Assembly: GCA_963727825.1 (NCBI GenBank)
Contig: CAVSHO010000007.1
Location: forward strand, 64,001 to 128,000
DNA from: Ignavibacteriota bacterium
GTDB taxonomy: Bacteria > Bacteroidota > Ignavibacteria > UBA10030
Length of the DNA: 64,000 nucleotides
Direction of reading: 5' to 3'
Shown: piece by piece, positions 1 through 64,000 of the stretch
Layout: each line of letters starts with the position of its first letter
Position numbering within the stretch: the stretch's first letter is position 1
The notes under the pieces: model-generated
Told to the model about the DNA's origin: nothing
Database searches by the model: none
The model's input: the letters and a program-made list of their open reading frames with translations, nothing else
Program-made: the position numbers and the translations under genes

Positions 1-80
1 TCATGGTTCAAGCGAGTGAACTGATTCGACAATGAATGATGTGAAGGAAGTTCGTTTCCAGAGGAGTTATTTCTGATCCA

Positions 81-1517
81 ATGATTAAGGGAATTTATTT
101 ACTAAGAAGAAATTCATTTTTCGCTTTATCATCGACGGCTATTCGATTATTATCGAATGCGGTGATGTTTATTGTCATCGCTAGGTTTTATGGACCGGAA
201 AGCTTTGGACAATTTACGACTGCTCACACCCTGTCAACAATTTTTATTCTGCTTGCTGACTTTGGCTTTGACATGCTTCTGACAACTCAAATCGCCGCAG
301 ACAATCAACGAGCATCAGTCATACTCCCGAGGATGCTCGGTCTGAAACTTGTTTTTTCTTTTTTCGCTTCCACGATTATGTGTGCAGTTCCGCTTCTCGG
401 GAATCTTTCAGTACAAGCGAGTAAACTCATTTATATTTTCAGCCTCTATGTCTTTTTCTCTGCTGCATTAAATTTTTTTTTCGCTCTCTTCAAGGGATAC
501 GAAGAATTTCAACACGAAGCCCTGATTTCCCTTCTCTTGAATGTACTACTCCTTGTGGCTCTCATTTTTCTGGGTTTCATGAAAGCAAGTCTTCCATGGA
601 TTGCATGTGTATTTATAGGTTCGCGAATTTTTGGATTAGGGCTGGCTCTTCTGAGAAGCAAGAAGTTTATTCCATCCATTCTACCTGTCTGGGATTTACA
701 TTGGTTCCGAGACATAAAGAGCCAAGTGATATATTTTGGTTTGTTTATGATCTTTGGTACACTATTTTTTACTTTAGATACTATCCTTCTCTCGTTCTGG
801 AAAGGAGATTATCAAGTTGGAGTATATCAAGCCGTATTCAGGATTATTGCCATTACATTGGTGATCCCGGATATAGCAATTAATACCCTCCTCCCGACAT
901 TGACAAGGTTTTATGTAATTGACAAAGACAAATGGCGCAGAATGGGATTATTAGCGAGCAAGACATTGTTTTTTATTGCTTTGTTACTCGGATTCGTTAT
1001 TATCTTTTCAGCGGAAGAAATCATCGCTCTAGCATATGGAAAGGGGAAATTTATTGAGGCTATACCTATATTAAAAATCTTTGGAGGAGTGATAATTATC
1101 AGGTATTCAGCAGAGATTCCAGCCCTCATGTTAACGACGTCTCATCGACAATCTGTGAGAACGGTATTGGTCATTCTTGCAACAATCATTAACGTTGGGC
1201 TCAATTCATTCGCCATCCCAAAATTTAATGCGCTGGGTGCCGCGTACACGTCTTTGCTCACAAATCTTTTAGTTGGAATCAGCTACTTCATTGCGTCGCG
1301 CAGGGACATCAAGTGGGGGGTCTTTTCAACAGAGCGCTTAATTCCTTTTCTTACCATTTTTGTTGGGAGTGTGATTATTCTGATCTTTTCAATACCTCTC
1401 TGGATTGGCATCATTGGTGTCTTCGTGATATATACCGTGGCCGTTTACTATGCTGGATTTAATTCTCAGGAAAAAGTTATTCTCCTCGAAAGAGTTTTAT
1501 CATTTAAATTATCATGA
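81..1517 (+). CDS. Wzx-type polysaccharide flippase
   Basis: 478 aa with many TM segments; N-terminal RRNSFF..ARFYGPESFGQF..DFG pattern of MATE-like Wzx; heads a glycosyltransferase cluster. Confidence 0.85.
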   Translation: MIKGIYLLRRNSFFALSSTAIRLLSNAVMFIVIARFYGPESFGQFTTAHTLSTIFILLADFGFDMLLTTQIAADNQRASVILPRMLGLKLVFSFFASTIMCAVPLLGNLSVQASKLIYIFSLYVFFSAALNFFFALFKGYEEFQHEALISLLLNVLLLVALIFLGFMKASLPWIACVFIGSRIFGLGLALLRSKKFIPSILPVWDLHWFRDIKSQVIYFGLFMIFGTLFFTLDTILLSFWKGDYQVGVYQAVFRIIAITLVIPDIAINTLLPTLTRFYVIDKDKWRRMGLLASKTLFFIALLLGFVIIFSAEEIIALAYGKGKFIEAIPILKIFGGVIIIRYSAEIPALMLTTSHRQSVRTVLVILATIINVGLNSFAIPKFNALGAAYTSLLTNLLVGISYFIASRRDIKWGVFSTERLIPFLTIFVGSVIILIFSIPLWIGIIGVFVIYTVAVYYAGFNSQEKVILLERVLSFKLS

Positions 1518-2461
1518 TTCCTAAAGTCGCAGTCGTCATAGTAAACTATAATCGTGCTCAAGATACTATTGAGTGTCTTGATTCATTAAAGGAATGTGCG
1601 TATACCAATTTAAAAATAATCCTCGTGGATAATGGGTCAACAGATGATTCTGAAAATATAATCCGGAAAGTGCACGCCGATATTACAATCATTCAAGCCG
1701 GCCGCAATTTGGGCTTCTGTGCGGGCAATAACCTGGGTATACAATATGCCTTATCATTACCTGATTGCCCCACGTTTATACTTCTTATCAATAACGACAC
1801 TCTTGTGGAGTCTACCTTTCTTTCTCCTTTGGTAGAGGCGATGGAACAAGATTTCCAGGCTGGAGCTGCTGGTGGGACTATTTGTTACTATCCGGAAAAA
1901 GAAAAAATATGGTACGCAGGAGGAAAATTCAACTTCTGGAGAGCTTCCAGCTTTTCAGATCATGAGGGTGAGGAGTACTCCAAGATTATTGAATTTGGTG
2001 AACAACAAACGACTTTTATTACTGGATGCATGATACTCATACGTTCTGAGGTATTAAGCAAAGTTGGACTTCTCGATGAAAGGTATTTTATGTACTTTGA
2101 AGATGCGGAATATTCTCTCAGGTTGATCAGGCATGGATTTCATTTATTGTATGTACCGCAATCTCGTATTTACCATAAAATTGAAAACCGGGCTGCCAAG
2201 CCGCTTTCTTTATATTTTTCTGTTAGAAATAGGCTTTTATTTATCAATAAAGTGACAGTCGGATTCTCGCGTGTTATTGCAATGATTTATTTTTACGTTG
2301 TTACATTAATAAAAATGATGAATTGGGGAATTCGAAAACCAAAACTGTACATCGCCGCGCGATATGCATTGGAGGATTACCATAGGGGAATATTTTTTGC
2401 AGGGAGAGGATTATCATTGAATCAAGAAGGGGACCTGAATGATCGTCAATATCACTCTTGA
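1514..2461 (+). CDS. Glycosyltransferase family 2
   Basis: VIVNYN, VDNGSTD, NLGFCAGNN, LINND and YFMYFEDAE motifs. Confidence 0.9.
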   Translation: MIPKVAVVIVNYNRAQDTIECLDSLKECAYTNLKIILVDNGSTDDSENIIRKVHADITIIQAGRNLGFCAGNNLGIQYALSLPDCPTFILLINNDTLVESTFLSPLVEAMEQDFQAGAAGGTICYYPEKEKIWYAGGKFNFWRASSFSDHEGEEYSKIIEFGEQQTTFITGCMILIRSEVLSKVGLLDERYFMYFEDAEYSLRLIRHGFHLLYVPQSRIYHKIENRAAKPLSLYFSVRNRLLFINKVTVGFSRVIAMIYFYVVTLIKMMNWGIRKPKLYIAARYALEDYHRGIFFAGRGLSLNQEGDLNDRQYHS

Positions 2462-2528
2462 AAGAAACAAAATTTTAAAAAGGATCTGACGATCAGACTG
2501 ATATTTCTCATTTTTGAAAGTAAAGTTG

Positions 2529-3653
2529 ATGCGTATAGGTATTGATGCTCGTGCTGTAGAAAAGACCACAGATGGAATTGGACGGTACGCAATTGAACTG
2601 ATCAAAGCGTTCTCACAGAGAAATGATCCCCATCAATATGTCATTTTTAAAAATCCTTATTTGGACCATTCCTTCAAATACGATGAGCGATTTCGCGAAA
2701 TGAATATCAGCATACGGCGATATAGTCTGAAGGAACAGCTGATGATGCCAAGGATTCTTAAGAAGGAAAAATTAGATATATTCCACTCCTTACATTTTAC
2801 ATTGCCACTTGGTTATAAAGGCGCGCAAGTAATGACGGTACATGATATTATGCCGGTTTTATTTCCGTGGTTTTTTGGTACGAGCAGTATTGTCGATTAT
2901 ATGGCATCAGCTTATTTATCTTTTTTAGTGAGGGCAAGCCTGAAAAAGGCGGTAATAACTATTGTTGATTCAGAGCATACTGCAATGGATCTGAGAACCC
3001 ATTATAAATTAAATGGTGATCAGCTCTCCCGCATCTACTTGGGAATTGATCATCTCAATCCATCGCTCTTGAAGCGCAAAATTGATGTCCCATTATTTTT
3101 AGGATTCCATCATCCCTTTATTCTCACAGTCACAAATTTCCGACCATACAAAAATACAAAAAGGCTTATTCAGGCGTTTGCTCTTGTCAATAAAATAATT
3201 CCTGATTTGAGGCTTGTCGTTGTCGGGGAAAATCCAAAATATTCTCGAAGAACATTGGGTGATTTAGCGGAAGCAGAGAGAAAAAATGTGCACTTCCTTG
3301 GTTTTATCGATGATATGTACTTGACGGCTCTCTTATCCTCAGCAGAAGCGTTTGTTTTCCCTTCGTCGTACGAAGGATTTGGATTTCCTGTTCTTGAGGC
3401 AATGAATCATGGTACACCTGTGATAACCTCTTCTGTGGCTTCCTTGCCGGAAATCGGTGGTAAAGCAGTGGTCTATGTCAATCCAAATGATATTCAGGAT
3501 ATTGCAAATGCTATCCAGACAATATGCACCAATAAAGAATTACAGGGAAGTCTCAGGGAAGCAGGGAGAATGCAGTCCCGGAAATTCCGATGGCAAGACA
3601 CTGCAATTCAAACACTACGCGTCTACGAAAAGGTTTTGATAAGGGCAAGTTGA
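2529..3653 (+). CDS. Glycosyltransferase family 4 (GT-B, MtfB-like)
   Basis: MRIGIDAR start (ATG 2529), GIGRY, TVHD and FPSSYEGFGFPVLEAM motifs. Confidence 0.9.
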   Translation: MRIGIDARAVEKTTDGIGRYAIELIKAFSQRNDPHQYVIFKNPYLDHSFKYDERFREMNISIRRYSLKEQLMMPRILKKEKLDIFHSLHFTLPLGYKGAQVMTVHDIMPVLFPWFFGTSSIVDYMASAYLSFLVRASLKKAVITIVDSEHTAMDLRTHYKLNGDQLSRIYLGIDHLNPSLLKRKIDVPLFLGFHHPFILTVTNFRPYKNTKRLIQAFALVNKIIPDLRLVVVGENPKYSRRTLGDLAEAERKNVHFLGFIDDMYLTALLSSAEAFVFPSSYEGFGFPVLEAMNHGTPVITSSVASLPEIGGKAVVYVNPNDIQDIANAIQTICTNKELQGSLREAGRMQSRKFRWQDTAIQTLRVYEKVLIRAS

Positions 3654-3782
3654 CCTGAGAATCTAAAGAACCTAAATACTGGAAATAAATATGAAACGAT
3701 ACACTGATAATTTCGAAGATAGTTGTAAAGAACCCTATGTCGGGAAGCCAGAGGATTCTTGGAAAAGAGACAATCACACAGC

Positions 3783-4916
3783 ATGAAAATTGTTCATACA
3801 AATAAAGCATACTATCCTTTAATAGGCGGAGTAGAAACTATAGTAGCAAATTTTGCAGAAGGATTATCGACCCGCCCGGGAATCGACGTGGAGGTGCTTG
3901 TGTGTAATCATGAACATTCCATTTGGAAACAGGAAAAAACAATAAACAGAGTGAATGTCACCTATGTTCCTATGTGGGCAAAAATTGCTTCGTTGCCAAT
4001 AAGCCCTTTATTCCCTTTTCATTTAGCGGCCTTGGATGGTGATATTCTCCATGTTCATGAACCGTTCCCATTAGTTGATTTGACAAATCTTTTAATTCCA
4101 AGCGTATTGCGGCGGTTTTCACGCATTGTCGTTTCCTGGCACAGCGATATTGTACGACAAAAATGGGCTATGTCTGTCTATGCTTCAGTTATACGAAAAT
4201 TTTTAGACAGGGTAGATCGAATAATTGTGGCGACACCAAACCATTTGGAGAGTTCTCAGTTTTTAAAGACCTATAGTGAGAAGTGCGAAATTATTCCCTT
4301 TGGTCTTCAGTTAGACTGGGTGAAGCAGAGGCAAACAAGAGATGAACAAATAAAAAAAATAAAAAAGCAATTTGGGGATCCGCTTATCTTATTTGTAGGT
4401 AGATTAGTTTATTACAAAGGATTGAAATACCTCGTCGATGCAATGAATTTATTGCCAGATGTAAATCTGGCCATTGTTGGTGGTGGCCCGTTACAATTCG
4501 AAATAAAGCACCAGATAAGCAAGCTACAATTGGAAAAAAGGGTACATATTATCCCACATCTCAGCAAAACAGAATTGCATGATTTTTATGAGGCCTGCGA
4601 TATTTTTGTATTACCATCTACAGACATTAGTGAAGCGTTCGGTTTGGTCCAGGTTGAAGCGATGGCTTGCGGTAAGCCAGTCGTATCGACTAATTTAAAC
4701 ACAGGTGTCACTTTTGTGAATCAACATGGAATCACTGGCTTAACTGTTGAACCGCGTGATTCGATGGCCCTAGCGGATGCCATTCGCACACTTCTTGGTA
4801 ATTCTAATCTGAGATTATCTCTAGGACGTAATGCTCAAGAGAGAGCGATGCGCGAATTTACATTAGAAAGAATGATCGATAGAACTGTTAAGCTTTATAA
4901 TCGTATCTTGACCTAA
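3783..4916 (+). CDS. Glycosyltransferase family 4
   Basis: YYP.IGGVE, FVGRLVYYKG and EAFGLVQVEAM motifs; probable start ATG 3783. Confidence 0.9.
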   Translation: MKIVHTNKAYYPLIGGVETIVANFAEGLSTRPGIDVEVLVCNHEHSIWKQEKTINRVNVTYVPMWAKIASLPISPLFPFHLAALDGDILHVHEPFPLVDLTNLLIPSVLRRFSRIVVSWHSDIVRQKWAMSVYASVIRKFLDRVDRIIVATPNHLESSQFLKTYSEKCEIIPFGLQLDWVKQRQTRDEQIKKIKKQFGDPLILFVGRLVYYKGLKYLVDAMNLLPDVNLAIVGGGPLQFEIKHQISKLQLEKRVHIIPHLSKTELHDFYEACDIFVLPSTDISEAFGLVQVEAMACGKPVVSTNLNTGVTFVNQHGITGLTVEPRDSMALADAIRTLLGNSNLRLSLGRNAQERAMREFTLERMIDRTVKLYNRILT

Positions 4917-4950
4917 TAAATGACATTATAATGTCTATTTCATTCAGGCT

Positions 4951-6036
4951 ATGAAAACCATTTTACTTGTTGCCGGTACACGCCCGGAAATTATTAAAAC
5001 TGCACCTGTTTTAATTGAGGCACGGAAAAGAAAAGATATTAAATCGATCTATTGCCTTACAGGTCAGCATAAAACCATGGCAATGGAAGCATTGTCAATC
5101 TTTGGAGTCGAACCGGATGATGATCTTCAAATTATGCGTCCGAACCAAACATTAAATATGATTTGCGAATCGGTTTTCACGAAATTACCGTCAGTGATTG
5201 AGCATACTAATCCGGATGCAGTCATGGTACAGGGTGATACAACTACTGCGGCAATGACCGCACTATGTGCGTTTAATATGAAAGTACCAGTTGCGCATAT
5301 TGAAGCGGGGCTGCGAACATTTAATTTAGAAGCACCGTATCCAGAAGAATGTAATCGACGGCTTATCGGAGTAGTTGCGAAATATAATCTCTGTCCTACT
5401 ACAATGGCAGGTGAAAATTTACGGCGTGAAGGTGTGCCGGAAAAAAGAATATACATTACTGGGAATACAGTCGTTGATGCATTGCGTTTGATTCAAGAGA
5501 AGCATAACCTCGATGAGCTTGAACGTATCTTTCCAAACATAAAGAAGCCATTTGTGCTTATCACCGCTCATAGGCGCGAAAGCTTTGGCGGAGGATTCCA
5601 AAATATCTGTGCGGCGATCCGTGAATGCGCTTTAAGATATCCAGGTTTTCAATTTATTTATCCTGTCCACCTGAATCCTCATGTCAAAGGACCAGTGCAT
5701 GAAATGTTAGGGAAAATAGGTAATGTGAAGTTGATTCCGCCGATTCCGTATCTTGAGATGCTTACTTTGATGAAGCATTGTGAATTCGTGCTTTCAGATT
5801 CCGGAGGTATCCAGGAAGAAGCGCCATCGTTCGGTAAGCATTGTATTGTAATGCGTGAAGTAACGGAACGAATGGAAAGCGTGAATCTTGGAATGTCCGA
5901 GCTTGTGGGTACGGATGTTACGAAGATCCTTAGTGCAGTTCAGCGCACAATTGAAGGAAACATCAAGCATGACCTTGGCAAGAATCCTTATGGCGACGGC
6001 CATGCATCAGAAAAAATTTTAGATATATTAATGTAA
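4951..6036 (+). CDS. wecB: UDP-N-acetylglucosamine 2-epimerase (non-hydrolysing)
   Basis: GTRPEIIK, TGQH, QGDTTT, HIEAGLRT, DSGGIQEEAP and NPYGDGHAS motifs. Confidence 0.95.
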   Translation: MKTILLVAGTRPEIIKTAPVLIEARKRKDIKSIYCLTGQHKTMAMEALSIFGVEPDDDLQIMRPNQTLNMICESVFTKLPSVIEHTNPDAVMVQGDTTTAAMTALCAFNMKVPVAHIEAGLRTFNLEAPYPEECNRRLIGVVAKYNLCPTTMAGENLRREGVPEKRIYITGNTVVDALRLIQEKHNLDELERIFPNIKKPFVLITAHRRESFGGGFQNICAAIRECALRYPGFQFIYPVHLNPHVKGPVHEMLGKIGNVKLIPPIPYLEMLTLMKHCEFVLSDSGGIQEEAPSFGKHCIVMREVTERMESVNLGMSELVGTDVTKILSAVQRTIEGNIKHDLGKNPYGDGHASEKILDILM

Positions 6037-6098
6037 TGTAAGTCGACTCGCTGAGTCGATTAACGAAAAGGATGGTCGAGACAGCATCTCGACCTACA
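6037..6098. repeat. GTAG-type REP doublet
   Basis: TGTAAGTCGACTCGCTGAGTCGAT (6037-6060) and inverted GGTCGAGACAGCATCTCGACCTACA (6074-6098); each is a hairpin with a GTA(A/G) foot. Confidence 0.6.
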
Positions 6099-6105
6099 CG
6101 ATTCA

Positions 6106-7525
6106 ATGAACGCTCGTCGTGAATATATTGTTACACTTCTGATTGATGTGCTCACTATCAATCTGGCGTATATCGCTTATTATTATTTCCGCGTACGTAG
6201 TGGATGGATTCCTTATAGCATCGAACCGGAACTAATATTGCCGATGGTGTTCGTTTGCTTGTACTGGCTCATCTGGTTTGGCATCTTTGGTCTTTATCAT
6301 TCATGGTACGAACAATCACGAATCGATGAGATTCTCACGATTGTTAGAGTAACCATCATTGGAACATTGATTTTATTCTTTTTGATTTTTATTGATGATA
6401 CATCAAGCGAAACAATCATCCACTCTCGGCTTCTGATTCTTGGATATTGGTTTGTGCTAATGATATTAGTCGTAACAGGCAGAATAACAAGAAGATTTGT
6501 TCAACGGAAATTGCTCTTAGCCGGAGTTGGACTGCGCAATACAATTATTATTGGCTGGTCAGATAAGGCATTTGAATTGTGCGATATGGTACTTAAGTAT
6601 CCTGCATTGGGTTATAAAGTAATTGGATTTGTAAAGGTAAGCGCAAAAAGTACGACCCCTTTTTTGTACAAAAGAAACAAACTATAAAGGCATTCCTATT
6701 TTGGGGATGATGAAGGAATTGTCGACACTTATTAAAATGCATGTAGTCAGTGAAGTGCTGATCGGACTTGATCCCTCAGAACGAAAACAGCTTACCGATA
6801 TCCTACGTCAATGTGATTCTGTTGACGTAGGCATGAAAATAATGCCGGATTTGTATGATATTGTCAGCGGGCAGGCACGAATCAGTTCTCTCTATGGCTT
6901 GCCGCTTATGGAAGTGCGCCCGCAGTTGATGAAGCCGTGGGAAGAAGTGGCAAAACGTACGCTCGATATTCTTTTTTCTTTATTAGTGCTAATTATCGGA
7001 CTTCCACTATGGCTTATTTTTGCATGTTTCATAAAGCTCGATTCTAAAGGTCCTGTGCTATATCGTCAAATACGTGTTGGCAAGAATGGTAATCATTTTA
7101 AAATATTAAAATTTCGCTCGATGCGTTTGGATGCTGAAAAGAAGTCCGGCCCAATATGGGCTGGAAAAAACGATCCGCGCGTTACAAATGCCGGCCGCAT
7201 TCTTCGGAAAACGCATTTCGATGAAATCCCACAATTTATCAATGTACTCAAGGGAAATATGAGCTTAGTTGGGCCACGGCCTGAACGGCCATTTTTCGTG
7301 GATAAATTGACGAAAGAAATTCCTCTTTATAATCATCGTCATCGCGTACGTCCGGGAATTACTGGCTGGGCACAAGTCAAACATAAGTATGATGAGAGTA
7401 TGGAAGATGTGCGCACAAAAATCAAATATGATTTATTCTATATCGAAAATATATCTTGGCGCTTGGATTTGAAAATTCTTTTTAACACTATTTATGTAAT
7501 GATTGCAGGAAAGGGACACGCCTGA
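6106..7525 (+). CDS. Polyprenyl-phosphate sugar phosphotransferase (WcaJ/WbaP-like), split by a +1 frameshift near 6660
   Basis: ORF 6106-6687 (TM region plus CoA-binding-like domain) continues in the +1 frame as ..ETNYKGIPILGMM.. into a Bac_transf domain (KFRSM, DEIPQFINVLKGNMSLVGPRPE); T6 run at 6660-6665. Confidence 0.85.
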
Positions 7526-7526
7526 T

Positions 7527-8633
7527 ATGAAACCTATTCACATGGTCGATGTAGTCGGCCAGTATCAAAAAATAAAAACCGAAATTGATGAAGCCGCCCT
7601 ACGCGTTATTGGGTCGGGTCAATATATTCTTGGCAGAGAAGTATCGGAATTTGAAAATGAAATTGCACAGTACTTGAATGTGAATCACGGAATTGGATGT
7701 GCTTCCGGTACCGATGCTTTGATGGTTTCGATGATGGCGCTGGGAATTGGACAAGGTGATGAAGTGGTTACAACGCCATTCACATTTGCCGCTACTACCG
7801 AGACGATTATATTACTTGGTGCCAAGCCGATTTATGTTGATATAGATCCAAAGACATTTAATCTTGATCCATTAAAAATGGAAGCGGTAATTACAAAGAA
7901 GACAAAAGCGATTATTCCAGTGCATTTATACGGACAAACTGTAGATATGGACCCGTTGGTAGCAATTGCAAATCGGCATAACATTCCCATCATAGAAGAT
8001 ATGTGCCAGGCGATTGGTGCGGATTATAAGGGCAAGAAAGTGGGTGGCATAGGCACGATGGGTTGTCTAAGTTTCTTCCCAAGTAAAAATCTCGGTGCAT
8101 TTGGTGACGCCGGTATGGTCGTAACAAATGATGGGGCATTAGCAGAAAGGTTGCGTATGATTGTTGTGCATGGTTCGCGCGTACGCTATAAACATGATAT
8201 TATCGGTGTGAATAGCAGGTTGGATGCATTGCAAGCTGCGATGCTTCGCGTAAAACTTCGCTATTTAGATCAATGGATTGATACAAGGCGCAAAGCGGCT
8301 ATGTTATACAATCAATTGTTTACAGGTTCCGATGTCGAAATTCCGTATGAAGCGCCATACGGCAGGCATGTATTTCATCAATATACAATTCGAATTAAGA
8401 ATCGAGATCAAGTTGCACAGTTTTTAAGTGAGAAGAAAATTCCGTACGGTATTTATTATCCGATATCTTTGCATCTTCAGAAGGCTTATTGCATGGAAGG
8501 AAAGCCAGAAGGCTCATTCCCGATAACCGAGGATGCAGCGGTTAATGTTCTCTCGTTACCGATGCATACGGAACTCGACGACGAACAGCAAAAGTTTATA
8601 GTCCAATCAATACTAGAAGCAATTAAAAATTAA
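7527..8633 (+). CDS. DegT/DnrJ/EryC1/StrS PLP-dependent sugar aminotransferase
   Basis: ASGTDAL, PVHLYGQ, SFFPSKNLGAFGDAG and NSRLDALQAA motifs. Confidence 0.93.
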   Translation: MKPIHMVDVVGQYQKIKTEIDEAALRVIGSGQYILGREVSEFENEIAQYLNVNHGIGCASGTDALMVSMMALGIGQGDEVVTTPFTFAATTETIILLGAKPIYVDIDPKTFNLDPLKMEAVITKKTKAIIPVHLYGQTVDMDPLVAIANRHNIPIIEDMCQAIGADYKGKKVGGIGTMGCLSFFPSKNLGAFGDAGMVVTNDGALAERLRMIVVHGSRVRYKHDIIGVNSRLDALQAAMLRVKLRYLDQWIDTRRKAAMLYNQLFTGSDVEIPYEAPYGRHVFHQYTIRIKNRDQVAQFLSEKKIPYGIYYPISLHLQKAYCMEGKPEGSFPITEDAAVNVLSLPMHTELDDEQQKFIVQSILEAIKN

Positions 8634-8645
8634 CCTGGTAATTAT

Positions 8646-9368
8646 ATGAAACAATCTCTTATTATTATACCAACTTATAATGAAGCGGACAATGTATCTA
8701 AGATCATCCCTGAAGTGCTGGCGCAGGATGAAGGATTCAATGTATTGATTGTTGATGACAACTCGCCGGATGGGACAGCGATGTTGATAAAAGAAATGCA
8801 GAAGACTAATTCTCGCATTCATCTAATTGAACGTCCGAGTAAGCAAGGACTAGGCACGGCGTACGTAGCAGGATTCAAATATGCGCTATTGCATAGATTT
8901 GATTTTGTCTTTGAGATGGATGCCGATTTCTCGCATGATCCCAAGATGTTAACGAGACTTTTAGCAAAAGCAGATGAGTATGATCTGGTTATCGGTTCGC
9001 GGTATATATCAGGCGTTAACGTAGTGAACTGGCCGCTGCAGCGATTGATACTAAGTTATTCTGCAAACCTGTATACACGGATTATCACAGGCTTACCAGT
9101 CAAGGATGCAACAGCGGGTTTCAAATGTTATCGCCGTGCTGTATTGGAAAGTTTTGACCTTGACTTGATCAAATCAAACGGTTACAGTTTCCAAATCGAA
9201 ACAAATTATCTTGCCTGGAAACATGGTTTCCGCGTGTGTGAAGTGCCTATAGTATTTACCGATAGACGTGAAGGTGTCTCAAAAATGTCTAAACATATTG
9301 TCTATGAAGCGGCTTGGATGGTGTGGAAGCTGAAGTTCAGGGACCTGTTTTCAAAAGAGAGTCACTAA
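8646..9368 (+). CDS. Polyprenol monophosphomannose synthase (DPM1-like GT2)
   Basis: IPTYNE, VDDNSPDGT, GLGTAY, EMDADFSHDP and GYSFQIE motifs. Confidence 0.9.
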   Translation: MKQSLIIIPTYNEADNVSKIIPEVLAQDEGFNVLIVDDNSPDGTAMLIKEMQKTNSRIHLIERPSKQGLGTAYVAGFKYALLHRFDFVFEMDADFSHDPKMLTRLLAKADEYDLVIGSRYISGVNVVNWPLQRLILSYSANLYTRIITGLPVKDATAGFKCYRRAVLESFDLDLIKSNGYSFQIETNYLAWKHGFRVCEVPIVFTDRREGVSKMSKHIVYEAAWMVWKLKFRDLFSKESH

Positions 9369-9372
9369 AGGC

Positions 9373-11416
9373 ATGATCGGCGCGCGTAGACAAGCAGTGC
9401 CTGATGTTTCGGTCATCATCGTGAACTATAACGTTCGCGATTTTCTGCAACAATCATTGCTATCAATCCAGAAAGCGTTGAAGGGAATCCGTTCGGAGAT
9501 TTTTGTCGTCGACAATGCTTCCGATGATGGAAGTGTAGATGTCCTGCGGCACCGATTTCCCGCGATCCAGCTATTTCGCAATACTGCCAATCTTGGTTTT
9601 GCCAAGGCAAATAATATTGCACTCAAGAAAGCACGCGGCAAATTCCTTCTTCTAATTAACCCTGATACAATTGTACAGGAAGATACGATCCGAGTGATGG
9701 TTGAATTCCTCCAGAATCATCCAGAAGTCGGACTTGCGGGATGCAAGATTCTGAATCCCGACGGTAGTTTCCAACCAGCCTGCCGCCGAGGTTTTCCGAC
9801 ACCATGGGTTGCATTTACTAAAATATTTGGACTCAGTAAACTCTTTCCCAATACCAAATTATTCGGGAAATATAATCTGACATATTTGAATACCGAAGAT
9901 ACTTATCCGGTGGATGCTGTAAGCGGTTCGTTCATGATGCTACAGAAAAGAAACATACGAGCAGGTCGGCGGCCTGGATGAGAGTTACTTTATGTATGGT
10001 GAGGATCTTGATTGGTGCTATCGTATTCGTCAAGCTGGATGGCGAATATTCTATGTTCATTCCACGCAGATTATTCATTACAAAGGCGAAAGCACACGGC
10101 GAAGCAGCTTAGATGAAATCCATATGTTTTACAATGCGATGCATCTTTTCGTCGAAAAACATTTCCGATCTTCAAAGTTTTTCAACATTATTTTACGTTT
10201 ATCCATTGGCGTAGTTTCTTTTGCTGCATTTATTACTTCAGCGTTGCGGCCTTTGAAAATTGCTGTTTTCGATTTTATTGCAGTGACGATAAGTCTTCTA
10301 ATAGCAGAAGAACTTTGGAGGGGGGCACTCTTTAGCTATCCTGCTTACGCCTATCCAATAGTTTTTACTATCCCGGCTATCATTATTGTGAGTTGTTTGT
10401 ATATTGCGGGAGTATATACACAACGTCGAATGTCTATCTCTCGATCCATCGGTGCTATTTTTCTCGCTTATGTTTTCATCTCTGCTTTAACAGCTTTTTT
10501 TAAGAACTATGCCTTCAGCAGGATGATTGTCGCTATTTCCGGAGTTCTATCGATAGTCTTCATCCCGGGATGGCGATTGGTATTCCGGCTGGTTAGAAAA
10601 ACGTCCGCGCATGGCAGAGGAACGCTGTTCGGCAAACGAACGCTCATCGTTGGTACTGATAAAGACGCTATCGGATTACAACAAAAATTGCGGGCAAGAA
10701 TTGGGGAGGGTTATGAAATTGTAGGATTTGTTGGGACTACGCATGAGCAGATCGGTGAGATATTGAATGGCATCCCAGTTGTCGGCAGTATTGATAACGT
10801 TGGAAAGATAGTCAAAGAACTAAAGATCAGCGATGTGATATTTTCACCGTCGGCGATCAGTTATACTCAAATTCTTTCGGTAATTAGTAGGAGCCGTGAG
10901 CAAGTCGTAAATTTCCATCTTGTTCCAACGACGATGGAAGTAATTGTTGGGAAAGCAAGTGTGGATAGTCTCGATGATTTACCATTAGTGCAGATTACAT
11001 ACAACATTGATAAGCCGATACATCTATTCACAAAACGAATGTTTGATATCGTATTATCTGGATTGCTCTTGATAATGGTTTATCCTATTTTTCGATTGTC
11101 GTCGACAATGACGAAAAAGAGACAAAGTAGATTTCTTGCGGAATTGCCGCGTGTATTCAATGGAACCATGAGTCTTGTGGGTACTCCGGTGAATGACTCA
11201 CGAAAACCAAAGCAGATTGAGGATGGTCTCTTTCTTGGTAAACCGGGTCTCTGCGGTTTGGTACAGCTTCAGCAAGATCGTAAATTGTCGGATGATGAAC
11301 TTACACAATACGATCTTTACTATGCACGCAACCAGAACGTACTGCTTGATCTTGAAATTCTTATCAAGACATGGCTGCAATATCGCTCAATGCGAAAGAG
11401 TGCAAAAGGAAAATAA
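9373..11416 (+). CDS. GT2 glycosyltransferase fused to membrane / CoA-binding-like / degenerate sugar-transferase domains, split by a +1 frameshift near 9945
   Basis: ORF 9373-9981 (VDNASDDGS, LINPDT, AVSGSFMM) resumes in the +1 frame as RKETYEQVGGLDESYFMYGEDLDWC, joining ORF 9992-11416. Confidence 0.8.
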
Positions 11417-11440
11417 GAGAGTGACAAGGAGATTTACCCT

Positions 11441-12394
11441 ATGGCAAAAGTTATACTGGATTTTGAACGTCCGATTCTTGAGCTTGAACAAAAAATTATG
11501 GAGATGCGCAATTACGCCGACAACCTTGATATCGCCGATGAAATTGCGACACTCGAACAGAAAGTGGATCAGCTTCGTATGAACGTCTATAGTAACTTGA
11601 CGCGATGGCAGAGAGTCCAGCTTGCCAGACATCCGGATCGTCCATATACTTTGGATTATATCCAGTTAATGACGGAAGATTTCATTGAACTGCATGGCGA
11701 TCGGCGATTCGGCGATGATAAAGCAATTGTCGCCGGCTTTTGCAGGATCGATACAGAAACGGTTCTTATTGTTGGACATCAAAAAGGAAGAGACACTCGC
11801 ACCAACATCTACAGAAATTTTGGCATGCCTAATCCGGAAGGATATCGTAAGGCACTTCGTTTGATGCAGCTTGCGGCTAAATTTGGCAGGCCGATTATAA
11901 CTTTGCTTGATACACCAGGAGCGTATCCGGGAATTGGCGCAGAAGAACGCGGCCAGGGTGAAGCGATTGCACGCAATATGTTCGAGATGTCGCATCTTCC
12001 CGTGCCAATTATTATCGTCGTTATTGGAGAAGGAGCTTCAGGGGGCGCACTGGGCATCGGCGTAGGCGATCGTGTGCTAATGTTTGAAAATGCATGGTAT
12101 TCCGTTATTTCTCCGGAATCCTGTTCAAGCATTCTCTGGCGGAGTTGGGAATATAAAGAGCAAGCAGCTGAAGCGCTGAAACTGACGGCGCCTGATTTAT
12201 TAGAACAAGGGATTATTGATCGAATTATTCCAGAACCTAAAGGCGGTGCGCATCGTAATCCAAAGTTGATGGCGCAGACATTAAAAAGCACACTGCTGGA
12301 AGAGTTGAAAGCACTGCAGAAAATAAAACCGGATAGACTTATCCATCTGCGTGTCGAAAAGTTTTCAAAAATGGGTGCTTGGAAAGAAAAATGA
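11441..12394 (+). CDS. accA: Acetyl-CoA carboxylase carboxyltransferase alpha subunit
   Basis: [37 protein letters not shown] and [10 protein letters not shown] motifs. Confidence 0.97.
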
Positions 12395-12430
12395 AACTAT
12401 TGCAGATTTTTAATTGCAAAAGCTATAGAA

Positions 12431-12868
12431 ATGATTAAGCATATTACAGAAATCCGTGTTCGGTATGCGGATACGGATCAAATGAAAGTTGTCTATCACG
12501 GAAAATATCTCGAATATTTTGAAGTGGGCCGCGCTGCATTGATCCGTTCGCTCGGATTACCATATTCAGAACTTGAAACCCGCGGAATTCTTCTGCCGGT
12601 AATTGAAGCGTTTGCTAAATATCGAAAACCTGCTCGTTACGACGATCTGCTGTCTATAGAAGCTATTGTTTCAGAATTACCTAAAGCGACACTTAAAATT
12701 AACTATCAAGTATTTCGGAATCACGAGAAAGAACCGCTTGCGGAAGGATACACCGTTCACGGTTTTATAAATGTCGCCACAGGGAAACCAACACGACCGC
12801 CATTGTATTTCATACAAATTATTGAGAAGGCATTAACTGCACCTGTAAACTCCGTAGGAAAAGATTGA
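12431..12868 (+). CDS. Acyl-CoA thioesterase (4HBT/YbgC hotdog fold)
   Basis: RVRYADTDQMKVVYHGKYLEYFEVGR motif. Confidence 0.9.
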   Translation: MIKHITEIRVRYADTDQMKVVYHGKYLEYFEVGRAALIRSLGLPYSELETRGILLPVIEAFAKYRKPARYDDLLSIEAIVSELPKATLKINYQVFRNHEKEPLAEGYTVHGFINVATGKPTRPPLYFIQIIEKALTAPVNSVGKD

Positions 12869-12935
12869 TGCCGAGTCCTGAATATTTACTATCTGTCCTA
12901 CTGAATTTTAGTTATCTCCTTTTTTAATAAAAATC

Positions 12936-14441
12936 ATGCTCGATAAAATTCTCCGCCTTGGAAAAGAGACTGCCATCTACGGCTTGAGTACCGTTGTTGG
13001 GCGATTGTTAAACTTTCTCATTGTTCCATTCTATGCCAATGTTCTCTTGCCTGCTGAAAACGGCGTCATCTCCAATATCTATGCTTACATTGCTTTTGCA
13101 TACGTCATCTTTTGCTACGGGATGGAGCCGGCATATATGCGCTTCGTATCGTCTCTGGAACTTGGCGATAAGAAACAAAACTTCAGTGTTCCTTTTCTTT
13201 CACTATTAGCGACATCAGTTCTGCTTGCGCTGGCGATTCATTTTAATTCCATTGCGCTGGCATCACTTTTAGGAATCGATCCTTCGCAGCATTATTTCAT
13301 TCAATATGCAGGATGGATCCTATGCTTGGATACGTTAACAGTGATTCCATTCGCTTCTCTTCGGATGGAACAGAAAGCGAAGCGATTTGCCACATTAAAA
13401 ATTTTCAACATCACCGCGAATCTTCTTCTTAATCTCGGATTGATACTTGGTCTTGGCATGCATGCGGAAGGAGTTTTTCTTGCAAATTTATTAGCATCCG
13501 GTCTCACCTTCCTTGCGATGATTGGTATGGTGTTTCGACGGTTGACTTTCAAATTTCCCACTGGATTATATAAAGAGATTCTTAAATTTGGTCTTCCATA
13601 TATTCCTGCCGGACTTGCAGGTATTGCGATGCAAGTGATCGATCGGCCAATTGTCAAAGCATTAACAAACGATGCAACACTTGGAATCTACCAGCTCAAT
13701 TATAGACTTGGCATTTTCATGATGCTTATTGTCGGGATGTTTGATTATGCGTGGCGGCCTTTTTTCCTCAATCATGCCAAAGATTCAGATGCAAAACAGC
13801 TCTTCTCGAAGGTGTTCACATATTTTGTACTTGGAGCAATGTCCATCTTTCTTACCATATCGTTATTTATTGAAGACATTGTCCGGATGAAATTTTTTGG
13901 AAAACAATTTTTCCCGCCGGTTTATTGGCAGGGCGTTGAAATAGTTCCGTGGGTGCTGTTGGCTTATGTCTTCACCGGAGCATACGTCGTGTTTGTCGTT
14001 GGTGTGTATCTTGAAAAGAAAACAAAATATTTACCGTTTATTTCTGGCGCTGGAGCACTGTTAAACGTTGGTGCGAACTTTTTTTTAATTCCTAAAATAG
14101 GAATTCTTGGTGCAGCGCTTTCAACATTGTTCAGTTATATTGTTATGGCCGTGGGTATGTATTTTGCTTCCCAGAGGTTCTATCGAGTAGAGTACGAATG
14201 GAATAAAGTTTTAAAGATTGTCGGGTCAGCAGCATTTATGTTCATAATCTATCGTTTACTGCATTTACAGCCGCTTGATTCTGTTGGCATATTATTGAAG
14301 CTTGCACTGGTGATTGCATTTGGCGTTGCATTAGTATTCCTAAAAGTGATCGATTCAAGGGAGATAACGGAGATAAAATCGATTGCTCAGAGGGTATTTA
14401 CTCGCTCCTCTGATTCAATGTCCAAAGAAAAACTGCCTTAA
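12936..14441 (+). CDS. Oligosaccharide flippase family protein
   Basis: 501 aa multi-TM; LGKETAIYGLS..RLLNFL N-terminus; C-terminal GILGAA motif of polysaccharide biosynthesis proteins. Confidence 0.8.
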   Translation: MLDKILRLGKETAIYGLSTVVGRLLNFLIVPFYANVLLPAENGVISNIYAYIAFAYVIFCYGMEPAYMRFVSSLELGDKKQNFSVPFLSLLATSVLLALAIHFNSIALASLLGIDPSQHYFIQYAGWILCLDTLTVIPFASLRMEQKAKRFATLKIFNITANLLLNLGLILGLGMHAEGVFLANLLASGLTFLAMIGMVFRRLTFKFPTGLYKEILKFGLPYIPAGLAGIAMQVIDRPIVKALTNDATLGIYQLNYRLGIFMMLIVGMFDYAWRPFFLNHAKDSDAKQLFSKVFTYFVLGAMSIFLTISLFIEDIVRMKFFGKQFFPPVYWQGVEIVPWVLLAYVFTGAYVVFVVGVYLEKKTKYLPFISGAGALLNVGANFFLIPKIGILGAALSTLFSYIVMAVGMYFASQRFYRVEYEWNKVLKIVGSAAFMFIIYRLLHLQPLDSVGILLKLALVIAFGVALVFLKVIDSREITEIKSIAQRVFTRSSDSMSKEKLP

Positions 14442-14555
14442 TTCCGTTCGTCTTAAAAGTCGATTGTAATGTTGATCTGATTGCCAGGCCGACCATATTT
14501 ATAGAACATGGAATGGTCATGTTTTACATCTTTCAATGAGCTTTCATTCCAATTC

Positions 14556-15326
14556 TCAATTGTCATTCGGATAACTATGATGGGGTTGCCATTTTAAAAT
14601 ACTTTGCACAAATGCATTCATGTGCTGATAGTGCGATCCTTTCCAGTATATTCGATCGCAAGATAAGCACTGCTGATATTCGTTGCACCAATCCTTTACC
14701 CTTTGTGGAATTCGTGAAAGTATTACTTCTTTTTCTACAAGTTGAAGCTTTGAATTACATTCGATACAGCGAATAAATGGAGATGCCAAACTGTAGAGAT
14801 CGAACCGCTCAAGTACTTCTAAAAGCTGAGAATATGGATCCGTGTTTTTTATCAGATATCCATGTGTAAGTGATTCGATATCCAATAGCGACTTGCTTCT
14901 GCTTAAGAGTATCCGATTTTTGTTTCTGGATATTGTGATGAGAGATTCCTTCGTCCAATTATTTTGATAAAGTGTGTCGAAACCGAACATCCGTAAGTGA
15001 TTGGCGAGTTTTCCAAGATGTACATCAAGGATGAACTTTGGTTGACGGAGAGGATGGTCTCGTATTTTTGTTACAGATGAGATGTCGAAGTTCTCGAATA
15101 CCGGATAGAAGGCGACCCGATCATTTTCCTCCAAGTAGTACGATAGTCCGACTGGTTTGTTATTTACAAGGATTAAGTCGATGAGGTCGGAAGGAATTCC
15201 AATTTTGTATACTAAATCTTTTATAGCTGTATCTGGTGGAAGAGATAAATAGAAAGTAACGAACCCTTGATTCGGGGGAAGGAAATCGTTCAATTCAGCA
15301 TAGCATCGAATAGAAACAAGAGACAT
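14556..15326 (-). CDS. Ubiquitin-like domain + Mut7-C (PIN-like) RNase protein
   Basis: RCYAELNDFLP Ub-Mut7C N-terminus; FILDVHLGKLA..LRMFGFDT; RCIECN..CLSCDRIYWKGSHY zinc ribbon. Confidence 0.9.
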   Translation of the reverse strand: MSLVSIRCYAELNDFLPPNQGFVTFYLSLPPDTAIKDLVYKIGIPSDLIDLILVNNKPVGLSYYLEENDRVAFYPVFENFDISSVTKIRDHPLRQPKFILDVHLGKLANHLRMFGFDTLYQNNWTKESLITISRNKNRILLSRSKSLLDIESLTHGYLIKNTDPYSQLLEVLERFDLYSLASPFIRCIECNSKLQLVEKEVILSRIPQRVKDWCNEYQQCLSCDRIYWKGSHYQHMNAFVQSILKWQPHHSYPNDN

Positions 15327-15386
15327 CGTTTCCTCAGACAATCTATGTAGGTTATCATTGGATTGCTGATGGCTGCGTTATAACTC

Positions 15387-15516
15387 GAACCTATCTCAAG
15401 AACTATAATATAGTCAGTCTGAGCTTGTCGAAGACTAACTATGTCCTGATTATTTACCCTTCGACGAGCTCAGGGTGACATTTTTTTATAGAATATTTTA
15501 TTTTTGAGATGGCTTC
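15387..15516. mobile_element. MITE-like element enclosing a REP doublet
   Basis: Imperfect terminal inverted repeats GAACCTATCTCAAGAA / TTTTTGAGATGGCTTC; internal inverted pair GTCAGTCTGAGCTTGTCGAAGAC (15413-15435) and CCCTTCGACGAGCTCAGGGTGAC (15457-15479). Confidence 0.6.
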
Positions 15517-15533
15517 TAATATCAATCTAAAGA

Positions 15534-16637
15534 TTATTTCTTCTGGAGCAGTGGCAGGGAAAGAGAAATAGTCGTTCCATTGCCCTGGACGCTGCTTACG
15601 GAAATATTGCCGCCATGAATTTCTGTCAAACGTTTTGCAATCATCAATCCTAATCCCAGCCCTTGCTGTTCATGCCGTTCCCGATCGAATTGCAAGAACA
15701 TATGAATCTTTTTGATTTGGTCTTCGGACATTCCGCGTCCACTGTCCTTTATTATTATTGTGCCCATTTCATTCTCGCAACCAGTCGAAATAATTACATG
15801 TGTACCGACAGCAGAAAATTTAAAAGCATTATCTATCACTTGGCGCAATAATTGTTCAAAATATTGTTCAGACACTGCTATAGACATTGGAGAGAGATTC
15901 AAGACAAGATCGGCGGAACGATTATTAGAAGACGCAAGCTCTTCTGCAACACGCTTAATGGTCCGATGGGCTTCTATAGAACCAATTTGGCGAGAAGCAG
16001 AAAGCTTAGCCTGATCATTTGGGAGTAGCAAGCATTGCGTGTGGACCCAAAATTTTTCCAAGGTCTGATTCATCCGCACAGCCGAATCAAACAATGCTTG
16101 TGTAAGCTCCTTAATTTCATTGGACGTCATCTCTGCTGCCTGCGATTTTAAAAGCTCTGCTAATCCTAAAATTCCTGTCATCGGCGTTCGCAGTTCGTGT
16201 GGCAGCGCGCGAGTAATATTTTCACTTAACTCATCGATTGCACGCTGTGATTCGTTTTTCCTTTGTTCAGCTTCCTCCAAACGCAGCTGGATTGCTTTAA
16301 TGAAATCATCAGTATCAAATGGTTTAAGGATAAAATCATTGGCACCTAGATTCATTCCCTTGCGGAGATGAGTGCGTGGATCTTGACCGGTCATAAAAAT
16401 GAATGGAATATGTGCAGTCGATTCATCCTTATGCAATTTTTCCAGAGTTTGAAATCCATCCATCCCCGGCATCTGAATATCGCATAAAATAAGATCGGGC
16501 AATATTTTCAAGGCTAGATCTACTCCTTCTTGTCCGTCTGAAGCTTCTTCCAATTCGTATCCAGAGGTTTCTATCATTAGTCGGACTACATTTCGCATAT
16601 CCGTGTCATCGTCAATACATAAAATTCGTTTTGCCAT
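15534..16637 (-). CDS. Hybrid response regulator - histidine kinase (REC-HisKA-HATPase)
   Basis: ILCIDDD..DLILCDIQMPGMDG receiver; HELRTPMTG; DNAFKF, DSGRGM and GLGLGL boxes. Confidence 0.92.
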   Translation of the reverse strand: MAKRILCIDDDTDMRNVVRLMIETSGYELEEASDGQEGVDLALKILPDLILCDIQMPGMDGFQTLEKLHKDESTAHIPFIFMTGQDPRTHLRKGMNLGANDFILKPFDTDDFIKAIQLRLEEAEQRKNESQRAIDELSENITRALPHELRTPMTGILGLAELLKSQAAEMTSNEIKELTQALFDSAVRMNQTLEKFWVHTQCLLLPNDQAKLSASRQIGSIEAHRTIKRVAEELASSNNRSADLVLNLSPMSIAVSEQYFEQLLRQVIDNAFKFSAVGTHVIISTGCENEMGTIIIKDSGRGMSEDQIKKIHMFLQFDRERHEQQGLGLGLMIAKRLTEIHGGNISVSSVQGNGTTISLSLPLLQKK

Positions 16638-16926
16638 GATTAATTCTTCAATATTACTCTGAAGTATGCGAATATTTAGATTAGCGGTGGCGCCTCATTC
16701 TTCTGGTCAAACCCAGTTTTACTTTGTGAGAAATATAAACATCAAATGTGCCAATAGAAAGAAGTTAGACATAGATAGGGAAAAATGCAGAAAGAAGACT
16801 AATATAAATAAAATGGAATAGAAGTGAGGTAAAAAATAGCTAATAAGTGTGAAAAATGAAGAAAATACATATGCCATTTAATAAAGTCTAATTAGACTGT
16901 TCAGAGATTAAGATTTTTCACTTTTC

Positions 16927-16955
16927 TTGACTTTTCTGCCAAGTTTATGTATCTT
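16927..16955 (+). promoter_or_regulatory. Sigma70-type promoter for efp
   Basis: TTGACT-17 bp-TATCTT. Confidence 0.55.
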
Positions 16956-17020
16956 TTCCACTCAAAATTCAAAAAATAGTATCATTTTTGCAAAATTTAG
17001 AGAGGATTTTAAGGCAAGAC

Positions 17021-17584
17021 ATGGCTTCAACTTCTGATTTTCGTATTGGTATGGTCATAGTTTTTAATGGGGAATTACACAGGATTGAGGAATATATTCA
17101 TAGAACTCCGGGTAATCTTCGTGCATTTGTTCAAGCAAAGCTCCGCAACCTAAGAAGCGGTCGGGTAACTGAGACTCGTTTCCGGTCTGGCGAAGATGTG
17201 GAAGAAGTCCGCGTTGAGCAGAAAGAATTCCAATATCTATTCCACGATGGTGCCAGTTATCAATTTATGGATAAAGTGAGCTATGAGCAGATGCCAGTGG
17301 ATGAAAAGGCATTGGGCGAAGGCGCAAAATTTTTAAAAGAAGGCGAAACAGTCCAACTGCAAATGGTTGGTTTGGATATTGTTGGCGCCGAAATTCCGCA
17401 ACATGTTGAGTTAAAAGTTACAGAAACGGAGCCAGGTGTTAAAGGTAATACCGCTACCGGCGCTTTAAAACCGGCTACTGTAGAAACTGGCGCCAGCATA
17501 AATGTACCGCTCTTTATCAACGAGGGCGATGTTATCCGAGTCGATACAAGAACAGGTAAATATTTAGAACGAGTGAATAGTTAA
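17021..17584 (+). CDS. efp: Elongation factor P (PGNL loop variant)
   Basis: [10 protein letters not shown] start, [45 protein letters not shown] and DTRTGKY motifs. Confidence 0.95.
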
Positions 17585-17643
17585 ATGTAATAAATTGCCT
17601 AAAAAAAATCTGCCTTACTGCGGTTTTTTTCATTGGAGATCTG

Positions 17644-18120
17644 ATGAACCTTTCTTATATAAAAAAAATTATCAAGCTTGTCGAAAACAGCACAATTGAT
17701 GAGCTAGAACTTGAAGAAGAGGGGACGAAAATCAAAGTTGCACGTAATCGCAACTCGGGAATCTATGTACAAACTGCAAATACCGGACAAACGGCAGTAC
17801 CGCAAGCCATGCCATCACATATTCCCCAGCAGGCAGGCTCGGTAAATTCTATTTCGCCGGCTGCTCCTGTGGAATCGAAATATCATGAAGTTCGTTCTCC
17901 CATCGTCGGTACTTTTTATCGTGCCCCATCTCCCGATGCTGAACCTTATGTAGAAGTAGGGCAAACAGTGCAGGTTGGCTCGGTTATGTGCATTGTTGAA
18001 GCAATGAAGTTAATGAATGAGATCGAATCGGATTGCACTGGCACTGTAGTGAATATCATTGCAGAGAACGGTAAACCAGTCGAATATAACCAAGTCTTGT
18101 TCCTGATTGAGAAAGCATAG
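17644..18120 (+). CDS. accB: Biotin carboxyl carrier protein
   Basis: [13 protein letters not shown] and EAMKLMNEI biotinylation motif. Confidence 0.96.
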
Positions 18121-18152
18121 TGATTCATTCCCAATCTAGAAATCGCACTCCT

Positions 18153-19493
18153 TTGTTTAAGAAAATCCTTATAGCAAATCGTGGTGAAATTGCATTGCGC
18201 ATCATTCGCTCCGCCCGTGAATTAGGAATCAAGACGGTCGCCGTATACTCCGAAGCCGATCCCGATTCTCTTCACGTCAAGTTTGCCGATGAAGCCGTTT
18301 GCATAGGTCCGCCATCTAGCAAGCAGAGTTACCTCAATATTCCGCGGTTGATTGCCGCCGCAGAAGTTACAAATGCCGATGCTATTCATCCCGGTTATGG
18401 TTTCCTTGCAGAAAATGCAAACTTTGCTGAAATCTGCGCTTCTTCCGGCATCACTTTCATTGGTCCTCGTCCGGATGCAATTGCTTCCATGGGCGACAAA
18501 GCGCTTGCTAAAGAAACAATGAAAAAAGCGGGAGTGCCGGTTGTACCGGGAAGCGAAGGTACAATTTCAAATCTTGCCGACGCGAAAAAGATTGCGCAAG
18601 AAATTGGTCTTCCTGTAATCATTAAAGCAACAGCAGGCGGCGGTGGCAGAGGTATGCGCATAGTTCGTTCATTAGAAGAATTGGAAAATGCTTACCTTAC
18701 GGCAAGCCACGAAGCGGAAATTGCCTTTGGGAATGCAGCAGTCTATATTGAAAAATATATTGAAGAACCGCGTCATGTTGAAATTCAGATTATGGGTGAT
18801 CGGTTTGGAACGATTGTCCATTTCGGCGAACGTGATTGTAGTATTCAACGCAGGCACCAGAAATTAGCCGAAGAATCGCCATCGCCTGCACTTACACCGG
18901 AACTTCGAGAGGCAATGGGTATTGCGGCAGTGAAGGGTGCTAAAAGTGTAAGATATGTTGGAGCAGGAACAGTGGAGTTTTTGTTAGATAAAGACAAGAG
19001 CTTCTATTTTATGGAAATGAACACGCGCATTCAAGTTGAGCATCCTGTTACAGAAGAAGTAACGGGAGTAGATTTATTGAAGCTGCAGATCCAAATGGCA
19101 GCGGGAGAGCGGCTAAAAAAGGCTCAAGTCAAACCGCAATGGCATGTTATTGAATGCCGCATCAATGCGGAAGATCCGGCTATGGGATTCCGGCCAAGCC
19201 CTGGTAAGATTACGAGTCTGCATTTTCCCGGCGGTTTTGGCATTCGCGTAGATACGCATATCTATGCCGGATATGTTATTCCGCCTTACTACGATTCGTT
19301 GATCGCAAAGCTTATTGTGAAAGCTAAAACCAGAGAAGAAGCGATTACAAAAATGTACTACGCATTAGACGAATTTATTATCGAGGGAATCAAAACAACT
19401 ATTCCATTCCACAAGAAATTGATGTTGAATGATAAGTTTAAAAGCGGCGATTTCGATACAAAGTTCATCGAATCATTTGTGTTTGAAGATTAA
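18153..19493 (+). CDS. accC: Biotin carboxylase
   Basis: [37 protein letters not shown] and [14 protein letters not shown] motifs; start probably TTG 18153. Confidence 0.96.
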
Positions 19494-19594
19494 ATTTTAG
19501 ACATTCAACAAAGAGTTTAATTAAGGGATTTGCCGGTTTAATTGGTGGATAAACAACATTACTAATAAACCTTCTATATAAGTAAGAGGTTGCT

Positions 19595-19975
19595 ATGAAC
19601 TTCCCTGAAAACGTGAAATATACAGCAGACCATGAATGGATCCGAGTTGAAGGAAAATTTGGATGGATTGGGATTACGGATTACGCCCAAAGTGAATTAG
19701 GGGATATTGTGTACATTGAGATACCTGCCGTTGGCGCGAAAGTGGAAAAAGGCAAATCCTTTGGAACGATTGAAGCTGTGAAAGCTGTCTCCGATTTATT
19801 TGCGCCCATCTCCGGTGAAGTGGTCGAAGTTAACTTGGAGATGAATGACCATCCGGAAGTTGTGAATAAAGATCCATACGACAAAGGATGGATGGTAAAG
19901 ATCGTGATCACCGATCCTGCTCAGTTGGACACTCTCCTTGACGTGCAAGCTTATAAAAAACTCATAGGAAAGTAG
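19595..19975 (+). CDS. gcvH: Glycine cleavage system H protein
   Basis: DHEW, GITDYAQSELGDIV, EAVKAVSD lipoyl-lysine motif, DPY..GW. Confidence 0.96.
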   Translation: MNFPENVKYTADHEWIRVEGKFGWIGITDYAQSELGDIVYIEIPAVGAKVEKGKSFGTIEAVKAVSDLFAPISGEVVEVNLEMNDHPEVVNKDPYDKGWMVKIVITDPAQLDTLLDVQAYKKLIGK

Positions 19976-20307
19976 TCCGCACACAATATTGAAAATTCTT
20001 GGTAAGACATACGCGTTTGCCTTTTATATGTCTTAAGGGATAAATAGACCTGTGTGGAACAGTAGTAAATTAATCGAAAACCCTCTTGCATCGCCTGCGA
20101 AGTACACTTTTCCGTCGTCAGTGTTTTCAATTTGCATCAGTTTATTCCTGATACTTCTTTTCAATTCAAGCATATATTTCTTACAGAAGCCGGTGCTATA
20201 CTTAGCAGTCATCGGACAAAATCTATTCGATCTTTTGAAAATCACTACTCATACGGAACGTTTCAGAATGTGTCTCCTAGCACAATAACCTTTCGGAAAG
20301 AAAAGAG

Positions 20308-21882
20308 TTGACGCGAAAAATGGTTGAAACACATCATCAGTACCGCAGCATCGTAGAAAGCTCACTTGATGGCATTATGATCGTGCGGGATGATAGAATT
20401 GTGTATGTCAACCCATCGGCTGTCAGTATCTTCGGTTATGCATCAGCGGAAGAAATGCAATTGCATAATTTCTCAGAGATCGTTGCTCCATCGAGTAAAC
20501 CATTCCTTACAATGACGCCCGATAGGCATGCAATAGGAGAAGAAGTATTAAGGAATTTCGAACTATGCGGATTGACGAAACAGGGAAAGATAATAGACCT
20601 GGAAGCCAATGCGCACGTGATTGCATGGAATAATCATCCTGCTGTGCAAGCGTCGTTTCGTACTATCACTGAACGAAAGATGCTTGAACGTGAACAAACA
20701 CAATGGTTATGGGAACAAGAGACACTAAGTGATATCGACCGAAAACTTGTTGGTGTTGTCGATCTGAATAAAATATTTGCCGCAATTTTACAGCACACGT
20801 TAAACTTGACACGCGCACATTTTGGCGGTGTCCTTCTGTTCAATGAACCAAACGTGCAATGGATCTCAATTTGCGGCAATACACTCCAACATTCGGGAGA
20901 AATGTTTAGTCCCAGTAAAACGCTGCATGATATTCTAAATAATGAAGAGCCATTGATTATCCATAATTCCAGCACCAATACGCAATATCCGTTTTCCCAG
21001 CTTTCCATTATTGAAGAGGAAAAACTTATTTCAACTGTATGGCTTCCATTGATTGTAGAGGGAAAGCATAGAGGAATGCTTGTTGTGGGATACCGCCAGT
21101 ACCACGATTTTGCCGAACGCGAGATGCAGCTGCTTATCTCGCTTGCCGAGAAACATTCTATCGCGATGATCAACGCTCAGCTCTACACAGATCTTATTCA
21201 ACGGGAAAAAGAATTGGAAATACTTTTAGGCGCGCGCGTGCAGGCACAGGAAGATGAACGCAGGCGCATAGCACGAGAAATTCACGACGGTCTTAGTCAA
21301 ATGTTAACAGCTATAAAATTCAATCTTGAAATATTAGAAGATACGATTACAGCAGGCAAGGATGAGCGTGAACGTATTGACAATGTGAAGAACTTGCTTG
21401 ACAGCGTTATGAAAGAAGCCCGCGAAATATCCTACAATCTTATGCCAAGTGTTTTGATCGAATTTGGATTGGCACCCGCGCTTCAACTTTTAAGTGAGCA
21501 ATTTGCTAATCGTACGAATGTGAAAGTTCAATTTCAAGCGCACGGTGTAACAAACCGGCTCGATCCAAATATGGAAATAGGTCTATACAGAATCGCACAG
21601 GAGTCGCTCAACAATATATCTAAACATGCAGAAGCCACGGAAGTAAATCTGCAAATCATTAATCATAGTAATGGCATTCGCCTGGTTATCGAAGACAATG
21701 GAAAAGGGATCGTCACTCCACCGAACCTTATCCGTGCAACAGGCAAAGGCGGTATGGGATTGCCGGGAATGCGTGAGCGTGCTTCTTCTTTCGGTGGTAT
21801 ATTTACAATTGATTCGACGCCGAATAATGGAACACTTATTACAGTAGAAGTACCGTTAACAAAATCAGATAATCATGAATAA
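20308..21882 (+). CDS. PAS-GAF sensor histidine kinase (HisKA_3 type)
   Basis: PAS domain (IVYVNP), GAF domain, EDERRRIAREIHDGLSQ, RIAQESLNNISKHA, DNGKG and GMGLPGMRER. Confidence 0.92.
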   Translation: MTRKMVETHHQYRSIVESSLDGIMIVRDDRIVYVNPSAVSIFGYASAEEMQLHNFSEIVAPSSKPFLTMTPDRHAIGEEVLRNFELCGLTKQGKIIDLEANAHVIAWNNHPAVQASFRTITERKMLEREQTQWLWEQETLSDIDRKLVGVVDLNKIFAAILQHTLNLTRAHFGGVLLFNEPNVQWISICGNTLQHSGEMFSPSKTLHDILNNEEPLIIHNSSTNTQYPFSQLSIIEEEKLISTVWLPLIVEGKHRGMLVVGYRQYHDFAEREMQLLISLAEKHSIAMINAQLYTDLIQREKELEILLGARVQAQEDERRRIAREIHDGLSQMLTAIKFNLEILEDTITAGKDERERIDNVKNLLDSVMKEAREISYNLMPSVLIEFGLAPALQLLSEQFANRTNVKVQFQAHGVTNRLDPNMEIGLYRIAQESLNNISKHAEATEVNLQIINHSNGIRLVIEDNGKGIVTPPNLIRATGKGGMGLPGMRERASSFGGIFTIDSTPNNGTLITVEVPLTKSDNHE

Positions 21883-22534
21883 AATACGAATTCTTCTCGC
21901 TGACGATCATCCGATGGTTCGCAGCGGCCTAATTAAATTATTAGAACCCCATAAAGAATTTATCGTTGTCGGTGAAGCCGGCGATGGTGAAGAAGCGGTC
22001 GAGATGACCAAGAAGTTGCAACCCGATATTGTAATCATAGATCTCTCGATGCCGAAGCTTTCGGGGATTGAAGCTACAAAGCTTATCCGAAAAAATAATC
22101 CTACGACTAAAGTTCTTGTGCTGACGATGCACGACAACGAAGAATACGTCTATCAGATATTTAAATGCGGCGCAGGCGGATACATGTTGAAAAATAGCGG
22201 AAGAGACGATCTTGTTGCTGCCATACAAGCAGTAGCAAAAGGAGAACACTTCTTTAGTCCGCGTGTCTCAGAAATTATGGTGAATGCGTACCTGCGGAAG
22301 GCGGATACACGAGAAAAACTTCCCCTCAGCAATGAAGATATCCCTTTAACCAAGCGCGAAAAAGAAATTCTCTTTTATATCGCGGATGGATTAAATAACT
22401 CTCAGATTGCCGAAAAACTTTTCATCAGTGTAAGAACAGTTGATACGCACCGGACAAATATTATGCAGAAACTTGACATACACGACGTTGCCAACCTTGT
22501 CCGGTATGCACTGAAGAAGAAAGAGAAACAATAG
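21875..22534 (+). CDS. NarL/LuxR-family response regulator
   Basis: LADDHPMVRSG receiver; LTKREKEIL..IAEKLFISVRTVDTHR LuxR HTH; overlaps the kinase stop codon. Confidence 0.94.
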   Translation: MNKIRILLADDHPMVRSGLIKLLEPHKEFIVVGEAGDGEEAVEMTKKLQPDIVIIDLSMPKLSGIEATKLIRKNNPTTKVLVLTMHDNEEYVYQIFKCGAGGYMLKNSGRDDLVAAIQAVAKGEHFFSPRVSEIMVNAYLRKADTREKLPLSNEDIPLTKREKEILFYIADGLNNSQIAEKLFISVRTVDTHRTNIMQKLDIHDVANLVRYALKKKEKQ

Positions 22535-22766
22535 CCAGAGTCGTAATTAATTTGAATATCGGTACAATTCTCGCAAACGTAAAGACTTTGAAAGATTCGA
22601 TTTACTATTAAGCACATGTGATGGAAGATTGAAATATAAAGACATTATCGATAAATAATTATGGATGTAATTTATATTTTAATATTAGAGACAAAAATAT
22701 TATTCCAATAAATATTATAATAAGAAATAATATTACGAGGCTTATTTTCCAATATATACTGGGGAA

Positions 22767-23678
22767 ATGTTTATGAATAAATCCGTTTCCAAAGGCGAGG
22801 AAAAACCCAAACCCGAAAGTACTACTAATCACAAAAAAGATAATACCGATCACATTGTACGACCCGACCCACCAATCAATGTTATCGTTAAAAAGGAAGG
22901 CCACGACTGGGGGAGCATTGTTGAATGGGTAATGTTGGCGATTACAGCTATAGTAGCAATATTTGCAATGAAGACCGCTCGATACGCCTCTGACCAAGCA
23001 AGTGCTGCTATTGAGTCCAATAAACTCACTTTAAGAGAAATGAACTATCGGCATATAAAAGATTCTATTGACGATATCGCCCAGCACAAAAAAGAACTTA
23101 CATCCTTTGCCCTTGCAGATTCCTCTTTGAGTTTGACAAGACAAAGTAATGTTCTTGCCCAACAAAATTATATCAACGAAAATAGACCCTTTGTTTTCCA
23201 AGAATGTCCAATTCTGGTGCCCAATCTTGACGTAGAATACGCGTACATACCCATTACCAATCATGGAAATACGCCGGCATACAGAGTTCGGATTTCCATA
23301 TTGTTTATACATCATAGCTATCCCAAAGACGATTCTGCTGGTGCGCCCCTCGATCCACGAACATGGATGACCCCAGATACTAATGAAAGAATCTTTGCTC
23401 CAAATTCTCAGGATACGGAAAAAGTCAAGATGGGCGAATTCTGTTCGGATACCTCTAACCCTCAACGACGGTATGTGATTGGGAAGATATTTTATGTGGA
23501 TTATTGGAAAAGACAACATTTCAATACGTTTGCTTACACATACTACAGCATTAGCCATAGTTTTATTAGGATTCCAAAATATGAAAGCACAGACGATCAG
23601 AAACAAACCAACAAACAATCCCGACACACAAAAACCCGCAATCCAAAGTCTCATAGGACGGAACATGCCTTTCCTTGA
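22767..23678 (+). CDS. Hypothetical single-TM protein
   Basis: 303 aa ORF with one hydrophobic segment (WVMLAITAIVAIFA); no family recognised. Confidence 0.55.
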   Translation: MFMNKSVSKGEEKPKPESTTNHKKDNTDHIVRPDPPINVIVKKEGHDWGSIVEWVMLAITAIVAIFAMKTARYASDQASAAIESNKLTLREMNYRHIKDSIDDIAQHKKELTSFALADSSLSLTRQSNVLAQQNYINENRPFVFQECPILVPNLDVEYAYIPITNHGNTPAYRVRISILFIHHSYPKDDSAGAPLDPRTWMTPDTNERIFAPNSQDTEKVKMGEFCSDTSNPQRRYVIGKIFYVDYWKRQHFNTFAYTYYSISHSFIRIPKYESTDDQKQTNKQSRHTKTRNPKSHRTEHAFP

Positions 23679-23806
23679 GGTTATGAAACGAATTTTACGT
23701 GTTAATCCGCAAGAAATAAAATTTCTTAATTGCTGAAAACCCTCTTCAGCGTTTTTCATCTAAAATTTCCCTGTTATTGGTAATGCGTAGTATATAATCA
23801 CGTAAA

Positions 23807-23826
23807 TACCGTAGATGCCTACGGTA
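23807..23826. promoter_or_regulatory. Palindromic operator-like site
   Basis: TACCGTAG-ATGC-CTACGGTA perfect 8 bp dyad, with further TACGGT/TACCGTA half-sites to 23879. Confidence 0.4.
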
Positions 23827-23937
23827 ATCCCTGTATTCCTCAAAATACGGTGAATGAACGATTCGTTTCGATTACCGTAAAGCTATATTACGCCCGTCAC
23901 AAAAGGACCATACTAATTCTTTTGGTGTGTAAATAGT

Positions 23938-24054
23938 ATGAACAGAATTAAAGTTCTTATCGCAGATGATTACGACAATTTCCGTCGGATCATAATTGCC
24001 TTTTTAAAAACGTAAAAAGATATAGAGGTAGTAGGAGAAGCCATCGAGGGGTAA
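23938..24054 (+). pseudogene. Truncated response-regulator receiver remnant
   Basis: Translates as MNRIKVLIADDYDNFRRIIIAFLKT*KDIEVVGEAIEG*; resembles the N-terminus of the regulator at 21875. Confidence 0.75.
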
Positions 24055-24105
24055 GTCAATTTCAGCTATGTCAGAATTAGAGATCAGAAGTGAAAATATA
24101 AAAGA

Positions 24106-25111
24106 GTGGTCACTGTGAAAAGTGATAGACAGACGTATAAAGCAAATAGCCCGCCTATCCCGATGTATGGGATTCCGAAAATCGGAACCTGCAAGCAAGA
24201 TGTTGGATTGGCTAAAAGGGCAAAAGAGCCGATAGGTAGCGATCCTCCCAAAAATCACTCTGCTCGATTGATCGAGTATAATAAATGGATGTGGCATGAG
24301 GAGAAGAGATACTCCCGGCTCTTGACAGAACTGAAGAAAGCTAGTTGGTTCGCCCGCCATGTGCAGCATCACTGCATCCCGTACAGCGGGAATTCAACTT
24401 ATGATGGGTTTATTCAGTCAGATTCGCCTAAAGGCAATCCATCAAGCGGCTTTGCTGAATTTGACGTTGGCGAATTTATTCACCGTATTTTTGATAAACC
24501 GCCAAATGTAAAATGCGATGTCGGCCTAATGCTGGACAAACTTGTGTCATCCGAATTGGAAACAACGAGGTTGACGCAAGATGAAATTCGTAATGGATGT
24601 TGGCTCACGATGGAACAAGAGCTTTTGCAGCATAATAAGCCGCATTTGTTGGATAGCGACAGGTGCTTGGAAAGAACTATTACTCAGCAGTCGATAGCGT
24701 TCCAATATACTGTGTCAGTACCGAAGAATGCATATTTCTCGCAGTACAATGAAAGATGCAATTGAAACTATGCACAGCAATTTGTCTAAATCGTTAAATG
24801 AAAATAGACTTTGGCTTGAAGTCGGTGAAGCATATCAAAATTTTTCAGAATATGATTCCACTGCAGCGACAAACTCAGCCGGACCAACAGCGAGCCGAAG
24901 GATTGGAAATTTGTCTCCCGGACCTCATTGGCATCTGTCTGTTTTGCCAATTCCCTGGAATTCTGTTATGATCGAATCAGTTAGACTCATTTCGCAGCGC
25001 TGGAGAGGAGTTTGCTCTTTCTCTCAAACCATGCGCACTAACCAGAGTGCAGAGAAATACCAAAATGTGTATCCTCTTTGCACTAAAAAACGAAATCGGC
25101 CTGGAGATTGA
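24106..25111 (+). other. Two overlapping ORFs of unknown function, possibly one degraded gene
   Basis: ORFs 24106-24765 and 24728-25111 overlap in different frames; no motif recognised. Confidence 0.3.
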
Positions 25112-25683
25112 CATGCTCAGATCAAACTCAAACCAAACCTGAGCACACCGCAACGGCAATGGGTAATGTAATCGCGCTGTTATTATGGCTGGTGCTCTTG
25201 GGTTTTTCTGCGTACTTCTTATTAACCCAAATTATGCATTAGCTTGTAGAGTCCCCGCCTGCGTCGGGCAGGCGATCACCAGATCAGACAATGATGTTAA
25301 CATTGTTTCATCCAGTCGGTGACTGGATTCTACACCAAATCGGTTATCATTCACCTTTCCCATATTCTATCATTTCAATAACATATGCCCCTCTTTTATT
25401 TCTAATGAATGGTTTGGGATTAATCAAAAACAATATAGTTTTTGCGAGTCGCGTCCCGCATAAGCGGAGCGAGATTTTGTTCGTCTAATCTTATTTGTAC
25501 AATAAATCTAACCCTATGCTTGAGATTTGATTTTTAAGTCAAGTCTGAAATACCAATAAAATATTCTCGGCACATCACTACACCGGATTAATAGTATTCC
25601 GTATAGTACCTCTTGAAGTCCAATCATATTATCTCTATTTTGTTTCAAACATTATTGTTTTTCATTTTCTTGGATATCAACAA

Positions 25684-27519
25684 ATGAAATCTTTCAAGGA
25701 ACGGCTTCAAAACGAAATCATTGTATTTGACGGCGGAACGGGAACCTATCTGTATGATAAAGGCGTCTTCATCAATCGATGTTTTGAAGAACTAATTATT
25801 ACTAATCCAGAATTGGTGACAGAAGTACATCGAGATTATATCAACGCCGGCGCAGACGTAATTGAAACGAATACTTTTGGTGCAAACAGATTTCGGCTTG
25901 CGGCACATGGGCTTGAATTAAAAGTGTATGAGCTCAATTATCAAGGCGCTCAATTAGCAAAAATGGCTGCGAAAGATAATGCGCTTGTAGCCGGAGCAAT
26001 TGGTCCGCTTGGCATCCAAATCGAGCCATTTGGGAAAATATCATACGATGAAGCGAAAAATGCTTTTACAGAACAGGCTAAGGGTTTGCTCGATGGCGGA
26101 GTCGATGTTATTGTTTTCGAAACATTTAGTATGATAGAAGAAATTGTGCAAGGTGTACGTGCCGTACGCGAACTGAACATAGACATTCCTATTATCGCAC
26201 AGGTTACAATCAATAATGACGGCGGATTGCTCTCAGGCGAGACACTGGAAAGATTTGTTGAGACAATTTCTAAATATCAGGTTGATGCGATTGGAATGAA
26301 TTGCTCTGAAGGTCCAAAACTTATGTTAGAATCGCTTGAACGTCTGCGGGAATTAACAACGCTTCCACTTTCTGTTCAGCCAAATGCAGGCCTTCCTCAG
26401 AACATTGGTGGTAGAAATCTTTATATGACCTCACCAGAATATATGGCAGAATATGCAAAGCGATTTATACAAACTGGTGCATCCATTATTGGAGGATGCT
26501 GTGGAACCAATCCGTCGCACATTAAAGCAATCCGCCGTGCCGTGCAAGCTTTGCAGCCAGCAAAGAGAATGGATGTAAAAAGCGAATCGCTCGTAATAGA
26601 AAAGCCAGCAGAAGTTAATGTTTGTCCAGGAGAGGAAAAGTCACGCCTGTCCAAGATGCTTGTACAGGGAAAATTCGTGAAATTAGTTGAGCTTGTTTCG
26701 CCTAAAGGAATCTCTTTAGATAAAGAAGTTGCTAAAGCACTGACATTATTTGAGCATGGTATTGATGCTATTAATATTCCAGATGGACCTCGCGCATCAG
26801 CACGGATGTCGGCTTTGGCGATGGCGGTGCGGATTCATAACGAAGTTGGCATTGAACCGGTACTTCATATCGCCTGCCGCGATCGCAATATTATTGGAAT
26901 GCAATCGGATTTATTAGGTGCATGGGCACTTGGTATTCGTAATGTTCTTGCGATCACCGGTGATCCGCCAAAACTTGGAAATTATCCAGATGCAACCGCC
27001 GTATTTGATGTCGATTCTATAGGATTGACAAATCTCATTAACCGGCTTAATCATGGATTAGATTTTGTTAATAATCCCATCGGTCAACCAACTGGGTTTT
27101 CAATAGCCGTTGGCGTAAATCCGGGTGCTATTAATCTTGATGAAGAGTTGCGCCGTCTTGATTGGAAAATCCAAGCTGGTGCTGAATATATGATAACTCA
27201 GCCGGTCTTTGATTTACGTATTCTCGAAAAATTTCTAAAAAGAATAGAACATATCAAGTTACCGGTTCTCTGCGGCATATGGCCTTTGGTCTCGTATCGA
27301 AATGCAGAATTTATGAACAATGAAGTACCGGGTGCCTCTGTGCCTGCTGAGATTCTAGACCGCATGCGCAAAGCAAAATCAAAGGAAGAAGCATTTTATG
27401 AGGGAATTAAAATTGCAAAAGAGACGTATCAACAAGTGCGCTCCGAAGTGAACGGAGCCCAATTTGCCGCGCCACTCGGTAGAATTGATGCTGTTATAAT
27501 GATGCTTGAAGATTCATAA
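25684..27519 (+). CDS. yitJ: Bifunctional homocysteine S-methyltransferase / methylenetetrahydrofolate reductase
   Basis: DGGTGT, AGADVIETNTFGAN, MNCS, PNAGLP and GGCCGT in the HMT domain; C-terminal MTHFR domain (CRDRN, TGDPP, ITQPVFD). Confidence 0.92.
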   Translation: MKSFKERLQNEIIVFDGGTGTYLYDKGVFINRCFEELIITNPELVTEVHRDYINAGADVIETNTFGANRFRLAAHGLELKVYELNYQGAQLAKMAAKDNALVAGAIGPLGIQIEPFGKISYDEAKNAFTEQAKGLLDGGVDVIVFETFSMIEEIVQGVRAVRELNIDIPIIAQVTINNDGGLLSGETLERFVETISKYQVDAIGMNCSEGPKLMLESLERLRELTTLPLSVQPNAGLPQNIGGRNLYMTSPEYMAEYAKRFIQTGASIIGGCCGTNPSHIKAIRRAVQALQPAKRMDVKSESLVIEKPAEVNVCPGEEKSRLSKMLVQGKFVKLVELVSPKGISLDKEVAKALTLFEHGIDAINIPDGPRASARMSALAMAVRIHNEVGIEPVLHIACRDRNIIGMQSDLLGAWALGIRNVLAITGDPPKLGNYPDATAVFDVDSIGLTNLINRLNHGLDFVNNPIGQPTGFSIAVGVNPGAINLDEELRRLDWKIQAGAEYMITQPVFDLRILEKFLKRIEHIKLPVLCGIWPLVSYRNAEFMNNEVPGASVPAEILDRMRKAKSKEEAFYEGIKIAKETYQQVRSEVNGAQFAAPLGRIDAVIMMLEDS

Positions 27520-27740
27520 AAATAAATGGAGTATTAATTTTAAAGTATTAGTGTGAAAGAAATTTATATGTCTTCAATATTTCCCAAAATTCAGCATGAA
27601 ACCGGTTGATACTTCGCTGTGAAGGATTCCCAAATGCACCACTACCCAAATTGCGGGTGAATTGATTATTTGTTATCATTCAATAACTAAAAAAATACAC
27701 GAGAATTAATATTTTTATTTCTAATAAAAGGAAAATCAAT

Positions 27741-29558
27741 ACGTCTTATAAAAGTCTTTATAGCGCCTTAGTTACTCTCGTTATTACGTTATTTGCATGC
27801 GCTTATGGCGATAATAATATTCTAACTAATCCAGGATTTGAAAGAGGAAAGAACGGCTGGTTCGATCGGACTTGTGCAATTGAACCTGTATCATCACCGG
27901 TTCACAGTGGTACTGGTGCTATGAAGGTCGTTAATAGACTAATGAATTGGCAGGGAATAAAACAATCGGTGTTCGGTAAATTGGTACAAGGGAAAATCTA
28001 TAAAGTTTCGGGGTGGGTAAGACTCGACAATGCAAAAAGCGATACGGTCGCTATATCTTTCGAACAGCAAGATGACAGCGGTACAAAGTATATTGGTGTA
28101 GCGCGGGCTGCCGCTTCGGATACTAACTGGACTTTGTTATCCGGCGAATTTACTTTAAAAGTTACAGGAACATTAGCAGTACTGGATGTGTACTTTGAAG
28201 GCCCTGTGTCAGGTGTTAACTTTTATGTTGATGATGCGAGTGTATTCGGTCCCGAGGTTGATGCTCCGAAGGTAATACCTGCTGATCCCAACGGAAAAGG
28301 TATAATAGATGTCAACACACGATATCAAAAAATTGAAGGCTTCGGTGCTTCAGGAGCTTGGCATACAAAAGAATTAGTAAATCATAAGAAGAAGGACGAG
28401 CTGTATAATTTGCTCTTCAAAGAACTTGGCCTCGATATATTCCGTATAGGCAATTATTACGATATAGATTCAGTTTCCTTCAATGAGACGATGGAAATAG
28501 CCAGATGCGGTGAATCCGCTCTAAAGAGAAATTTAAAGATTATGATATCATCGTGGTCGCCTCCGCCTTACATGAAAAGCAACGGAAAAATAATCGGTGG
28601 AACTCTGAAAAAGAAAAACAGAAAATTTGTCTATGATGAATTTGCGGAATGGTGGACTAAAAGCGTAATTGCCTGTACAAAAGCGGGTGTAAAGATAGAT
28701 TATATAAATATACAGAATGAGACTGACTATGAAGCTCCATGGAATTCATGTGTTTTTTCTCCTTCAGAAAATGTTGATACAAACATTGCCGCCTATAACA
28801 AAGCTTTCGAAGCAGTCTGGCAAAAAATGAACGCTTCAATGGGTTCGAACATGCCGAAAATGCTTGCTCCGGAAACATCCAGTTTAGGCAATGCTAAAAA
28901 GTACATAGAATGTTTAAGCAACCCATCCCATATCTATGCTTATGCTACACATCTCTACGATTGCAGTGGATGCGGTTCCGCTCCCGACAGGTTTATTCCA
29001 AGTATGGGCAGCTTCAATAATTTTGTCGTGCAGCATATCAACAAGCCGATATTTCAGACAGAGTTCGAAGACGGACCCAGCCTATGGACAAATGCAATCA
29101 GCGCAGCATTAGTGATACATAATGCTTTGACCGTGGAAAAAGTATCCGCTTATTTATACTGGGATTTATTCTGGGGTCCGGGAACAGCTCTGGTCAGCAT
29201 GAACGATTCAACCTCATATACCATTAAACCGGCATATTATACTTTCAAGCAATATTCAGCGTTTATAGATGCTGATTGGCAGCGCGTGGAAGCATCGACC
29301 GACAACACCGGTCTGAGGATTTCTGCATACATCAGTCCGGACAATAAAAAACTGACAGCAGTTATTATAAATACTACTGATAGCACGAATATTTCTTTTA
29401 ATCTATCTGTCAATAATTTCATTATTTCCAAAGGTGAAATTTACAGATCGAGCCAGAATGAAAACTGCGCCCTGATCGGTAGTTATAACAGGAAAACTCC
29501 GTTGGAAATACCTGCAAATTCCGTTACTACCTTATCGTTAACTTACAATAAGAAGTAG
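27741..29558 (+). CDS. Secreted CBM4/9 + GH30 glycoside hydrolase (xylanase-like); start codon non-canonical or damaged
   Basis: Frame open from 27687; signal peptide plus NILTNPGFE (CBM_4_9) upstream of the called ATG 27921; GH30 motifs YQKIEGFGAS, SSWSPP, IQNE, FQTE, AYLYW. Confidence 0.8.
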   Translation, partial: TSYKSLYSALVTLVITLFACAYGDNNILTNPGFERGKNGWFDRTCAIEPVSSPVHSGTGAMKVVNRLMNWQGIKQSVFGKLVQGKIYKVSGWVRLDNAKSDTVAISFEQQDDSGTKYIGVARAAASDTNWTLLSGEFTLKVTGTLAVLDVYFEGPVSGVNFYVDDASVFGPEVDAPKVIPADPNGKGIIDVNTRYQKIEGFGASGAWHTKELVNHKKKDELYNLLFKELGLDIFRIGNYYDIDSVSFNETMEIARCGESALKRNLKIMISSWSPPPYMKSNGKIIGGTLKKKNRKFVYDEFAEWWTKSVIACTKAGVKIDYINIQNETDYEAPWNSCVFSPSENVDTNIAAYNKAFEAVWQKMNASMGSNMPKMLAPETSSLGNAKKYIECLSNPSHIYAYATHLYDCSGCGSAPDRFIPSMGSFNNFVVQHINKPIFQTEFEDGPSLWTNAISAALVIHNALTVEKVSAYLYWDLFWGPGTALVSMNDSTSYTIKPAYYTFKQYSAFIDADWQRVEASTDNTGLRISAYISPDNKKLTAVIINTTDSTNISFNLSVNNFIISKGEIYRSSQNENCALIGSYNRKTPLEIPANSVTTLSLTYNKK

Positions 29559-29623
29559 ATAGTTAGTTAATGACCGTGAATAAAGTTCAGCAAAAGCAGT
29601 GATTACTTGCCATAACTTTACCG

Positions 29624-29652
29624 TTGCGATGCGAGACATTCATTCGTATATT
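29624..29652 (+). promoter_or_regulatory. Sigma70-type promoter upstream of the tRNA-Ser cluster
   Basis: TTGCGA-17 bp-TATATT. Confidence 0.5.
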
Positions 29653-29854
29653 TTAATATATGTCGTAAAAAAATATTACCTCGTAGAAGTTGGCGTTGAA
29701 AGTTCTCAGTATTAGAAGTTTTGTCTCTCTCGGCGATTTTATTCTGGTCGATATGAAAAGCTGTTCAATAAGGTGATCAGTGAAGTAATCAGTAAACACT
29801 AATCACTTGTGACACGATAGAAAAATAAGTGGCAAAAATAAAAGTATTTAACCT

Positions 29855-29970
29855 GGAGAGCTGGCAGAACGGTCCGTCGTCATCGCTGTGCGATGACGGA
29901 CGAGATCTCGTTCCGCTAAAAGCGGAACGGACTATTGCATCCCGACATAAAGTCGGGACGGACGTAAGCC
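29855..29970 (+). pseudogene. Degenerate 5' copy of tRNA-Ser(TGA) interrupted by palindromic inserts
   Basis: GGAGAGCTGGCAGAACGG (29855-72) | insert | CTATTGCA (29932-39) | insert remnant | CGTAAGCC (29963-70); all three pieces match the intact gene at 29996. Confidence 0.85.
29873..29931. mobile_element. 59 bp double-hairpin insert I1
   Basis: TC-CGTCGTCATCGC-TGT-GCGATGACGGACG-AGATCT-CGTTCCGCT-AAA-AGCGGAACG-GA at GG^CTA of the D-loop. Confidence 0.8.
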
Positions 29971-29995
29971 AATAAGTTGGAAAGAAATAGTATTT

Positions 29996-30078
29996 GGAGA
30001 GCTGGCAGAACGGCTATTGCACCAGTCTTGAAAACTGGCGGGCGTAAGCCCTTGGGGGTTCGAATCCCTCGCTCTCCG
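29996..30078 (+). tRNA. tRNA-Ser(TGA)
   Basis: GGAGAGC acceptor stem pairs with GCTCTCC; anticodon arm CCAGT-CTTGAAA-ACTGG; long variable arm; GTTCGAATCC T-loop; CCA not encoded. Confidence 0.96.
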
Positions 30079-30144
30079 CAATTATAATTATCAAATTGCT
30101 TTTCGGGGTTCTTTTTACTTAATTAAATCAAACAAATTCAGCTC

Positions 30145-30227
30145 GGAGAGATGGCCGAGTGGTCCGTTCCGATCTGTGATCGGAACGAGATCTCGTCCCG
30201 ACAAAGTCGGGACGGACTGAAGGCGCA
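30145..30227 (+). pseudogene. Degenerate 5' copy of tRNA-Ser(GCT) interrupted by insert I2
   Basis: GGAGAGATGGCCGAGTGG | insert | CTGAAGGCGCA; the leader AATTCAGCTC (30135-44) is also repeated at 30493-30502. Confidence 0.85.
30163..30216. mobile_element. 54 bp double-hairpin insert I2
   Basis: TC-CGTTCCGATC-TGT-GATCGGAACG-AGATCT-CGTCCCGAC-AAA-GTCGGGACG-GA at GG^CTG of the D-loop. Confidence 0.8.
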
Positions 30228-30230
30228 AAG

Positions 30231-30470
30231 ATGAAAGTTTTTGTTTATATCTTGTTCTCTGAAAAGTTTGGAAAGACTTATGTTGGTCAGACTTCTGATA
30301 TTCAGAAAAGAATTACCATGCATAATGCTGGGCGAGTTAAGTCTACAAAAAGATATGCTCCTTGGAAGTTAATTCATTCAGAAGAATTTGATTCAAGGGG
30401 TGAAGCTATGGCAAAGGAAGAATGGTATAAATCTTCTTCTGGAAGGAAAAGTATACAAAAGTTTATTTAA
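30231..30470 (+). CDS. Small GIY-YIG endonuclease 1 (UPF0213/SLX1-like)
   Basis: FVYIL..TYVGQT..KRITMHN..STKRYAPWKL..EAMAKE; conserved Tyr, Arg, His and Glu present. Confidence 0.9.
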   Translation: MKVFVYILFSEKFGKTYVGQTSDIQKRITMHNAGRVKSTKRYAPWKLIHSEEFDSRGEAMAKEEWYKSSSGRKSIQKFI

Positions 30471-30502
30471 TTAATTTTTGAAATTGTAACATAATTCAGC
30501 TC

Positions 30503-30591
30503 GGAGAGATGGCCGAGTGGCTGAAGGCACAGGTTTGCTAAACCTGCATAGTGGGTAACTGCTATCGAGGGTTCGAATCCCTCTCTCTCCG
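30503..30591 (+). tRNA. tRNA-Ser(GCT)
   Basis: GGAGAGA/TCTCTCC acceptor stem; anticodon arm CAGGT-TTGCTAA-ACCTG; long variable arm; GTTCGAATCC T-loop. Confidence 0.96.
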
Positions 30592-30599
30592 CTTGTGAG

Positions 30600-30923
30600 A
30601 TGAGTTATTTCGTTTATCTGCTTTGGTCGATTCGATCAAAACGCACATATGTCGGACAAACGGATGATATCGATAATCGCCTAAAACGACATAATGCAGG
30701 ATATATTCGATCCACTAAAGCATATCGTCCTTGGGTATTGGTCCATATAGAATTGTATTCAACTCGTTCAGAAGCGATGAAGAGAGAAATATGGTTGAAG
30801 AGCCCGACAGGTAGGAAATCGATAGTTAAGATTATTGGAAAATGGCAAGAGAAAGGTTTGTCCGTTCCGTTGTCAGAGACAACGGAACGAGATCGCGATC
30901 CCGCAGGAGCGGGATCGGACTAA
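30600..30923 (+). CDS. Small GIY-YIG endonuclease 2 (UPF0213/SLX1-like)
   Basis: FVYLL..TYVGQT..NRLKRHN..STKAYRPWVL..EAMKRE; C-terminal tail reads through the tRNA duplicate and insert I3. Confidence 0.9.
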   Translation: MSYFVYLLWSIRSKRTYVGQTDDIDNRLKRHNAGYIRSTKAYRPWVLVHIELYSTRSEAMKREIWLKSPTGRKSIVKIIGKWQEKGLSVPLSETTERDRDPAGAGSD

Positions 30924-30973
30924 ACCTGCATAGTGGGTAACTGCTATCGAGGGTTCGAATCCCTCTCTCTCCG
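30854..30973 (+). pseudogene. 3' copy of tRNA-Ser(GCT) with an insert in the anticodon
   Basis: AGGTTTG | insert | CTAAACCTGCATAGTGGGTAACTGCTATCGAGGGTTCGAATCCCTCTCTCTCCG; identical to 30531-30591 once the insert is removed. Confidence 0.88.
30861..30919. mobile_element. 59 bp double-hairpin insert I3
   Basis: TC-CGTTCCGTTGTC-AGA-GACAACGGAACG-AGATCG-CGATCCCGC-AGGA-GCGGGATCG-GA at G^CT of the anticodon. Confidence 0.8.
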
Positions 30974-30981
30974 CTGGTAAG

Positions 30982-31038
30982 ATGAGTTATTTTGTATATC
31001 TGCTAAGGTCGATACGATCAAAGCAAACATATGTTGGA
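30982..31038 (+). pseudogene. 5' remnant of a third GIY-YIG gene
   Basis: ATGAGTTATTTTGTATATCTGCTAAGGTCGATACGATCAAAGCAAACATATGTTGGA (MSYFVYLLRSIRSKQTYVG), a diverged copy of 30600-30656. Confidence 0.8.
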
Positions 31039-31102
31039 CTAAACCTGCATAGTGGGTAACTGCTATCGAGGGTTCTCCCGGCAAGTCGGGACTCTCTCTC
31101 TG
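31039..31102 (+). pseudogene. Second 3' copy of tRNA-Ser(GCT) with part of the T-arm replaced by a hairpin
   Basis: CTAAACCTG...GAGGGTTC, then TCCCGGCAAGTCGGGA (31076-91) in place of GAATCC, then CTCTCTCTCTG. Confidence 0.8.
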
Positions 31103-31163
31103 CAAAACTTTATTCCATGAAAATATGGAATATAGTTTTACTGGCAAGTCCTGAAAGATGGAT

Positions 31164-31194
31164 AAGCGTCTCATATCTTCGGGACGCTTTTTTT
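31164..31194 (+). terminator. Rho-independent terminator after the tRNA/GIY-YIG cluster
   Basis: AAGCGTCTC-loop-GGGACGCTT followed by a T-tract. Confidence 0.65.
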
Positions 31195-31216
31195 GTATTA
31201 GAACAGGTTATCGGAA

Positions 31217-32668
31217 ATGGGAAATCAAATTCGCGTTCGTTTTGCACCAAGCCCTACAGGATATTTACACGTAGGCGGGTTACGCACAGCATTATATAAT
31301 TATCTATTTGCAAAACACTTTGGCGGTAAATTCATTCTTCGCATTGAAGATACTGATCAATCGCGCAAAGTTGAAGGTGCGGTTGAAAATTTGATCGAAA
31401 CTCTGAAATGGTCTGGAATTGAATATGATGAAGGTCCTGACCGTGATGGTGGTCGTGGTCCGTATGTGCAATCTCAACGTTTAGAATTGTACCGCAAGTA
31501 TGCACAAGAACTCATCAGCAAGGATAAAGCGTATCATTGTTTCTGTACATCTGAACGATTGCAGGAAGTTCGTAAAAAACAATTGGCCGCAAAACTTTCT
31601 CCTTCGTACGACCGCCATTGCCGAAATGTATCTCGAGAAGAAGCGGAACGCCGAGTTGCAGCAGGTGAGCAAAATGTCATCCGCATGAAAATACCACTCG
31701 AAGGTGAATTATCATTTGATGATGTTATTCGCGGCAAAGTAACCATTTCTCATAAGATGATAGACGATCAAGTGCTTATCAAGTCAGATGGATTCCCGAC
31801 ATATCACCTTGCAGTTGTTGTCGATGATCATTTAATGGGAATTACACACGTCATTCGCGGCGAAGAGTGGCTGTCGAGTGTCCCGAAACATATTCTGATA
31901 TATAACTATTTCGGATGGGAATTGCCGGTGCTTGCGCATCTTCCATTGTTATTGAATCCTGATAAATCTAAACTCAGCAAGCGTCAAGGAGATGTAGCGG
32001 TAGAAGATTATCGTGCCAAAGGATATCTTAAGGAAGCGATCGTGAATTTTATTGCATTCCTCGGTTGGAATCCAGGCGATGAGCGGGAAATATTTTTAAT
32101 GGAACAACTTATTCAAGAATTCACTTTAGATCGTGTCGGCAAGTCCGGTGCAGTATTCAATGTCGAAAAATTAAATTGGCTCAATCAACAGCATATCAAA
32201 CTTAAATCGAACGAAGAACTTGCTCAACTCATCAAACCGGATCTTCAAGCTGCCCAATTAGCGAATATAAATAATGATTATTTTCTAAAAGTAATCAGTT
32301 TATTGAAAGAACGGCTGAACTTTCCGAAGAATTTTATTGAGATGAGCAAGTACTTCTTCCGTGACCCGGAATCTTTCGATGAAGCAGGATTGAAGAAATA
32401 TTGGGAACCGGAGACAAGCGATCAACTAAAATTGCTCGCTGATCGTTTTGAGGCGCTTCTGGAATTTTCTCATGCTTCCGTCGAAGCAGCTTTACGGCAA
32501 TTAGCCGAAGAGCTCCAGATTAAGCCAACTAAACTTATCCATCCTGCACGGCTGGCGCTTTCAGGAAGAACTATAGGCCCCGGATTATTTGAAATGATAG
32601 AATTACTTGGGAAAGAAACTGTCGTTCGGCGTTTGCGCCGCGCGATAGAAAAATTCAAAGCGATGTAA
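31217..32668 (+). CDS. gltX: Glutamate--tRNA ligase
   Basis: RFAPSPTGYLHVGG (HIGH), RIEDTD, PTYHLA, IRGEEW and KLSKR motifs. Confidence 0.97.
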   Translation: MGNQIRVRFAPSPTGYLHVGGLRTALYNYLFAKHFGGKFILRIEDTDQSRKVEGAVENLIETLKWSGIEYDEGPDRDGGRGPYVQSQRLELYRKYAQELISKDKAYHCFCTSERLQEVRKKQLAAKLSPSYDRHCRNVSREEAERRVAAGEQNVIRMKIPLEGELSFDDVIRGKVTISHKMIDDQVLIKSDGFPTYHLAVVVDDHLMGITHVIRGEEWLSSVPKHILIYNYFGWELPVLAHLPLLLNPDKSKLSKRQGDVAVEDYRAKGYLKEAIVNFIAFLGWNPGDEREIFLMEQLIQEFTLDRVGKSGAVFNVEKLNWLNQQHIKLKSNEELAQLIKPDLQAAQLANINNDYFLKVISLLKERLNFPKNFIEMSKYFFRDPESFDEAGLKKYWEPETSDQLKLLADRFEALLEFSHASVEAALRQLAEELQIKPTKLIHPARLALSGRTIGPGLFEMIELLGKETVVRRLRRAIEKFKAM

Positions 32669-32669
32669 G

Positions 32670-32698
32670 TTGCCTTTCCGGCTTTGGTTCAATATATT
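32670..32698 (+). promoter_or_regulatory. Sigma70-type promoter for folB
   Basis: TTGCCT-17 bp-TATATT. Confidence 0.5.
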
Positions 32699-32735
32699 CA
32701 TCTGCTTTTAAAAGAACATTCTATGTCGATAAAAC

Positions 32736-33110
32736 ATGAAAAAAACTTTAGGTGTTATTCGTTTGCGCAATGCGGTCTTCTACGCATACCATGGCGTGCT
32801 TTTAGATGAACAAAACCTTGGCGGTAAGTTTGAGGTAGATGTAGATTTACATTGCGATCTTTCGCGCGGGGCAAAGAGCGATCACCTTGAAGATACTGTC
32901 AATTACGAACGTGTTTATGATTGTATTCGCACGCTGGTGCTTGAGAAAAAACATTTACTGCTTGAATCGCTTGCAAGTGCAATTGGTAAAGGTATTCTAA
33001 AAAACTTTTCCAAAGTGCATTCCGTGACTGTAAAAGTTCGCAAACCAGGCGCACCTGTTAAGGGTATTATTGATTATGTGGAAGTGGAACTCATTGAGAC
33101 GCGGAGGTAG
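32736..33110 (+). CDS. folB: Dihydroneopterin aldolase
   Basis: FYAYHGV..EQ, SD.LEDTVNY, LLESLA and VRKP motifs. Confidence 0.93.
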   Translation: MKKTLGVIRLRNAVFYAYHGVLLDEQNLGGKFEVDVDLHCDLSRGAKSDHLEDTVNYERVYDCIRTLVLEKKHLLLESLASAIGKGILKNFSKVHSVTVKVRKPGAPVKGIIDYVEVELIETRR

Positions 33111-33119
33111 CAGAAAGAG

Positions 33120-33632
33120 ATGAGTCGGATTTTTATTGGATTAGGATCGAACCTTGGTGACCGAGCAAAGTATCTGCGTAGAGCGCTTTCGGAGTTAAAA
33201 AATTTACACCAGACAACTGTCAAGAAATATTCATCGGTTTATGAAACTGAACCGGTGGGAGTAAAAGGACAACCAAAATTTCTCAATATGGTCGCTGAGA
33301 TAGATTCCAAGCTGCGTCCCGATGATCTTGTGCGCGAAATGAAAGAAATTGAGCATCGCGTCGGAAGAACGTTACGCGAACATTGGGGACCGCGAGAAAT
33401 TGATCTTGATCTACTTTATTATGGTGGTGAAATGCTGAATGAGACAGCATTGCAGGTGCCACATCCGGAAATATCCAACCGTAGGTTCGTTCTTCTACCT
33501 CTAAAAGAAATTGCCCCGGAATTTCAAGATCCCTTACGGCATCTAAGTGTTGAAGAACTTCTCCAACGCTGTTCTGATACCAGTGCTGTGCGGAAAACTA
33601 CTCAACAAATATCTTTGCAGGCAAAGGTATGA
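33120..33632 (+). CDS. folK: 2-amino-4-hydroxy-6-hydroxymethyldihydropteridine diphosphokinase
   Basis: GLGSNLGDR, YETEP, FLN, WGPREIDLDLL, PHP..RRFVL.PL motifs. Confidence 0.95.
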   Translation: MSRIFIGLGSNLGDRAKYLRRALSELKNLHQTTVKKYSSVYETEPVGVKGQPKFLNMVAEIDSKLRPDDLVREMKEIEHRVGRTLREHWGPREIDLDLLYYGGEMLNETALQVPHPEISNRRFVLLPLKEIAPEFQDPLRHLSVEELLQRCSDTSAVRKTTQQISLQAKV

Positions 33633-34288
33633 CAACTCAACTTCCTTCTGAAATTCATTATATCGCAATTGAAGGAGTCATCGGCGTTGGGAAAACAACA
33701 TTGGCTCGGATGCTATCTGATCGATTAGGTGCTCGTTTGGTACTGGAAAAATTCGAGGAAAATCCTTTCCTGCCGGATTTTTATAAGGACCCGGAACATT
33801 ATGCTTTTCAAACTCAAATATTTTTTCTGCTCAGCCGGTATCGGCAGCAGCAGGAATTATTCCAAGCTGATCTTTTCCACTCGCACATTGTATCCGATTA
33901 CATTTTTGAAAAAGATAAAATTTTTGCATACCTAACGCTGCGCGATGATGAATTGAAATTATACGAAAATTTGCTAGGTGCTGTAGAGAAAACGATTCCG
34001 CCTCCCGACCTTGTTATTTATCTTCAATCAAGCAACGACCGCCTAATGGCAAACATCAAGAAACGCGGGCGAGAGATGGAAAAGTACATGTCGGATGAAT
34101 ATATTAAAGAACTGAATGAAGCGTATAACTATTTCTTTTTCCGATACAAATCTACGCCTCTACTTATTGTCAAAGCTACGGATATTGACTTTGTTAATAA
34201 TCCAGAACATTTTGAAGATCTGCTGACTCAAATATTACGTCCGAATAGAGCGCCGGTAGAATATTATAATCCGCTTGTTAAGAAGTAG
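33629..34288 (+). CDS. Deoxynucleoside kinase
   Basis: IAIEGVIGVGKTT P-loop, ENPFL.DFY, PDLVIYL and KRGR motifs. Confidence 0.92.
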   Translation: MTTQLPSEIHYIAIEGVIGVGKTTLARMLSDRLGARLVLEKFEENPFLPDFYKDPEHYAFQTQIFFLLSRYRQQQELFQADLFHSHIVSDYIFEKDKIFAYLTLRDDELKLYENLLGAVEKTIPPPDLVIYLQSSNDRLMANIKKRGREMEKYMSDEYIKELNEAYNYFFFRYKSTPLLIVKATDIDFVNNPEHFEDLLTQILRPNRAPVEYYNPLVKK

Positions 34289-34289
34289 T

Positions 34290-34532
34290 ATGATTCGTTT
34301 ATTCATAATTGTTCTTTTCCGTTTTTTCGTAACAGCGCTTGTTATTTACTTAATACTTACCTTCTTGAGAAAGATTATCCGGACCTTACAAGGATATTCT
34401 AAACCTCCGCTACAAAAGCCTCAACAGCAGAAACGGCCAAAAGTAAAAGAGGAGTACAAAGACGTCAAAGATGCCAAATTTGTCGAACTACCGAATAAAC
34501 ATACCGAAGATAATCAAGATTCACATAAATGA
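34290..34532 (+). CDS. Small membrane-anchored hypothetical protein
   Basis: Hydrophobic N-terminus, DVKDAKFVEL tail; ATG 34290 just after the kinase stop. Confidence 0.65.
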   Translation: MIRLFIIVLFRFFVTALVIYLILTFLRKIIRTLQGYSKPPLQKPQQQKRPKVKEEYKDVKDAKFVELPNKHTEDNQDSHK

Positions 34533-34560
34533 ATTGTTCCTCTACAGTCCATCATTTTGT

Positions 34561-34589
34561 TTGAACAAGTCCGGTTAGTTCCCTATATT
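34561..34589 (+). promoter_or_regulatory. Sigma70-type promoter for asnS
   Basis: TTGAAC-17 bp-TATATT. Confidence 0.5.
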
Positions 34590-34624
34590 TTGCAAACATC
34601 TTCTATCACTTTGAATGGCATCGT

Positions 34625-35923
34625 ATGGCACGAATCTATATCAACGAATTATTCCAGCATGTTGGTGAAGAAGTTCAACTGTATGGATGGGTATATAACA
34701 AACGCTCCAGTGGAAAAGTAAAGTTTCTCATTCTAAGAGACGGCACAGGCATTGCTCAAGCTGTGATTGTGAAAGGACAAGTACCGGATGAAGTGATTAA
34801 CGTATTTGAATCGTTGACACAGGAGTCTTCATTATCAATTCGAGGAAAGGTTAGAAAAGAAGACCGCGCTCCCGGTGGATATGAATTGGATTTGATTGAT
34901 ATTCCAAAGGTCTATCAAATTGCTCATGAATATCCAATCACTCCTAAAGAGCATGGGATCGAATTCCTGGCAGACCGGCGCCATCTATGGCTGCGCTCGA
35001 CACGACAGCATGCAATTATACGCGTGCGGCATCGTATCATTAAAGCTATTCGTGATTTCTTTGATGGACGTGGATTTACGCTTGTCGATTCGCCAATCCT
35101 GACTCCTGCGGCCTGCGAGGGAACTTCAACTCTTTTTGATACCGATTACTTTGATCTTGGAAAAGCATATCTCACACAATCGGGACAATTGTATGCAGAA
35201 GCAAGCGCTATGGCAATGGGAAAAGTGTATTGCTTTGGCCCAACATTCCGTGCGGAAAAATCGAAAACGCGCCGCCACTTGACAGAATTTTGGATGGTTG
35301 AACCGGAAGTAGCCTTTAACGATTTGAACGATAATATGGATCTGGCAGAAGATTTTTTAGAATACATTGTTCAAAGTGTTTTGAAAGATTGTTTGCCGGA
35401 ATTGAAAGTGCTGGAGCGTGATATTACAAAACTCCAGAATGTAAAAAAACCATTGCCGCGTATTACGTATGATGAAGCAGCGAAAATTCTTATTGATAAA
35501 GGATTGCCGTTCGAGTGGGGAAATGATCTTGGAGGAACAGATGAGACTGTTGTTTCCGAACGGTTCGATCGTCCGGTAATGGTGCATCGTTATCCGTCTG
35601 AGGTCAAAGCATTTTATATGAAACGCGATCCGGATAACCCGAAAGTTGCTCTTGCAGTCGATGTGCTTGCGCCGGAAGGATACGGCGAAATTATCGGCGG
35701 CAGTCAACGCGAAGATGATTTGGATGTTCTACTGGCGCGTATCAAGGAACATAAACTTCCGCAGGAAGCATTCGAATGGTACATCGATTTGCGGCGCTTC
35801 GGCAGTGTTCCGCATTCTGGATTTGGACTTGGTATAGAACGTACCGTTGGTTGGATATGTGGGTTAGAGCATGTGCGCGAAACTATTCCGTTCCCGCGCA
35901 TGATTTATCGTAATACTCCTTAA
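34625..35923 (+). CDS. asnS: Asparagine--tRNA ligase
   Basis: OB domain (GWV..R..GK..FL.LRDGTG), [39 protein letters not shown] and GFGLGIER motifs. Confidence 0.95.
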
Positions 35924-35975
35924 CCGGACAATACATTCCACCTACCATTTTTCATAATGTTGTTTTTATTAGGGA

Positions 35976-37166
35976 TTGAATATGCTTAAAGTCAAAAACT
36001 TACGAAAAGAGTACGATACCGTCGTCGCAGTAGATGGCGTTTCGCTGGAAGTAAAACGCGGTGAGCTATTCGGCTTGCTCGGCCCCAATGGAGCCGGCAA
36101 AACGACAACCATTCGCACGGTGCTGAACATCATTAAGCCGGACAGCGGCGAGATCACATTTAACGGCAAACCGTTCACCAAGGAAATGTGGAACATTATA
36201 GGTTACTTGCCGGAAGAACGAGGATTGTACCGCAAGAGCAAAATTATTAATACAATTCTTTACTTCGCATCGCTTAAAGGATATTCTGATAAGCAAGCGA
36301 AGCCGCTGGCGTATTATTGGCTAGAACGATTTGGACTGAAAAACGAAGGACATAGGAAAATAGAAGAGCTGTCGAAAGGAAATCAGCAAAAAGTTCAATT
36401 GATCCTTTCCATTCTTCACCGTCCGGAATTGTTGATTCTTGATGAACCATTCACTGGACTTGATCCCGTCAACCAGGTTCTTTTAAAAGATATTTTGATA
36501 GAGCTTCGCCAGCAGAATACCGCCATTGTTTTCTCTACGCATCAAATGGAACAAGTGGAAAAAATGTGCGACAACATTTGTTTGATCAATAAGGGGAAAC
36601 CTGTGCTCAGCGGAGAATTATATGAGATCAAGAAACAATATGGAACGAATTCCATCCACCTTGAATATGAAGGCGATGGTGAATTCCTGAAAAGCTTTAG
36701 TTTTATTCGCCGGGCGGACGTGTATCAGAATTATGCTGAGCTTGAACTTACTGATATTTCCAAGAGCAATGAATTGCTTGCAAATCTCAATGGAAAATTA
36801 TCGCTGAGAAAATTTGAGATTGTCGAACCTTCCCTGAATTCTATTTTTATTAATGTTGTTGGCGGCCCTCAAGAAATTGAACAAGCGAGCGAGAAGCCGA
36901 TACCTGTTTCTCAGATTCAACAAAAATCAACCAACGATCTTGTTATGAAGGATGGGCGAGTTCGGAAAGCACTATTTTTATTTGTAGGAATGGGGATTCT
37001 TGCCATTTTCTTCACTGTCTCTGCTTTTCTTCGGCCGAATCCAGAACTTCTATCAATCGGAATCCCGTACGCTTTGGTCGTCATAAGCGGCGTCCGCTTT
37101 ATACAGACGAAGAAGAAAGTTGAGCGAGAATTCATAGCGAAAACATCGCGGGAGGAACGGTTATGA
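35976..37166 (+). CDS. ABC-2 exporter ATP-binding protein (NatA-like) with a hydrophobic C-terminal extension
   Basis: GPNGAGKTT, GYLPEERGLY, LSKGNQQK and ILDEPFTGLDP motifs. Confidence 0.9.
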   Translation: MNMLKVKNLRKEYDTVVAVDGVSLEVKRGELFGLLGPNGAGKTTTIRTVLNIIKPDSGEITFNGKPFTKEMWNIIGYLPEERGLYRKSKIINTILYFASLKGYSDKQAKPLAYYWLERFGLKNEGHRKIEELSKGNQQKVQLILSILHRPELLILDEPFTGLDPVNQVLLKDILIELRQQNTAIVFSTHQMEQVEKMCDNICLINKGKPVLSGELYEIKKQYGTNSIHLEYEGDGEFLKSFSFIRRADVYQNYAELELTDISKSNELLANLNGKLSLRKFEIVEPSLNSIFINVVGGPQEIEQASEKPIPVSQIQQKSTNDLVMKDGRVRKALFLFVGMGILAIFFTVSAFLRPNPELLSIGIPYALVVISGVRFIQTKKKVEREFIAKTSREERL

Positions 37167-38410
37167 AATCTAAAGCGTTTCAGGTAGCAGTATGGGAATT
37201 TAGCGAAAAGGTGAAGTCTAAAGCGTTCATTATCTCGCTTGTTGTTATGCCGGTTATTATGGTTCTCTTTGGCGTTTTACCGGGATTGCTTGTATCGCGG
37301 CCTGATACAACTGCGACTGTCGTTGGTATTATTGATGAAACCAATAGCATTGTCGGTCCGCTTGCCAAAAGACTTGACGAAAAATTTAAATTACCTGATG
37401 GTCAACCAAACTATGTAATAAAGAATTTAAGTTTACAAGGCGCTATTGAAAAAAAGAAAGTGGCGGCCAATCGAATGGTAACAGCAGGAGATATTACAGG
37501 TTATTTCTATTTTCCTTCAGCCATCTTCGATAGCGGTAAAGTTGAGTATCGATCAGAAAATGTGAGTAATATAAAAATTCAAGAACGATTTTCTCGTACA
37601 ATAGAAGAAGTAATCGTTGAAAGCCGGATTCTGAAGCAGGGATTAGATCCTGCGATTATCAAGAAGATTACTGCAGATGTCAATGTAAGATCCATCAAAG
37701 TTTCCGAAAAAGGCGATGAAAAGGAAACTGGTTTTCTTGAGACATTTTTTAGTGGTTATATAGTTATTATGATGCTCCTTTTTTTAGTAATGACGTCAGG
37801 CCAGCTACTCATAAGGAGCGTTGTAGAAGAAAAAACGAACCGTGTTATTGAAGTGCTGCTATCATCCTGTTCTGCACGAGATTTAATGGTGGGAAAAATT
37901 TTTGGACTTAGCGGGCTTGGTATTGTGCAAATGCTGATTTGGGGGATGATCGGCTTCGCAGTATCATTAAAAACAGGGGCAAACATCTTCACAACAATAA
38001 ATCTGATGCTTTCACTTGTCTATTTTATTCTGGGATATATTTTTTATTCTGCAATTTTCGTTGCAGCCGGTTCTCCAGTGACTACCGAACAGGAAGCGCA
38101 GCAAATCACATCGTATGTGAGCTTATTACTTATTTTCCCAATGATTATCGCAATGCCTGTGATGCAAAATGCAAATTCAGTTTGGATAAAGGTGTTATCT
38201 TTTATTCCATTGCTTACACCAACATTAATGGTTTTGCGAATCTCCGTGCAAATGCCGGCGGCATGGGAAATATTAAGCACAATGGCATTTCTCCTTCTTT
38301 CTTCCATTGTCATGATGTGGGCGGCGGGGAAAATATTCCGCGTAGCAGTTTTATCATACGGGAAGCGGCCGACACTGCCAGAACTTTTTCGCTGGGTGCG
38401 TGAAAAATAA
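37163..38410 (+). CDS. ABC-2 exporter permease (NatB/YhaP-like)
   Basis: One N-terminal TM, a large loop, EEKTNRVIEVLLSS..GKI motif, then a C-terminal TM bundle. Confidence 0.9.
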   Translation: MKSKAFQVAVWEFSEKVKSKAFIISLVVMPVIMVLFGVLPGLLVSRPDTTATVVGIIDETNSIVGPLAKRLDEKFKLPDGQPNYVIKNLSLQGAIEKKKVAANRMVTAGDITGYFYFPSAIFDSGKVEYRSENVSNIKIQERFSRTIEEVIVESRILKQGLDPAIIKKITADVNVRSIKVSEKGDEKETGFLETFFSGYIVIMMLLFLVMTSGQLLIRSVVEEKTNRVIEVLLSSCSARDLMVGKIFGLSGLGIVQMLIWGMIGFAVSLKTGANIFTTINLMLSLVYFILGYIFYSAIFVAAGSPVTTEQEAQQITSYVSLLLIFPMIIAMPVMQNANSVWIKVLSFIPLLTPTLMVLRISVQMPAAWEILSTMAFLLLSSIVMMWAAGKIFRVAVLSYGKRPTLPELFRWVREK

Positions 38411-38445
38411 GATTTGATTCATCAATTAATTATTGGATTGAATCT

Positions 38446-38955
38446 GTGACACTCGAAGAAATACTATTTTATATTTTTGCAGCAGGAGGTATTGTCTCCG
38501 CATTGCTCGTTGTGACGAGGCGTAATCCTATCGTCTCTGCGGTATATCTCATAGTGAATTTTTTCTGCCTTGCCGGTATTTATCTGACATTGCATGCGCA
38601 GTTCATTGCCGTCATCCAAATTCTTGTGTATGCGGGCGCTATTATGGTTTTGTTTGTATTCGTAATTATGCTGCTCAATCTTGGCGACGAGCGCCGTTTA
38701 CGAGATGGATTCACTTGGAAAAAAGTTGTGGCTGGCGGCCTCGGTTTCGGCGTCTTAATGGAATTGATTTACATATTTATGATGCAAACCAGAACGCCAT
38801 CAATCGAAATGGAGCGTGCCACGAATATAGGGACAGTGGAGGCAGTCGGACGTGTGCTTTTCACGCGCTTTCTGTTTCCATTCGAAGTGACATCCCTATT
38901 ACTCACGGCGGCGATTGTTGGTGCTATTGTTCTTGCGAAGAAGAAGCTCGACTAG
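38446..38955 (+). CDS. nuoJ: NADH-quinone oxidoreductase subunit J
   Basis: RNPIVSA, QILVYAGAIMVLFVFVIMLL and PFEVTSLLL.AAIVGA motifs. Confidence 0.95.
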   Translation: MTLEEILFYIFAAGGIVSALLVVTRRNPIVSAVYLIVNFFCLAGIYLTLHAQFIAVIQILVYAGAIMVLFVFVIMLLNLGDERRLRDGFTWKKVVAGGLGFGVLMELIYIFMMQTRTPSIEMERATNIGTVEAVGRVLFTRFLFPFEVTSLLLTAAIVGAIVLAKKKLD

Positions 38956-39003
38956 TGTTTTTTATTCATCTATAATTTTGCATTTAAACATTTTTCATTG
39001 ATT

Positions 39004-39306
39004 ATGGTTCCGTTAAATTCATATTTGATTCTAAGCGCTGTTATGTTCATTGTTGGTGCATTAGGCGTGGTTACGCGACGAAATGCAATTATTGTGTTCC
39101 TGTCAATCGAGTTAATGTTGAATTCCGTCAATCTGACTCTTGTTGCTTTCTCAGCATTTTTCGGAGATGCAACCGGCCAAGTACTCGTTTTCTTTGTAAT
39201 GACGGTAGCGGCAGCGGAAGCGGCAGTCGGTCTTGCAATAGTTATCGCTCTTTTCCGGCGTAAACAAACAATAAATTTAGATGAAATCAATATTATGAAG
39301 TGGTAA
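39004..39306 (+). CDS. nuoK: NADH-quinone oxidoreductase subunit K
   Basis: RRNAI..SIELMLN, GQV and [12 protein letters not shown] motifs. Confidence 0.95.
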
Positions 39307-39390
39307 TGAAAAGTAAAATGGTAAAATGAAAAATTAAAAAGTAGGTAGAAAAAAATATTCTAATACCTAGCTCCTAAATCCTAAATTAAC

Positions 39391-41349
39391 ATGTTTTCAT
39401 ACGCACCACTAATTATAGTCTTTCCACTTATCGGATTTTTCATTCTTGGCTTTTTCGGTTCGCGGATGAAAAATGAAAAACTCATTGGTACAATTGGCAG
39501 CGGTACAGTAGGATTTTCCTTCCTTCTTGCTTTAATCCTTTTCATACAGATGTTGGGCATTGAACCGGGACAGCGAAAGCAGTCGGTGGAATTATTCACA
39601 TGGCTCTCAACGTTCACTGGTTCAACAAGCTCGCTCACTGTTAATGTCGCTTATCAAATTGATCAGTTATCAATTCTGATGACACTCATTGTAACAGGAA
39701 TAGGATTCCTAATTCATATTTATTCCATCGGTTATATGCATAACGATGTCGGTTTCTGGCGTTTCTTTGCTTATATGAATCTCTTTATCTTTGCTATGCT
39801 GAATCTTGTTCTTGCCGATAATTTTCTATTAATGTTCCTCGGCTGGGAAGGTGTTGGGCTTTGTTCCTATTTGTTGATTGGATTCTGGTACGAAAAGAAA
39901 TATGCATGCGACGCCGCAAAGAAAGCATTCATCGTCAATCGTATCGGCGACTTCGGATTCATTCTCGGTATGCTATTGATTTTTTCCACATTTGGCAGTT
40001 TGAACTTCAGCACAGTGTTTAACTCAGCATCGCTACTATCGGTAGGGAATATGACTGCTTTATGGATTACTATGCTGCTTTTCATAGGTGCGATGGGTAA
40101 GTCGGCACAGATTCCTTTATATGTCTGGCTGCCTGATGCAATGGCTGGCCCTACGCCAGTGAGCGCATTGATCCATGCAGCAACTATGGTAACTGCCGGT
40201 GTGTATATGGTTGCACGCTGTTCAATTCTTTTCGCACTTGCTCCGGTGACAATGGAATTTATTGCAATCGTTGGTGCAGTAACGGCTGTGTTCGCGGCGA
40301 CTATTGGCTTGGTGCAGAACGATATCAAGAAAGTTCTTGCGTATTCCACAATCAGCCAGCTTGGATATATGTTTCTTGCGATGGGCGTTGCGGCATTCAG
40401 TGCCGGCATTTTTCATTTAATGACTCACGCATTTTTCAAAGCGCTCCTATTTCTTGGTTCCGGTGCAGTCATACATGCGATGAACGATGAGCAGGATATT
40501 CAGAAGATGGGCGGATTAAAAGAATACTTGCCTATAACATATAAAACATTTCTGATAGGCGCGATTGCAATTTCGGGTATCCCGCCTTTCGCCGGATTTT
40601 TTAGTAAAGATGAAATTCTCTGGAGGGCGTTTAGCAGCGAGCAAGGATCCTGGGTATTATGGCTTCTTGGAGTATTTGGAGCGGCAATGACGGCGTTCTA
40701 TATGTTTCGCCTTGTGATACTTACATTTGAAGGCAAGAAGCGATTCTCCACCAAAGTCGGATCCGCCTCTGGCGGAGATACTCATCGAATAAATCCCCAT
40801 GAAGCACCAAAGATAATGACTATACCACTCATTATTCTTGCTATATTGTCGATAGTTGGAGGGTTTGTCGGTATCCCGCACGCAAGCGTTATCGAGAATT
40901 GGCTTGAACCTGTCTTCTCACCGGCACAATATAAATTACTCTCAGGTGAACATTCCGGTGGATTGATGGAATATTTGTTGATGTTTATTTCAGTTGCAAT
41001 AGCTGTCTCTGGCATATATGCGGCGCGTTGGATATATCTACGGCGTGTAGAACTTTCTATGTCTCTTATTAAACGATATCCTCGAATTTATCGCACGTTA
41101 CTCAACAAATATTATGTGGATGAAATTTATGATGCAGTGATTGTTGATCCTACAACGAAAATAGCAAATGATATACTCTGGAAGGCGATGGATGTTACAA
41201 TGATTGACGGATCGGTCAATGGCTTAGCGAAGTGTGTTGGCGGTATTGGTCAAGTCTTGAGGAAAATTCAAAATGGTGTGGCGCAATCGTATGCAGTGGT
41301 ATTCGTCGGTGGTATTCTTTTTGTGATTACATGGCTGTTGTTGAGATAA
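39391..41349 (+). CDS. nuoL: NADH-quinone oxidoreductase subunit L
   Basis: GWEGVGLCSYLLIGFW, NRIGDFG, GKSAQIPLYVWLPDAMAGPTPVSALIHAATM and THAFFKALLFL motifs. Confidence 0.96.
   Translation: MFSYAPLIIVFPLIGFFILGFFGSRMKNEKLIGTIGSGTVGFSFLLALILFIQMLGIEPGQRKQSVELFTWLSTFTGSTSSLTVNVAYQIDQLSILMTLIVTGIGFLIHIYSIGYMHNDVGFWRFFAYMNLFIFAMLNLVLADNFLLMFLGWEGVGLCSYLLIGFWYEKKYACDAAKKAFIVNRIGDFGFILGMLLIFSTFGSLNFSTVFNSASLLSVGNMTALWITMLLFIGAMGKSAQIPLYVWLPDAMAGPTPVSALIHAATMVTAGVYMVARCSILFALAPVTMEFIAIVGAVTAVFAATIGLVQNDIKKVLAYSTISQLGYMFLAMGVAAFSAGIFHLMTHAFFKALLFLGSGAVIHAMNDEQDIQKMGGLKEYLPITYKTFLIGAIAISGIPPFAGFFSKDEILWRAFSSEQGSWVLWLLGVFGAAMTAFYMFRLVILTFEGKKRFSTKVGSASGGDTHRINPHEAPKIMTIPLIILAILSIVGGFVGIPHASVIENWLEPVFSPAQYKLLSGEHSGGLMEYLLMFISVAIAVSGIYAARWIYLRRVELSMSLIKRYPRIYRTLLNKYYVDEIYDAVIVDPTTKIANDILWKAMDVTMIDGSVNGLAKCVGGIGQVLRKIQNGVAQSYAVVFVGGILFVITWLLLR
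40747..40776. repeat. 30 bp double-hairpin palindrome in frame within nuoL
   Basis: TCCACC-AAA-GTCGGA-TCCGCC-TCT-GGCGGA encodes STKVGSASGG. Confidence 0.7.
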
Positions 41350-41368
41350 TAAAAATGGAATTGATGCG

Positions 41369-42944
41369 ATGATTTCTGAATTCATCCTGACGATAACAAT
41401 ATTTCTTCCGTTATTTTTTGCTATTGTCATTCTGTTCCTTCCAGAAAAAAACGAGCGTGTTATCAAGCTGGTTGGATTTGGAGGAACAGCACTGACTTTC
41501 ATTGTCTCGCTTGTTCTTTATTTTGGATTTGATGCAACCGTTTTGGGATTTCAATTCCAACAAAAAACTATCTGGATAAGCAGTTTGAATATCAGCTATC
41601 ATGTTGGCATTGATGGAATGTCGCTGTTGTTGATTCTACTAACAACATTCCTGACGTCAGTAGCACTCTTAGGGTACATGGAATTCCATTCAGAAGCAGA
41701 TTAAAAAATATACTGCGATGGTGCTATTGCTGGAAGTTGGGATGATTGGCGTATTTGCATCGCTCGATTTGTTTCTCTTCTATATTTTCTGGGAAGCAAT
41801 GCTTATTCCGATGTACTTTATTATCGGAATTTGGGGCGGACAAAACCGTATTTACGCTGCGGTAAAATTCTTCCTCTATACTTTATTTGGCAGCGTGTTG
41901 ATGCTTGTCGCAATTATTTCGCTTGCGTTTTTTGCATCTACTGTTCCCGGCGGAAAATTTACGACTGATTTGCTTGATCTCTATCGGTTTGCACCGCTGT
42001 TTCCTGTCAACTTGCAGATGTGGATGTTTGCAGCGTTCGGATTAAGTTTTGCCATCAAAATTCCATTGTGGCCGTTGCATACGTGGCTACCTGATGCACA
42101 TGTCGAAGCACCGACCGCTGGCAGTGTGATTCTTGCCGGCGTATTGTTAAAGATGGGCACGTACGGTTTTATCCGTTTCAATCTGCCTCTCTTCGCCGAA
42201 GCATCGCTGCGTGCAATACCACTTATGTGCACACTCGCTGTCATCGGAATCGTATATGGTGCATTGTTAGCTATGGTGCAAACCGACATAAAGAAACTTG
42301 TTGCGTATTCATCTGTCTCGCACTTGGGATTTGTAATGCTCGGAATATTTTCGATGACGGAAGAAGGATTACAAGGCGCAATCATTCAAATGATTAATCA
42401 TGGGCTTTCGACAGGTGCACTTTTCTTGCTCGTCGGCATGCTTTACGATCGTACGCACACGCGGTTGATTGCAGACTACGGCGGAGTAGCGAAGCTTATG
42501 CCGATCTTTGCGACCTTTTTCATGATTATTTCCTTTTCATCTATCGGCTTACCTGGATTAAATGGTTTCATTGGTGAATTCTTGATAATGATAGGTTCGT
42601 TCAAATCCACTTTGATAGACAATCGAATATTTACCGTTGTCGCTGGACTTGGTATTATCTTCTCGGCTGTATATATGTTGTGGATGTATCAGCGGGTGAT
42701 GTTTGGACCTGCACGCCAAGATGGCCTTTATGGCGGACATCATCTTACCGATTTGACGAAACGAGAAATCGCTGTTTTTATTCCGATTGTACTCTTCATC
42801 GTTTGGATTGGTATTTATCCGAAGCCTTTCCTTAGCAAATCCGCTCAATTGGTGAAACACACGGTCGAGCAGATGGAAAGCGTGAAGCGTGGATCGCAGA
42901 TACGATTCATCGGTTCATTACAAATTCAATCTGAAAATAAATGA
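41369..42944 (+). CDS. nuoM: NADH-quinone oxidoreductase subunit M (+1 frameshift near 41670)
   Basis: ORF 41369-41704 (YHVGIDGMS) continues in the +1 frame as GTWNSIQKQIKKYTAMV into ORF 41718-42944 (FWEAMLIP, LHTWLPDAHVEAPT, LLKMG). Confidence 0.92.
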
Positions 42945-44380
42945 AATCACAAACTAGAAATATTGTTTGGAAATTTGCAATCGCAGCCGTAATTGTAATG
43001 GTGCTGTATAATTCTTTTGGAGGTTATCTAACTACAATAGAAGTAGTGCCTGTAAACGCATGGTTTATAACCCCGTTTATTCTGTTGCTCTTAGCAATTG
43101 CTGTTATGCCATTTATTAACAGGAATTGGTGGGAAAAGAATTATCCGCTTGTTGCGTACACCTTGGGATTTATTGCGGTTTTCTATTATGCATTCTCGCT
43201 TCACAACACTCCGCGCCTTTTTCTGACATCGTATGAATACCTAAGTTTTATCTCGCTTATTGGATCGTTGTTCGTCGTGTCGGGCGGAATTCATATTCGA
43301 TTACGCGGGAAGTCAACACCGATAGGAAATGTTGCATTACTCGCGACTGGTGCGGCTGTTGCAAATATTCTTGGCACTACTGGTGCTTCAATGCTGCTTA
43401 TTCGTCCATTTTTGCGAATCAACAAATACCGTATTAAAGGTTATCACGTTGTATTTTTTATTTTTCTCGTAAGCAACATTGGCGGTGCTTTAACACCAAT
43501 TGGCGACCCGCCGTTATTTCTTGGTTTTCTAAAAGGTATTCCTTTTTTCTGGATAATCACTCGTATCTCCACGATCTGGATATTGACAATAGGAATGATC
43601 CTGCTCGTATTTTATCTGATAGATACGTACAACTTTCAGAAAGAATCGATTAAGGTAAAGAAATTAGCTGCTGAGATAGACGAGCCGGAAGTATCCGGAT
43701 TACATAATATCATATTTCTTTTAATCATTATTGCAGCAGTTTTCATAGAATCGCCTGCACCTTTGATGCTAAGAGAAGCTATTATGTGGAGCGCAGCGCT
43801 TGCATCGTTCCTGACAACAAAAAAAGAAATTCACCAGAAGAATGATTTTGACTTTGTGCCGTTGAAAGAGGTAGCAATATTGTTCGCCGGGATTTTTGCT
43901 ACTATGATTCCAGCGCTTGACTGGCTGCAATTGCATGCAGCAAGCATTGGCATTGTAACGCCAGGACAATATTTTTGGGGATCAGGAATATTATCAAGCG
44001 TACTCGATAATGTGCCGACATATTTGAATTTTCTAACCGCAGCGTTCGGATTGCACGGCGCGAATGTGGACAATGTGCAGCATATGAACTTGGTGCTTGG
44101 CCTGACAACTCCATCAGCGTCTGGTTTGCCAAACCCACTACAAACTGGTGCAATGGAGATTACATCGCAAACTTGGCGCTATGTACAGGCGATTTCAATA
44201 GGCGCCGTATTTTTTGGCGCAACCACATATATCGGTAATGGGCCGAATTTTATGGTGAAATCAATTGCTGAACAATCTGGAGTTCAGTGCCCAAGCTTCT
44301 TCGGCTATATATTTAAATACTCTTTGCCGATATTGTTTCCAATATTTGTATGTATCTGGTATATCTTTTTTAGAGTGTAG
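42941..44380 (+). CDS. Putative Na+/H+ antiporter (IT superfamily)
   Basis: GTTGASMLLIRP, SNIGGALTPIGDPPLFLG, SSVLDNVPTYL and GATTYIGNGPNFMVKSIA motifs. Confidence 0.85.
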   Translation: MKSQTRNIVWKFAIAAVIVMVLYNSFGGYLTTIEVVPVNAWFITPFILLLLAIAVMPFINRNWWEKNYPLVAYTLGFIAVFYYAFSLHNTPRLFLTSYEYLSFISLIGSLFVVSGGIHIRLRGKSTPIGNVALLATGAAVANILGTTGASMLLIRPFLRINKYRIKGYHVVFFIFLVSNIGGALTPIGDPPLFLGFLKGIPFFWIITRISTIWILTIGMILLVFYLIDTYNFQKESIKVKKLAAEIDEPEVSGLHNIIFLLIIIAAVFIESPAPLMLREAIMWSAALASFLTTKKEIHQKNDFDFVPLKEVAILFAGIFATMIPALDWLQLHAASIGIVTPGQYFWGSGILSSVLDNVPTYLNFLTAAFGLHGANVDNVQHMNLVLGLTTPSASGLPNPLQTGAMEITSQTWRYVQAISIGAVFFGATTYIGNGPNFMVKSIAEQSGVQCPSFFGYIFKYSLPILFPIFVCIWYIFFRV

Positions 44381-44403
44381 CTGTAATTTCATACTGTGCT
44401 ATT

Positions 44404-45835
44404 ATGATTATGAATTCTTATTTAAATGATATTTTTTCCAACGCGCCTGTAATGATTGTGATAGTGACAGCGCTTGCGGCTATGATAGTGGAAGCTACAC
44501 ACCGAACTAAACCGGTCGTAACTTGGTATGTCAGCTTGACTGGATTAGCCGTAGCTGCATTATTCGCTGTTGCGAATTTAAGTGTAGAAGGCCAAAGTTT
44601 TGGTGGCATGGTTCGACATGGCGGTTATGCAAATTTTTTCGGTACGCTATTTTGCATTGTTGCATTCATGACAGTCATACTTTCACGCAATTATTTTGAA
44701 CAGCAGAAATATCATCGCGGAGAATTCTATATCCTTCTGCTTTTTACCACAGTTGGTATGATGTTGATTGCTTCTGCTAATGATCTCATAATTCTTTTCC
44801 TTGGTATCGAATTAATGTCGGTTTGTCTATATGTGTTGGCAGGATTTATTCGTACCAAGGACCGTGCAAATGAGGCAGCGTTAAAGTATTTTCTGCTTGG
44901 CGCGTTCTCAACCGGATTTCTCCTCTATGGCATCGCGCTTATCTATGGCGCGGTTGGCACAACAAATCTTCTGATGATTCAAAACGTATTCGCTGTTGTA
45001 TCGACTAATCCTATTGTTTGTAATCGGCTCCGGATTATTAATTATTGGGTTGGCATTCAAAGTAGCTGCAGTACCGTTCCACATGTGGGCACCGGATGTG
45101 TACGAAGGCGCACCGACAACTGTAACGGCGTTTATGTCAACAGGAGTGAAAGCGGCAGCATTTGCGGCGTTCATCACAGTGTTCATCCGCACATTTGATT
45201 TTCTTGGCGGACGAGTAAATGAACTTATCGCTATTCTTGCCGCAGCATCAATGATTCTTGGCAATATAGTCGCGATTGCACAAACAAATATCAAACGGAT
45301 GCTCGCATATTCAAGTATTGCGCATGCCGGATATATGCTCTCCGGTATCGCCGCCGGTACACTCGATGGACAGGTGGGTGTGATGTTTTATCTCGTCGCA
45401 TATTCGATGATGAATCTCGGCGCTTTCGCCATCGTTAGTTTTATGGAACGAGAAGATGATAAAAATCTTTCGCTTGATGATTATATCGGATTAAGCCGTC
45501 AACAGCCTTTATTGGCTTTACTTATGGCTGTTTTTATGTTTGCGCTGGCTGGAGTTCCGCCATTTGCCGGATTCTTCGGCAAGTATTATGTCTTCTTAGC
45601 TGCAATTAAATCACAAATGACGTGGCTGGCAATTATAGGCGTGCTTACGAGTCTTGTGTCTGCGTATTATTATTTACGTGTCGTAGTATTGATGTATTTC
45701 CGGGAAGGGCATGCTGATGTTGTTTGCAAGCCATCGCGGGCAGCATTGGCGGTGGTTGTGGCATGTGCGGTTGCTGTGCTCACGTTTGGACTATTTCCTT
45801 CATTCATTATTCAAGTTGCTCAACGTTTCTTTTAA
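44404..45835 (+). CDS. nuoN: NADH-quinone oxidoreductase subunit N (+1 frameshift near 45013)
   Basis: GEFY, EAALKYFLLG; continues in the +1 frame as LFVIGSG..FKVAAVPFHMWAPDVYEGAPT, KRMLAYSSIAHAGY. Confidence 0.92.
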
Positions 45836-45856
45836 TTCACGAAACGGAGTTTTCTT

Positions 45857-47410
45857 ATGCAACGCATAGTTTCAGCTGAAGAAATGCGATGGTGCGATGA
45901 AACCACCATCAACACCTACGGCGTCCCCGGATTATTATTGATGGAGAATGCCGGACGCGGTGTGGTCGAAGTCATAAAACACAGAAATACCGCACTTGAA
46001 TCCAAAAAGATTCTCGTTGTTTGCGGCAAAGGTAATAATGGCGGCGATGGATTCGTTATCGCACGATTGCTTTCAAATTCATGCATGCAGATAAATGTCC
46101 TGCTGATGGCGTCACCATCTGAATTAAAGGGAGATGCAAAAAAGAATTTCATAATTTTGCAAAAGTTTGCCAAGAAATCACCTCATAAAATCACAATTCA
46201 CCGATTTTCAAAAAGAGTTCTCTCGTCAATTCCCAAACCCGATATCATTGTAGATGCTATATTTGGTACTGGTTTCTCTGGCTCTGTCCGCAAACCATTT
46301 ACAGACGTCATCGACTGGATGAATAAACAAGGAACACAAATTGTTGCGGTGGATATTCCTTCCGGTGTAAATGGGACAACCGGAGTAGTTGAGAATTGTG
46401 CAGTGCGAGCCAATATTACGGTGACATTCGGATCTATCAAATCCGGATTGCTTTGCAATCAGGGACGCGAGTTGGTTGGCTCTGTCTTTGTGATAGATAT
46501 CGGAATTCCAGACTCGATTATAAAAGATAAACGATTGCGAACTTCTCTTGTTGAACAAATGGATGTGCGCCGGGTTATTCCGGAGAGATCGATGCACGCG
46601 CATAAGTATAGTGTCGGCAAAGTGCTGGTGCTTGCCGGTTCAAAAGGACTGACAGGTGCGGCAGCGTTATGCAGTACATCTGCAATGCGTGCCGGTGCCG
46701 GTGCGGTTATGCTTGGAACACCAGAACCGGTGTACCCAATTCTTGCGCGCAAGCTGACTGAGGCGATGACTTTTCCACTTCCAGCAACGAGTGATGGAAC
46801 ATTAAGTCTTGATGCGTTTGATGGAATTCTCGAAAAACTTTCCTGGGCGGATATGCTTGTAATTGGGCCAGGATTGTCTCAAAATCTTGAAACTCAGAAA
46901 TTAATTTTCAAACTCCTACTTGAATATCGCGGAAAAATATTAGTTGACGCCGATGGATTAAATGCAATTGCCGTGAATGGAATTTCAAAGCTTCGATCCG
47001 CACGCGCGCAATTTATACTCACGCCGCACGTTGGAGAATTCTCGCGTCTCACAGGATTGCTATCGATCGAAGTTGAGCATCGCCGAATAGAAGCAGCTTA
47101 TGCTTTAGCAAAGAAAATTGGCGCAACGGTTGTGCTCAAAGGTGTTCCAACTGTTACTGCATCAATGGAAGGAATTTGTTTCCTCAACTCAACAGGAAAT
47201 CCGGGCATGGCTACTGCGGGTTCGGGCGATGTGCTCTCCGGAATTATTGCCGGTTTATGGGCGCAGGGAATGTCGGATGTAGAAGCCGCTTTTGCCGGTG
47301 TGTACTTCCACGGGCTATCGGGAGATCTTGCCGCAAAGGAAATGGGAGTGCGAGGCCTTCTGGCAAATGATCTTATTGATTATTTACCTGCCGCGATGAA
47401 ATTATCGTAA
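45857..47410 (+). CDS. nnr: Bifunctional NAD(P)H-hydrate epimerase/dehydratase
   Basis: LMENAG, GKGNNGGDG, DAIFGTG and DIPSG (YjeF_N); IGPGL, DADGLN, LTPHVGEF and GSGDVLSG (YjeF_C). Confidence 0.94.
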   Translation: MQRIVSAEEMRWCDETTINTYGVPGLLLMENAGRGVVEVIKHRNTALESKKILVVCGKGNNGGDGFVIARLLSNSCMQINVLLMASPSELKGDAKKNFIILQKFAKKSPHKITIHRFSKRVLSSIPKPDIIVDAIFGTGFSGSVRKPFTDVIDWMNKQGTQIVAVDIPSGVNGTTGVVENCAVRANITVTFGSIKSGLLCNQGRELVGSVFVIDIGIPDSIIKDKRLRTSLVEQMDVRRVIPERSMHAHKYSVGKVLVLAGSKGLTGAAALCSTSAMRAGAGAVMLGTPEPVYPILARKLTEAMTFPLPATSDGTLSLDAFDGILEKLSWADMLVIGPGLSQNLETQKLIFKLLLEYRGKILVDADGLNAIAVNGISKLRSARAQFILTPHVGEFSRLTGLLSIEVEHRRIEAAYALAKKIGATVVLKGVPTVTASMEGICFLNSTGNPGMATAGSGDVLSGIIAGLWAQGMSDVEAAFAGVYFHGLSGDLAAKEMGVRGLLANDLIDYLPAAMKLS

Positions 47411-48132
47411 CCTTCCGAGGTCTCGATAGGTCTTAAATGACCTTCGGAAGGTTCTTGGGAGGTATCACAAAACATGAAATATAAGGACCAATCATACTAC
47501 CATATTTACAATAGGGGCGCGCATAAAGAGAATATTTTCTTCTCCGATGAGCATTACCTTCGGTGTCTGAACCTTTTAGAGAAATATTCCACAAAATATT
47601 CGGTATCGATCATTGCTTATTGTCTTATGCCCAATCATTATCATTTGGTAATTCGGCAAAATGAGAACGGTTCAATCTCTCGTTGCATTCAAACTACGTT
47701 CAATGCGTGTTCACAAACGGTTAATCTGATGGAGCAGCACAGCGGTACCTTATTCCAGGGAAAGGCAAAGGCAAAACAGATCGATTCGGAATCCTCTCTG
47801 ATACAGGTAATTCGTTACGTGCATCTTAATCCGGTAAGAGCCGGATTTGTGCAAAGACCGGAAGATTGGCACTTTTCTGATTATCTCGATTGGATTCTGT
47901 CACCTTCCGAAGGTCACGGTAGATCTGAATTGACCTTCGGAAGGTCATCAATGTGTAATACTTATTTTGCAAATGTGGAAGATTATAAGCAATTTGTCGG
48001 AGGAATACCAGACGATGCAGAAAGAGAATGACCTTCAAAAGTTTTTATTTGATGAAAAATAATGTCCGTTACCTTCCGAAGGCCAGTTACCTTCCGAAGG
48101 ACACAGCGAACCGAACAGTTCCTTCGGAAGGT
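47409..48132. repeat. REP cluster with core (A)CCTTC(C/G)GAAGG(T) around and inside the RAYT gene
   Basis: Copies at 47409-22, 47439-53, 47902-16, 47931-45, 48068-82, 48086-100 and 48121-32, arranged mainly as inverted pairs. Confidence 0.8.
47474..48031 (+). mobile_element. REP-associated tyrosine transposase (RAYT, Y1 HUH family)
   Basis: YYHIYNRG, AYCLMPNHYHL (HUH), G.LFQG and YVHLNPVRAG motifs; flanked by REPs. Confidence 0.88.
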
Positions 48133-48299
48133 TGCCTACCTGCTACGATGCAACTAATTTAGGCGGACTCTGCGTTCATCACGATCGTGAAGACAATAAT
48201 CTAATCTACGAGATAATGGCTTGCTATTATGCTTCCATTCGTTTTATTGGAAAATATTTGGTAATTTAAAAATGCTTGTTATAGCTTCATTAAAGGGAC

Positions 48300-49514
48300 A
48301 TGGCAAAGTCAATACCAGCGATAGTAACACCTAAGCTTCTCAAATGGGCACGGGAAGAAACTGGCTTTTTACTAGAAGATGTAGCAGAAAAGCTCAAGCG
48401 ACCGTTTGAAGAAATCCGTTCTTGGGAAACCAATAAAGAGACTCCGCCAACCCTACGACAAGCAGAAAAGCTTGCGAAACTTTACCGAACATCATATTCT
48501 GTTTTTACATTACCAGAACCTCCAAGAACAATACCACTTGCAACAGAGTACAGGCGATTACCGAATGTTATCCCAGGAGAAGAATCTCCGGACCTTCGAT
48601 TTGCGTTGCGGGAGTTATTGTTCCGCAGGCGCGTTGCTCTGGAACTCATGGAAGAAATGGGAAATATATCAGAGAGATTTTCTCTCACCGCCAGACTCTC
48701 CGAAAATTCAGAAGAGATGTCAAAACGTATTCGCAAATTACTTGGCATTTCGATTGAACTACAACACAAGTGGGAAAACGATTCGCAAGCATGGAAAGCT
48801 TGGAGAGATGCAATAGAAGCACTGGACGTATTAGTCTTTGTATTTTCGGATGTTGATCAAGAAGAGGTGCGGGGAGTATCACTTTTTCATTCCACGCTTC
48901 CGGTTATTGGCGTTAACAGCAAAGAAATTCCTTCTTCACGGCCGTTCACATTACTGCATGAGTTTATTCATATCCTTTTCGCAAATGGTGAAGAAGAAAA
49001 AGCGGCACAGGATGAGAAACGAACAGAAGCTGAGTGGAAGAAACTAGAAGAATTTACTGAAAAGATAGCCGGTGGAATTTTAATGCCTTTGGAGTATATA
49101 CTTACAGAAGAAATGGTGAAAACGCGATCAGCTTCTGCTATTTGGAGTATAGAGGAGATTCAAAGATTAGCACGACGCTATAAGGTAACACCGAAAGCAT
49201 TTGCTACACGGTTGCTTTCTATTGGGAAAATGAATCCAGCTTCATATCACCAATGGAACGATGATTGGAGAAAATATATTGAAAATCATCCTTTCAAAGG
49301 CGGTGGAATTGCAACTCCAGCAGAAAAAGCATTGAATAAGAATGGAACAGCATATACCACGTTAGTAATTGATGCACTCAACATGGAACGCATTACGCCG
49401 GTTGAAGCATCGAGGTATTTAAATCTCCATTATCCACACGTAGAGGAATTGCGGCTTCATTTTTCATTCGGAAGGCCATTACCAACTTATAGGAAAACGA
49501 AAGGGGAAGGCTAA
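48300..49514 (+). CDS. XRE-HTH + ImmA/IrrE (DUF955) metallopeptidase
   Basis: LKWAREETG..VAEKL..WE..PTLRQAEKLA HTH; R.FTLLHEFIH HExxH zinc motif. Confidence 0.9.
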   Translation: MAKSIPAIVTPKLLKWAREETGFLLEDVAEKLKRPFEEIRSWETNKETPPTLRQAEKLAKLYRTSYSVFTLPEPPRTIPLATEYRRLPNVIPGEESPDLRFALRELLFRRRVALELMEEMGNISERFSLTARLSENSEEMSKRIRKLLGISIELQHKWENDSQAWKAWRDAIEALDVLVFVFSDVDQEEVRGVSLFHSTLPVIGVNSKEIPSSRPFTLLHEFIHILFANGEEEKAAQDEKRTEAEWKKLEEFTEKIAGGILMPLEYILTEEMVKTRSASAIWSIEEIQRLARRYKVTPKAFATRLLSIGKMNPASYHQWNDDWRKYIENHPFKGGGIATPAEKALNKNGTAYTTLVIDALNMERITPVEASRYLNLHYPHVEELRLHFSFGRPLPTYRKTKGEG

Positions 49515-49990
49515 TGTATTCTGTCGATACTAATATTTTTGTTGATTGGTGGGAAAGACGTTATCCACCGGATGTTTTCCCCTGTGTCCAAAAAGCAATG
49601 GAACTTCTTGTCAGTCAAGATAAACTATTAGCGCCTGAAAGAGTCCTAGAAGAAATAATTGGGAATGTTGGATCAAAAGATTTACAGAATTGGGCAAAAC
49701 AGCACAAATCCATTTTTGTACCACATGAAACTGATTTACAATTAGAAGCTCAGCAAATTCTTATAGATTATCCTGATCTTATTGATACAACAACACCATT
49801 TGATGAAGCCGATCGCTGGGTAATTGCACTTGCAAAAATTAACAACTTTGTGGTTGTTACCCACGAGACTTCGGTACGGAAAAAGAAAAACCCACTGCGC
49901 AAACTATACATTCCCGATGTATGTCGATTGCTTGGTATCCGATGTGTAGAATTTCTTGAATTAATGCGAATGGAAGGTTGGAATTTTTAA
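49514..49990 (+). CDS. DUF4411-like PIN-domain protein
   Basis: YSVDTNIF, RYPPDVFP, ADRWVIALA..VVTHE and IPDVC motifs; TAATG translational coupling. Confidence 0.85.
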   Translation: MYSVDTNIFVDWWERRYPPDVFPCVQKAMELLVSQDKLLAPERVLEEIIGNVGSKDLQNWAKQHKSIFVPHETDLQLEAQQILIDYPDLIDTTTPFDEADRWVIALAKINNFVVVTHETSVRKKKNPLRKLYIPDVCRLLGIRCVEFLELMRMEGWNF

Positions 49991-50056
49991 CTATATTCTC
50001 TTTTTGTTATTCAGTATCCAACTTTCTGAGAATTGGATTCCTCAACATTAAACCAT

Positions 50057-50085
50057 TTGACAACTGCCCATTTTCTGTCTATATT
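50057..50085 (+). promoter_or_regulatory. Sigma70-type promoter for tgt
   Basis: TTGACA-17 bp-TATATT. Confidence 0.65.
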
Positions 50086-50156
50086 TTATTAGAAGAAATT
50101 GAAATAATCTCTTATTCAGCCGCAGGAATTCTCTTCTGCGGTTTTTTAATAGATAG

Positions 50157-51311
<1,155 letters not shown>

Positions 51312-51329
51312 ATATAACAGGAGGATACA

Positions 51330-51659
51330 GTGCTACATTATTTCACACTTTTAATGGGTCAACCGAATCAAGGTGAAGGGCCAGGCTTGATGTCAAATGT
51401 TATCCTTTTCGGCTCCATCATTCTTATCTTTTATTTTATGATTATCCGGCCACAGCAAAAACGCACCAAGGAACGCCAGAAACTTATCGATAGTATGAAA
51501 AAGGGCGATAAAGTCATCACGTCAGGTGGTATGTACGGTACTATTGCCGGATTGGATGATAAGACTGTGCTCGTTGAGATAGCAGATAAAATAAAAGTGA
51601 AATTAGATCGCAGCGCCATTGCAACAATTATTTCGGACTCTGCGCCAGAAATAAAATAA
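51330..51659 (+). CDS. yajC: Preprotein translocase subunit YajC
   Basis: [12 protein letters not shown] and [13 protein letters not shown] motifs; follows tgt. Confidence 0.95.
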
Positions 51660-51670
51660 TCGAATAGCAA

Positions 51671-52912
51671 ATGGCAGAAGAACAATTCCATACAATTGAA
51701 GAAGCGATTGAAGATTTCCGGAACGGCAAAATTCTGATTGTTGTAGATGATGAAGACCGTGAAAATGAAGGAGACTTCGTTCTCGCAGCAGAAAAGGTGA
51801 CTTCGGAAGCAATTAATTTCTTCGTGAAAGAGGGGCGCGGAGTTGTTTGCACGCCTCTTACAGCAGAACGGGCAAAGGAATTAAATCTCGATCTGATGGT
51901 GGAAGCTAATACATCTCTTCACGAAACGCCATTTACTGTTTCCATCGATTATCTGCAAGGATCAACGACAGGCGTTTCGGTTACGGAACGAGCAAATACT
52001 GTGCGAGCATTGGCAGATTCAAACGCTCAAGCGCAGGATTTTGGCAGGCCGGGGCATATTTTCCCATTACGTGCAATGGAGGGAGGTGTATTACGCCGCG
52101 CTGGTCATACTGAAGCGGTTGTGGATCTCTGTAAACTTTCCGGTTTAATTCCAGTAGGAGTCTTATGCGAAATTCTTGCTGAAGATGGCACAATGGCGCG
52201 TGTTCCGGAGTTGTTAAAAATTGCCCAAAAATTTAATTTAAAAATTATTACAGTGCGCGCGCTGATCGAATACAGAATACGGCGAGACAGGCTTATCCAG
52301 CGTGTTGTCTCAACAAATCTGCCGTCAATGTACGGAAAGTTTCGTATTCATCTCTATAAAAGCCAGACTGATAATAAAGAGCACATTGCGTTGGTGAAGG
52401 GAGAAATTTCTCCCGAGATTCCAACACTCGTGCGTGTTCACTCGGAATGTTTGACGGGTGATGTGTTTGGTTCGCTTAGGTGCGATTGTCGTGCACAATT
52501 GGTTGCTTCGATGGAGCAGATAGAAAGAGAAGGGCGCGGTATCGTTCTCTATATGCGGCAGGAAGGCCGCGGCATCGGATTGTCAAATAAACTCAAAGCG
52601 TACAGTCTGCAGGACGACGGGCTTGATACAGTTGAGGCGAATGAAAAACTTGGCTTCCGCGCCGATCTGCGAGATTATGGAATCGGTGCGCAAATTCTTC
52701 GCGATCTCGGTGTCGGGAAAATGCGCCTGCTGACAAACAATCCAAAAAAGATTGTTGGTCTAACTGGATACGGATTAGAAGTTGTTGAGCGTGTACCTTT
52801 AGAGATTAATCCGAATCAGTACAATGAACGGTACTTAACAACAAAGCGTGACAAACTTGGTCATTTAATCTTGATAGAGGCAAAGAACTCGGGAAAAGGT
52901 AAGAAGAGTTAA
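51671..52912 (+). CDS. ribBA: DHBP synthase / GTP cyclohydrolase II
   Basis: [25 protein letters not shown]; [21 protein letters not shown] and LTNNPKK motifs. Confidence 0.97.
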
Positions 52913-52927
52913 GCAGTAAAATTATTC

Positions 52928-53048
52928 TTGCGTCTATCTAATAAATCACCTACTTTGATTTTAGAATAGCACAGCCACCATCCCAGAAGATGATGGCTTT
53001 TATTTTTGCATTTACCCTTCGGAGACATTCTGCTGAAGGGATTTTTTT
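52928..53048 (+). promoter_or_regulatory. greA promoter and leader with two terminator-like hairpins
   Basis: TTGCGT-17 bp-TACTTT; hairpins at 52973-52998 and 53015-53040, each followed by a T-rich tract. Confidence 0.55.
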
Positions 53049-53066
53049 CGGTCAAAGGAAGTAGAT

Positions 53067-53552
53067 ATGGGAGAAAATAATAACGGTAAGGTGTACCTAA
53101 CACGCGAAAAACTCGCAGAACTTGAGCAGGAGCTACGCGAAATGAAAACAGTCGGCCGCGCAGATATGGCGGCGAAGATTGCCGAGGCGCGCGGCTACGG
53201 TGATTTGAGCGAAAACGCGGAGTACGATGCCGCAAAAGAAGCGCAGCAGCACCTCGAACTCCGAATTGCTAAGATAGAAGAAACACTTTCGCGTACGCAA
53301 ATCATTGATATTAATAATTTGCAAACAGACAAAGTTTATATTCTATCGCTTGTTAAAATTCAAGATCAGCGCACCAAACAAATTATCGAATATCGGCTTG
53401 TTGCACCCGAAGAAGCCGACTTCGAAAAAAATAAAATATCCTTCACATCGCCGATCGGTAAAGGATTGCTCGGGAAAAAGCAGGGTGAACTTGTTCAAAT
53501 CAAAGCGCCTGCCGGCATGCTGGAATATAAGATTATAGAAATTGGCCGATAG
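53067..53552 (+). CDS. greA: Transcription elongation factor GreA
   Basis: EARGYGDLSENAEYDAAKE and ISFTSPIGKGLLGK motifs. Confidence 0.96.
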   Translation: MGENNNGKVYLTREKLAELEQELREMKTVGRADMAAKIAEARGYGDLSENAEYDAAKEAQQHLELRIAKIEETLSRTQIIDINNLQTDKVYILSLVKIQDQRTKQIIEYRLVAPEEADFEKNKISFTSPIGKGLLGKKQGELVQIKAPAGMLEYKIIEIGR

Positions 53553-53642
53553 GAATATCCGCAGAGCGAAAAAAATTATTTTTGTACAAATTCTTAAGAC
53601 TATCATCTATATTCATCCTTCAATGTTCCTGTAAAATAAATT

Positions 53643-54152
53643 ATGCGGCAAAATTTAGAATTGAAAGCGCGCATTTCATCTGTATCTGAGGCTGTTCATG
53701 CCGCGCATCGTCTTAAAGCAAAAGCTAAAGGTATTCTAAGACAGCGCGACGTCTATTATAAGGTTTCTCACGGCCGGCTTAAGCTTAGAATTATTAACGA
53801 TCGTTCCGCAGAACTAATCTTCTATAATCGTCCCAATAAAAAAGGAAGCCGGTACTCCGATTATTTTTTGCTTCCTGTCTCTAATGTGAGGCTGGTAAAC
53901 GAGCTTTGTACAGCGGCGTTTGGACAAAAGGTAGTTGTAGAAAAGAAACGCAGGCTTTTTATCTATAAAAATTCCCGGATTCATTTGGATGAAGTGCGTG
54001 AACTCGGAACGTTTATTGAATTTGAAGTACTAGTGAAACACGGAAGACATCAAGCACAAAAGCTTTTGGAAGCACTCGTAACAAAATTTAATATCAGACG
54101 TGCAACAATAATTGCAGTTTCTTATGCTGATTTAGTACTCAGGAACAAATGA
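53643..54152 (+). CDS. CYTH / class IV adenylate cyclase-like protein
   Basis: NLELKAR, QRDVYY, GRLKLR, VEKKRR and HLDEV.ELGTFIEFE motifs. Confidence 0.88.
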   Translation: MRQNLELKARISSVSEAVHAAHRLKAKAKGILRQRDVYYKVSHGRLKLRIINDRSAELIFYNRPNKKGSRYSDYFLLPVSNVRLVNELCTAAFGQKVVVEKKRRLFIYKNSRIHLDEVRELGTFIEFEVLVKHGRHQAQKLLEALVTKFNIRRATIIAVSYADLVLRNK

Positions 54153-54233
54153 ACTAAGAGAGAATTGTTAGCAGTTTACGGTTGGCACTCTCTTTATTGT
54201 GACCCCGTAAGGAAAATCAATGAGAAAAAACTC

Positions 54234-54262
54234 TTGCGGAGTGCAGACGTTTTTGGTATATT
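54234..54262 (+). promoter_or_regulatory. Promoter for tRNA-Gly
   Basis: TTGCGG-17 bp-TATATT with an extended -10 TG. Confidence 0.55.
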
Positions 54263-54274
54263 ATTGCAGGTAAT

Positions 54275-54347
54275 GCGGGAATAGCTCAGTTGGTAGAGCG
54301 CAACCTTGCCAAGGTTGAGGTCGCGGGTCCGAGCCCCGTTTCCCGCT
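54275..54347 (+). tRNA. tRNA-Gly(GCC)
   Basis: GCGGGAA/TTCCCGC acceptor stem; TAGCTCAGTTGGTAGAGC D-arm; CAACC-TTGCCAA-GGTTG anticodon arm; atypical T-loop TCCGAGC. Confidence 0.93.
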
Positions 54348-54454
54348 CTGCCTCTAGAATGCACAGCAATCAGAGGCACTCTTAACGAAACTGAAGATTC
54401 CGTTTGATTACGACTTTTTGAGAGACGTTAAGAGAAATCTTATCTATTAATTTG

Positions 54455-54492
54455 CCCCGCTGCCACTTATCCCACCGGACAGCGGGGTTTTT
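54455..54492 (+). terminator. Rho-independent terminator
   Basis: CCCCGCTG...CAGCGGGG followed by TTTTT. Confidence 0.6.
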
Positions 54493-54946
54493 ATTTTGAA
54501 GTGATTTAGAGATATTAAATTTATTAGATATTAAATCTCTAAAGGGAACACGCCCATATCATATGTGTCGTGAAAGCGTCAGTAATGTGATGAGCGTCGA
54601 TCGCCATCCTCAGAGGGAACCCTTCGTTATTCTAACTTGCACCACTTACCTAAAATAAGAAATTTCATATTTTAAGTTCATTTTTTACTTGTTTTATGCT
54701 CATACTGTAGTAAAAGAGTACATGTCCAGCATAATTTCGGTATTCTCAACTTCGTGGTAAGATGAAGAAATACCACATTCTTTTGACTCACAAGATCATA
54801 AAAATTAATAAACGCCCAAACAGATTTTTTATGCAAGTTGCGTTACGCGCAATTCGTAACGGCAATACATCACATTGTTGCAAAGCAGAACTAATTATCT
54901 AATTGTCTTGTTTCCATATTACAAACAGTTTAAGGAGGAACAAGAT

Positions 54947-55393
54947 ATGAGCAGTAACACAGTAACACTTCATAGGGTTATCAAGAACACACCAGAGAAA
55001 GTATATCGCGCCTTTCTGGATGCCGGTGCTTTGTGTAAATGGCTTCCGCCGCATGGATTCACCGGTAGAGTGCACAACCTCGATGCCATTGTCGGAGGTT
55101 CCTATAAAATGTCATTTACAAATTTCGGCACTGGCCACAGCCATTCGTTTGGTGGTAAATACCTCGAACTCGTACCGAACGAGCGCATCGTGCACACTGA
55201 TGTGTTTGATGATCCGAATATGCCTGGGACGATGAAGACCATAGTCATACTTAAGAAAGTCTCTGTTGGCACCGAATTAAGTATTACTCAGGAAGGGATT
55301 CCCGATCCTATTCCTGTGGAAGCATGCTATTTAGGTTGGCAGGAATCGTTGATGTTGCTTACTCAGTTGGTCGAACCAGACATCCCAGATTGA
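54947..55393 (+). CDS. SRPBCC/AHSA1-family protein
   Basis: VTLHRV..PEKVYRAF..WLPP.GF, HSFGGKYLELVP and CYLGWQESL motifs; SD AGGAGG before ATG 54947. Confidence 0.9.
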   Translation: MSSNTVTLHRVIKNTPEKVYRAFLDAGALCKWLPPHGFTGRVHNLDAIVGGSYKMSFTNFGTGHSHSFGGKYLELVPNERIVHTDVFDDPNMPGTMKTIVILKKVSVGTELSITQEGIPDPIPVEACYLGWQESLMLLTQLVEPDIPD

Positions 55394-55510
55394 TAGGCCT
55401 ACAAATAAGGTAGAGGTTCTTCTTTGATAAGTGTTTATAATAAAGAGAAAGAAAATGTTTCGTTATAGACGGAAGATCTTATTAAATCAAATCCTTGAAG
55501 GAGGTAATCT

Positions 55511-55873
55511 GTGAATATTCTCTTGTGGGTTCTTCAAATCCTTCTCGCTCTGCATACCATCATGGGCGCGGTATGGAAGTTTTCAAATTCAGAGCAAATC
55601 GTGCCTTCCCTGAAAGCAATTCCCCACGAAGTCTGGCTGGCGTTGATCGTCATTGAACTGCTTTGTAGCCTGGGCCTGATCCTTCCGGCATTGAATAAAC
55701 ACCTGGCCATCCTGGCTCCTATCGCGGCGATCTGCATATCCGCGGAAATGCTGCTCTTCTCCGGATTGACTATCTTTTCCGGAGACGTGAATTACAGCCA
55801 AATAATTTATTGGCTTGTCGTGGCTGTCATAAGCGCGTTTATTGCCTATGGTAGGTTTGTATTAAAGCCATAA
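55511..55873 (+). CDS. DoxX-like membrane protein
   Basis: MNILLWVLQILLA..K..E..GLILP..AYGRF pattern; SD GGAGG. Confidence 0.8.
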   Translation: MNILLWVLQILLALHTIMGAVWKFSNSEQIVPSLKAIPHEVWLALIVIELLCSLGLILPALNKHLAILAPIAAICISAEMLLFSGLTIFSGDVNYSQIIYWLVVAVISAFIAYGRFVLKP

Positions 55874-56261
55874 AAAAAATACTGCCAACAATGGTTCTAA
55901 ATTAAAAAGGAATTTGACAAAACAAAAATTCTTGAGCAGATGAAAGCTACCGGAGTTATTCCCGACGATATCAACATCATTTATGGAACACACCTTATCA
56001 TTGAAATTGCATATGCCAGCAATTGCAGTTCCAAATTTAATCCTTCATCATCATCCACGAATATCCACTAAATTAGGATGTTATATATTGTATCCTAGTT
56101 TAATTGACTCTACCAAGAATATCGCGAAGGCTGTTTCTATACAAGACTAAATATTTATCAGCAAATTCTTTTGAAATAACTTATCTTAAACTAGCCTTTC
56201 GTTTGAATAAATAGCTTCTAAGTATTTTGGAATGGACGTTTTAATGTAAAGAACCAGTACT

Positions 56262-57677
56262 ATGCAAAGGCAGAGTCATAACATTTTACAATACTCATTT
56301 TTGAAGTTGAATGCATTTTATGATGAGGAGCATGGATATGCACTACCCTCAATTCTTTTCCTCATAACAATACTTTCAGTTGTTATTCTTTCTATCCTCG
56401 CATTACAGTATTTTCAGTGGCAGAATATCCAAACAAACATAGCAAAAATAAAAGCGGATTATTCTGCACAAAGCGAAATATCAAAAATATTTTCAGAACT
56501 GAAATCAAGATCTGATTTGCCGATGATTGGACAGACAATTGGGCGAAGTTATGACTTATCTGACGGTGAGAAGGCGAGTGTAACTGTTGAATGGTGGGGT
56601 TTCTATTTATTTGTGCATTCCATTGGATCATTCAGAAAGATTAATGAAACACGTTATGCACTCGTGGGCCAAAAACCGATAGAACGATTTAAGAACGCTT
56701 TGGTATTTTCCAATAAGAGCCATCAATTAGTACTAACAGGATCGACGCACATCAAAGGAGATGTTCTGACGGGACCTGCAGGTGTTTCGATTGGAACGCT
56801 TGCAAATTATCCAACTCCACGAATAATTCCAATTGATGGGAAGATAAAACGTGACCCGAAAATAGATGTACAAGATTTCGATATTACAAAACAATACAAT
56901 TATTTTGACGCGTTATTGAAAGGTACGCTTCCGCAAGGTGCTGAGCAATGCAGCATTCAGTATTTCCAATCGGAATCGCAGCTTCATATTTCAAGTGGAA
57001 TCATCAAACCAGAAACAAGATATATGTTTGTAAAAGGAAACGCTATCATAGACAGCGCATTGATTCGTCGCGAAGTCCCTCTCAACATTATCATTGACGG
57101 GGAAGTAATGTTTGGTGCAGATGTCCATATTGATGGATTAGTGTGTATTGTGTCTTCTAAAAGTGTGAGAATCAAAAACATTGCACATATCAACGGGTCT
57201 ATATTGTACAGCCGCAAGGAAATTACTGTCGAGCCTGATGTGATTCTTACAGCGCAGATCATTGCACCATCAATTCAGATTGAAGAAGGGGCAAAGATGT
57301 CATATCCTTCCACTTTGATTTCGTATGTAAAAAAAGATAATAATGAGCCACAAAAAGGAATCCAGATGAAGAATGGTGCACAAGTCGAAGGTACCGTAGT
57401 CGTTTATGCAGAAAACAACACGCAGAACAATGTATTTTTAAGTATTGAATCAGCGGCAAAAATATCCGGATTTATTATCTCGAATACACCAATTACACTT
57501 GATGGTTCGGTCGATGGATGTGTGCAGACAAAAGATTTTTATTTCTATCAATCACCTACGACGTATTTAGGTTGGTTGAGGAGCGCGCGGATTGACAGAG
57601 AAGCATTGCCAAAGAGTGCATTAATGACTATCGGAATAGATAGTTTATCGCAGTTACAAGTCTTAGATTGGCTTTAA
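56262..57677 (+). CDS. PilX/GspK-like minor pilin with a beta-helix-like C-terminus
   Basis: Prepilin-like GYALPSILFLITIL segment; first gene of the pilus cluster. Confidence 0.6.
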   Translation: MQRQSHNILQYSFLKLNAFYDEEHGYALPSILFLITILSVVILSILALQYFQWQNIQTNIAKIKADYSAQSEISKIFSELKSRSDLPMIGQTIGRSYDLSDGEKASVTVEWWGFYLFVHSIGSFRKINETRYALVGQKPIERFKNALVFSNKSHQLVLTGSTHIKGDVLTGPAGVSIGTLANYPTPRIIPIDGKIKRDPKIDVQDFDITKQYNYFDALLKGTLPQGAEQCSIQYFQSESQLHISSGIIKPETRYMFVKGNAIIDSALIRREVPLNIIIDGEVMFGADVHIDGLVCIVSSKSVRIKNIAHINGSILYSRKEITVEPDVILTAQIIAPSIQIEEGAKMSYPSTLISYVKKDNNEPQKGIQMKNGAQVEGTVVVYAENNTQNNVFLSIESAAKISGFIISNTPITLDGSVDGCVQTKDFYFYQSPTTYLGWLRSARIDREALPKSALMTIGIDSLSQLQVLDWL

Positions 57678-57719
57678 ATAATGAAACTGCTAAGCGTTTT
57701 TAGAAAAAGAGGAAATATT

Positions 57720-57774
57720 CCCTCTCCTTTAGGAGAGGGTTACTTGTCCGCCGGTTTTTGGGCGGAGGGTGAGG
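57720..57774. repeat. CCCTCTCC..GGAGAGGG..GGGTGAGG REP-type repeat with a nested hairpin
   Basis: CCCTCTCC-TTTA-GGAGAGGG-TTA-[CTTGTCCGCCGGTTTTTGGGCGGA]-GGGTGAGG. Confidence 0.55.
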
Positions 57775-57846
57775 TTAAAAAAACGCACGATAATTTTACT
57801 AAATGGCAGTGATTTTGTTTATAGAAAATTTTAAGACTGCATATAT

Positions 57847-58200
57847 ATGAAATCTGGATTTAATATAGGAACCGAACGTGGGTATACACTAATAGAGACC
57901 GTCATTGCTATGGCTCTTTTTCTAAGCGTTCTTATTCCGCTGATCGGAACCATGGGAACAATGATGTTTGACAGGAAAGCTATGACGGCAACTAAAGCGC
58001 TTATGTTGGCTCAATCGGAAATGAGTACTACTATTGCCCATCAGGATTATATCGATGCGATCAAAACATCTGAGCCCGGATTTATTTTTACAAAAAATAT
58101 TGAACGGTACAATTCGCTGATAGAAATCAGAGTGGCTGTAAAATTATCCTCCGATCAATCAAAAGAACTTATTGTATTGAAGAAAATTATCTATGAATGA
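57847..58200 (+). CDS. Prepilin-type N-terminal cleavage/methylation protein (minor pilin)
   Basis: RG^YTLIETVIAMALF motif. Confidence 0.85.
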   Translation: MKSGFNIGTERGYTLIETVIAMALFLSVLIPLIGTMGTMMFDRKAMTATKALMLAQSEMSTTIAHQDYIDAIKTSEPGFIFTKNIERYNSLIEIRVAVKLSSDQSKELIVLKKIIYE

Positions 58201-58218
58201 TATGAATAAATATTATTT

Positions 58219-58321
58219 GTCATGCCCGCCGATTTTAGGCGGGCATCCAGTGCCTGGACTCCCGATAGTCCCGATTGAAGACATCAATCGGGACGGGAAT
58301 GATATTTTAAGACAGGTTCTA
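58219..58321. repeat. GTCAT(G/T)CCCG-type REP doublet with a nested hairpin
   Basis: GTCATGCCCGCC..GGCGGGCATCCAG / CTGGACTCCCGATAG[TCCCGATTGAAGACATCAATCGGGA]CGGGAATGA, followed by TTTTAAGACAGGTTCTA. Confidence 0.65.
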
Positions 58322-58330
58322 TAGTTGTCT

Positions 58331-58846
58331 ATGAAATTTTTTACTGTCATAAAACGAGAAGATGGCTTTACAATACAAGAAATTCTTGTCGTTCTTATTG
58401 TGGGATCGATTCTTATAGGATTAAGTTTCTCGTTGTTTTTGTTCACTAATAAACTTTTCCAAACATGGTCAGGCACAAATGACTTGAAAAACGAGACGAA
58501 TCGAATTCTCTATCAGATGGCATTTGATATTCAACAATCGAGAGAAATAGCCGAACATACAGACACGAGCTTTGTGCTATCGAGAAGCGTAGGCAGAGTT
58601 GTTCGATATAGTTATAACGGTAAAACTTTAAGGCGAAACGATGTCGAGTTAACTCCACGGAAAGCAGCGCTATTAAGAGTAAAGGTGGTAGAAGAACATA
58701 CATTCGGTGGAAGTTTAGATAACTCACTTCTTTTTCATATTACAGTACTCGTTCAATCGGTAGCATTAGATTACGCGGCAGAGATAGACGCAACGCCCGC
58801 GCCAAGTTCGCGTTCGTTATTCGTACGAACCTTAAATCATCAATGA
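58331..58846 (+). CDS. Prepilin-type minor pilin (PilW/GspJ-like)
   Basis: DG^FTIQEILVVLIVGSILIG motif. Confidence 0.8.
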   Translation: MKFFTVIKREDGFTIQEILVVLIVGSILIGLSFSLFLFTNKLFQTWSGTNDLKNETNRILYQMAFDIQQSREIAEHTDTSFVLSRSVGRVVRYSYNGKTLRRNDVELTPRKAALLRVKVVEEHTFGGSLDNSLLFHITVLVQSVALDYAAEIDATPAPSSRSLFVRTLNHQ

Positions 58847-58859
58847 AAAACGTCATACT

Positions 58860-59972
58860 ATGAAACAATCAGCGGCCAATAACAAAGAAGAAGGATTGTT
58901 TAATACGATACATCGAATTCGAGGGCGTAAGCGCGTTACGGAAAAGGAAAAGTCGGAATTCTCGACACAACTTGCAGTGATGCTGCAGGCAGGCGTTTCG
59001 CTGCATCGATCGCTCGACGTGCTTGCACGACAGACAAAGAGCGAGAGATTAAAAGAGGTTATATCAAATCTTTCCAATGAGATTAGAAAGGGGAATTCGT
59101 TTGCTCGCGCGCTTGCAGCGCAGCAAGATGTCTTTGATAGTCTTTTTGTGGTAACGGTAGAGGTTGGGGAGGAGAGCGGCAGATTGCCTGAAGTATTGGC
59201 GCAATTAGCAACTCACCTTGAAAAAATGAACGCGCTCAAACGCAAATTTCGACAAGCTCTTACTTATCCTGCGCTAGTACTTTCTGTTTCCATCTGTGCA
59301 GTTTCGTTCTTACTGGTATTCATAGTACCAGCATTTGCTGAGATGTTTAAAAGTTTTCAGATCGAGTTGCCCTATTCAACGAAAATCGTTCTTTCATTAA
59401 GCGAATATTTTATCAAGTATGGACTGTACATCATACTTTTAATAATTCTGGCGATAGCGGTCTTGAGAAGAGCAATCCTTAGTCCGAAGACAAGGCAAAA
59501 AGCTGAACAATGGATTCTTAAAATTCCGATTGCGGGTGAGGTAGTATTAAAAAATTATGTTGCACGATTTTGCCGTACGCTTGGCACATTGCTTCATGCA
59601 CAGGTGTCTCTTGTGGACGCGTTAGGCGTTACACAAAGAATATTTACGAATGATAATGTGCGAGAGGAAATTGATTCTCTATTGAAGCATGTAAAACAAG
59701 GACGAACCGTTGCCGAGCCGTTGGTGGAATCAAAGCTTTTTCCGCCCATGGTAGCGCAAATGATCGCAGTAGGAGAGGAAACAAGCGAGCTTGACACAAT
59801 GTTGCTCAAAGTTGCAGATTATTATGAGAAGGAATTGGATGCAAAAGTTGAAACTCTTTCTTCCGTCATTGAGCCTGTGATTATTTTACTACTGGGAATC
59901 CTTGTAGCGTTGATCCTGATATCAATGTATCTGCCGATGTTCGATCTGGTCAACGTAGTTGGAGGTGGATAA
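58860..59972 (+). CDS. pilC: Type II secretion/type IV pilus platform protein (GspF/PilC)
   Basis: QLAVMLQAGV, GEESGRL, ALTYP, MIAVGEET and EPVII motifs. Confidence 0.92.
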   Translation: MKQSAANNKEEGLFNTIHRIRGRKRVTEKEKSEFSTQLAVMLQAGVSLHRSLDVLARQTKSERLKEVISNLSNEIRKGNSFARALAAQQDVFDSLFVVTVEVGEESGRLPEVLAQLATHLEKMNALKRKFRQALTYPALVLSVSICAVSFLLVFIVPAFAEMFKSFQIELPYSTKIVLSLSEYFIKYGLYIILLIILAIAVLRRAILSPKTRQKAEQWILKIPIAGEVVLKNYVARFCRTLGTLLHAQVSLVDALGVTQRIFTNDNVREEIDSLLKHVKQGRTVAEPLVESKLFPPMVAQMIAVGEETSELDTMLLKVADYYEKELDAKVETLSSVIEPVIILLLGILVALILISMYLPMFDLVNVVGGG

Positions 59973-59979
59973 AAAAGGG

Positions 59980-60130
59980 GTAGAGTTCATCTCTCAGATG
60001 GACGATTTAATGCACCGACAAAATAAATATTCGACGAAGCGTCAGACTCTATAACTCGGTGTAGAGTCCCCGCCAATGCTTCGACTTCGTTCAGCATTAC
60101 AGCGAGTAAGCCGCCAGAGGGCATGGCGGG
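59980..60130. repeat. Cluster of GTAG-type REPs and hairpins
   Basis: GTAGAGTTCATCT..AGATGGAC, inverted ..GACTCTATA, TGTAGAGTCCCCGCC (also at 25245-59), AATGCT..AGCATT and CCGCCA..TGGCGG. Confidence 0.5.
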
Positions 60131-60237
60131 TAAGTAAGATGGAGTGTCGAAGTAAAATTCCTGCATAAGATATTCAGAATGAAGATCAAACTCTCAATAT
60201 TGAATTCCAATTTCAGCTTTCGTATCTTTATACCAAC

Positions 60238-60537
60238 ATGCAATTGAACAATATTTCATATAATCAAATTGAACCAATTTGCCGAAAATATTATATCCGA
60301 AAACTTGCGGTCTTTGGCTCGATGTTGAATGATACTGCTCGTCAAGACAGCGATCTCGATCTCTTAGTAGAATTTCTTCCTGATCATACTCCTGGTCTAG
60401 CATTCATTGCTATACAAGATGAATTGGCGAAATTATTCCAGCGAGCTGTAGATTTGCATACATCGGAAAGCCTGAGCCGTTATTTCAGGCACAGTGTCCT
60501 TCAAGAAGCGGCAACGCTCTATGGACATAACCAATAA
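60238..60537 (+). CDS. MNT (minimal nucleotidyltransferase) antitoxin
   Basis: LAVFGSML....DSDLDLLVEF and VDL motifs. Confidence 0.9.
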   Translation: MQLNNISYNQIEPICRKYYIRKLAVFGSMLNDTARQDSDLDLLVEFLPDHTPGLAFIAIQDELAKLFQRAVDLHTSESLSRYFRHSVLQEAATLYGHNQ

Positions 60538-60725
60538 ACATCCAACAATCCCTTGGCAATGAAATAATCGGAACGAGAAACCGTCTCATTCATGGGTATG
60601 ATGATGTGAATCTTGATATCCTTTGGCAGATCGTTAGTGTGGATTTATTACCTCTTCCTTCTATCCTCCTTAATGTGCTTCAGCAGGTAGAAAAAACAGA
60701 ACAACAACGCCTATTTCCGCATTAA
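60521..60725 (+). pseudogene. HEPN (DUF86) toxin remnant
   Basis: MDITNKHPTIPW, then a frameshift to NEIIGTRNRLIHGYDDVNLDILWQIV (RX4H motif); most of the N-terminal half is missing. Confidence 0.8.
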
Positions 60726-60869
60726 AGAATTTTTATTCTTTTCTTTCACTAAAGTTGCGGTTATAGCTCTCTCCTAAATGAAGAATGTACGTGTAGCGTA
60801 TTCAGATAAGCATTTCATAGTTGGACGATTGATACGTATCGTTATAAGTCCGGCGAATCGCCGAACCCC

Positions 60870-60949
60870 GTTGTGAGGGAGATGCTCTCCCGAACCGAAA
60901 GGAAGTACACTGTACCAAACAAGGTCGGAAGTTGGAACTCCCTCCCAAC
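60870..60949. repeat. Inverted REP-like doublet
   Basis: GTTGTGAGGGAG..CTCCCGAACC / GGTCGGAAG..CTCCCTCCCAAC. Confidence 0.45.
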
Positions 60950-61069
60950 ACAGGGTCATTTTATTTTTCCCGCACACTGGACTTTTATCAGACGAGTCTG
61001 CATATTTAGAAAAGATTCGTCATCATCCTTCCGAAAAAAGAAAACAAGATATTTTCCAAAAGAGGTATT

Positions 61070-61483
61070 ATGAAAAAGCATCGTACTCATTTCAATAATC
61101 GGGGTTTCTCTCTCACAGAACTCATGGTCGTTCTCGTCATCATCGGTGTGCTGGTATTGCTGGCTTTGCCGAAATTGCTGCCGCTGGTTACGAAGGCAAA
61201 AACAACCGAAGCAAAGTTAATGCTGAAACAAGTAATCACATTGGAACAAAGTTATAAATTTGAGAATGATCGCTACTCAGCTTCTTTGTCTGATATCGGT
61301 TTTGAACAAACGAAATTAATCAGCGAAGGCGGGCAGGCTCGTTACAAGATCGAAATCGTCTCGGCAGATGAGAAGAGCTTTGTTGCCATTGCGACTTCGA
61401 CTGTCGATTTCAATAATAATGGCGTATTCAATGTATGGGAGGCAGATCAGACAGGTGCTATTAGAGAAAAAGTGCTGGACTAA
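61070..61483 (+). CDS. Type IV pilin (PilA/PilE-like)
   Basis: RG^FSLTELMVVLVIIGVL motif; SD GAGG. Confidence 0.9.
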   Translation: MKKHRTHFNNRGFSLTELMVVLVIIGVLVLLALPKLLPLVTKAKTTEAKLMLKQVITLEQSYKFENDRYSASLSDIGFEQTKLISEGGQARYKIEIVSADEKSFVAIATSTVDFNNNGVFNVWEADQTGAIREKVLD

Positions 61484-61501
61484 AAATGACCCATCCTAGT
61501 T

Positions 61502-61599
61502 GTCATTCCCGCGAAAGCGGAAATCCAGACTTGCGGTTTGTAGAATAGACTCCCGATAGAAACATTCGGGAGTGACAAAGTATTTTTTAAGATGGCTAC
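61502..61599. repeat. GTCATTCCCG-type REP doublet
   Basis: GTCATTCCCGCGAAAGCGGAAATCCAG / GACTCCCGATAGAAACATTCGGGAGTGAC, followed by TTTTTTAAGATGGCTAC. Confidence 0.7.
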
Positions 61600-61639
61600 T
61601 TGCAGCTAACAACTCAACAATCATCATTGATGTTTATCC

Positions 61640-62431
61640 ATGTTCGAATTAACTATCATCATATCATTGCTTGGCTTATCACTTGGAAGTTTCATCAATG
61701 TTTGTGCGTATCGTATACCACGTGGTATTTCAGTGTTCTTGCCACGATCTTTTTGTCCTACTTGTAATCATTCACTGATGTGGTACGAACTTATTCCTGT
61801 TGCTGGTTATGCGCTTGATCATGGCCGCTGCCGGTACTGTAAAGAACATATATCTGCCTCTTATCCGATCATCGAAATAATAAGCACTGGAATTATTGTT
61901 GCCTTGCTATTGAAATATAGCCTGACACTCGAGTTTGCCCTCTCATCGATCTTCTGCCTGCTGATGCTTCTTATCGCAATTATCGATTGGAAGCATCTCG
62001 TCATTCCAAATCAGATCGTAATCGTTGGATTTATCTTGGGTTTGGCGATAAAAGCACTTGTAAACAGTACTATACTTGTGAATGCAATAATTTCATCGAT
62101 AGGATCGTTAATTATGGTTGCGATCATCCTCCTTCTCTCAAATCGTTTCTTCAAGAAAAAAACAATGGGATGGGGAGATGTAAAATTAGCGGCCGTTATC
62201 GGACTTTTTCTTGGCTTTCAAAATTTTCTTATTGTCTTATGGCTTGCCGCAATTATAGGCACATTCTATGGGACTTTTATTGTCCTGAAAAATAATCATA
62301 AATCGCAAATCGACAATCGACAATTGAAAATTCCTTTCGGTTCCTTTCTTGCAATTACAGCTTGTGTTGTTCTTTATTTTCAAGATACAATTTCGGAGTT
62401 AATACAGTCATGGTTGACTTACGCACAATAG
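61640..62431 (+). CDS. pilD: Prepilin peptidase / N-methyltransferase
   Basis: GSFINVC.YRIP, RSFCPTC, GRCRYC, IID, MGWGDVKL and IPFGSFL motifs. Confidence 0.94.
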   Translation: MFELTIIISLLGLSLGSFINVCAYRIPRGISVFLPRSFCPTCNHSLMWYELIPVAGYALDHGRCRYCKEHISASYPIIEIISTGIIVALLLKYSLTLEFALSSIFCLLMLLIAIIDWKHLVIPNQIVIVGFILGLAIKALVNSTILVNAIISSIGSLIMVAIILLLSNRFFKKKTMGWGDVKLAAVIGLFLGFQNFLIVLWLAAIIGTFYGTFIVLKNNHKSQIDNRQLKIPFGSFLAITACVVLYFQDTISELIQSWLTYAQ

Positions 62432-63895
62432 AAGTTCCAACTGAAGTACTTAACCTCATTCCAAAACAAACTGCTATCGATTTATCAGTGCTTCCATTGC
62501 ACGTGGAAACAGACGGGGTTGTCATCGCTATGACGGAAGAGACAGTTTCCGCGGTACTAGCGGACTTGATGTTTCTTCTGGGCAAGAAGGTAAAGCCCGA
62601 GATTGTTCCTGAGGCTGAACTCACCGATGCCATTCGTCGCCTTTATGGAGTTTCGGAATTTGAAATGTCTCGATCCGCAGCAAGTGATTCGCACGTTATT
62701 TCTTTTCATGATGAAGAACGGATAGAAGAACTTTCGTCCGATGGATCTGTTGTCGATCTTGCAAATCGTATTATATCAGATGCTGTCAGGATGGGAGCAA
62801 GCGATATTCACGTTGAGTCGTACGAACGGAAGTTTCGTATTCGATACCGCATCGATGGAATTCTGCACGAAATTCTTCATCCATCAATGGATAAATCGAG
62901 GCCGCTTGTTTCCCGCTTAAAAATCATGGCTGACCTTGATATTGCTGAGAGGCGGCGCCCACAGGATGGACGTATTCGCGTGAAAGAGGGAGATCGCGTT
63001 ATCGACATTCGCGTGTCCACGCTTCCGACAGATTTTGGAGAAAAAGTTGTACTTCGCATTCTTGATAAATCACAGCTTCAACTCGACTTGGGAAAATTAG
63101 GATTCGAACAGCGAGATTTAGATATGTTTAAAAAAAATGTGCATCTGCCATATGGGATGGTTCTTGTGACCGGTCCTACAGGAAGCGGCAAAACCACTAC
63201 GCTTTATGCCGCACTTAATTATATCAATCGTCCAGAAACAAACATTACTACTATTGAAGATCCGATCGAGTAACAATCTTGCCGGTATCAATCAGACACA
63301 TGTGCGAGCAGACATTGGGCTAACATTTGCCACGGCGCTGCGTTCGATTCTTCGGCAGGATCCGAATGTCATTATGGTCGGCGAAATTCGCGATGGTGAT
63401 ACAGCGGAAATCGCAATACGCGCTGCACTTACAGGTCATCTTGTGTTTTCTACGCTGCACACGAATGACGCGCCTTCTGCTATTACACGTCTCATCGATA
63501 TGGGCGTTGAGCCGTTCCTTGTTGCATCGTCTGTGAAGATGATTCTTGCACAACGGTTGCTTAGAAAACTTTGTCCGAAGTGCCGGGAACTTGTTAAACC
63601 TACTCCAGAGCAATTATCGGAATTGGGATTGGAGAATAAAGAAAAACACGATTTTTATATTCCTAAAGGATGTCCATCTTGCAATCGCTTTGGATACAAA
63701 GGGCGGACAGCTGTGTATGAAGTATTGCCGATTATTAATGGATTGAACGAAATGATTGCGCGCAATGTCACGGCAAACGAACTACGCCAACAAGCACAAA
63801 CCGAGGGACTTTTAAGCTTACGCCAAGCTGCAGTGGAAAAAGCGGAACGCGGTGAAACATCATTGGAAGAAGTGATACGGGAAACCGCAGGTTAA
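62410..63895 (+). CDS. pilB: GspE/PilB assembly ATPase (+1 frameshift at about 63272)
   Basis: [35 protein letters not shown]; GAG TAAC AAT should read E-Y-N; then [15 protein letters not shown] and STLHTND. Confidence 0.92.
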
Positions 63896-63899
63896 AAAT

Positions 63900-63950
63900 G
63901 TAGGGATTTGATTTTTTACCCGCCTTCTTGTTGGGCGGGATCAAATCCCT
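63900..63950. repeat. GTAG-type REP with a nested hairpin
   Basis: GTAGGGATTTGAT-TTTTTA-[CCCGCC-TTCTTGTTG-GGCGGG]-ATCAAATCCCT. Confidence 0.55.
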
Positions 63951-64000
63951 CTTAGAGGCGGTTGCGAGGAATACTACCAATACATTTATCGTCGATTATC

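What the first reader, a model, noticed from the sequence alone, without database searches (positions are those of the whole stretch)
29824..31103. Candidate new system: small GIY-YIG nuclease genes embedded in duplicated tRNA-Ser sequence, each dead copy marked by a palindromic insert
Seen, in order: 5' ghost of tRNA-Ser(TGA) with inserts; intact tRNA-Ser(TGA); 5' ghost of tRNA-Ser(GCT) with insert; GIY-YIG-1; intact tRNA-Ser(GCT); GIY-YIG-2; 3' ghost with insert; GIY-YIG remnant; second 3' ghost. GIY-YIG-1 lies between direct repeats of leader + tRNA 5' part (30135-30227 vs 30493-30531). GIY-YIG-2 lies between direct repeats of the anticodon-to-3' part (30531-30593 vs 30854-30975). One intact copy of each tRNA is kept. 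No integrase, DDE/HUH transposase or reverse transcriptase is in the cassette. Established: tRNA-duplicating islands normally use tyrosine integrases, and SLX1-type GIY-YIG enzymes cut branched DNA. Inference: this is a minimal selfish element, nuclease plus palindrome, spreading among tRNA genes by nick-and-repair duplication. I do not recognise it as a characterised family.
Basis: partly seen in the sequence, partly recalled or inferred. Interest (0 to 1): 0.92.

Follow-up and report, generated by a model that had tools for sequence, protein, structure and literature searches.

The report
Tiny nuclease genes parasitising tRNA genes
An 80-amino-acid DNA-cutting enzyme gene sits between a working tRNA gene and a broken, hairpin-scarred partial copy of it, a layout that recurs in many bacterial groups, keeps each enzyme lineage tied to one kind of tRNA, and looks like an undescribed, very small selfish DNA element.

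Summary
Observation confirmed and far wider than the window. In this genome 10 of 14 GIY-YIG matches abut tRNA genes. Among relatives, 73 of 80 GTDB-wide loci and 27 of 29 phylum-sample loci have a tRNA within 500 nt, always on the same strand, mostly with a ghost; 0 of 27 Ssn-type GIY-YIG genes do. The unit is about 370 bp and holds only the nuclease. Congeners have filled, empty and tandem alleles. Nucleases are under purifying selection, group by tRNA type rather than by host genome, and their ghosts match each host's own tRNA exactly up to a hairpin insert. Hairpins land at fixed cloverleaf positions, including an exact swap of the 17-nt anticodon arm. Corrections: the hairpins are a genome-wide element (18 of 125 near tRNAs), and switching between tRNA genes is rare. 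Best reading (inferred, no biochemistry): an Slx1-like nickase of folded single-stranded DNA that keeps itself at one tRNA gene by nick-driven recombination. It fails membership of Ssn, SegB-type homing endonucleases, RAYT/REP and integrase islands. Ten paper searches found no description; this scan noted the pattern earlier in other (mostly CPR) genomes.

The parts
29855..29970 (+). 5' ghost of tRNA-Ser(TGA): nt 1-18, insert 1, nt 19-26, insert 2 in place of the anticodon arm, nt 44-55 (1 mismatch)
   Evidence: similar ghosts in congeners G005, G009, G001
29873..29931 (+). 59-nt composite palindrome in the D-loop (GG^C): outer TCCG-CGAGATCTCG-CGGA with a hairpin nested at each of two symmetric G^C sites
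   Evidence: DNA fold -23.1 kcal/mol; same architecture at tRNA-Asn in this genome
29940..29958 (+). 19-nt TCCCG..CGGGA hairpin that replaces exactly the 17-nt anticodon arm
   Evidence: same swap in 22 of 170 insert events, 19 loci, 7 tRNA types
29996..30079 (+). intact tRNA-Ser(TGA)
30135..30230 (+). 5' ghost of tRNA-Ser(GCT): 10-nt leader + nt 1-18, 54-nt insert (30163-30216), nt 19-26; keeps the upstream flank of the empty allele, so it is the original chromosomal 5' part
30231..30470 (+). GIY-YIG-1, 79 aa, single domain; not seen at this site in the 11 congeners whose Ser(GCT) upstream region was readable
   Evidence: an allele with 7 differences over 30135-30522 in run X5
30493..30592 (+). 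second copy of the 10-nt leader and intact tRNA-Ser(GCT) (30503-30592)
30600..30923 (+). GIY-YIG-2: domain in the first 82 codons, start 7 nt behind the tRNA; the frame reads on through AGGTTTG and the insert
   Evidence: model pLDDT 94, nearest folds UPF0213 (1zg2) and Slx1
30854..30974 (+). 3' ghost C: AGGTTTG, 59-nt composite palindrome in the anticodon loop (G^C, 30861-30919), then tRNA nt 36-90 identical to the working gene
   Evidence: same border in G006, G007, G008, G010 and in 10 more distant loci
30982..31038 (+). 5' stump of a third nuclease allele (19 codons); differs from GIY-YIG-2 by 6.5 synonymous and 2.5 replacement changes, so a diverged allele rather than a decayed copy; cut at a GGAC microhomology with the insert end
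31039..31103 (+). 3' ghost D: tRNA nt 36-72 exact, 16-nt hairpin (31076-31091) replacing GAATCC, nt 79-90 (1 mismatch)
31164..31189 (+). terminator-like hairpin before gltX (31217-32668); the only one found in 29500-31300, so the cassette may be one transcript (inference)
   Evidence: 1 found, 1.5 expected in shuffles: not above chance

Best explanation
A minimal selfish element: one small Slx1/UPF0213-like GIY-YIG gene lodged between a working tRNA gene and a partial direct repeat of it. SHOWN: the unit holds only the nuclease (median register shift 370 nt); it lies on the tRNA's strand, often a few bases behind it; a gene behind the tRNA has a 3' ghost beyond it and a gene in front has a 5' ghost; the ghost keeps the empty allele's flank; alleles are empty, filled or tandem; each nuclease lineage keeps to one tRNA type with occasional switches, several between isoacceptors. 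INFERRED: the gene is expressed from the tRNA promoter; the enzyme nicks single-stranded DNA folded as a cloverleaf or hairpin (as SsnA and Slx1 do), and repair by recombination between the tRNA repeats inserts, amplifies, contracts or deletes the unit and keeps the ghost identical to the working gene; diverged alleles from other strains enter the same site now and then. The short T..A hairpins are non-autonomous passengers that are pasted into such nicks in any folded DNA and survive in the spare copy; a hit at the 5' foot of a stem on each strand, followed by collapse between the two palindromes, gives the exact anticodon-arm swap.
For: Adjacency: 10 of 14, 65 of 73 non-Ssn genus rows against 0 of 27 Ssn-type, 73 of 80, 27 of 29 with both misses at contig ends; all same strand. 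Polarity: 38 of 40 far ghosts of downstream genes hold the tRNA 3' end, 17 of 19 of upstream genes the 5' end. Empty alleles in 8 congeners, filled in 5 genomes, interleaved on the gltX tree; the nearest relative G013 is empty. Tandem arrays: 14 units of about 299 nt in G002, 3 or more in G006, 5 in G077. Selection: pN 0.10-0.23 against pS 0.39-0.72 in all 10 pairs; Y6, Y17, G19, R27, H31, E63 invariant in 11 of 11. Ghost exact for 37-55 nt in 6 of 6 congeneric copies and 21-56 nt in 10 distant loci whose tRNAs differ from ours at 1-14 of 30 nt. tRNA-type label: 38 changes against 101 (free shuffle) and 93 (within phylum), 0 of 300 shuffles reach it. Allele exchange: the stump at 30982 (pS 0.41) and discordant pairs such as Gln-TTG G000/G006, pS 0.74 against gltX 0.40. 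Two-sided intermediate hairpin-arm-hairpin at Leu-CAA in G000 and G006. A sister sub-clade forms a 294-301-bp inverted-repeat element with the nuclease as sole gene, inserted into coding frames in 4 genomes. Hairpin counts are higher in nuclease-positive genomes: median 8 against 2, 63 against 88 genomes; by family 7 against 1.5. SsnA, a related single-domain GIY-YIG, cuts ssDNA just upstream of a hairpin (PMC11893778, results section read).
Against: No activity was tested. GIY-YIG enzymes hydrolyse DNA and have no known strand-joining chemistry (recalled), so pasting needs host enzymes. Most congeneric pairs show nuclease pS close to gltX pS, which fits long vertical residence with repeated loss as well as homing. 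The hairpin-nuclease link has clear exceptions: family f22 has genomes with up to 238 hairpins and no hit at E<=1e-20, and several f30 genomes have the nuclease and none of this hairpin type; kin are not independent there. 75 of 170 insert events fit none of my position classes, and 64 are in loops, not at stem feet. Only 1 clear two-sided intermediate locus (two orthologous copies) was found against many finished swaps. The tree has 79 columns and weak deep branches; the GTDB query was biased towards Ser-GCT and Gln-TTG types. Only 2 weak phage hits among 50,697 records and 4 viral-contig loci: no vehicle for transfer was found.
Confidence: 0.55

Rival explanations
1. Two independent actors: an HUH (RAYT/IS200-type) or other enzyme moves the hairpins, which merely accumulate in spare tRNA copies; the GIY-YIG gene is tRNA-linked for its own reasons.
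For: The genome has 9 Y1_Tnp matches and 6 more RAYT-like ORFs. 107 of 125 hairpins are away from tRNAs. Some hairpins carry a 4-nt tail, as HUH substrates do (recalled; seen). Hairpin-rich genomes without a nuclease hit exist. Single hairpins of this family lie near 5 of the 15 Y1/RAYT-like genes inspected.
Against: The palindromes that flank or fill the RAYT-like genes are mainly other families (ACCTTCCGAAGG, ACCTTGTCAAGG, GTAGGGAC types); the TCCCG/CCGCC type appears there mostly nested inside those. Hairpins are 8-fold enriched near tRNAs (18 of 125 against 1.7% of the genome) and sit at the same unit border across families.
Confidence: 0.2
2. Domesticated function: the host keeps the nuclease to run a gene-dosage accordion or to police recombination and incoming single-stranded DNA at tRNA genes, the usual landing sites of islands and prophages.
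For: Long residence under purifying selection at the same tRNA. SegB amplifies a tRNA-Tyr segment to beat a tRNA-cleaving defence (PMC13096335, abstract); SsnA restricts transforming DNA (PMC11893778, discussion).
Against: Arrays amplify the nuclease and the ghost, not the working tRNA. Close relatives lose the unit precisely and often; 2 of the 10 tRNA-linked copies here are broken.
Confidence: 0.15
3. The protein acts on RNA: a tRNA-type-specific nuclease (toxin or defence) with the ghost as decoy or regulator.
For: Lineages are tied to tRNA types; ghosts often lack exactly the anticodon arm and are co-oriented with the tRNA.
Against: Nearest folds are DNA nucleases; SsnA does not bind RNA (PMC11893778). 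The scars are DNA-level events. No partner gene lies in the unit.
Confidence: 0.05
4. Remnants of ordinary integrase islands that shrank to one cargo gene.
For: Displaced 3' or 5' tRNA fragments are the signature of islands (recalled). Integrase genes lie within about 600 nt of two of the eight loci here (C1:3425, C11:152616), outside the repeats.
Against: The unit is 306-812 nt (median 370) in 59 loci, always with the same single gene in the same orientation; borders fall at cloverleaf positions shared across families.
Confidence: 0.04
5. Assembly artefact of short repeats.
For: The genome is a 14-contig assembly with 6.55% contamination; no public contig spans the whole cassette.
Against: Independent contigs bridge three of the junction regions; copies differ in sequence; the layout recurs in other genomes including single-contig ones such as G015.
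Confidence: 0.01

Closest known systems
Ssn family (SsnA, cd10448) with SRM/NTS hairpins; Chenal et al. 2025, PMC11893778 (seen: abstract, introduction, first results sections, discussion, term search)
   Same: Single-domain GIY-YIG protein under 100 aa, tied to GC-rich hairpin repeats; authors suggest a domesticated mobile element; cuts ssDNA upstream of the hairpin.
   Different: Separate clade: the genome's own Ssn-type genes form a 27-row branch (support 99), carry the GTCA-tagged SRM (22 of 27) and an NPxW tail (23 of 27) and are never at tRNAs; tRNA-linked ones have the tag in 2 of 65 and NPxW in 0 of 65. The paper's main text has 0 mentions of tRNA; its supplements were not examined.
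SegB free-standing GIY-YIG homing endonuclease of T4/T6 phages; PMC2330249 (abstract seen), PMC13096335 (abstract and section 10 seen)
   Same: GIY-YIG gene beside tRNA genes; cuts in a tRNA motif, homes, and drives segmental amplification.
   Different: SegB is phage-borne, cuts dsDNA at a 27-bp site, and shows no tRNA-type preference (section 10). These are chromosomal, about 80 aa without room for a DNA-binding domain, tRNA-type faithful, and flanked by scarred partial repeats; only 2 weak phage hits.
REP/REPIN elements with RAYT transposases; PMC3116915 (passages seen)
   Same: Short palindromes, nested in one another, spread in trans by a largely immobile single-copy enzyme whose tree follows the host tree.
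   Different: The linked enzyme is GIY-YIG, not HUH; the enzyme gene is anchored in tRNA repeats; the passages searched have 0 mentions of tRNA or GIY.
Prokaryotic Slx1-like / UPF0213 stand-alone nucleases; PMC1564403 (passages seen); PDB 1zg2, 1ywl
   Same: Same minimal fold and nearest sequence family.
   Different: Described as vertically inherited repair proteins; no tRNA-gene link in the passages seen. The UPF0213-like rows in my set (L111, L124) are not at tRNAs.
tRNA-targeting genomic islands (recalled, no paper read)
   Same: Working tRNA rebuilt at one end, displaced 3' or 5' fragment at the other, precise empty alleles.
   Different: No integrase, about 370 bp, tandem arrays, palindromic scar at the border.
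Small dispersed repeats (SDR) of Nostocaceae, Elhai et al. 2008 (not seen: not held; lead from earlier notes)
   Same: Very short mobile hairpins without a known enzyme (as relayed by the notes).
   Different: Could not be compared.

Membership tests
GIY-YIG superfamily, Slx1/UPF0213-like | PF01541 domain with catalytic Tyr, Arg, His, Glu; Slx1-like fold | tested here: met
GIY-YIG superfamily, Slx1/UPF0213-like | CDD sub-family assignment (cd10449, number recalled) | not testable with these tools
Ssn (cd10448) | falls in the Ssn clade | tested here: not met
   Ssn-type rows (defined by likeness to two SRM-flanked genes of this genome, not by the CDD model) form their own branch, support 99
Ssn (cd10448) | flanked by GTCA-tagged SRM/NTS hairpins | tested here: not met
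   2 of 65 against 22 of 27
Ssn (cd10448) | site-specific ssDNA cleavage beside a hairpin | not testable with these tools
   needs purified protein
SegB-type free-standing homing endonuclease | GIY-YIG domain plus separate DNA-binding region | tested here: not met
   79-82 aa, one domain; TIGR01453 far below cut-off
SegB-type free-standing homing endonuclease | gene beside tRNA genes, nuclease-free alleles in relatives | tested here: met
SegB-type free-standing homing endonuclease | biased inheritance (homing) | tested here: inconclusive
   patchy alleles and some discordant divergences, but mostly host-like pS
REP/REPIN-RAYT | HUH Y1 transposase flanked by the palindromes | tested here: not met
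   no Y1 in the cassette; Y1/RAYT-like genes are flanked mainly by other palindromes
REP/REPIN-RAYT | dispersed, nested short palindromes above chance | tested here: met
   125 against 13 and 6 in two shuffles
tRNA genomic island | integrase between tRNA and displaced fragment | tested here: not met
tRNA genomic island | displaced tRNA fragment keeps the empty-site flank | tested here: met
   G006 against G005, G010 against G009, G000 against G013
Penelope-like / retro element | reverse transcriptase linked to the GIY-YIG | tested here: not met
   one RT in the genome, on another contig

The most novel reading that the evidence does not exclude
A new class of mobile DNA whose only gene is an 80-aa GIY-YIG enzyme that reads the folded shape and sequence of one tRNA gene as single-stranded DNA, inserts and amplifies its own ~370-bp unit there without integrase or transposase, and is the missing mobiliser of the 15-30-nt hairpins that invade tRNA copies, terminators and ORFs; a sister branch does the same as a ~295-bp inverted-repeat element. 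The lineages would be a natural library of ssDNA nickases with different structure-and-sequence targets.
Probability: 0.4. Interest if true: 0.92.

Novelty: categorically new. Interest (0 to 1): 0.8.

Why it matters
It gives a context and a testable substrate to a large family annotated only as 'GIY-YIG nuclease family protein' (560 relatives passed one narrow GTDB scan; 63 of 151 sampled genomes of the phylum carry it). If the enzyme drives these events, GIY-YIG joins the short list of chemistries that mobilise bacterial DNA, in one of the smallest autonomous units known, and the open question of what moves very short palindromic repeats gets a candidate. It also explains a common source of false split-tRNA and tRNA-intron calls. 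Each lineage comes with its predicted target (its tRNA gene) and product (its ghost), so the test is direct.

Tried and rejected
Paper searches (all 10) with combinations of GIY-YIG, tRNA, palindromic, REP, Slx1, UPF0213, tandem, CPR, insertion sequence found no description of this layout; only listings were seen for most hits, the library lacks most subscription papers, and no supplements were read. The SDR paper is not held. Promoter and terminator scans were within chance. RNA run X18 holds pieces over the cassette but contigs cannot show transcription; small-share runs were not used to name a habitat. A GTDB scan with the broad alignment A1 had no usable word; the narrower A2 was used, which biases the 80 loci. 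The careful tree did not finish; quick and FastTree trees were used. Pfam on short flanks of the inverted-repeat sub-clade found nothing above cut-off; the interrupted genes were identified by likeness to this genome's ORFs. A single target-sequence rule for the inserts was not found: G^C fits the composite palindrome, C^G the T-loop, and others differ. Rows dropped: 1 of 171 insert events (N run); identical proteins and rows under 60 aa before the tree; Ssn-type, unlabelled and one undetermined-anticodon row before label counts (133 of 178 kept); two of the 80 GTDB loci repeat genus loci already held. ESM Atlas gave only generic GIY-YIG clusters. Some taxon labels of metagenome-assembled records (Gammaproteobacteria, Synechococcus, an archaeon) were not checked and may be wrong.
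Full report
1. Observation. All four ghosts carry hairpin inserts. The three long inserts share one build: an outer 18-nt palindrome (TCCG-CGAGATCTCG-CGGA or a close variant) with a further hairpin nested at each of its two symmetric G^C sites. Insert 2 replaces the 17-nt anticodon arm exactly. Contigs of other public runs bridge three junction regions, none the whole.

2. The genome. Of 14 PF01541 matches, 10 lie beside 8 tRNA genes, each with ghost pieces and hairpins; two of the 10 are broken. The other four are a 634-aa frame (UvrC-sized), a 300-aa frame and two genes flanked by the GTCA-tagged hairpin described for Ssn (motif from PMC11893778). Further tRNAs (Asn, three Met-anticodon genes, Arg-TCT, Arg-CCT, Ala-CGC, Leu-TAG) and a 5S rRNA have scarred ghosts with no intact nuclease. 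The hairpins are a genome-wide family: 125 by my scan against 13 and 6 in two shuffles, 18 of them within 700 nt of a tRNA where 1.7% of the genome lies.

3. Congeners. At Ser(GCT)-gltX, 8 congeners lack the GIY-YIG-2 unit and 4 have it with the same anticodon-loop border; filled and empty alleles are interleaved on the gltX tree and the nearest relative is empty. In filled alleles the ghost keeps the flank of the empty allele, so the ghost is the old chromosomal half. The nucleases are 62-78% identical with pN far below pS, yet the ghosts match the working tRNA without a single substitution for 37-55 nt (6 of 6 copies), ending only at a hairpin insert or the tRNA end; in 10 more distant loci the ghost follows its own host's tRNA, not ours. 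The ghost is therefore copied from or homogenised with the local tRNA. Tandem arrays (14 units in G002) show the recombination that would do this. GIY-YIG-1 was seen in none of 11 readable congeners, so it is a recent gain or was widely lost.

4. Breadth. A GTDB scan confirmed 560 relatives of 587 candidates. Of the best 80, 73 have a tRNA within 500 nt (62 within 150), all on the same strand, 64 with a ghost of at least 12 nt; of the 7 misses, 2 are arrays with the tRNA further off, 4 are cut by contig ends and 1 has a tRNA 3' part that ARAGORN missed. In an even sample of the phylum 63 of 151 genomes have the clade; I examined the best locus of 29 of them and 27 are tRNA-adjacent with ghosts. 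Labels include Bacteroidota, Ignavibacteriota, Kryptoniota, KSB1, Marinimicrobia and several CPR groups. Within the genus, all matches were fetched: 65 of 73 non-Ssn rows are tRNA-adjacent against 0 of 27 Ssn-type rows.

5. Fidelity. On a 178-row tree the tRNA label changes 38 times against 101 in free and 93 in within-phylum shuffles; GTDB rows alone 22 against 49 and 43; the host-genome label is not clustered (49 against 49.4). Kin share labels, so this shows locus fidelity and not by itself enzyme specificity. Switches exist (a Ser-GGA-type gene at Ser-GCT in G012, a Ser-GCT-type gene at Ser-TGA in L149, Arg-ACG to Arg-TCG), several between isoacceptors that share sequence. Nuclease pS mostly equals gltX pS, with some discordant pairs, and the window's stump is a diverged allele at the same site: long residence with occasional allele exchange.

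6. Scars. Of 170 insert events, 33 are in the T-loop, 18 in the D-loop, 13 in the anticodon loop, 22 swap exactly the 17-nt anticodon arm (19 loci, 7 tRNA types), 9 nearly so, 75 unclassed; 115 fold more stably than all 50 shuffles (events at orthologous sites are not independent). T-loop inserts are often two hairpins in opposite orientation at the palindromic TTC^GAA site. At Leu-CAA in G000 and G006 the arm is kept with a hairpin on each side. I infer one hit per strand in folded single-stranded DNA, then collapse between the two palindromes.

7. Who moves the hairpins. Genomes with the nuclease have more TCCCGAY hairpins (median 8 against 2), with strong exceptions. RAYT-like genes here are flanked mainly by other palindromes but remain a live rival. 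A sister sub-clade is informative: in 4 congeners it forms a 294-301-bp element with terminal inverted repeats and no other gene, inserted in RAYT-like and integrase-like frames, which shows that a gene of this kind travels alone.

8. Comparison. The fold is Slx1/UPF0213-like. It works most like Ssn (ssDNA, hairpins) and SegB (tRNA region, homing, amplification) but fails defining features of both, and of REP/RAYT and integrase islands (see membership table). Ten searches of the held library found no description. Earlier notes of this scan describe the same layout, decayed, in CPR genomes and the hairpins in this genome; I treated them as leads and add here intact enzymes, empty alleles, selection, tRNA-type fidelity, ghost homogenisation, the arm swap and the Ssn control.

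9. Verdict. Real, widespread, apparently undescribed; anatomy shown, mechanism inferred (0.55). Interest 0.8.

Noticed in passing
L087, L094, L101, L106 (G005, G012, G009, G013): 294-301-bp element with 12-14-bp terminal inverted repeats and a sole GIY-YIG ORF, inserted inside RAYT-like genes (3) and at the C-terminus of an integrase-like frame (1); a candidate GIY-YIG-only insertion sequence.
   Followed up: partly
L011 (G000:C1:209690-209860): The working tRNA-Leu(TAG) gene sits inside the loop of a TCCCGC..GCGGGA hairpin that has replaced the anticodon arm of an older tRNA-Leu gene with a different acceptor stem.
   Followed up: no
L012 (G000:C10:259985-260090): Partial duplicate of a 5S rRNA end with three nested hairpin inserts next to the intact copy: rRNA genes are hit too.
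   Followed up: no
L102 (G002:C2:365021-369130): 14 tandem ~299-nt units of nuclease plus Pro(CGG) 3' ghost with swapped anticodon arm, running to the contig end.
   Followed up: partly
L006 and L099 (Leu-CAA ghosts of G000 and G006): Hairpin + 4-nt tail on both sides of a retained anticodon arm; the second hairpin differs between the two genomes by a compensatory pair.
   Followed up: partly
L009, L010 (G000:C7:171146-171520; C9:22950-23460): Two ordinary Ssn-type genes with SRM-like hairpins; SRM copies elsewhere in the genome carry the TCCCGAC hairpin nested inside them.
   Followed up: partly
L050 (G025:C12), and repeated hits in G006, G009, G010: The composite palindrome also occurs inside what reads as a protein-coding C-terminal region, repeated at many places in some congeners.
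   Followed up: no
L054, L055 (viral contigs): Nuclease gene directly abutting tRNA-Cys and tRNA-Arg in two viral contigs; may be host flank of a provirus.
   Followed up: no
window 27921-29558: CBM4/9-GH30 gene upstream is not part of the unit; congeners have other genes at this place.
   Followed up: yes

Follow-up and report, generated by a model that had tools for sequence, protein, structure and literature searches.

The double-hairpin element that interrupts tRNA-derived sequence at three places of the window, i.e., of the whole stretch of 64,000 nucleotides that was analyzed, is probably an orphan, lineage-restricted and non-coding palindromic DNA repeat, mobile and similar to REP doublets or to the double-hairpin elements (DHE) of mitochondria. 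The evidence comprises the anatomy of the element, its exact filled and empty sites, the covariation within its stems, its distribution and the dead-copy context of its tRNA hosts. The element would move as a discrete unit entering the DNA at G^C (mostly at G^CT or G^CA) without duplication of the target, and it would prefer foldable DNA, namely loops of tRNA-derived sequence, attC arms in integrons and, within other hairpin repeats, their linkers or loops. We infer that single-stranded DNA in its folded form is the substrate of insertion and that hits in working tRNAs are lost by selection: a cell would not survive the interruption of a working tRNA gene, and copies would therefore persist only in spare truncated tRNA duplicates. 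The pairing would be maintained at the level of the DNA.

Two unlike hairpins make up the element; AGATCT links them, and TC and GA form the outer ends, resulting in the scaffold TC-CGTC..GACG-AGATCT-CGTC..GACG-GA. The three copies in the window, termed I1, I2 and I3, are 54–59 nt double hairpins sharing this one scaffold, as described in the initial annotation, and the single bulge ascribed to I1 is present in its fold. The fold of each copy shows two strong hairpins and reaches a minimum free energy of −34.3, −34.2 and −38.9 kcal/mol and a z-score of −5.35, −4.92 and −7.55 for I1, I2 and I3, respectively, and none of 200 dinucleotide shuffles folds as well. In the family as a whole the element is 46–64 nt long, its hairpins start 2 nt inside each element end, and each half is a hairpin of 17–29 nt with 7–13 pairs. 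The spacer measures 6 nt in all copies (AGATCT, AGATCG or CGATCG), and all copies are heterodimers. CGTC represents pairs 1–4 of the stem, with C-G and G-C present in all 87 unique hairpins, T-A in 84 and C-G in 63. In searches with a covariance model true elements score 36–81 bits; I1 reaches 55.1 bits (E 7.5e-11; 39 bits on the opposite strand), I2 76.8 bits and I3 40.1 bits.

The proposal that structure rather than stem sequence is conserved was borne out by abundant compensatory changes. In 113 distinct rows, 98.6% of 2005 stem cells are paired compared to 72.7% in shuffles, a value that none of 500 shuffles reaches, and double-sided changes affect 477 cells compared to 107 in the shuffles. 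Covariation was found for 15 of 19 pairs, while slid controls are paired at 19–42% only; a MAFFT alignment, in which the stems are misaligned, is excluded from these statistics. The pairing is almost purely of the Watson-Crick type: G-U accounts for just 18 of the 2005 cells, and at pair positions 7–12 of the 87 unique hairpins 90–95% are Watson-Crick and 0–3% G-U pairs, C-A and A-C mismatches being no rarer than G-T. Moreover, every element scores on both strands in the covariance model. Because of this nearly pure Watson-Crick pairing and since both strands fold alike, the element is a DNA-level palindrome, neither an RNA nor an intron.

The surroundings of the three copies are listed in Table 1. 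ARAGORN calls only the two intact tRNA-Ser genes within the locus, and the three carriers of I1, I2 and I3 are truncated tRNA fragments, not tRNA genes. The dead copy of tRNA-Ser(TGA), which blast shows as a fragment, lacks the T arm, and its anticodon arm is replaced by a foreign hairpin; the same replacement is present in two relatives (G028 and G020), and hairpins of the same type occur within other dead tRNA copies of the genome that holds the window (G000). The idea that this hairpin, taken as 29940–29962, represents the right half of an element was abandoned; in G028 it is followed by GGGC, not by GGAC. For tRNA-Ser(GCT), about 10 bases upstream of the gene are duplicated as well, and the truncated 5′ copy is therefore a tandem duplication, in which I2 ends 14 nt upstream of the start codon of GIY-YIG gene 1. 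The frame of GIY-YIG gene 2 continues across tRNA-derived sequence and I3, the domain ending near residue 72. The remnant of a further copy of this gene joins the next tRNA fragment at GGAC, and within that fragment a 17-nt GC hairpin (31076–31092) substitutes part of the T-loop, a place at which relatives carry other hairpins. The best reading is that the tRNA-Ser duplicates of the window arose by tandem duplication around two small free-standing GIY-YIG genes. The initial annotation had regarded the hosts of the element as tRNAs; after excision only one of 70 carriers is complete for ARAGORN, an intact gene lies beside that one, and the hosts are thus dead fragments.

Table 1. Features of the tRNA-Ser/GIY-YIG block in the window.
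Feature	Position	Strand	Description
Truncated tRNA-Ser(TGA) duplicate	29855..29970	+	Positions 1-18, I1, 19-26, foreign hairpin, part of variable arm
I1, double-hairpin element	29873..29931	.	59 nt; at AACGG^CTATTG in D-loop of dead tRNA-Ser(TGA) copy
Single GC-rich hairpin, TCCCGAC..GTCGGGA type	29940..29959	.	In place of anticodon arm of the dead copy
Intact tRNA-Ser(TGA)	29996..30079	+	ARAGORN; Rfam tRNA model 54.1 bits
Truncated 5′ tRNA-Ser(GCT) duplicate	30145..30228	+	Positions 1-18, I2, 19-30; directly upstream of GIY-YIG gene 1
I2, double-hairpin element	30163..30216	.	54 nt; at GAGTGG^CTGAAGG in D-loop
GIY-YIG gene 1	30231..30470	+	79 aa, catalytic domain only; PF01541 E 4.3e-17
Intact tRNA-Ser(GCT)	30503..30592	+	ARAGORN; Rfam 60.7 bits
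GIY-YIG gene 2	30600..30923	+	107-aa open frame; PF01541 E 2.9e-17
Truncated 3′ tRNA-Ser(GCT) duplicate	30854..30974	+	Positions 29-35, I3, 36-90
I3, double-hairpin element	30861..30919	.	59 nt; at GGTTTG^CTAAACC between anticodon bases 34 and 35
Remnant of GIY-YIG-2 copy	30982..31039	+	First ~19 codons; HMM match to profile positions 1-18, E 7.9e-6
Second truncated 3′ tRNA-Ser(GCT) duplicate	31040..31103	+	From position 37; blast 37/37 identical, positions 36-72
Terminator-like hairpin and T-run	31164..31189	+	Closes the whole tRNA/GIY-YIG block

This arrangement bears on the possibility that the element works as RNA, either as a processing or stabilizing structure (end protection, cleavage signal) or as an intervening sequence removed from tRNA-like transcripts, which we regard as quite improbable. 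As a single terminator-like site closes the block, the elements are probably transcribed together with the tRNAs (the terminator-like hairpin is also conserved in relatives without cassettes); moreover, they closely flank reading frames, in relatives they are located between co-oriented genes, and REPs are reported to stabilize upstream mRNA (PMC3733652, in part). Contigs from RNA libraries span I1 (29854–29988) and I2 (30152–30349) with one to two differences each. However, these contigs retain I1 and I2 with no splicing there, although such libraries may contain DNA, and the scarcity of G-U pairs together with mismatches showing no strand bias speaks against selection acting on a single transcribed strand. 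As fragments, the carriers are not tRNAs in need of repair, the hairpins of the element have no T-run, and Rfam, applied to 29000–32000 with E up to 1, matched tRNAs and tRNA-derived look-alikes only and none of the elements. For a 250-bp repeat found in G024, Rfam likewise gave no match (E up to 0.1). No joint in the contigs of the sequencing runs skips exactly I1, I2 or I3, but contigs drop rare variants, and this result does not bear on excision; any single run contained at most 27% of the sampled words, and all runs were available as contigs. A tRNA intron of the group I or bulge-helix-bulge type was rejected in view of the single ARAGORN-complete carrier, the missing match to an Rfam intron and the retention of I1 and I2 in the RNA-library contigs.

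The insertions are precise. As claimed initially, excision of I1, I2 and I3 restores the tRNA sequence exactly and without target-site duplication, and all three are flanked by G^CT. Upon removal of I1, 29855–29872 joined to 29932–29939 equals the start of the intact tRNA-Ser(TGA), and after removal of I2, 30145–30162 joined to 30217–30224 equals the start of the intact tRNA-Ser(GCT). Removal of I3 joins 30854–30860 to 30920–30974, giving positions 29–90 of the intact tRNA-Ser(GCT), with 55 of 55 matches by blast for positions 36–90. A further insertion in G000 that can be compared with an intact tRNA lies at GCGG^CTGTTAA in a tRNA-Asn (G000:C12). Not a single base of the target is duplicated at these four sites with an intact reference, nor at the empty attC and I1 sites.

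Comparison of relatives revealed the same sites empty, filled or filled differently. The I1 site is empty, i.e., the D-loop is uninterrupted, in three homologous dead copies, two of them in G028 and one in G020, and it holds a different element at locus L112. The I2 site carries elements with different stems at L042, L066, L080 and L088, and the I3 site is filled in G024 (three copies), G025, G030, G033 and G014 with newly combined hairpin modules. At L118, in a record titled Ignavibacterium album, a tRNA-Ser(GCT) fragment bears two elements. Six elements at TTTG^CTAAA in five genomes mix four left and three right hairpin types, and hairpin modules have probably been swapped between copies at the conserved center. 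Many sites at one tRNA position are common to different genera, which could reflect old inheritance and turnover of the stems, not repeated insertion.

The initial annotation had named tRNA loops as the target and a flanking G and C as an extension of the terminal inverted repeat. Only 16 of 45 unique sites are tRNA-derived DNA, and integron attC sites and other hairpin repeats, within which the element nests, are also hit, so that the target is wider than tRNA loops. At least one of the flanking G and C was found at all 45 sites and both at 26; this part of the description holds with the restriction that the two are not both present everywhere. G at position −1 occurs at 35 and C at position +1 at 36 of the 45 sites, and a fixed tetranucleotide is not present. 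G^CT was found at 15–16 of 44–45 sites and G^CA at 9 of 44. Furthermore, 19 of 44 sites lie inside a stem of at least four pairs, compared to 16% of control positions. Empty attC sites of the form GCCGCAG^CTTAGCGC number 32 in G024 and 31 in G025, with 1 and 0 hits for the reversed-pattern controls, and in the arrays that were read this site is occupied by seven of the eight element copies at locus L147 (the eighth lies in a gene end) and by three to five copies at each of the other loci. The integron integrase genes beside these arrays score above the curated cut-off. The spread among attC copies could result from cassette duplication or gene conversion, not from transposition.

The expectation of more copies, both in the genome and in relatives, was confirmed. 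A covariance model built from a seed of seven copies finds six places in the 3.1-Mb genome at E ≤ 3e-9, the next match having an E of 0.28; of the same family, 55 of 86 genomes, belonging to 21 of 33 genera, contain the element according to the model. A family-wide pattern search matched 63 of the 86 genomes, with about zero matches for the reversed-pattern control; within the window a loose pattern gave 26 matches (6.9 expected), of which only I1, I2 and I3 are double hairpins. The strand-counted matches range from 1 to 46 per genome across the family, corresponding to approximately 1–23 elements. In a sample of the class the element is present in 9 of 151 genomes including G000; leaving G000 aside, it occurs in six of seven genomes of family f1, in two of three of f2 and in none of the other 24 families. 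In the class sample the element is restricted to two related bacterial families. Four genomes (G026, G031, G027 and G029) show a plain arrangement of tRNA-Ser(TGA), tRNA-Ser(GCT) and gltX, and cassette and element are absent there. One contig of X3, a very short one, connects 30594 with 31133 through 31 letters of other sequence, and it may represent a relative without the GIY-YIG-2 block.

The distribution also bears on the view that the elements are immobile and represent in-place scars of break repair in tRNA genes, formed by fold-back synthesis or template switching. The locus is rich in rearrangement junctions, as exemplified by the GGAC microhomology at 31036–31039, and unrelated GC palindromes are numerous in dead tRNA copies, the tRNA-Leu(CAG) fragments for instance showing a perfect one of 20 nt. 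Moreover, the perfect pairing of quasi-palindromes is restored by template switching even when selection is absent. Against this, the single scaffold TC-CG..CG-AGATCT-CG..CG-GA recurs across the 21 genera, and near-identical copies reside at many unrelated loci in G023, G024, G025 and G080, while repair in place is unable to yield the same 54-nt sequence at different sites. These dispersed copies already largely refute the scar explanation, which we consider extremely improbable.

Both GIY-YIG proteins of the window score above the cut-off of PF01541, and their closest solved structures are those of UPF0213 (1zg2 and 1ywl). An SLX1-like nuclease had been suggested initially; the proteins match UPF0213 GIY-YIG domains, have sizes of 79 and about 85–107 aa and are devoid of a second domain. 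The NCBIfam model for group I intron endonucleases gives 24.7 bits, below its cut-off of 56 bits. The cassettes are variably present or absent among species of one genus, and cassettes orthologous to that of GIY-YIG gene 2 were found in G024, G025, G030 and G033.

It is conceivable, though in our view unlikely, that the element belongs to these cassettes, being either a recognized structured DNA or an insert at the cut site of the spare tRNA copy; in the latter version, which is akin to the mark against re-cutting that the initial annotation considered, the spare copy would be immune to cutting and the cassette would be harder to delete by recombination between tRNA repeats. A GIY-YIG frame lies within 1.5 kb of 17 of 65 element copies, compared to about 1% expected by a rough estimate from 13 such genes in 3.1 Mb, and to this extent the association put forward in the initial annotation stands; the other 48 copies are without such a frame. 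D-loop elements are positioned 14–35 nt upstream of GIY-YIG-1-type genes in the window and at L052 and L080, and an anticodon element follows directly 3′ of GIY-YIG-2-type genes in G000, G024, G025, G030, G033 and G014. Five of the six copies in G000 lie in dead tRNA copies associated with GIY-YIG genes, and each of the ten tRNA-adjacent GIY-YIG genes of G000 has a tRNA copy interrupted by a GC hairpin. This regularity of hairpins at all ten loci goes beyond what passive tolerance predicts and counts against the orphan-repeat reading. In addition, a 13-copy array in G018 carries a D-loop mini-hairpin with the same TCCG..CGGA ends, and five of the six family genomes without a GIY-YIG match are also without the element. 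A precedent is the phage GIY-YIG enzyme SegB, which cleaves within tRNA genes at the motif RAWTSGAAC and causes tRNA segments to be amplified in tandem (PMC13096335, in part); that this motif reads as T-loop DNA is our own reading and is not taken from that source.

Other observations oppose membership in the cassettes. Dozens of element copies are located in integron attC sites with no GIY-YIG gene nearby, some tandem arrays of GIY-YIG genes occur without the element, and the numbers diverge between genomes: G031 has 19 GIY-YIG matches but about one element, and G025 has three matches but about 14 elements. Two genomes, G066 and the 100% complete G086, contain the element but no GIY-YIG match with the query used. 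Furthermore, the intact tRNA beside each cassette would retain the presumed cut site, so that the locus would stay open to cutting even if an insert made the spare copy immune. The notion that the element is the partner of this GIY-YIG clade, as REP is to RAYT, fails on the distribution, with GIY-YIG relatives in 104 but the element in 9 of the 151 class genomes. The link between element and GIY-YIG genes is one of neighborhood and not of partnership.

Combining both ideas, the element might be a bacterial counterpart of DHE and a transposase-orphan, taken up by folded single-stranded DNA (tRNA loops, attC arms) at G^CT, with tRNA-homing GIY-YIG cassettes that have come to rely on this element and on related GC hairpins for inactivating the spare tRNA copy they create. 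We regard this joint scenario as doubtful. If true, disabling of the spare copy would stop re-cutting as well as loss of the cassette by repeat recombination, and tRNA gene, free-standing nuclease and structure-seeking mini-element would form a three-way system.

For the preferred reading, i.e., an orphan palindromic repeat, a mover was searched for among Y1_Tnp genes, of which G000 has about ten. No element above 22 bits was found within approximately 1.5 kb of Y1_Tnp genes at eight loci of G000 and 30 loci of five element-rich relatives. The window Y1_Tnp gene is flanked by 44-nt two-hairpin repeats, the spacer of which likewise holds AGATCT or GGATCT, and the cognate repeats of the Y1 genes constitute a different family of the ACCTTCCGAAGGT type. 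Among the 86 family genomes, 38 have both the element and the RAYT-like clade of the window, 17 the element only, 16 the gene only and 15 neither. RAYT as a demonstrated mover was rejected on this weak co-occurrence and on the absence of the element beside all 38 Y1_Tnp loci; an action of RAYT in trans is possible. An autonomous parent would show as isolated half-elements on either side of a gene; none turned up in a scan of G000.

Bacterial genomes commonly contain small palindromic repeats, whose mode of movement is known only for RAYT-associated REPs. Owing to its exact filled and empty sites, its simple and foldable G^C(T/A) target, its covariation at the DNA level and its confinement to two families, the family described here could serve as a model for the insertion of orphan hairpin repeats, and such a model would extend to the long-unexplained insertion of mitochondrial DHE. 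Bacteria would thus carry tiny structure-seeking repeats like those of fungal mitochondria. Moreover, small free-standing GIY-YIG genes sit in tandem partial tRNA duplications across a bacterial class (104 of 151 genomes sampled), representing a chromosomal counterpart of the SegB-driven tRNA amplification in phages reported in 2026 (PMC13096335, in part). Literature searches, with subscription journals and supplementary files outside their scope, where a description of the element may exist, yielded no paper on this element and none on small GIY-YIG genes in duplicated bacterial tRNA genes. For genome annotation, tRNA fragments bearing these inserts should be labeled neither as tRNA genes nor as introns.

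Several known systems share single features with the element. A MITE was rejected: the inverted ends TCCG/CGGA are present, but target-site duplications are absent at all sites with an intact or empty reference. PATE, which are derived from IS200/IS605, enter without duplication at the 3′ side of a tetra- or pentanucleotide of fixed sequence, and their subterminal hairpins are set back from the ends; in the element duplication is likewise absent, but conservation is limited to the G at −1 and the C at +1, and the hairpins start 2 nt from the ends. Rickettsia palindromic elements (RPE) measure approximately 100–150 bp and are tolerated inside working genes. Like RPE, which are named among the CGTC-type repeats (PMC3733652, in part), the element is a small palindrome inserting into genes including RNA genes with preservation of the surrounding sequence; unlike RPE it is 46–64 nt long and, as far as tRNA hosts are concerned, found in non-functional copies only.

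SegB of phages T4 and T6 is a free-standing GIY-YIG homing endonuclease encoded in a tRNA gene cluster (PMC13096335 and PMC2330249, both in part). The window similarly shows GIY-YIG genes among tRNA genes, and its tandem units of partial tRNA and GIY-YIG gene match the SegB-driven amplification. Unlike SegB, a phage enzyme with extra DNA-binding parts, the window proteins are chromosomal, consist of the domain only (79–107 aa) and are known from sequence; hairpin elements are not described together with SegB in the accessible part of PMC13096335.

The RAYT enzyme TnpA-REP acts on folded single-stranded hairpins and cuts at an adjoining CT (or CA) without target duplication, and the element resembles RAYT products in the folded hairpin, the CT/CA junction and the missing duplication (PMC8266576, in part). 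With REP doublets (BIME, REPIN) it shares short GC-rich palindromes that are arranged head to head across a short spacer and frequently form heterodimers, stem sequences that vary within the family and, in relatives, sites between co-oriented genes (PMC3733652, in part). Each half has the size of a REP-type hairpin-forming unit (20–40 bp), and the halves form an inverted dimer. As in CGTC-tagged REPs, which “apparently lack a dedicated transposase” (Di Nocera et al., 2013, PMC3733652, in part), the foot of the hairpin reads CGTC. However, the GTAG/CGTC REP families have an unpaired head, 8–9 bp stems starting with A-T and a CCA tail, while in the element CGTC is paired and unpaired head and CCA tail are absent. 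Precise insertion into tRNA-derived loops and attC sites is a feature of the element that the accessible part of PMC3733652 does not describe for REPs. Classical REPs occur in about 100 or more copies per genome, and the six copies in G000 and approximately 1–23 per genome in the family count against REP likeness; unlike REP/RAYT systems and REPtrons, none of the 38 Y1 loci is flanked by the element.

Mitochondrial double-hairpin elements were reportedly the subject of work by Paquin et al. in 2000. DHE of fungi and RHE of sponges are GC-rich, potentially mobile and composed of two adjacent stem-loops; they reside in intergenic regions and RNA genes and are kept in transcripts, their enzyme and function not being known (PMC10085805 and PMC2800124, both in part). 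By description, not by sequence, the element is like DHE, i.e., GC-rich, dispersed, potentially mobile and built of two adjacent stem-loops (PMC10085805, in part). The G^C target and the preference for tRNA-like and attC sites are features of the element that the accessible parts of PMC10085805 and PMC2800124 do not report for DHE and RHE. Finally, DHE and RHE belong to eukaryotic organelle genomes, whereas the element sits in a free-living bacterial lineage.

The three copies of the double-hairpin element, I1, I2 and I3, lie exactly at the positions of the initial annotation, and each interrupts one truncated copy of a tRNA gene (see table). When the inserts are cut out, the intact gene is recovered without any duplicated or missing base, in agreement with the precise insertion described earlier. 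The description of the inserts stands, but the hosts are gene fragments and not tRNAs. The tRNA block is flanked by a glycosidase-like gene and gltX, and around its two intact tRNA-Ser genes four truncated copies of the same genes and two small GIY-YIG genes are found. As short upstream or downstream stretches were duplicated along with the tRNA, the truncated copies represent tandem duplications. The terminator-like hairpin closing the block is kept in relatives with or without cassettes, i.e., GIY-YIG genes with a partial tRNA copy. The open frame of GIY-YIG gene 2 reads through I3, and in the relative G024 an element (L147:11963-12016) follows closely on the T9SS sorting domain of a GH31 glycosidase, within the final ~35 codons of its frame; the element is therefore able to sit in reading-frame tails.

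Features of the tRNA block and the Y1 transposase gene (window coordinates)
Feature	Position	Remark
Truncated Ser(TGA) copy, 5' two-thirds	29855-29970	
I1	29873-29931	AACGG^CTATTG, D-loop of truncated Ser(TGA) copy
tRNA-Ser(TGA), intact	29996-30079	ARAGORN + Rfam
Truncated Ser(GCT) copy, first 30 bases	30145-30228	directly upstream of GIY-YIG gene 1
I2	30163-30216	GAGTGG^CTGAAGG, D-loop of truncated Ser(GCT) copy
GIY-YIG gene 1	30231-30470	79 aa
tRNA-Ser(GCT), intact	30503-30592	ARAGORN + Rfam
GIY-YIG gene 2	from 30600 onward	
Truncated Ser(GCT) copy, positions 29-90	30854-30974	directly after GIY-YIG gene 2
I3	30861-30919	GGTTTG^CTAAACC, between anticodon bases 34 and 35
Further truncated 3' copy	31040-31103	behind 19-codon remnant of third GIY-YIG copy
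Terminator-like hairpin with T-run	31164-31189	single; closes the tRNA block
RAYT-like Y1 transposase gene	47489-47824 (region 47434-48130)	best NCBIfam match REP-associated tyrosine transposase, below cut-off

The scaffold consists of TC, a CG-stem-loop-stem-CG hairpin, a centre AGATCT (or AGATCG, CGATCG), a second CG-stem-loop-stem-CG hairpin and GA. I1-I3 each form two hairpins (z -4.9 to -7.6), and 0 of 200 shuffles fold as well. The covariation of the stems, noted before from three copies, is borne out by a covariance model for which seven copies of 54 nt were used. The alignment made with this model has 113 distinct rows, from 127 matches in which about 64 elements are represented by both strands. 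Of its 2005 cells, 98.6% are paired compared to 72.7% after shuffling; changes on both sides affect 477 cells compared to 107 after shuffling, and 15 of 19 pairs covary, while sliding the partners lowers pairing to 19-42%; being fitted to the model, the alignment leans towards structure. A tally independent of the model, counting pairs from the foot in 87 unique hairpins, gives 90-95% Watson-Crick pairs at positions 7-12, where pairing is not forced by the hairpin filter. G-U pairs make up only 18 of 2005 cells (0-3% per position), and an RNA selected on one strand would show many, which argues for a DNA palindrome rather than an RNA. C-A and A-C mismatches are at least as frequent as G-T in the hairpin tally and both strands of every element score with the model. 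Pairing is thus kept at the level of the DNA; a DNA palindrome, having to pair on both strands, would not be rich in G-U. A reading as intron was dropped: the hosts are gene fragments, Rfam holds no match to the elements, and contigs of one RNA library run across I1 and I2 without splicing, a weak observation as DNA may be present in such libraries.

The covariance model finds six places in the window's own 3.1 Mb genome (G000). Three of these are I1-I3, two lie just upstream of the intact tRNA-Asn(GTT) gene, where its 5' half forms a tandem duplication of 123 bp (site GCGG^CTGTTAA), and one is degenerate and outside tRNA sequence (C11:299759). Dead copies, i.e., truncated tRNA gene duplicates, hold five of the six, with G^CT flanks in all five. 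Further copies occur in relatives: within the window's family, 55 of 86 genomes, from 21 of 33 genera, give matches to the model, with ~1 to 23 copies per genome. In an even sample of the class (151 genomes) the model matches nine including G000; the others are six of seven genomes of family f1 and two of three of family f2, with none in 24 other families. Among public records, the strict pattern is found mainly in MAGs named as Ignavibacteria, Ignavibacteriota, Ignavibacteriaceae, Melioribacteraceae or Bacteroidota; it also occurs, with hairpins that pass the hairpin filter, in a few records of Chitinophagales, Omnitrophota and Lentisphaerota, and several high-GC records with the pattern fail this filter.

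Target sites were tabulated for 65 elements from 100-odd loci of relatives and for the window's own copies, resulting in 45 unique sites. The element is preceded by G at 35 and followed by C at 36 of these; 26 are G^C, and G before or C after is present in 45/45, so that the suggested G^C preference holds. Read on either strand, G^CT accounts for 15 and G^CA for nine of 44 sites. A position within a stem of at least four pairs is seen for 19/44 sites compared to 16% of control positions, which include G^C positions. The suggested tRNA-loop context applies in part: 16/45 junctions match tRNA across the join, located in D-loops of Ser, Val and Met tRNAs, in anticodon loops of Ser, Asn, Asp and Pro tRNAs, and in T-loops of Ala, Ser and Leu tRNAs. 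After excision, only one of 70 elements leaves a tRNA that is whole for ARAGORN, and this is adjoined by an intact gene of that type; for about half of the elements an intact tRNA lies within 1 kb. The others are placed in other repeats, either in the loop of a ATTCCCGA..TCGGGAAT hairpin (G023) or in the linker of other two-hairpin elements (G080).

Three comparisons of filled and empty sites show that the element is a discrete unit. The first is that of intact genes and dead copies inside G000. Secondly, the dead Ser(TGA) copy is present twice in G028 and once in G020, with the same foreign hairpin replacing the anticodon arm; its D-loop is uninterrupted (cagaacggctattgca) where G000 carries I1, so I1 arrived after the dead copy had formed. 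Thirdly, in G024 and G025 the element occurs at GCCGCAG^CTTAGCGC within a ~250-bp repeat separating co-oriented, unrelated genes. This repeat is read as a putative attC site of chromosomal integrons because it starts with a ..CTAAC box, ends with GTTAGGC and adjoins genes scoring 426-453 bits on the integron-integrase model (cut-off 265). The empty form is found 32 times in G024 and 31 times in G025 (reversed-pattern controls: 1 and 0), and filled forms about 15-20 times per genome. In our reading of the folded attC, the element site lies in an arm rather than in a loop. Integron integrase genes above the curated cut-off are present in G000, G024 and G025 (loci G000:C11:29893-30834, L140-L147 and L191-L200); in the latter two genomes they adjoin long arrays in which ~250-bp attC-like repeats separate unrelated genes of one orientation, among them T9SS-tailed hydrolases and methyltransferases. 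These arrays are therefore read as sedentary chromosomal integrons of the lineage. Moreover, the orthologous site TTTG^CTAAA after GIY-YIG gene 2 is filled in G000, G024 (two forms), G025, G030 and G033 by elements with new combinations of left and right hairpins: G024a has the G000 left hairpin with a different right one, and G024b the G030 left hairpin with the right one of G024a. This implies recombination between copies at the conserved centre or replacement of halves.

The initial annotation proposed a GIY-YIG nuclease as partner of the element. The two window proteins consist of the GIY-YIG domain alone (Pfam E about 1e-17), the nearest solved structures being uncharacterised UPF0213 proteins. 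Ten of the 13 GIY-YIG matches in G000 abut tRNA genes, and all ten lie beside a partial copy of the neighbouring tRNA with a loop or arm interrupted or replaced by a GC-rich hairpin; this is the element in two cases and otherwise mostly a TCCCG..CGGGA-type hairpin, or a perfect 20-nt palindrome. Such genes are located on C1, C8, C10, C11, C12 and C13. At the position of the tRNA block, G026, the closest relative at this locus, has a plain tRNA pair and no cassette, like G031, G027 and G029, and the GIY-YIG-2 cassette is present in G024, G025, G030 and G033. Tandem arrays of partial tRNA and GIY-YIG gene reach 14 copies in G031 (L151, C2:364700-369156; 299 bp each) and 13 in G018 (L152, C18:92600-97716; 368 bp each), the copies of each being 99% alike. 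The tRNA-Met repeats of the latter are called tRNA by ARAGORN despite a 15-nt hairpin filling the D-loop, and similar arrays occur across the class, e.g., in G109, G160 and G206. This matches a result of 2026 on phage SegB, a GIY-YIG enzyme that cleaves within tRNA genes and causes segments of tRNA plus segB to be amplified in tandem (PMC13096335).

An association is indeed seen: a GIY-YIG frame lies within 1.5 kb of 17/65 elements, far above the roughly 1% expected, two cassette types hold the element at fixed positions, and of the six family genomes with no GIY-YIG match, five are free of the element as well. The partnership itself is not proven, however, since 48/65 elements and the attC copies have no such gene nearby, G086 and G066 carry the element with no GIY-YIG match to the query used, copy numbers do not track each other, and the distributions differ (nuclease family in 104/151 class genomes, element in 9/151). 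We conclude that the cassettes serve as a habitat by providing tRNA-like DNA that is dead; the insert may be of use to them, but the evidence does not make them its mover.

A Y1 (RAYT) transposase would fit as mover by its chemistry, as these enzymes act on single-stranded hairpins, cleave at CT or CA and do not duplicate the target (PMC8266576). G000 has about ten Y1_Tnp genes, and the one in the window is flanked by its own 44-nt two-hairpin repeats, with ACCTTCCGAAGGT-type hairpins and a spacer with AGATCT or GGATCT, strikingly like the element in build (27 units and seven doublets in G000). The other Y1 genes have other private palindromes. However, at 38 Y1 loci inspected in six genomes the element is never adjacent, a scan of G000 gave no gene flanked by half-elements, and the element's co-occurrence with the window's Y1 clade in the family is weak (both 38, element only 17, gene only 16, neither 15).

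Other observations concern G000. Two tandem 346-bp units (C9:166610-167400) consist of a tRNA-Leu(CAG) 5' fragment and a GIY-YIG gene, and the D-arm of each fragment contains a palindrome of 20 nt without mismatch (CCTGCCTGCC/GGCAGGCAGG); its arms also delimit a nested insert in three of seven attC sites aligned from G024 (L147), and this looks like a second family of palindromic elements. Of two partial tRNA-Met copies upstream of the intact gene (C12:53375-53558), one has a structured D-loop insert of ~70 nt outside the double-hairpin family. Identical or near-identical 100-nt contexts on different contigs (C7:40682 and C8:190938; C4:3839, C5:3840 and C7:201385) are either repeats or redundant contigs, the assembly being rated at 6.55% contamination.

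As a summary, the original observation is real and richer than first described; searches of openly accessible article texts gave no description of the element. It is best filed among the small palindromic repeats, with a build like that of REP doublets or of the double-hairpin elements of mitochondria. As for the CGTC REPs (PMC3733652), no mover is assigned to it. It differs from RAYT-REP families in failing their defining tests, and both its target rule and its habitat are unusually clear.
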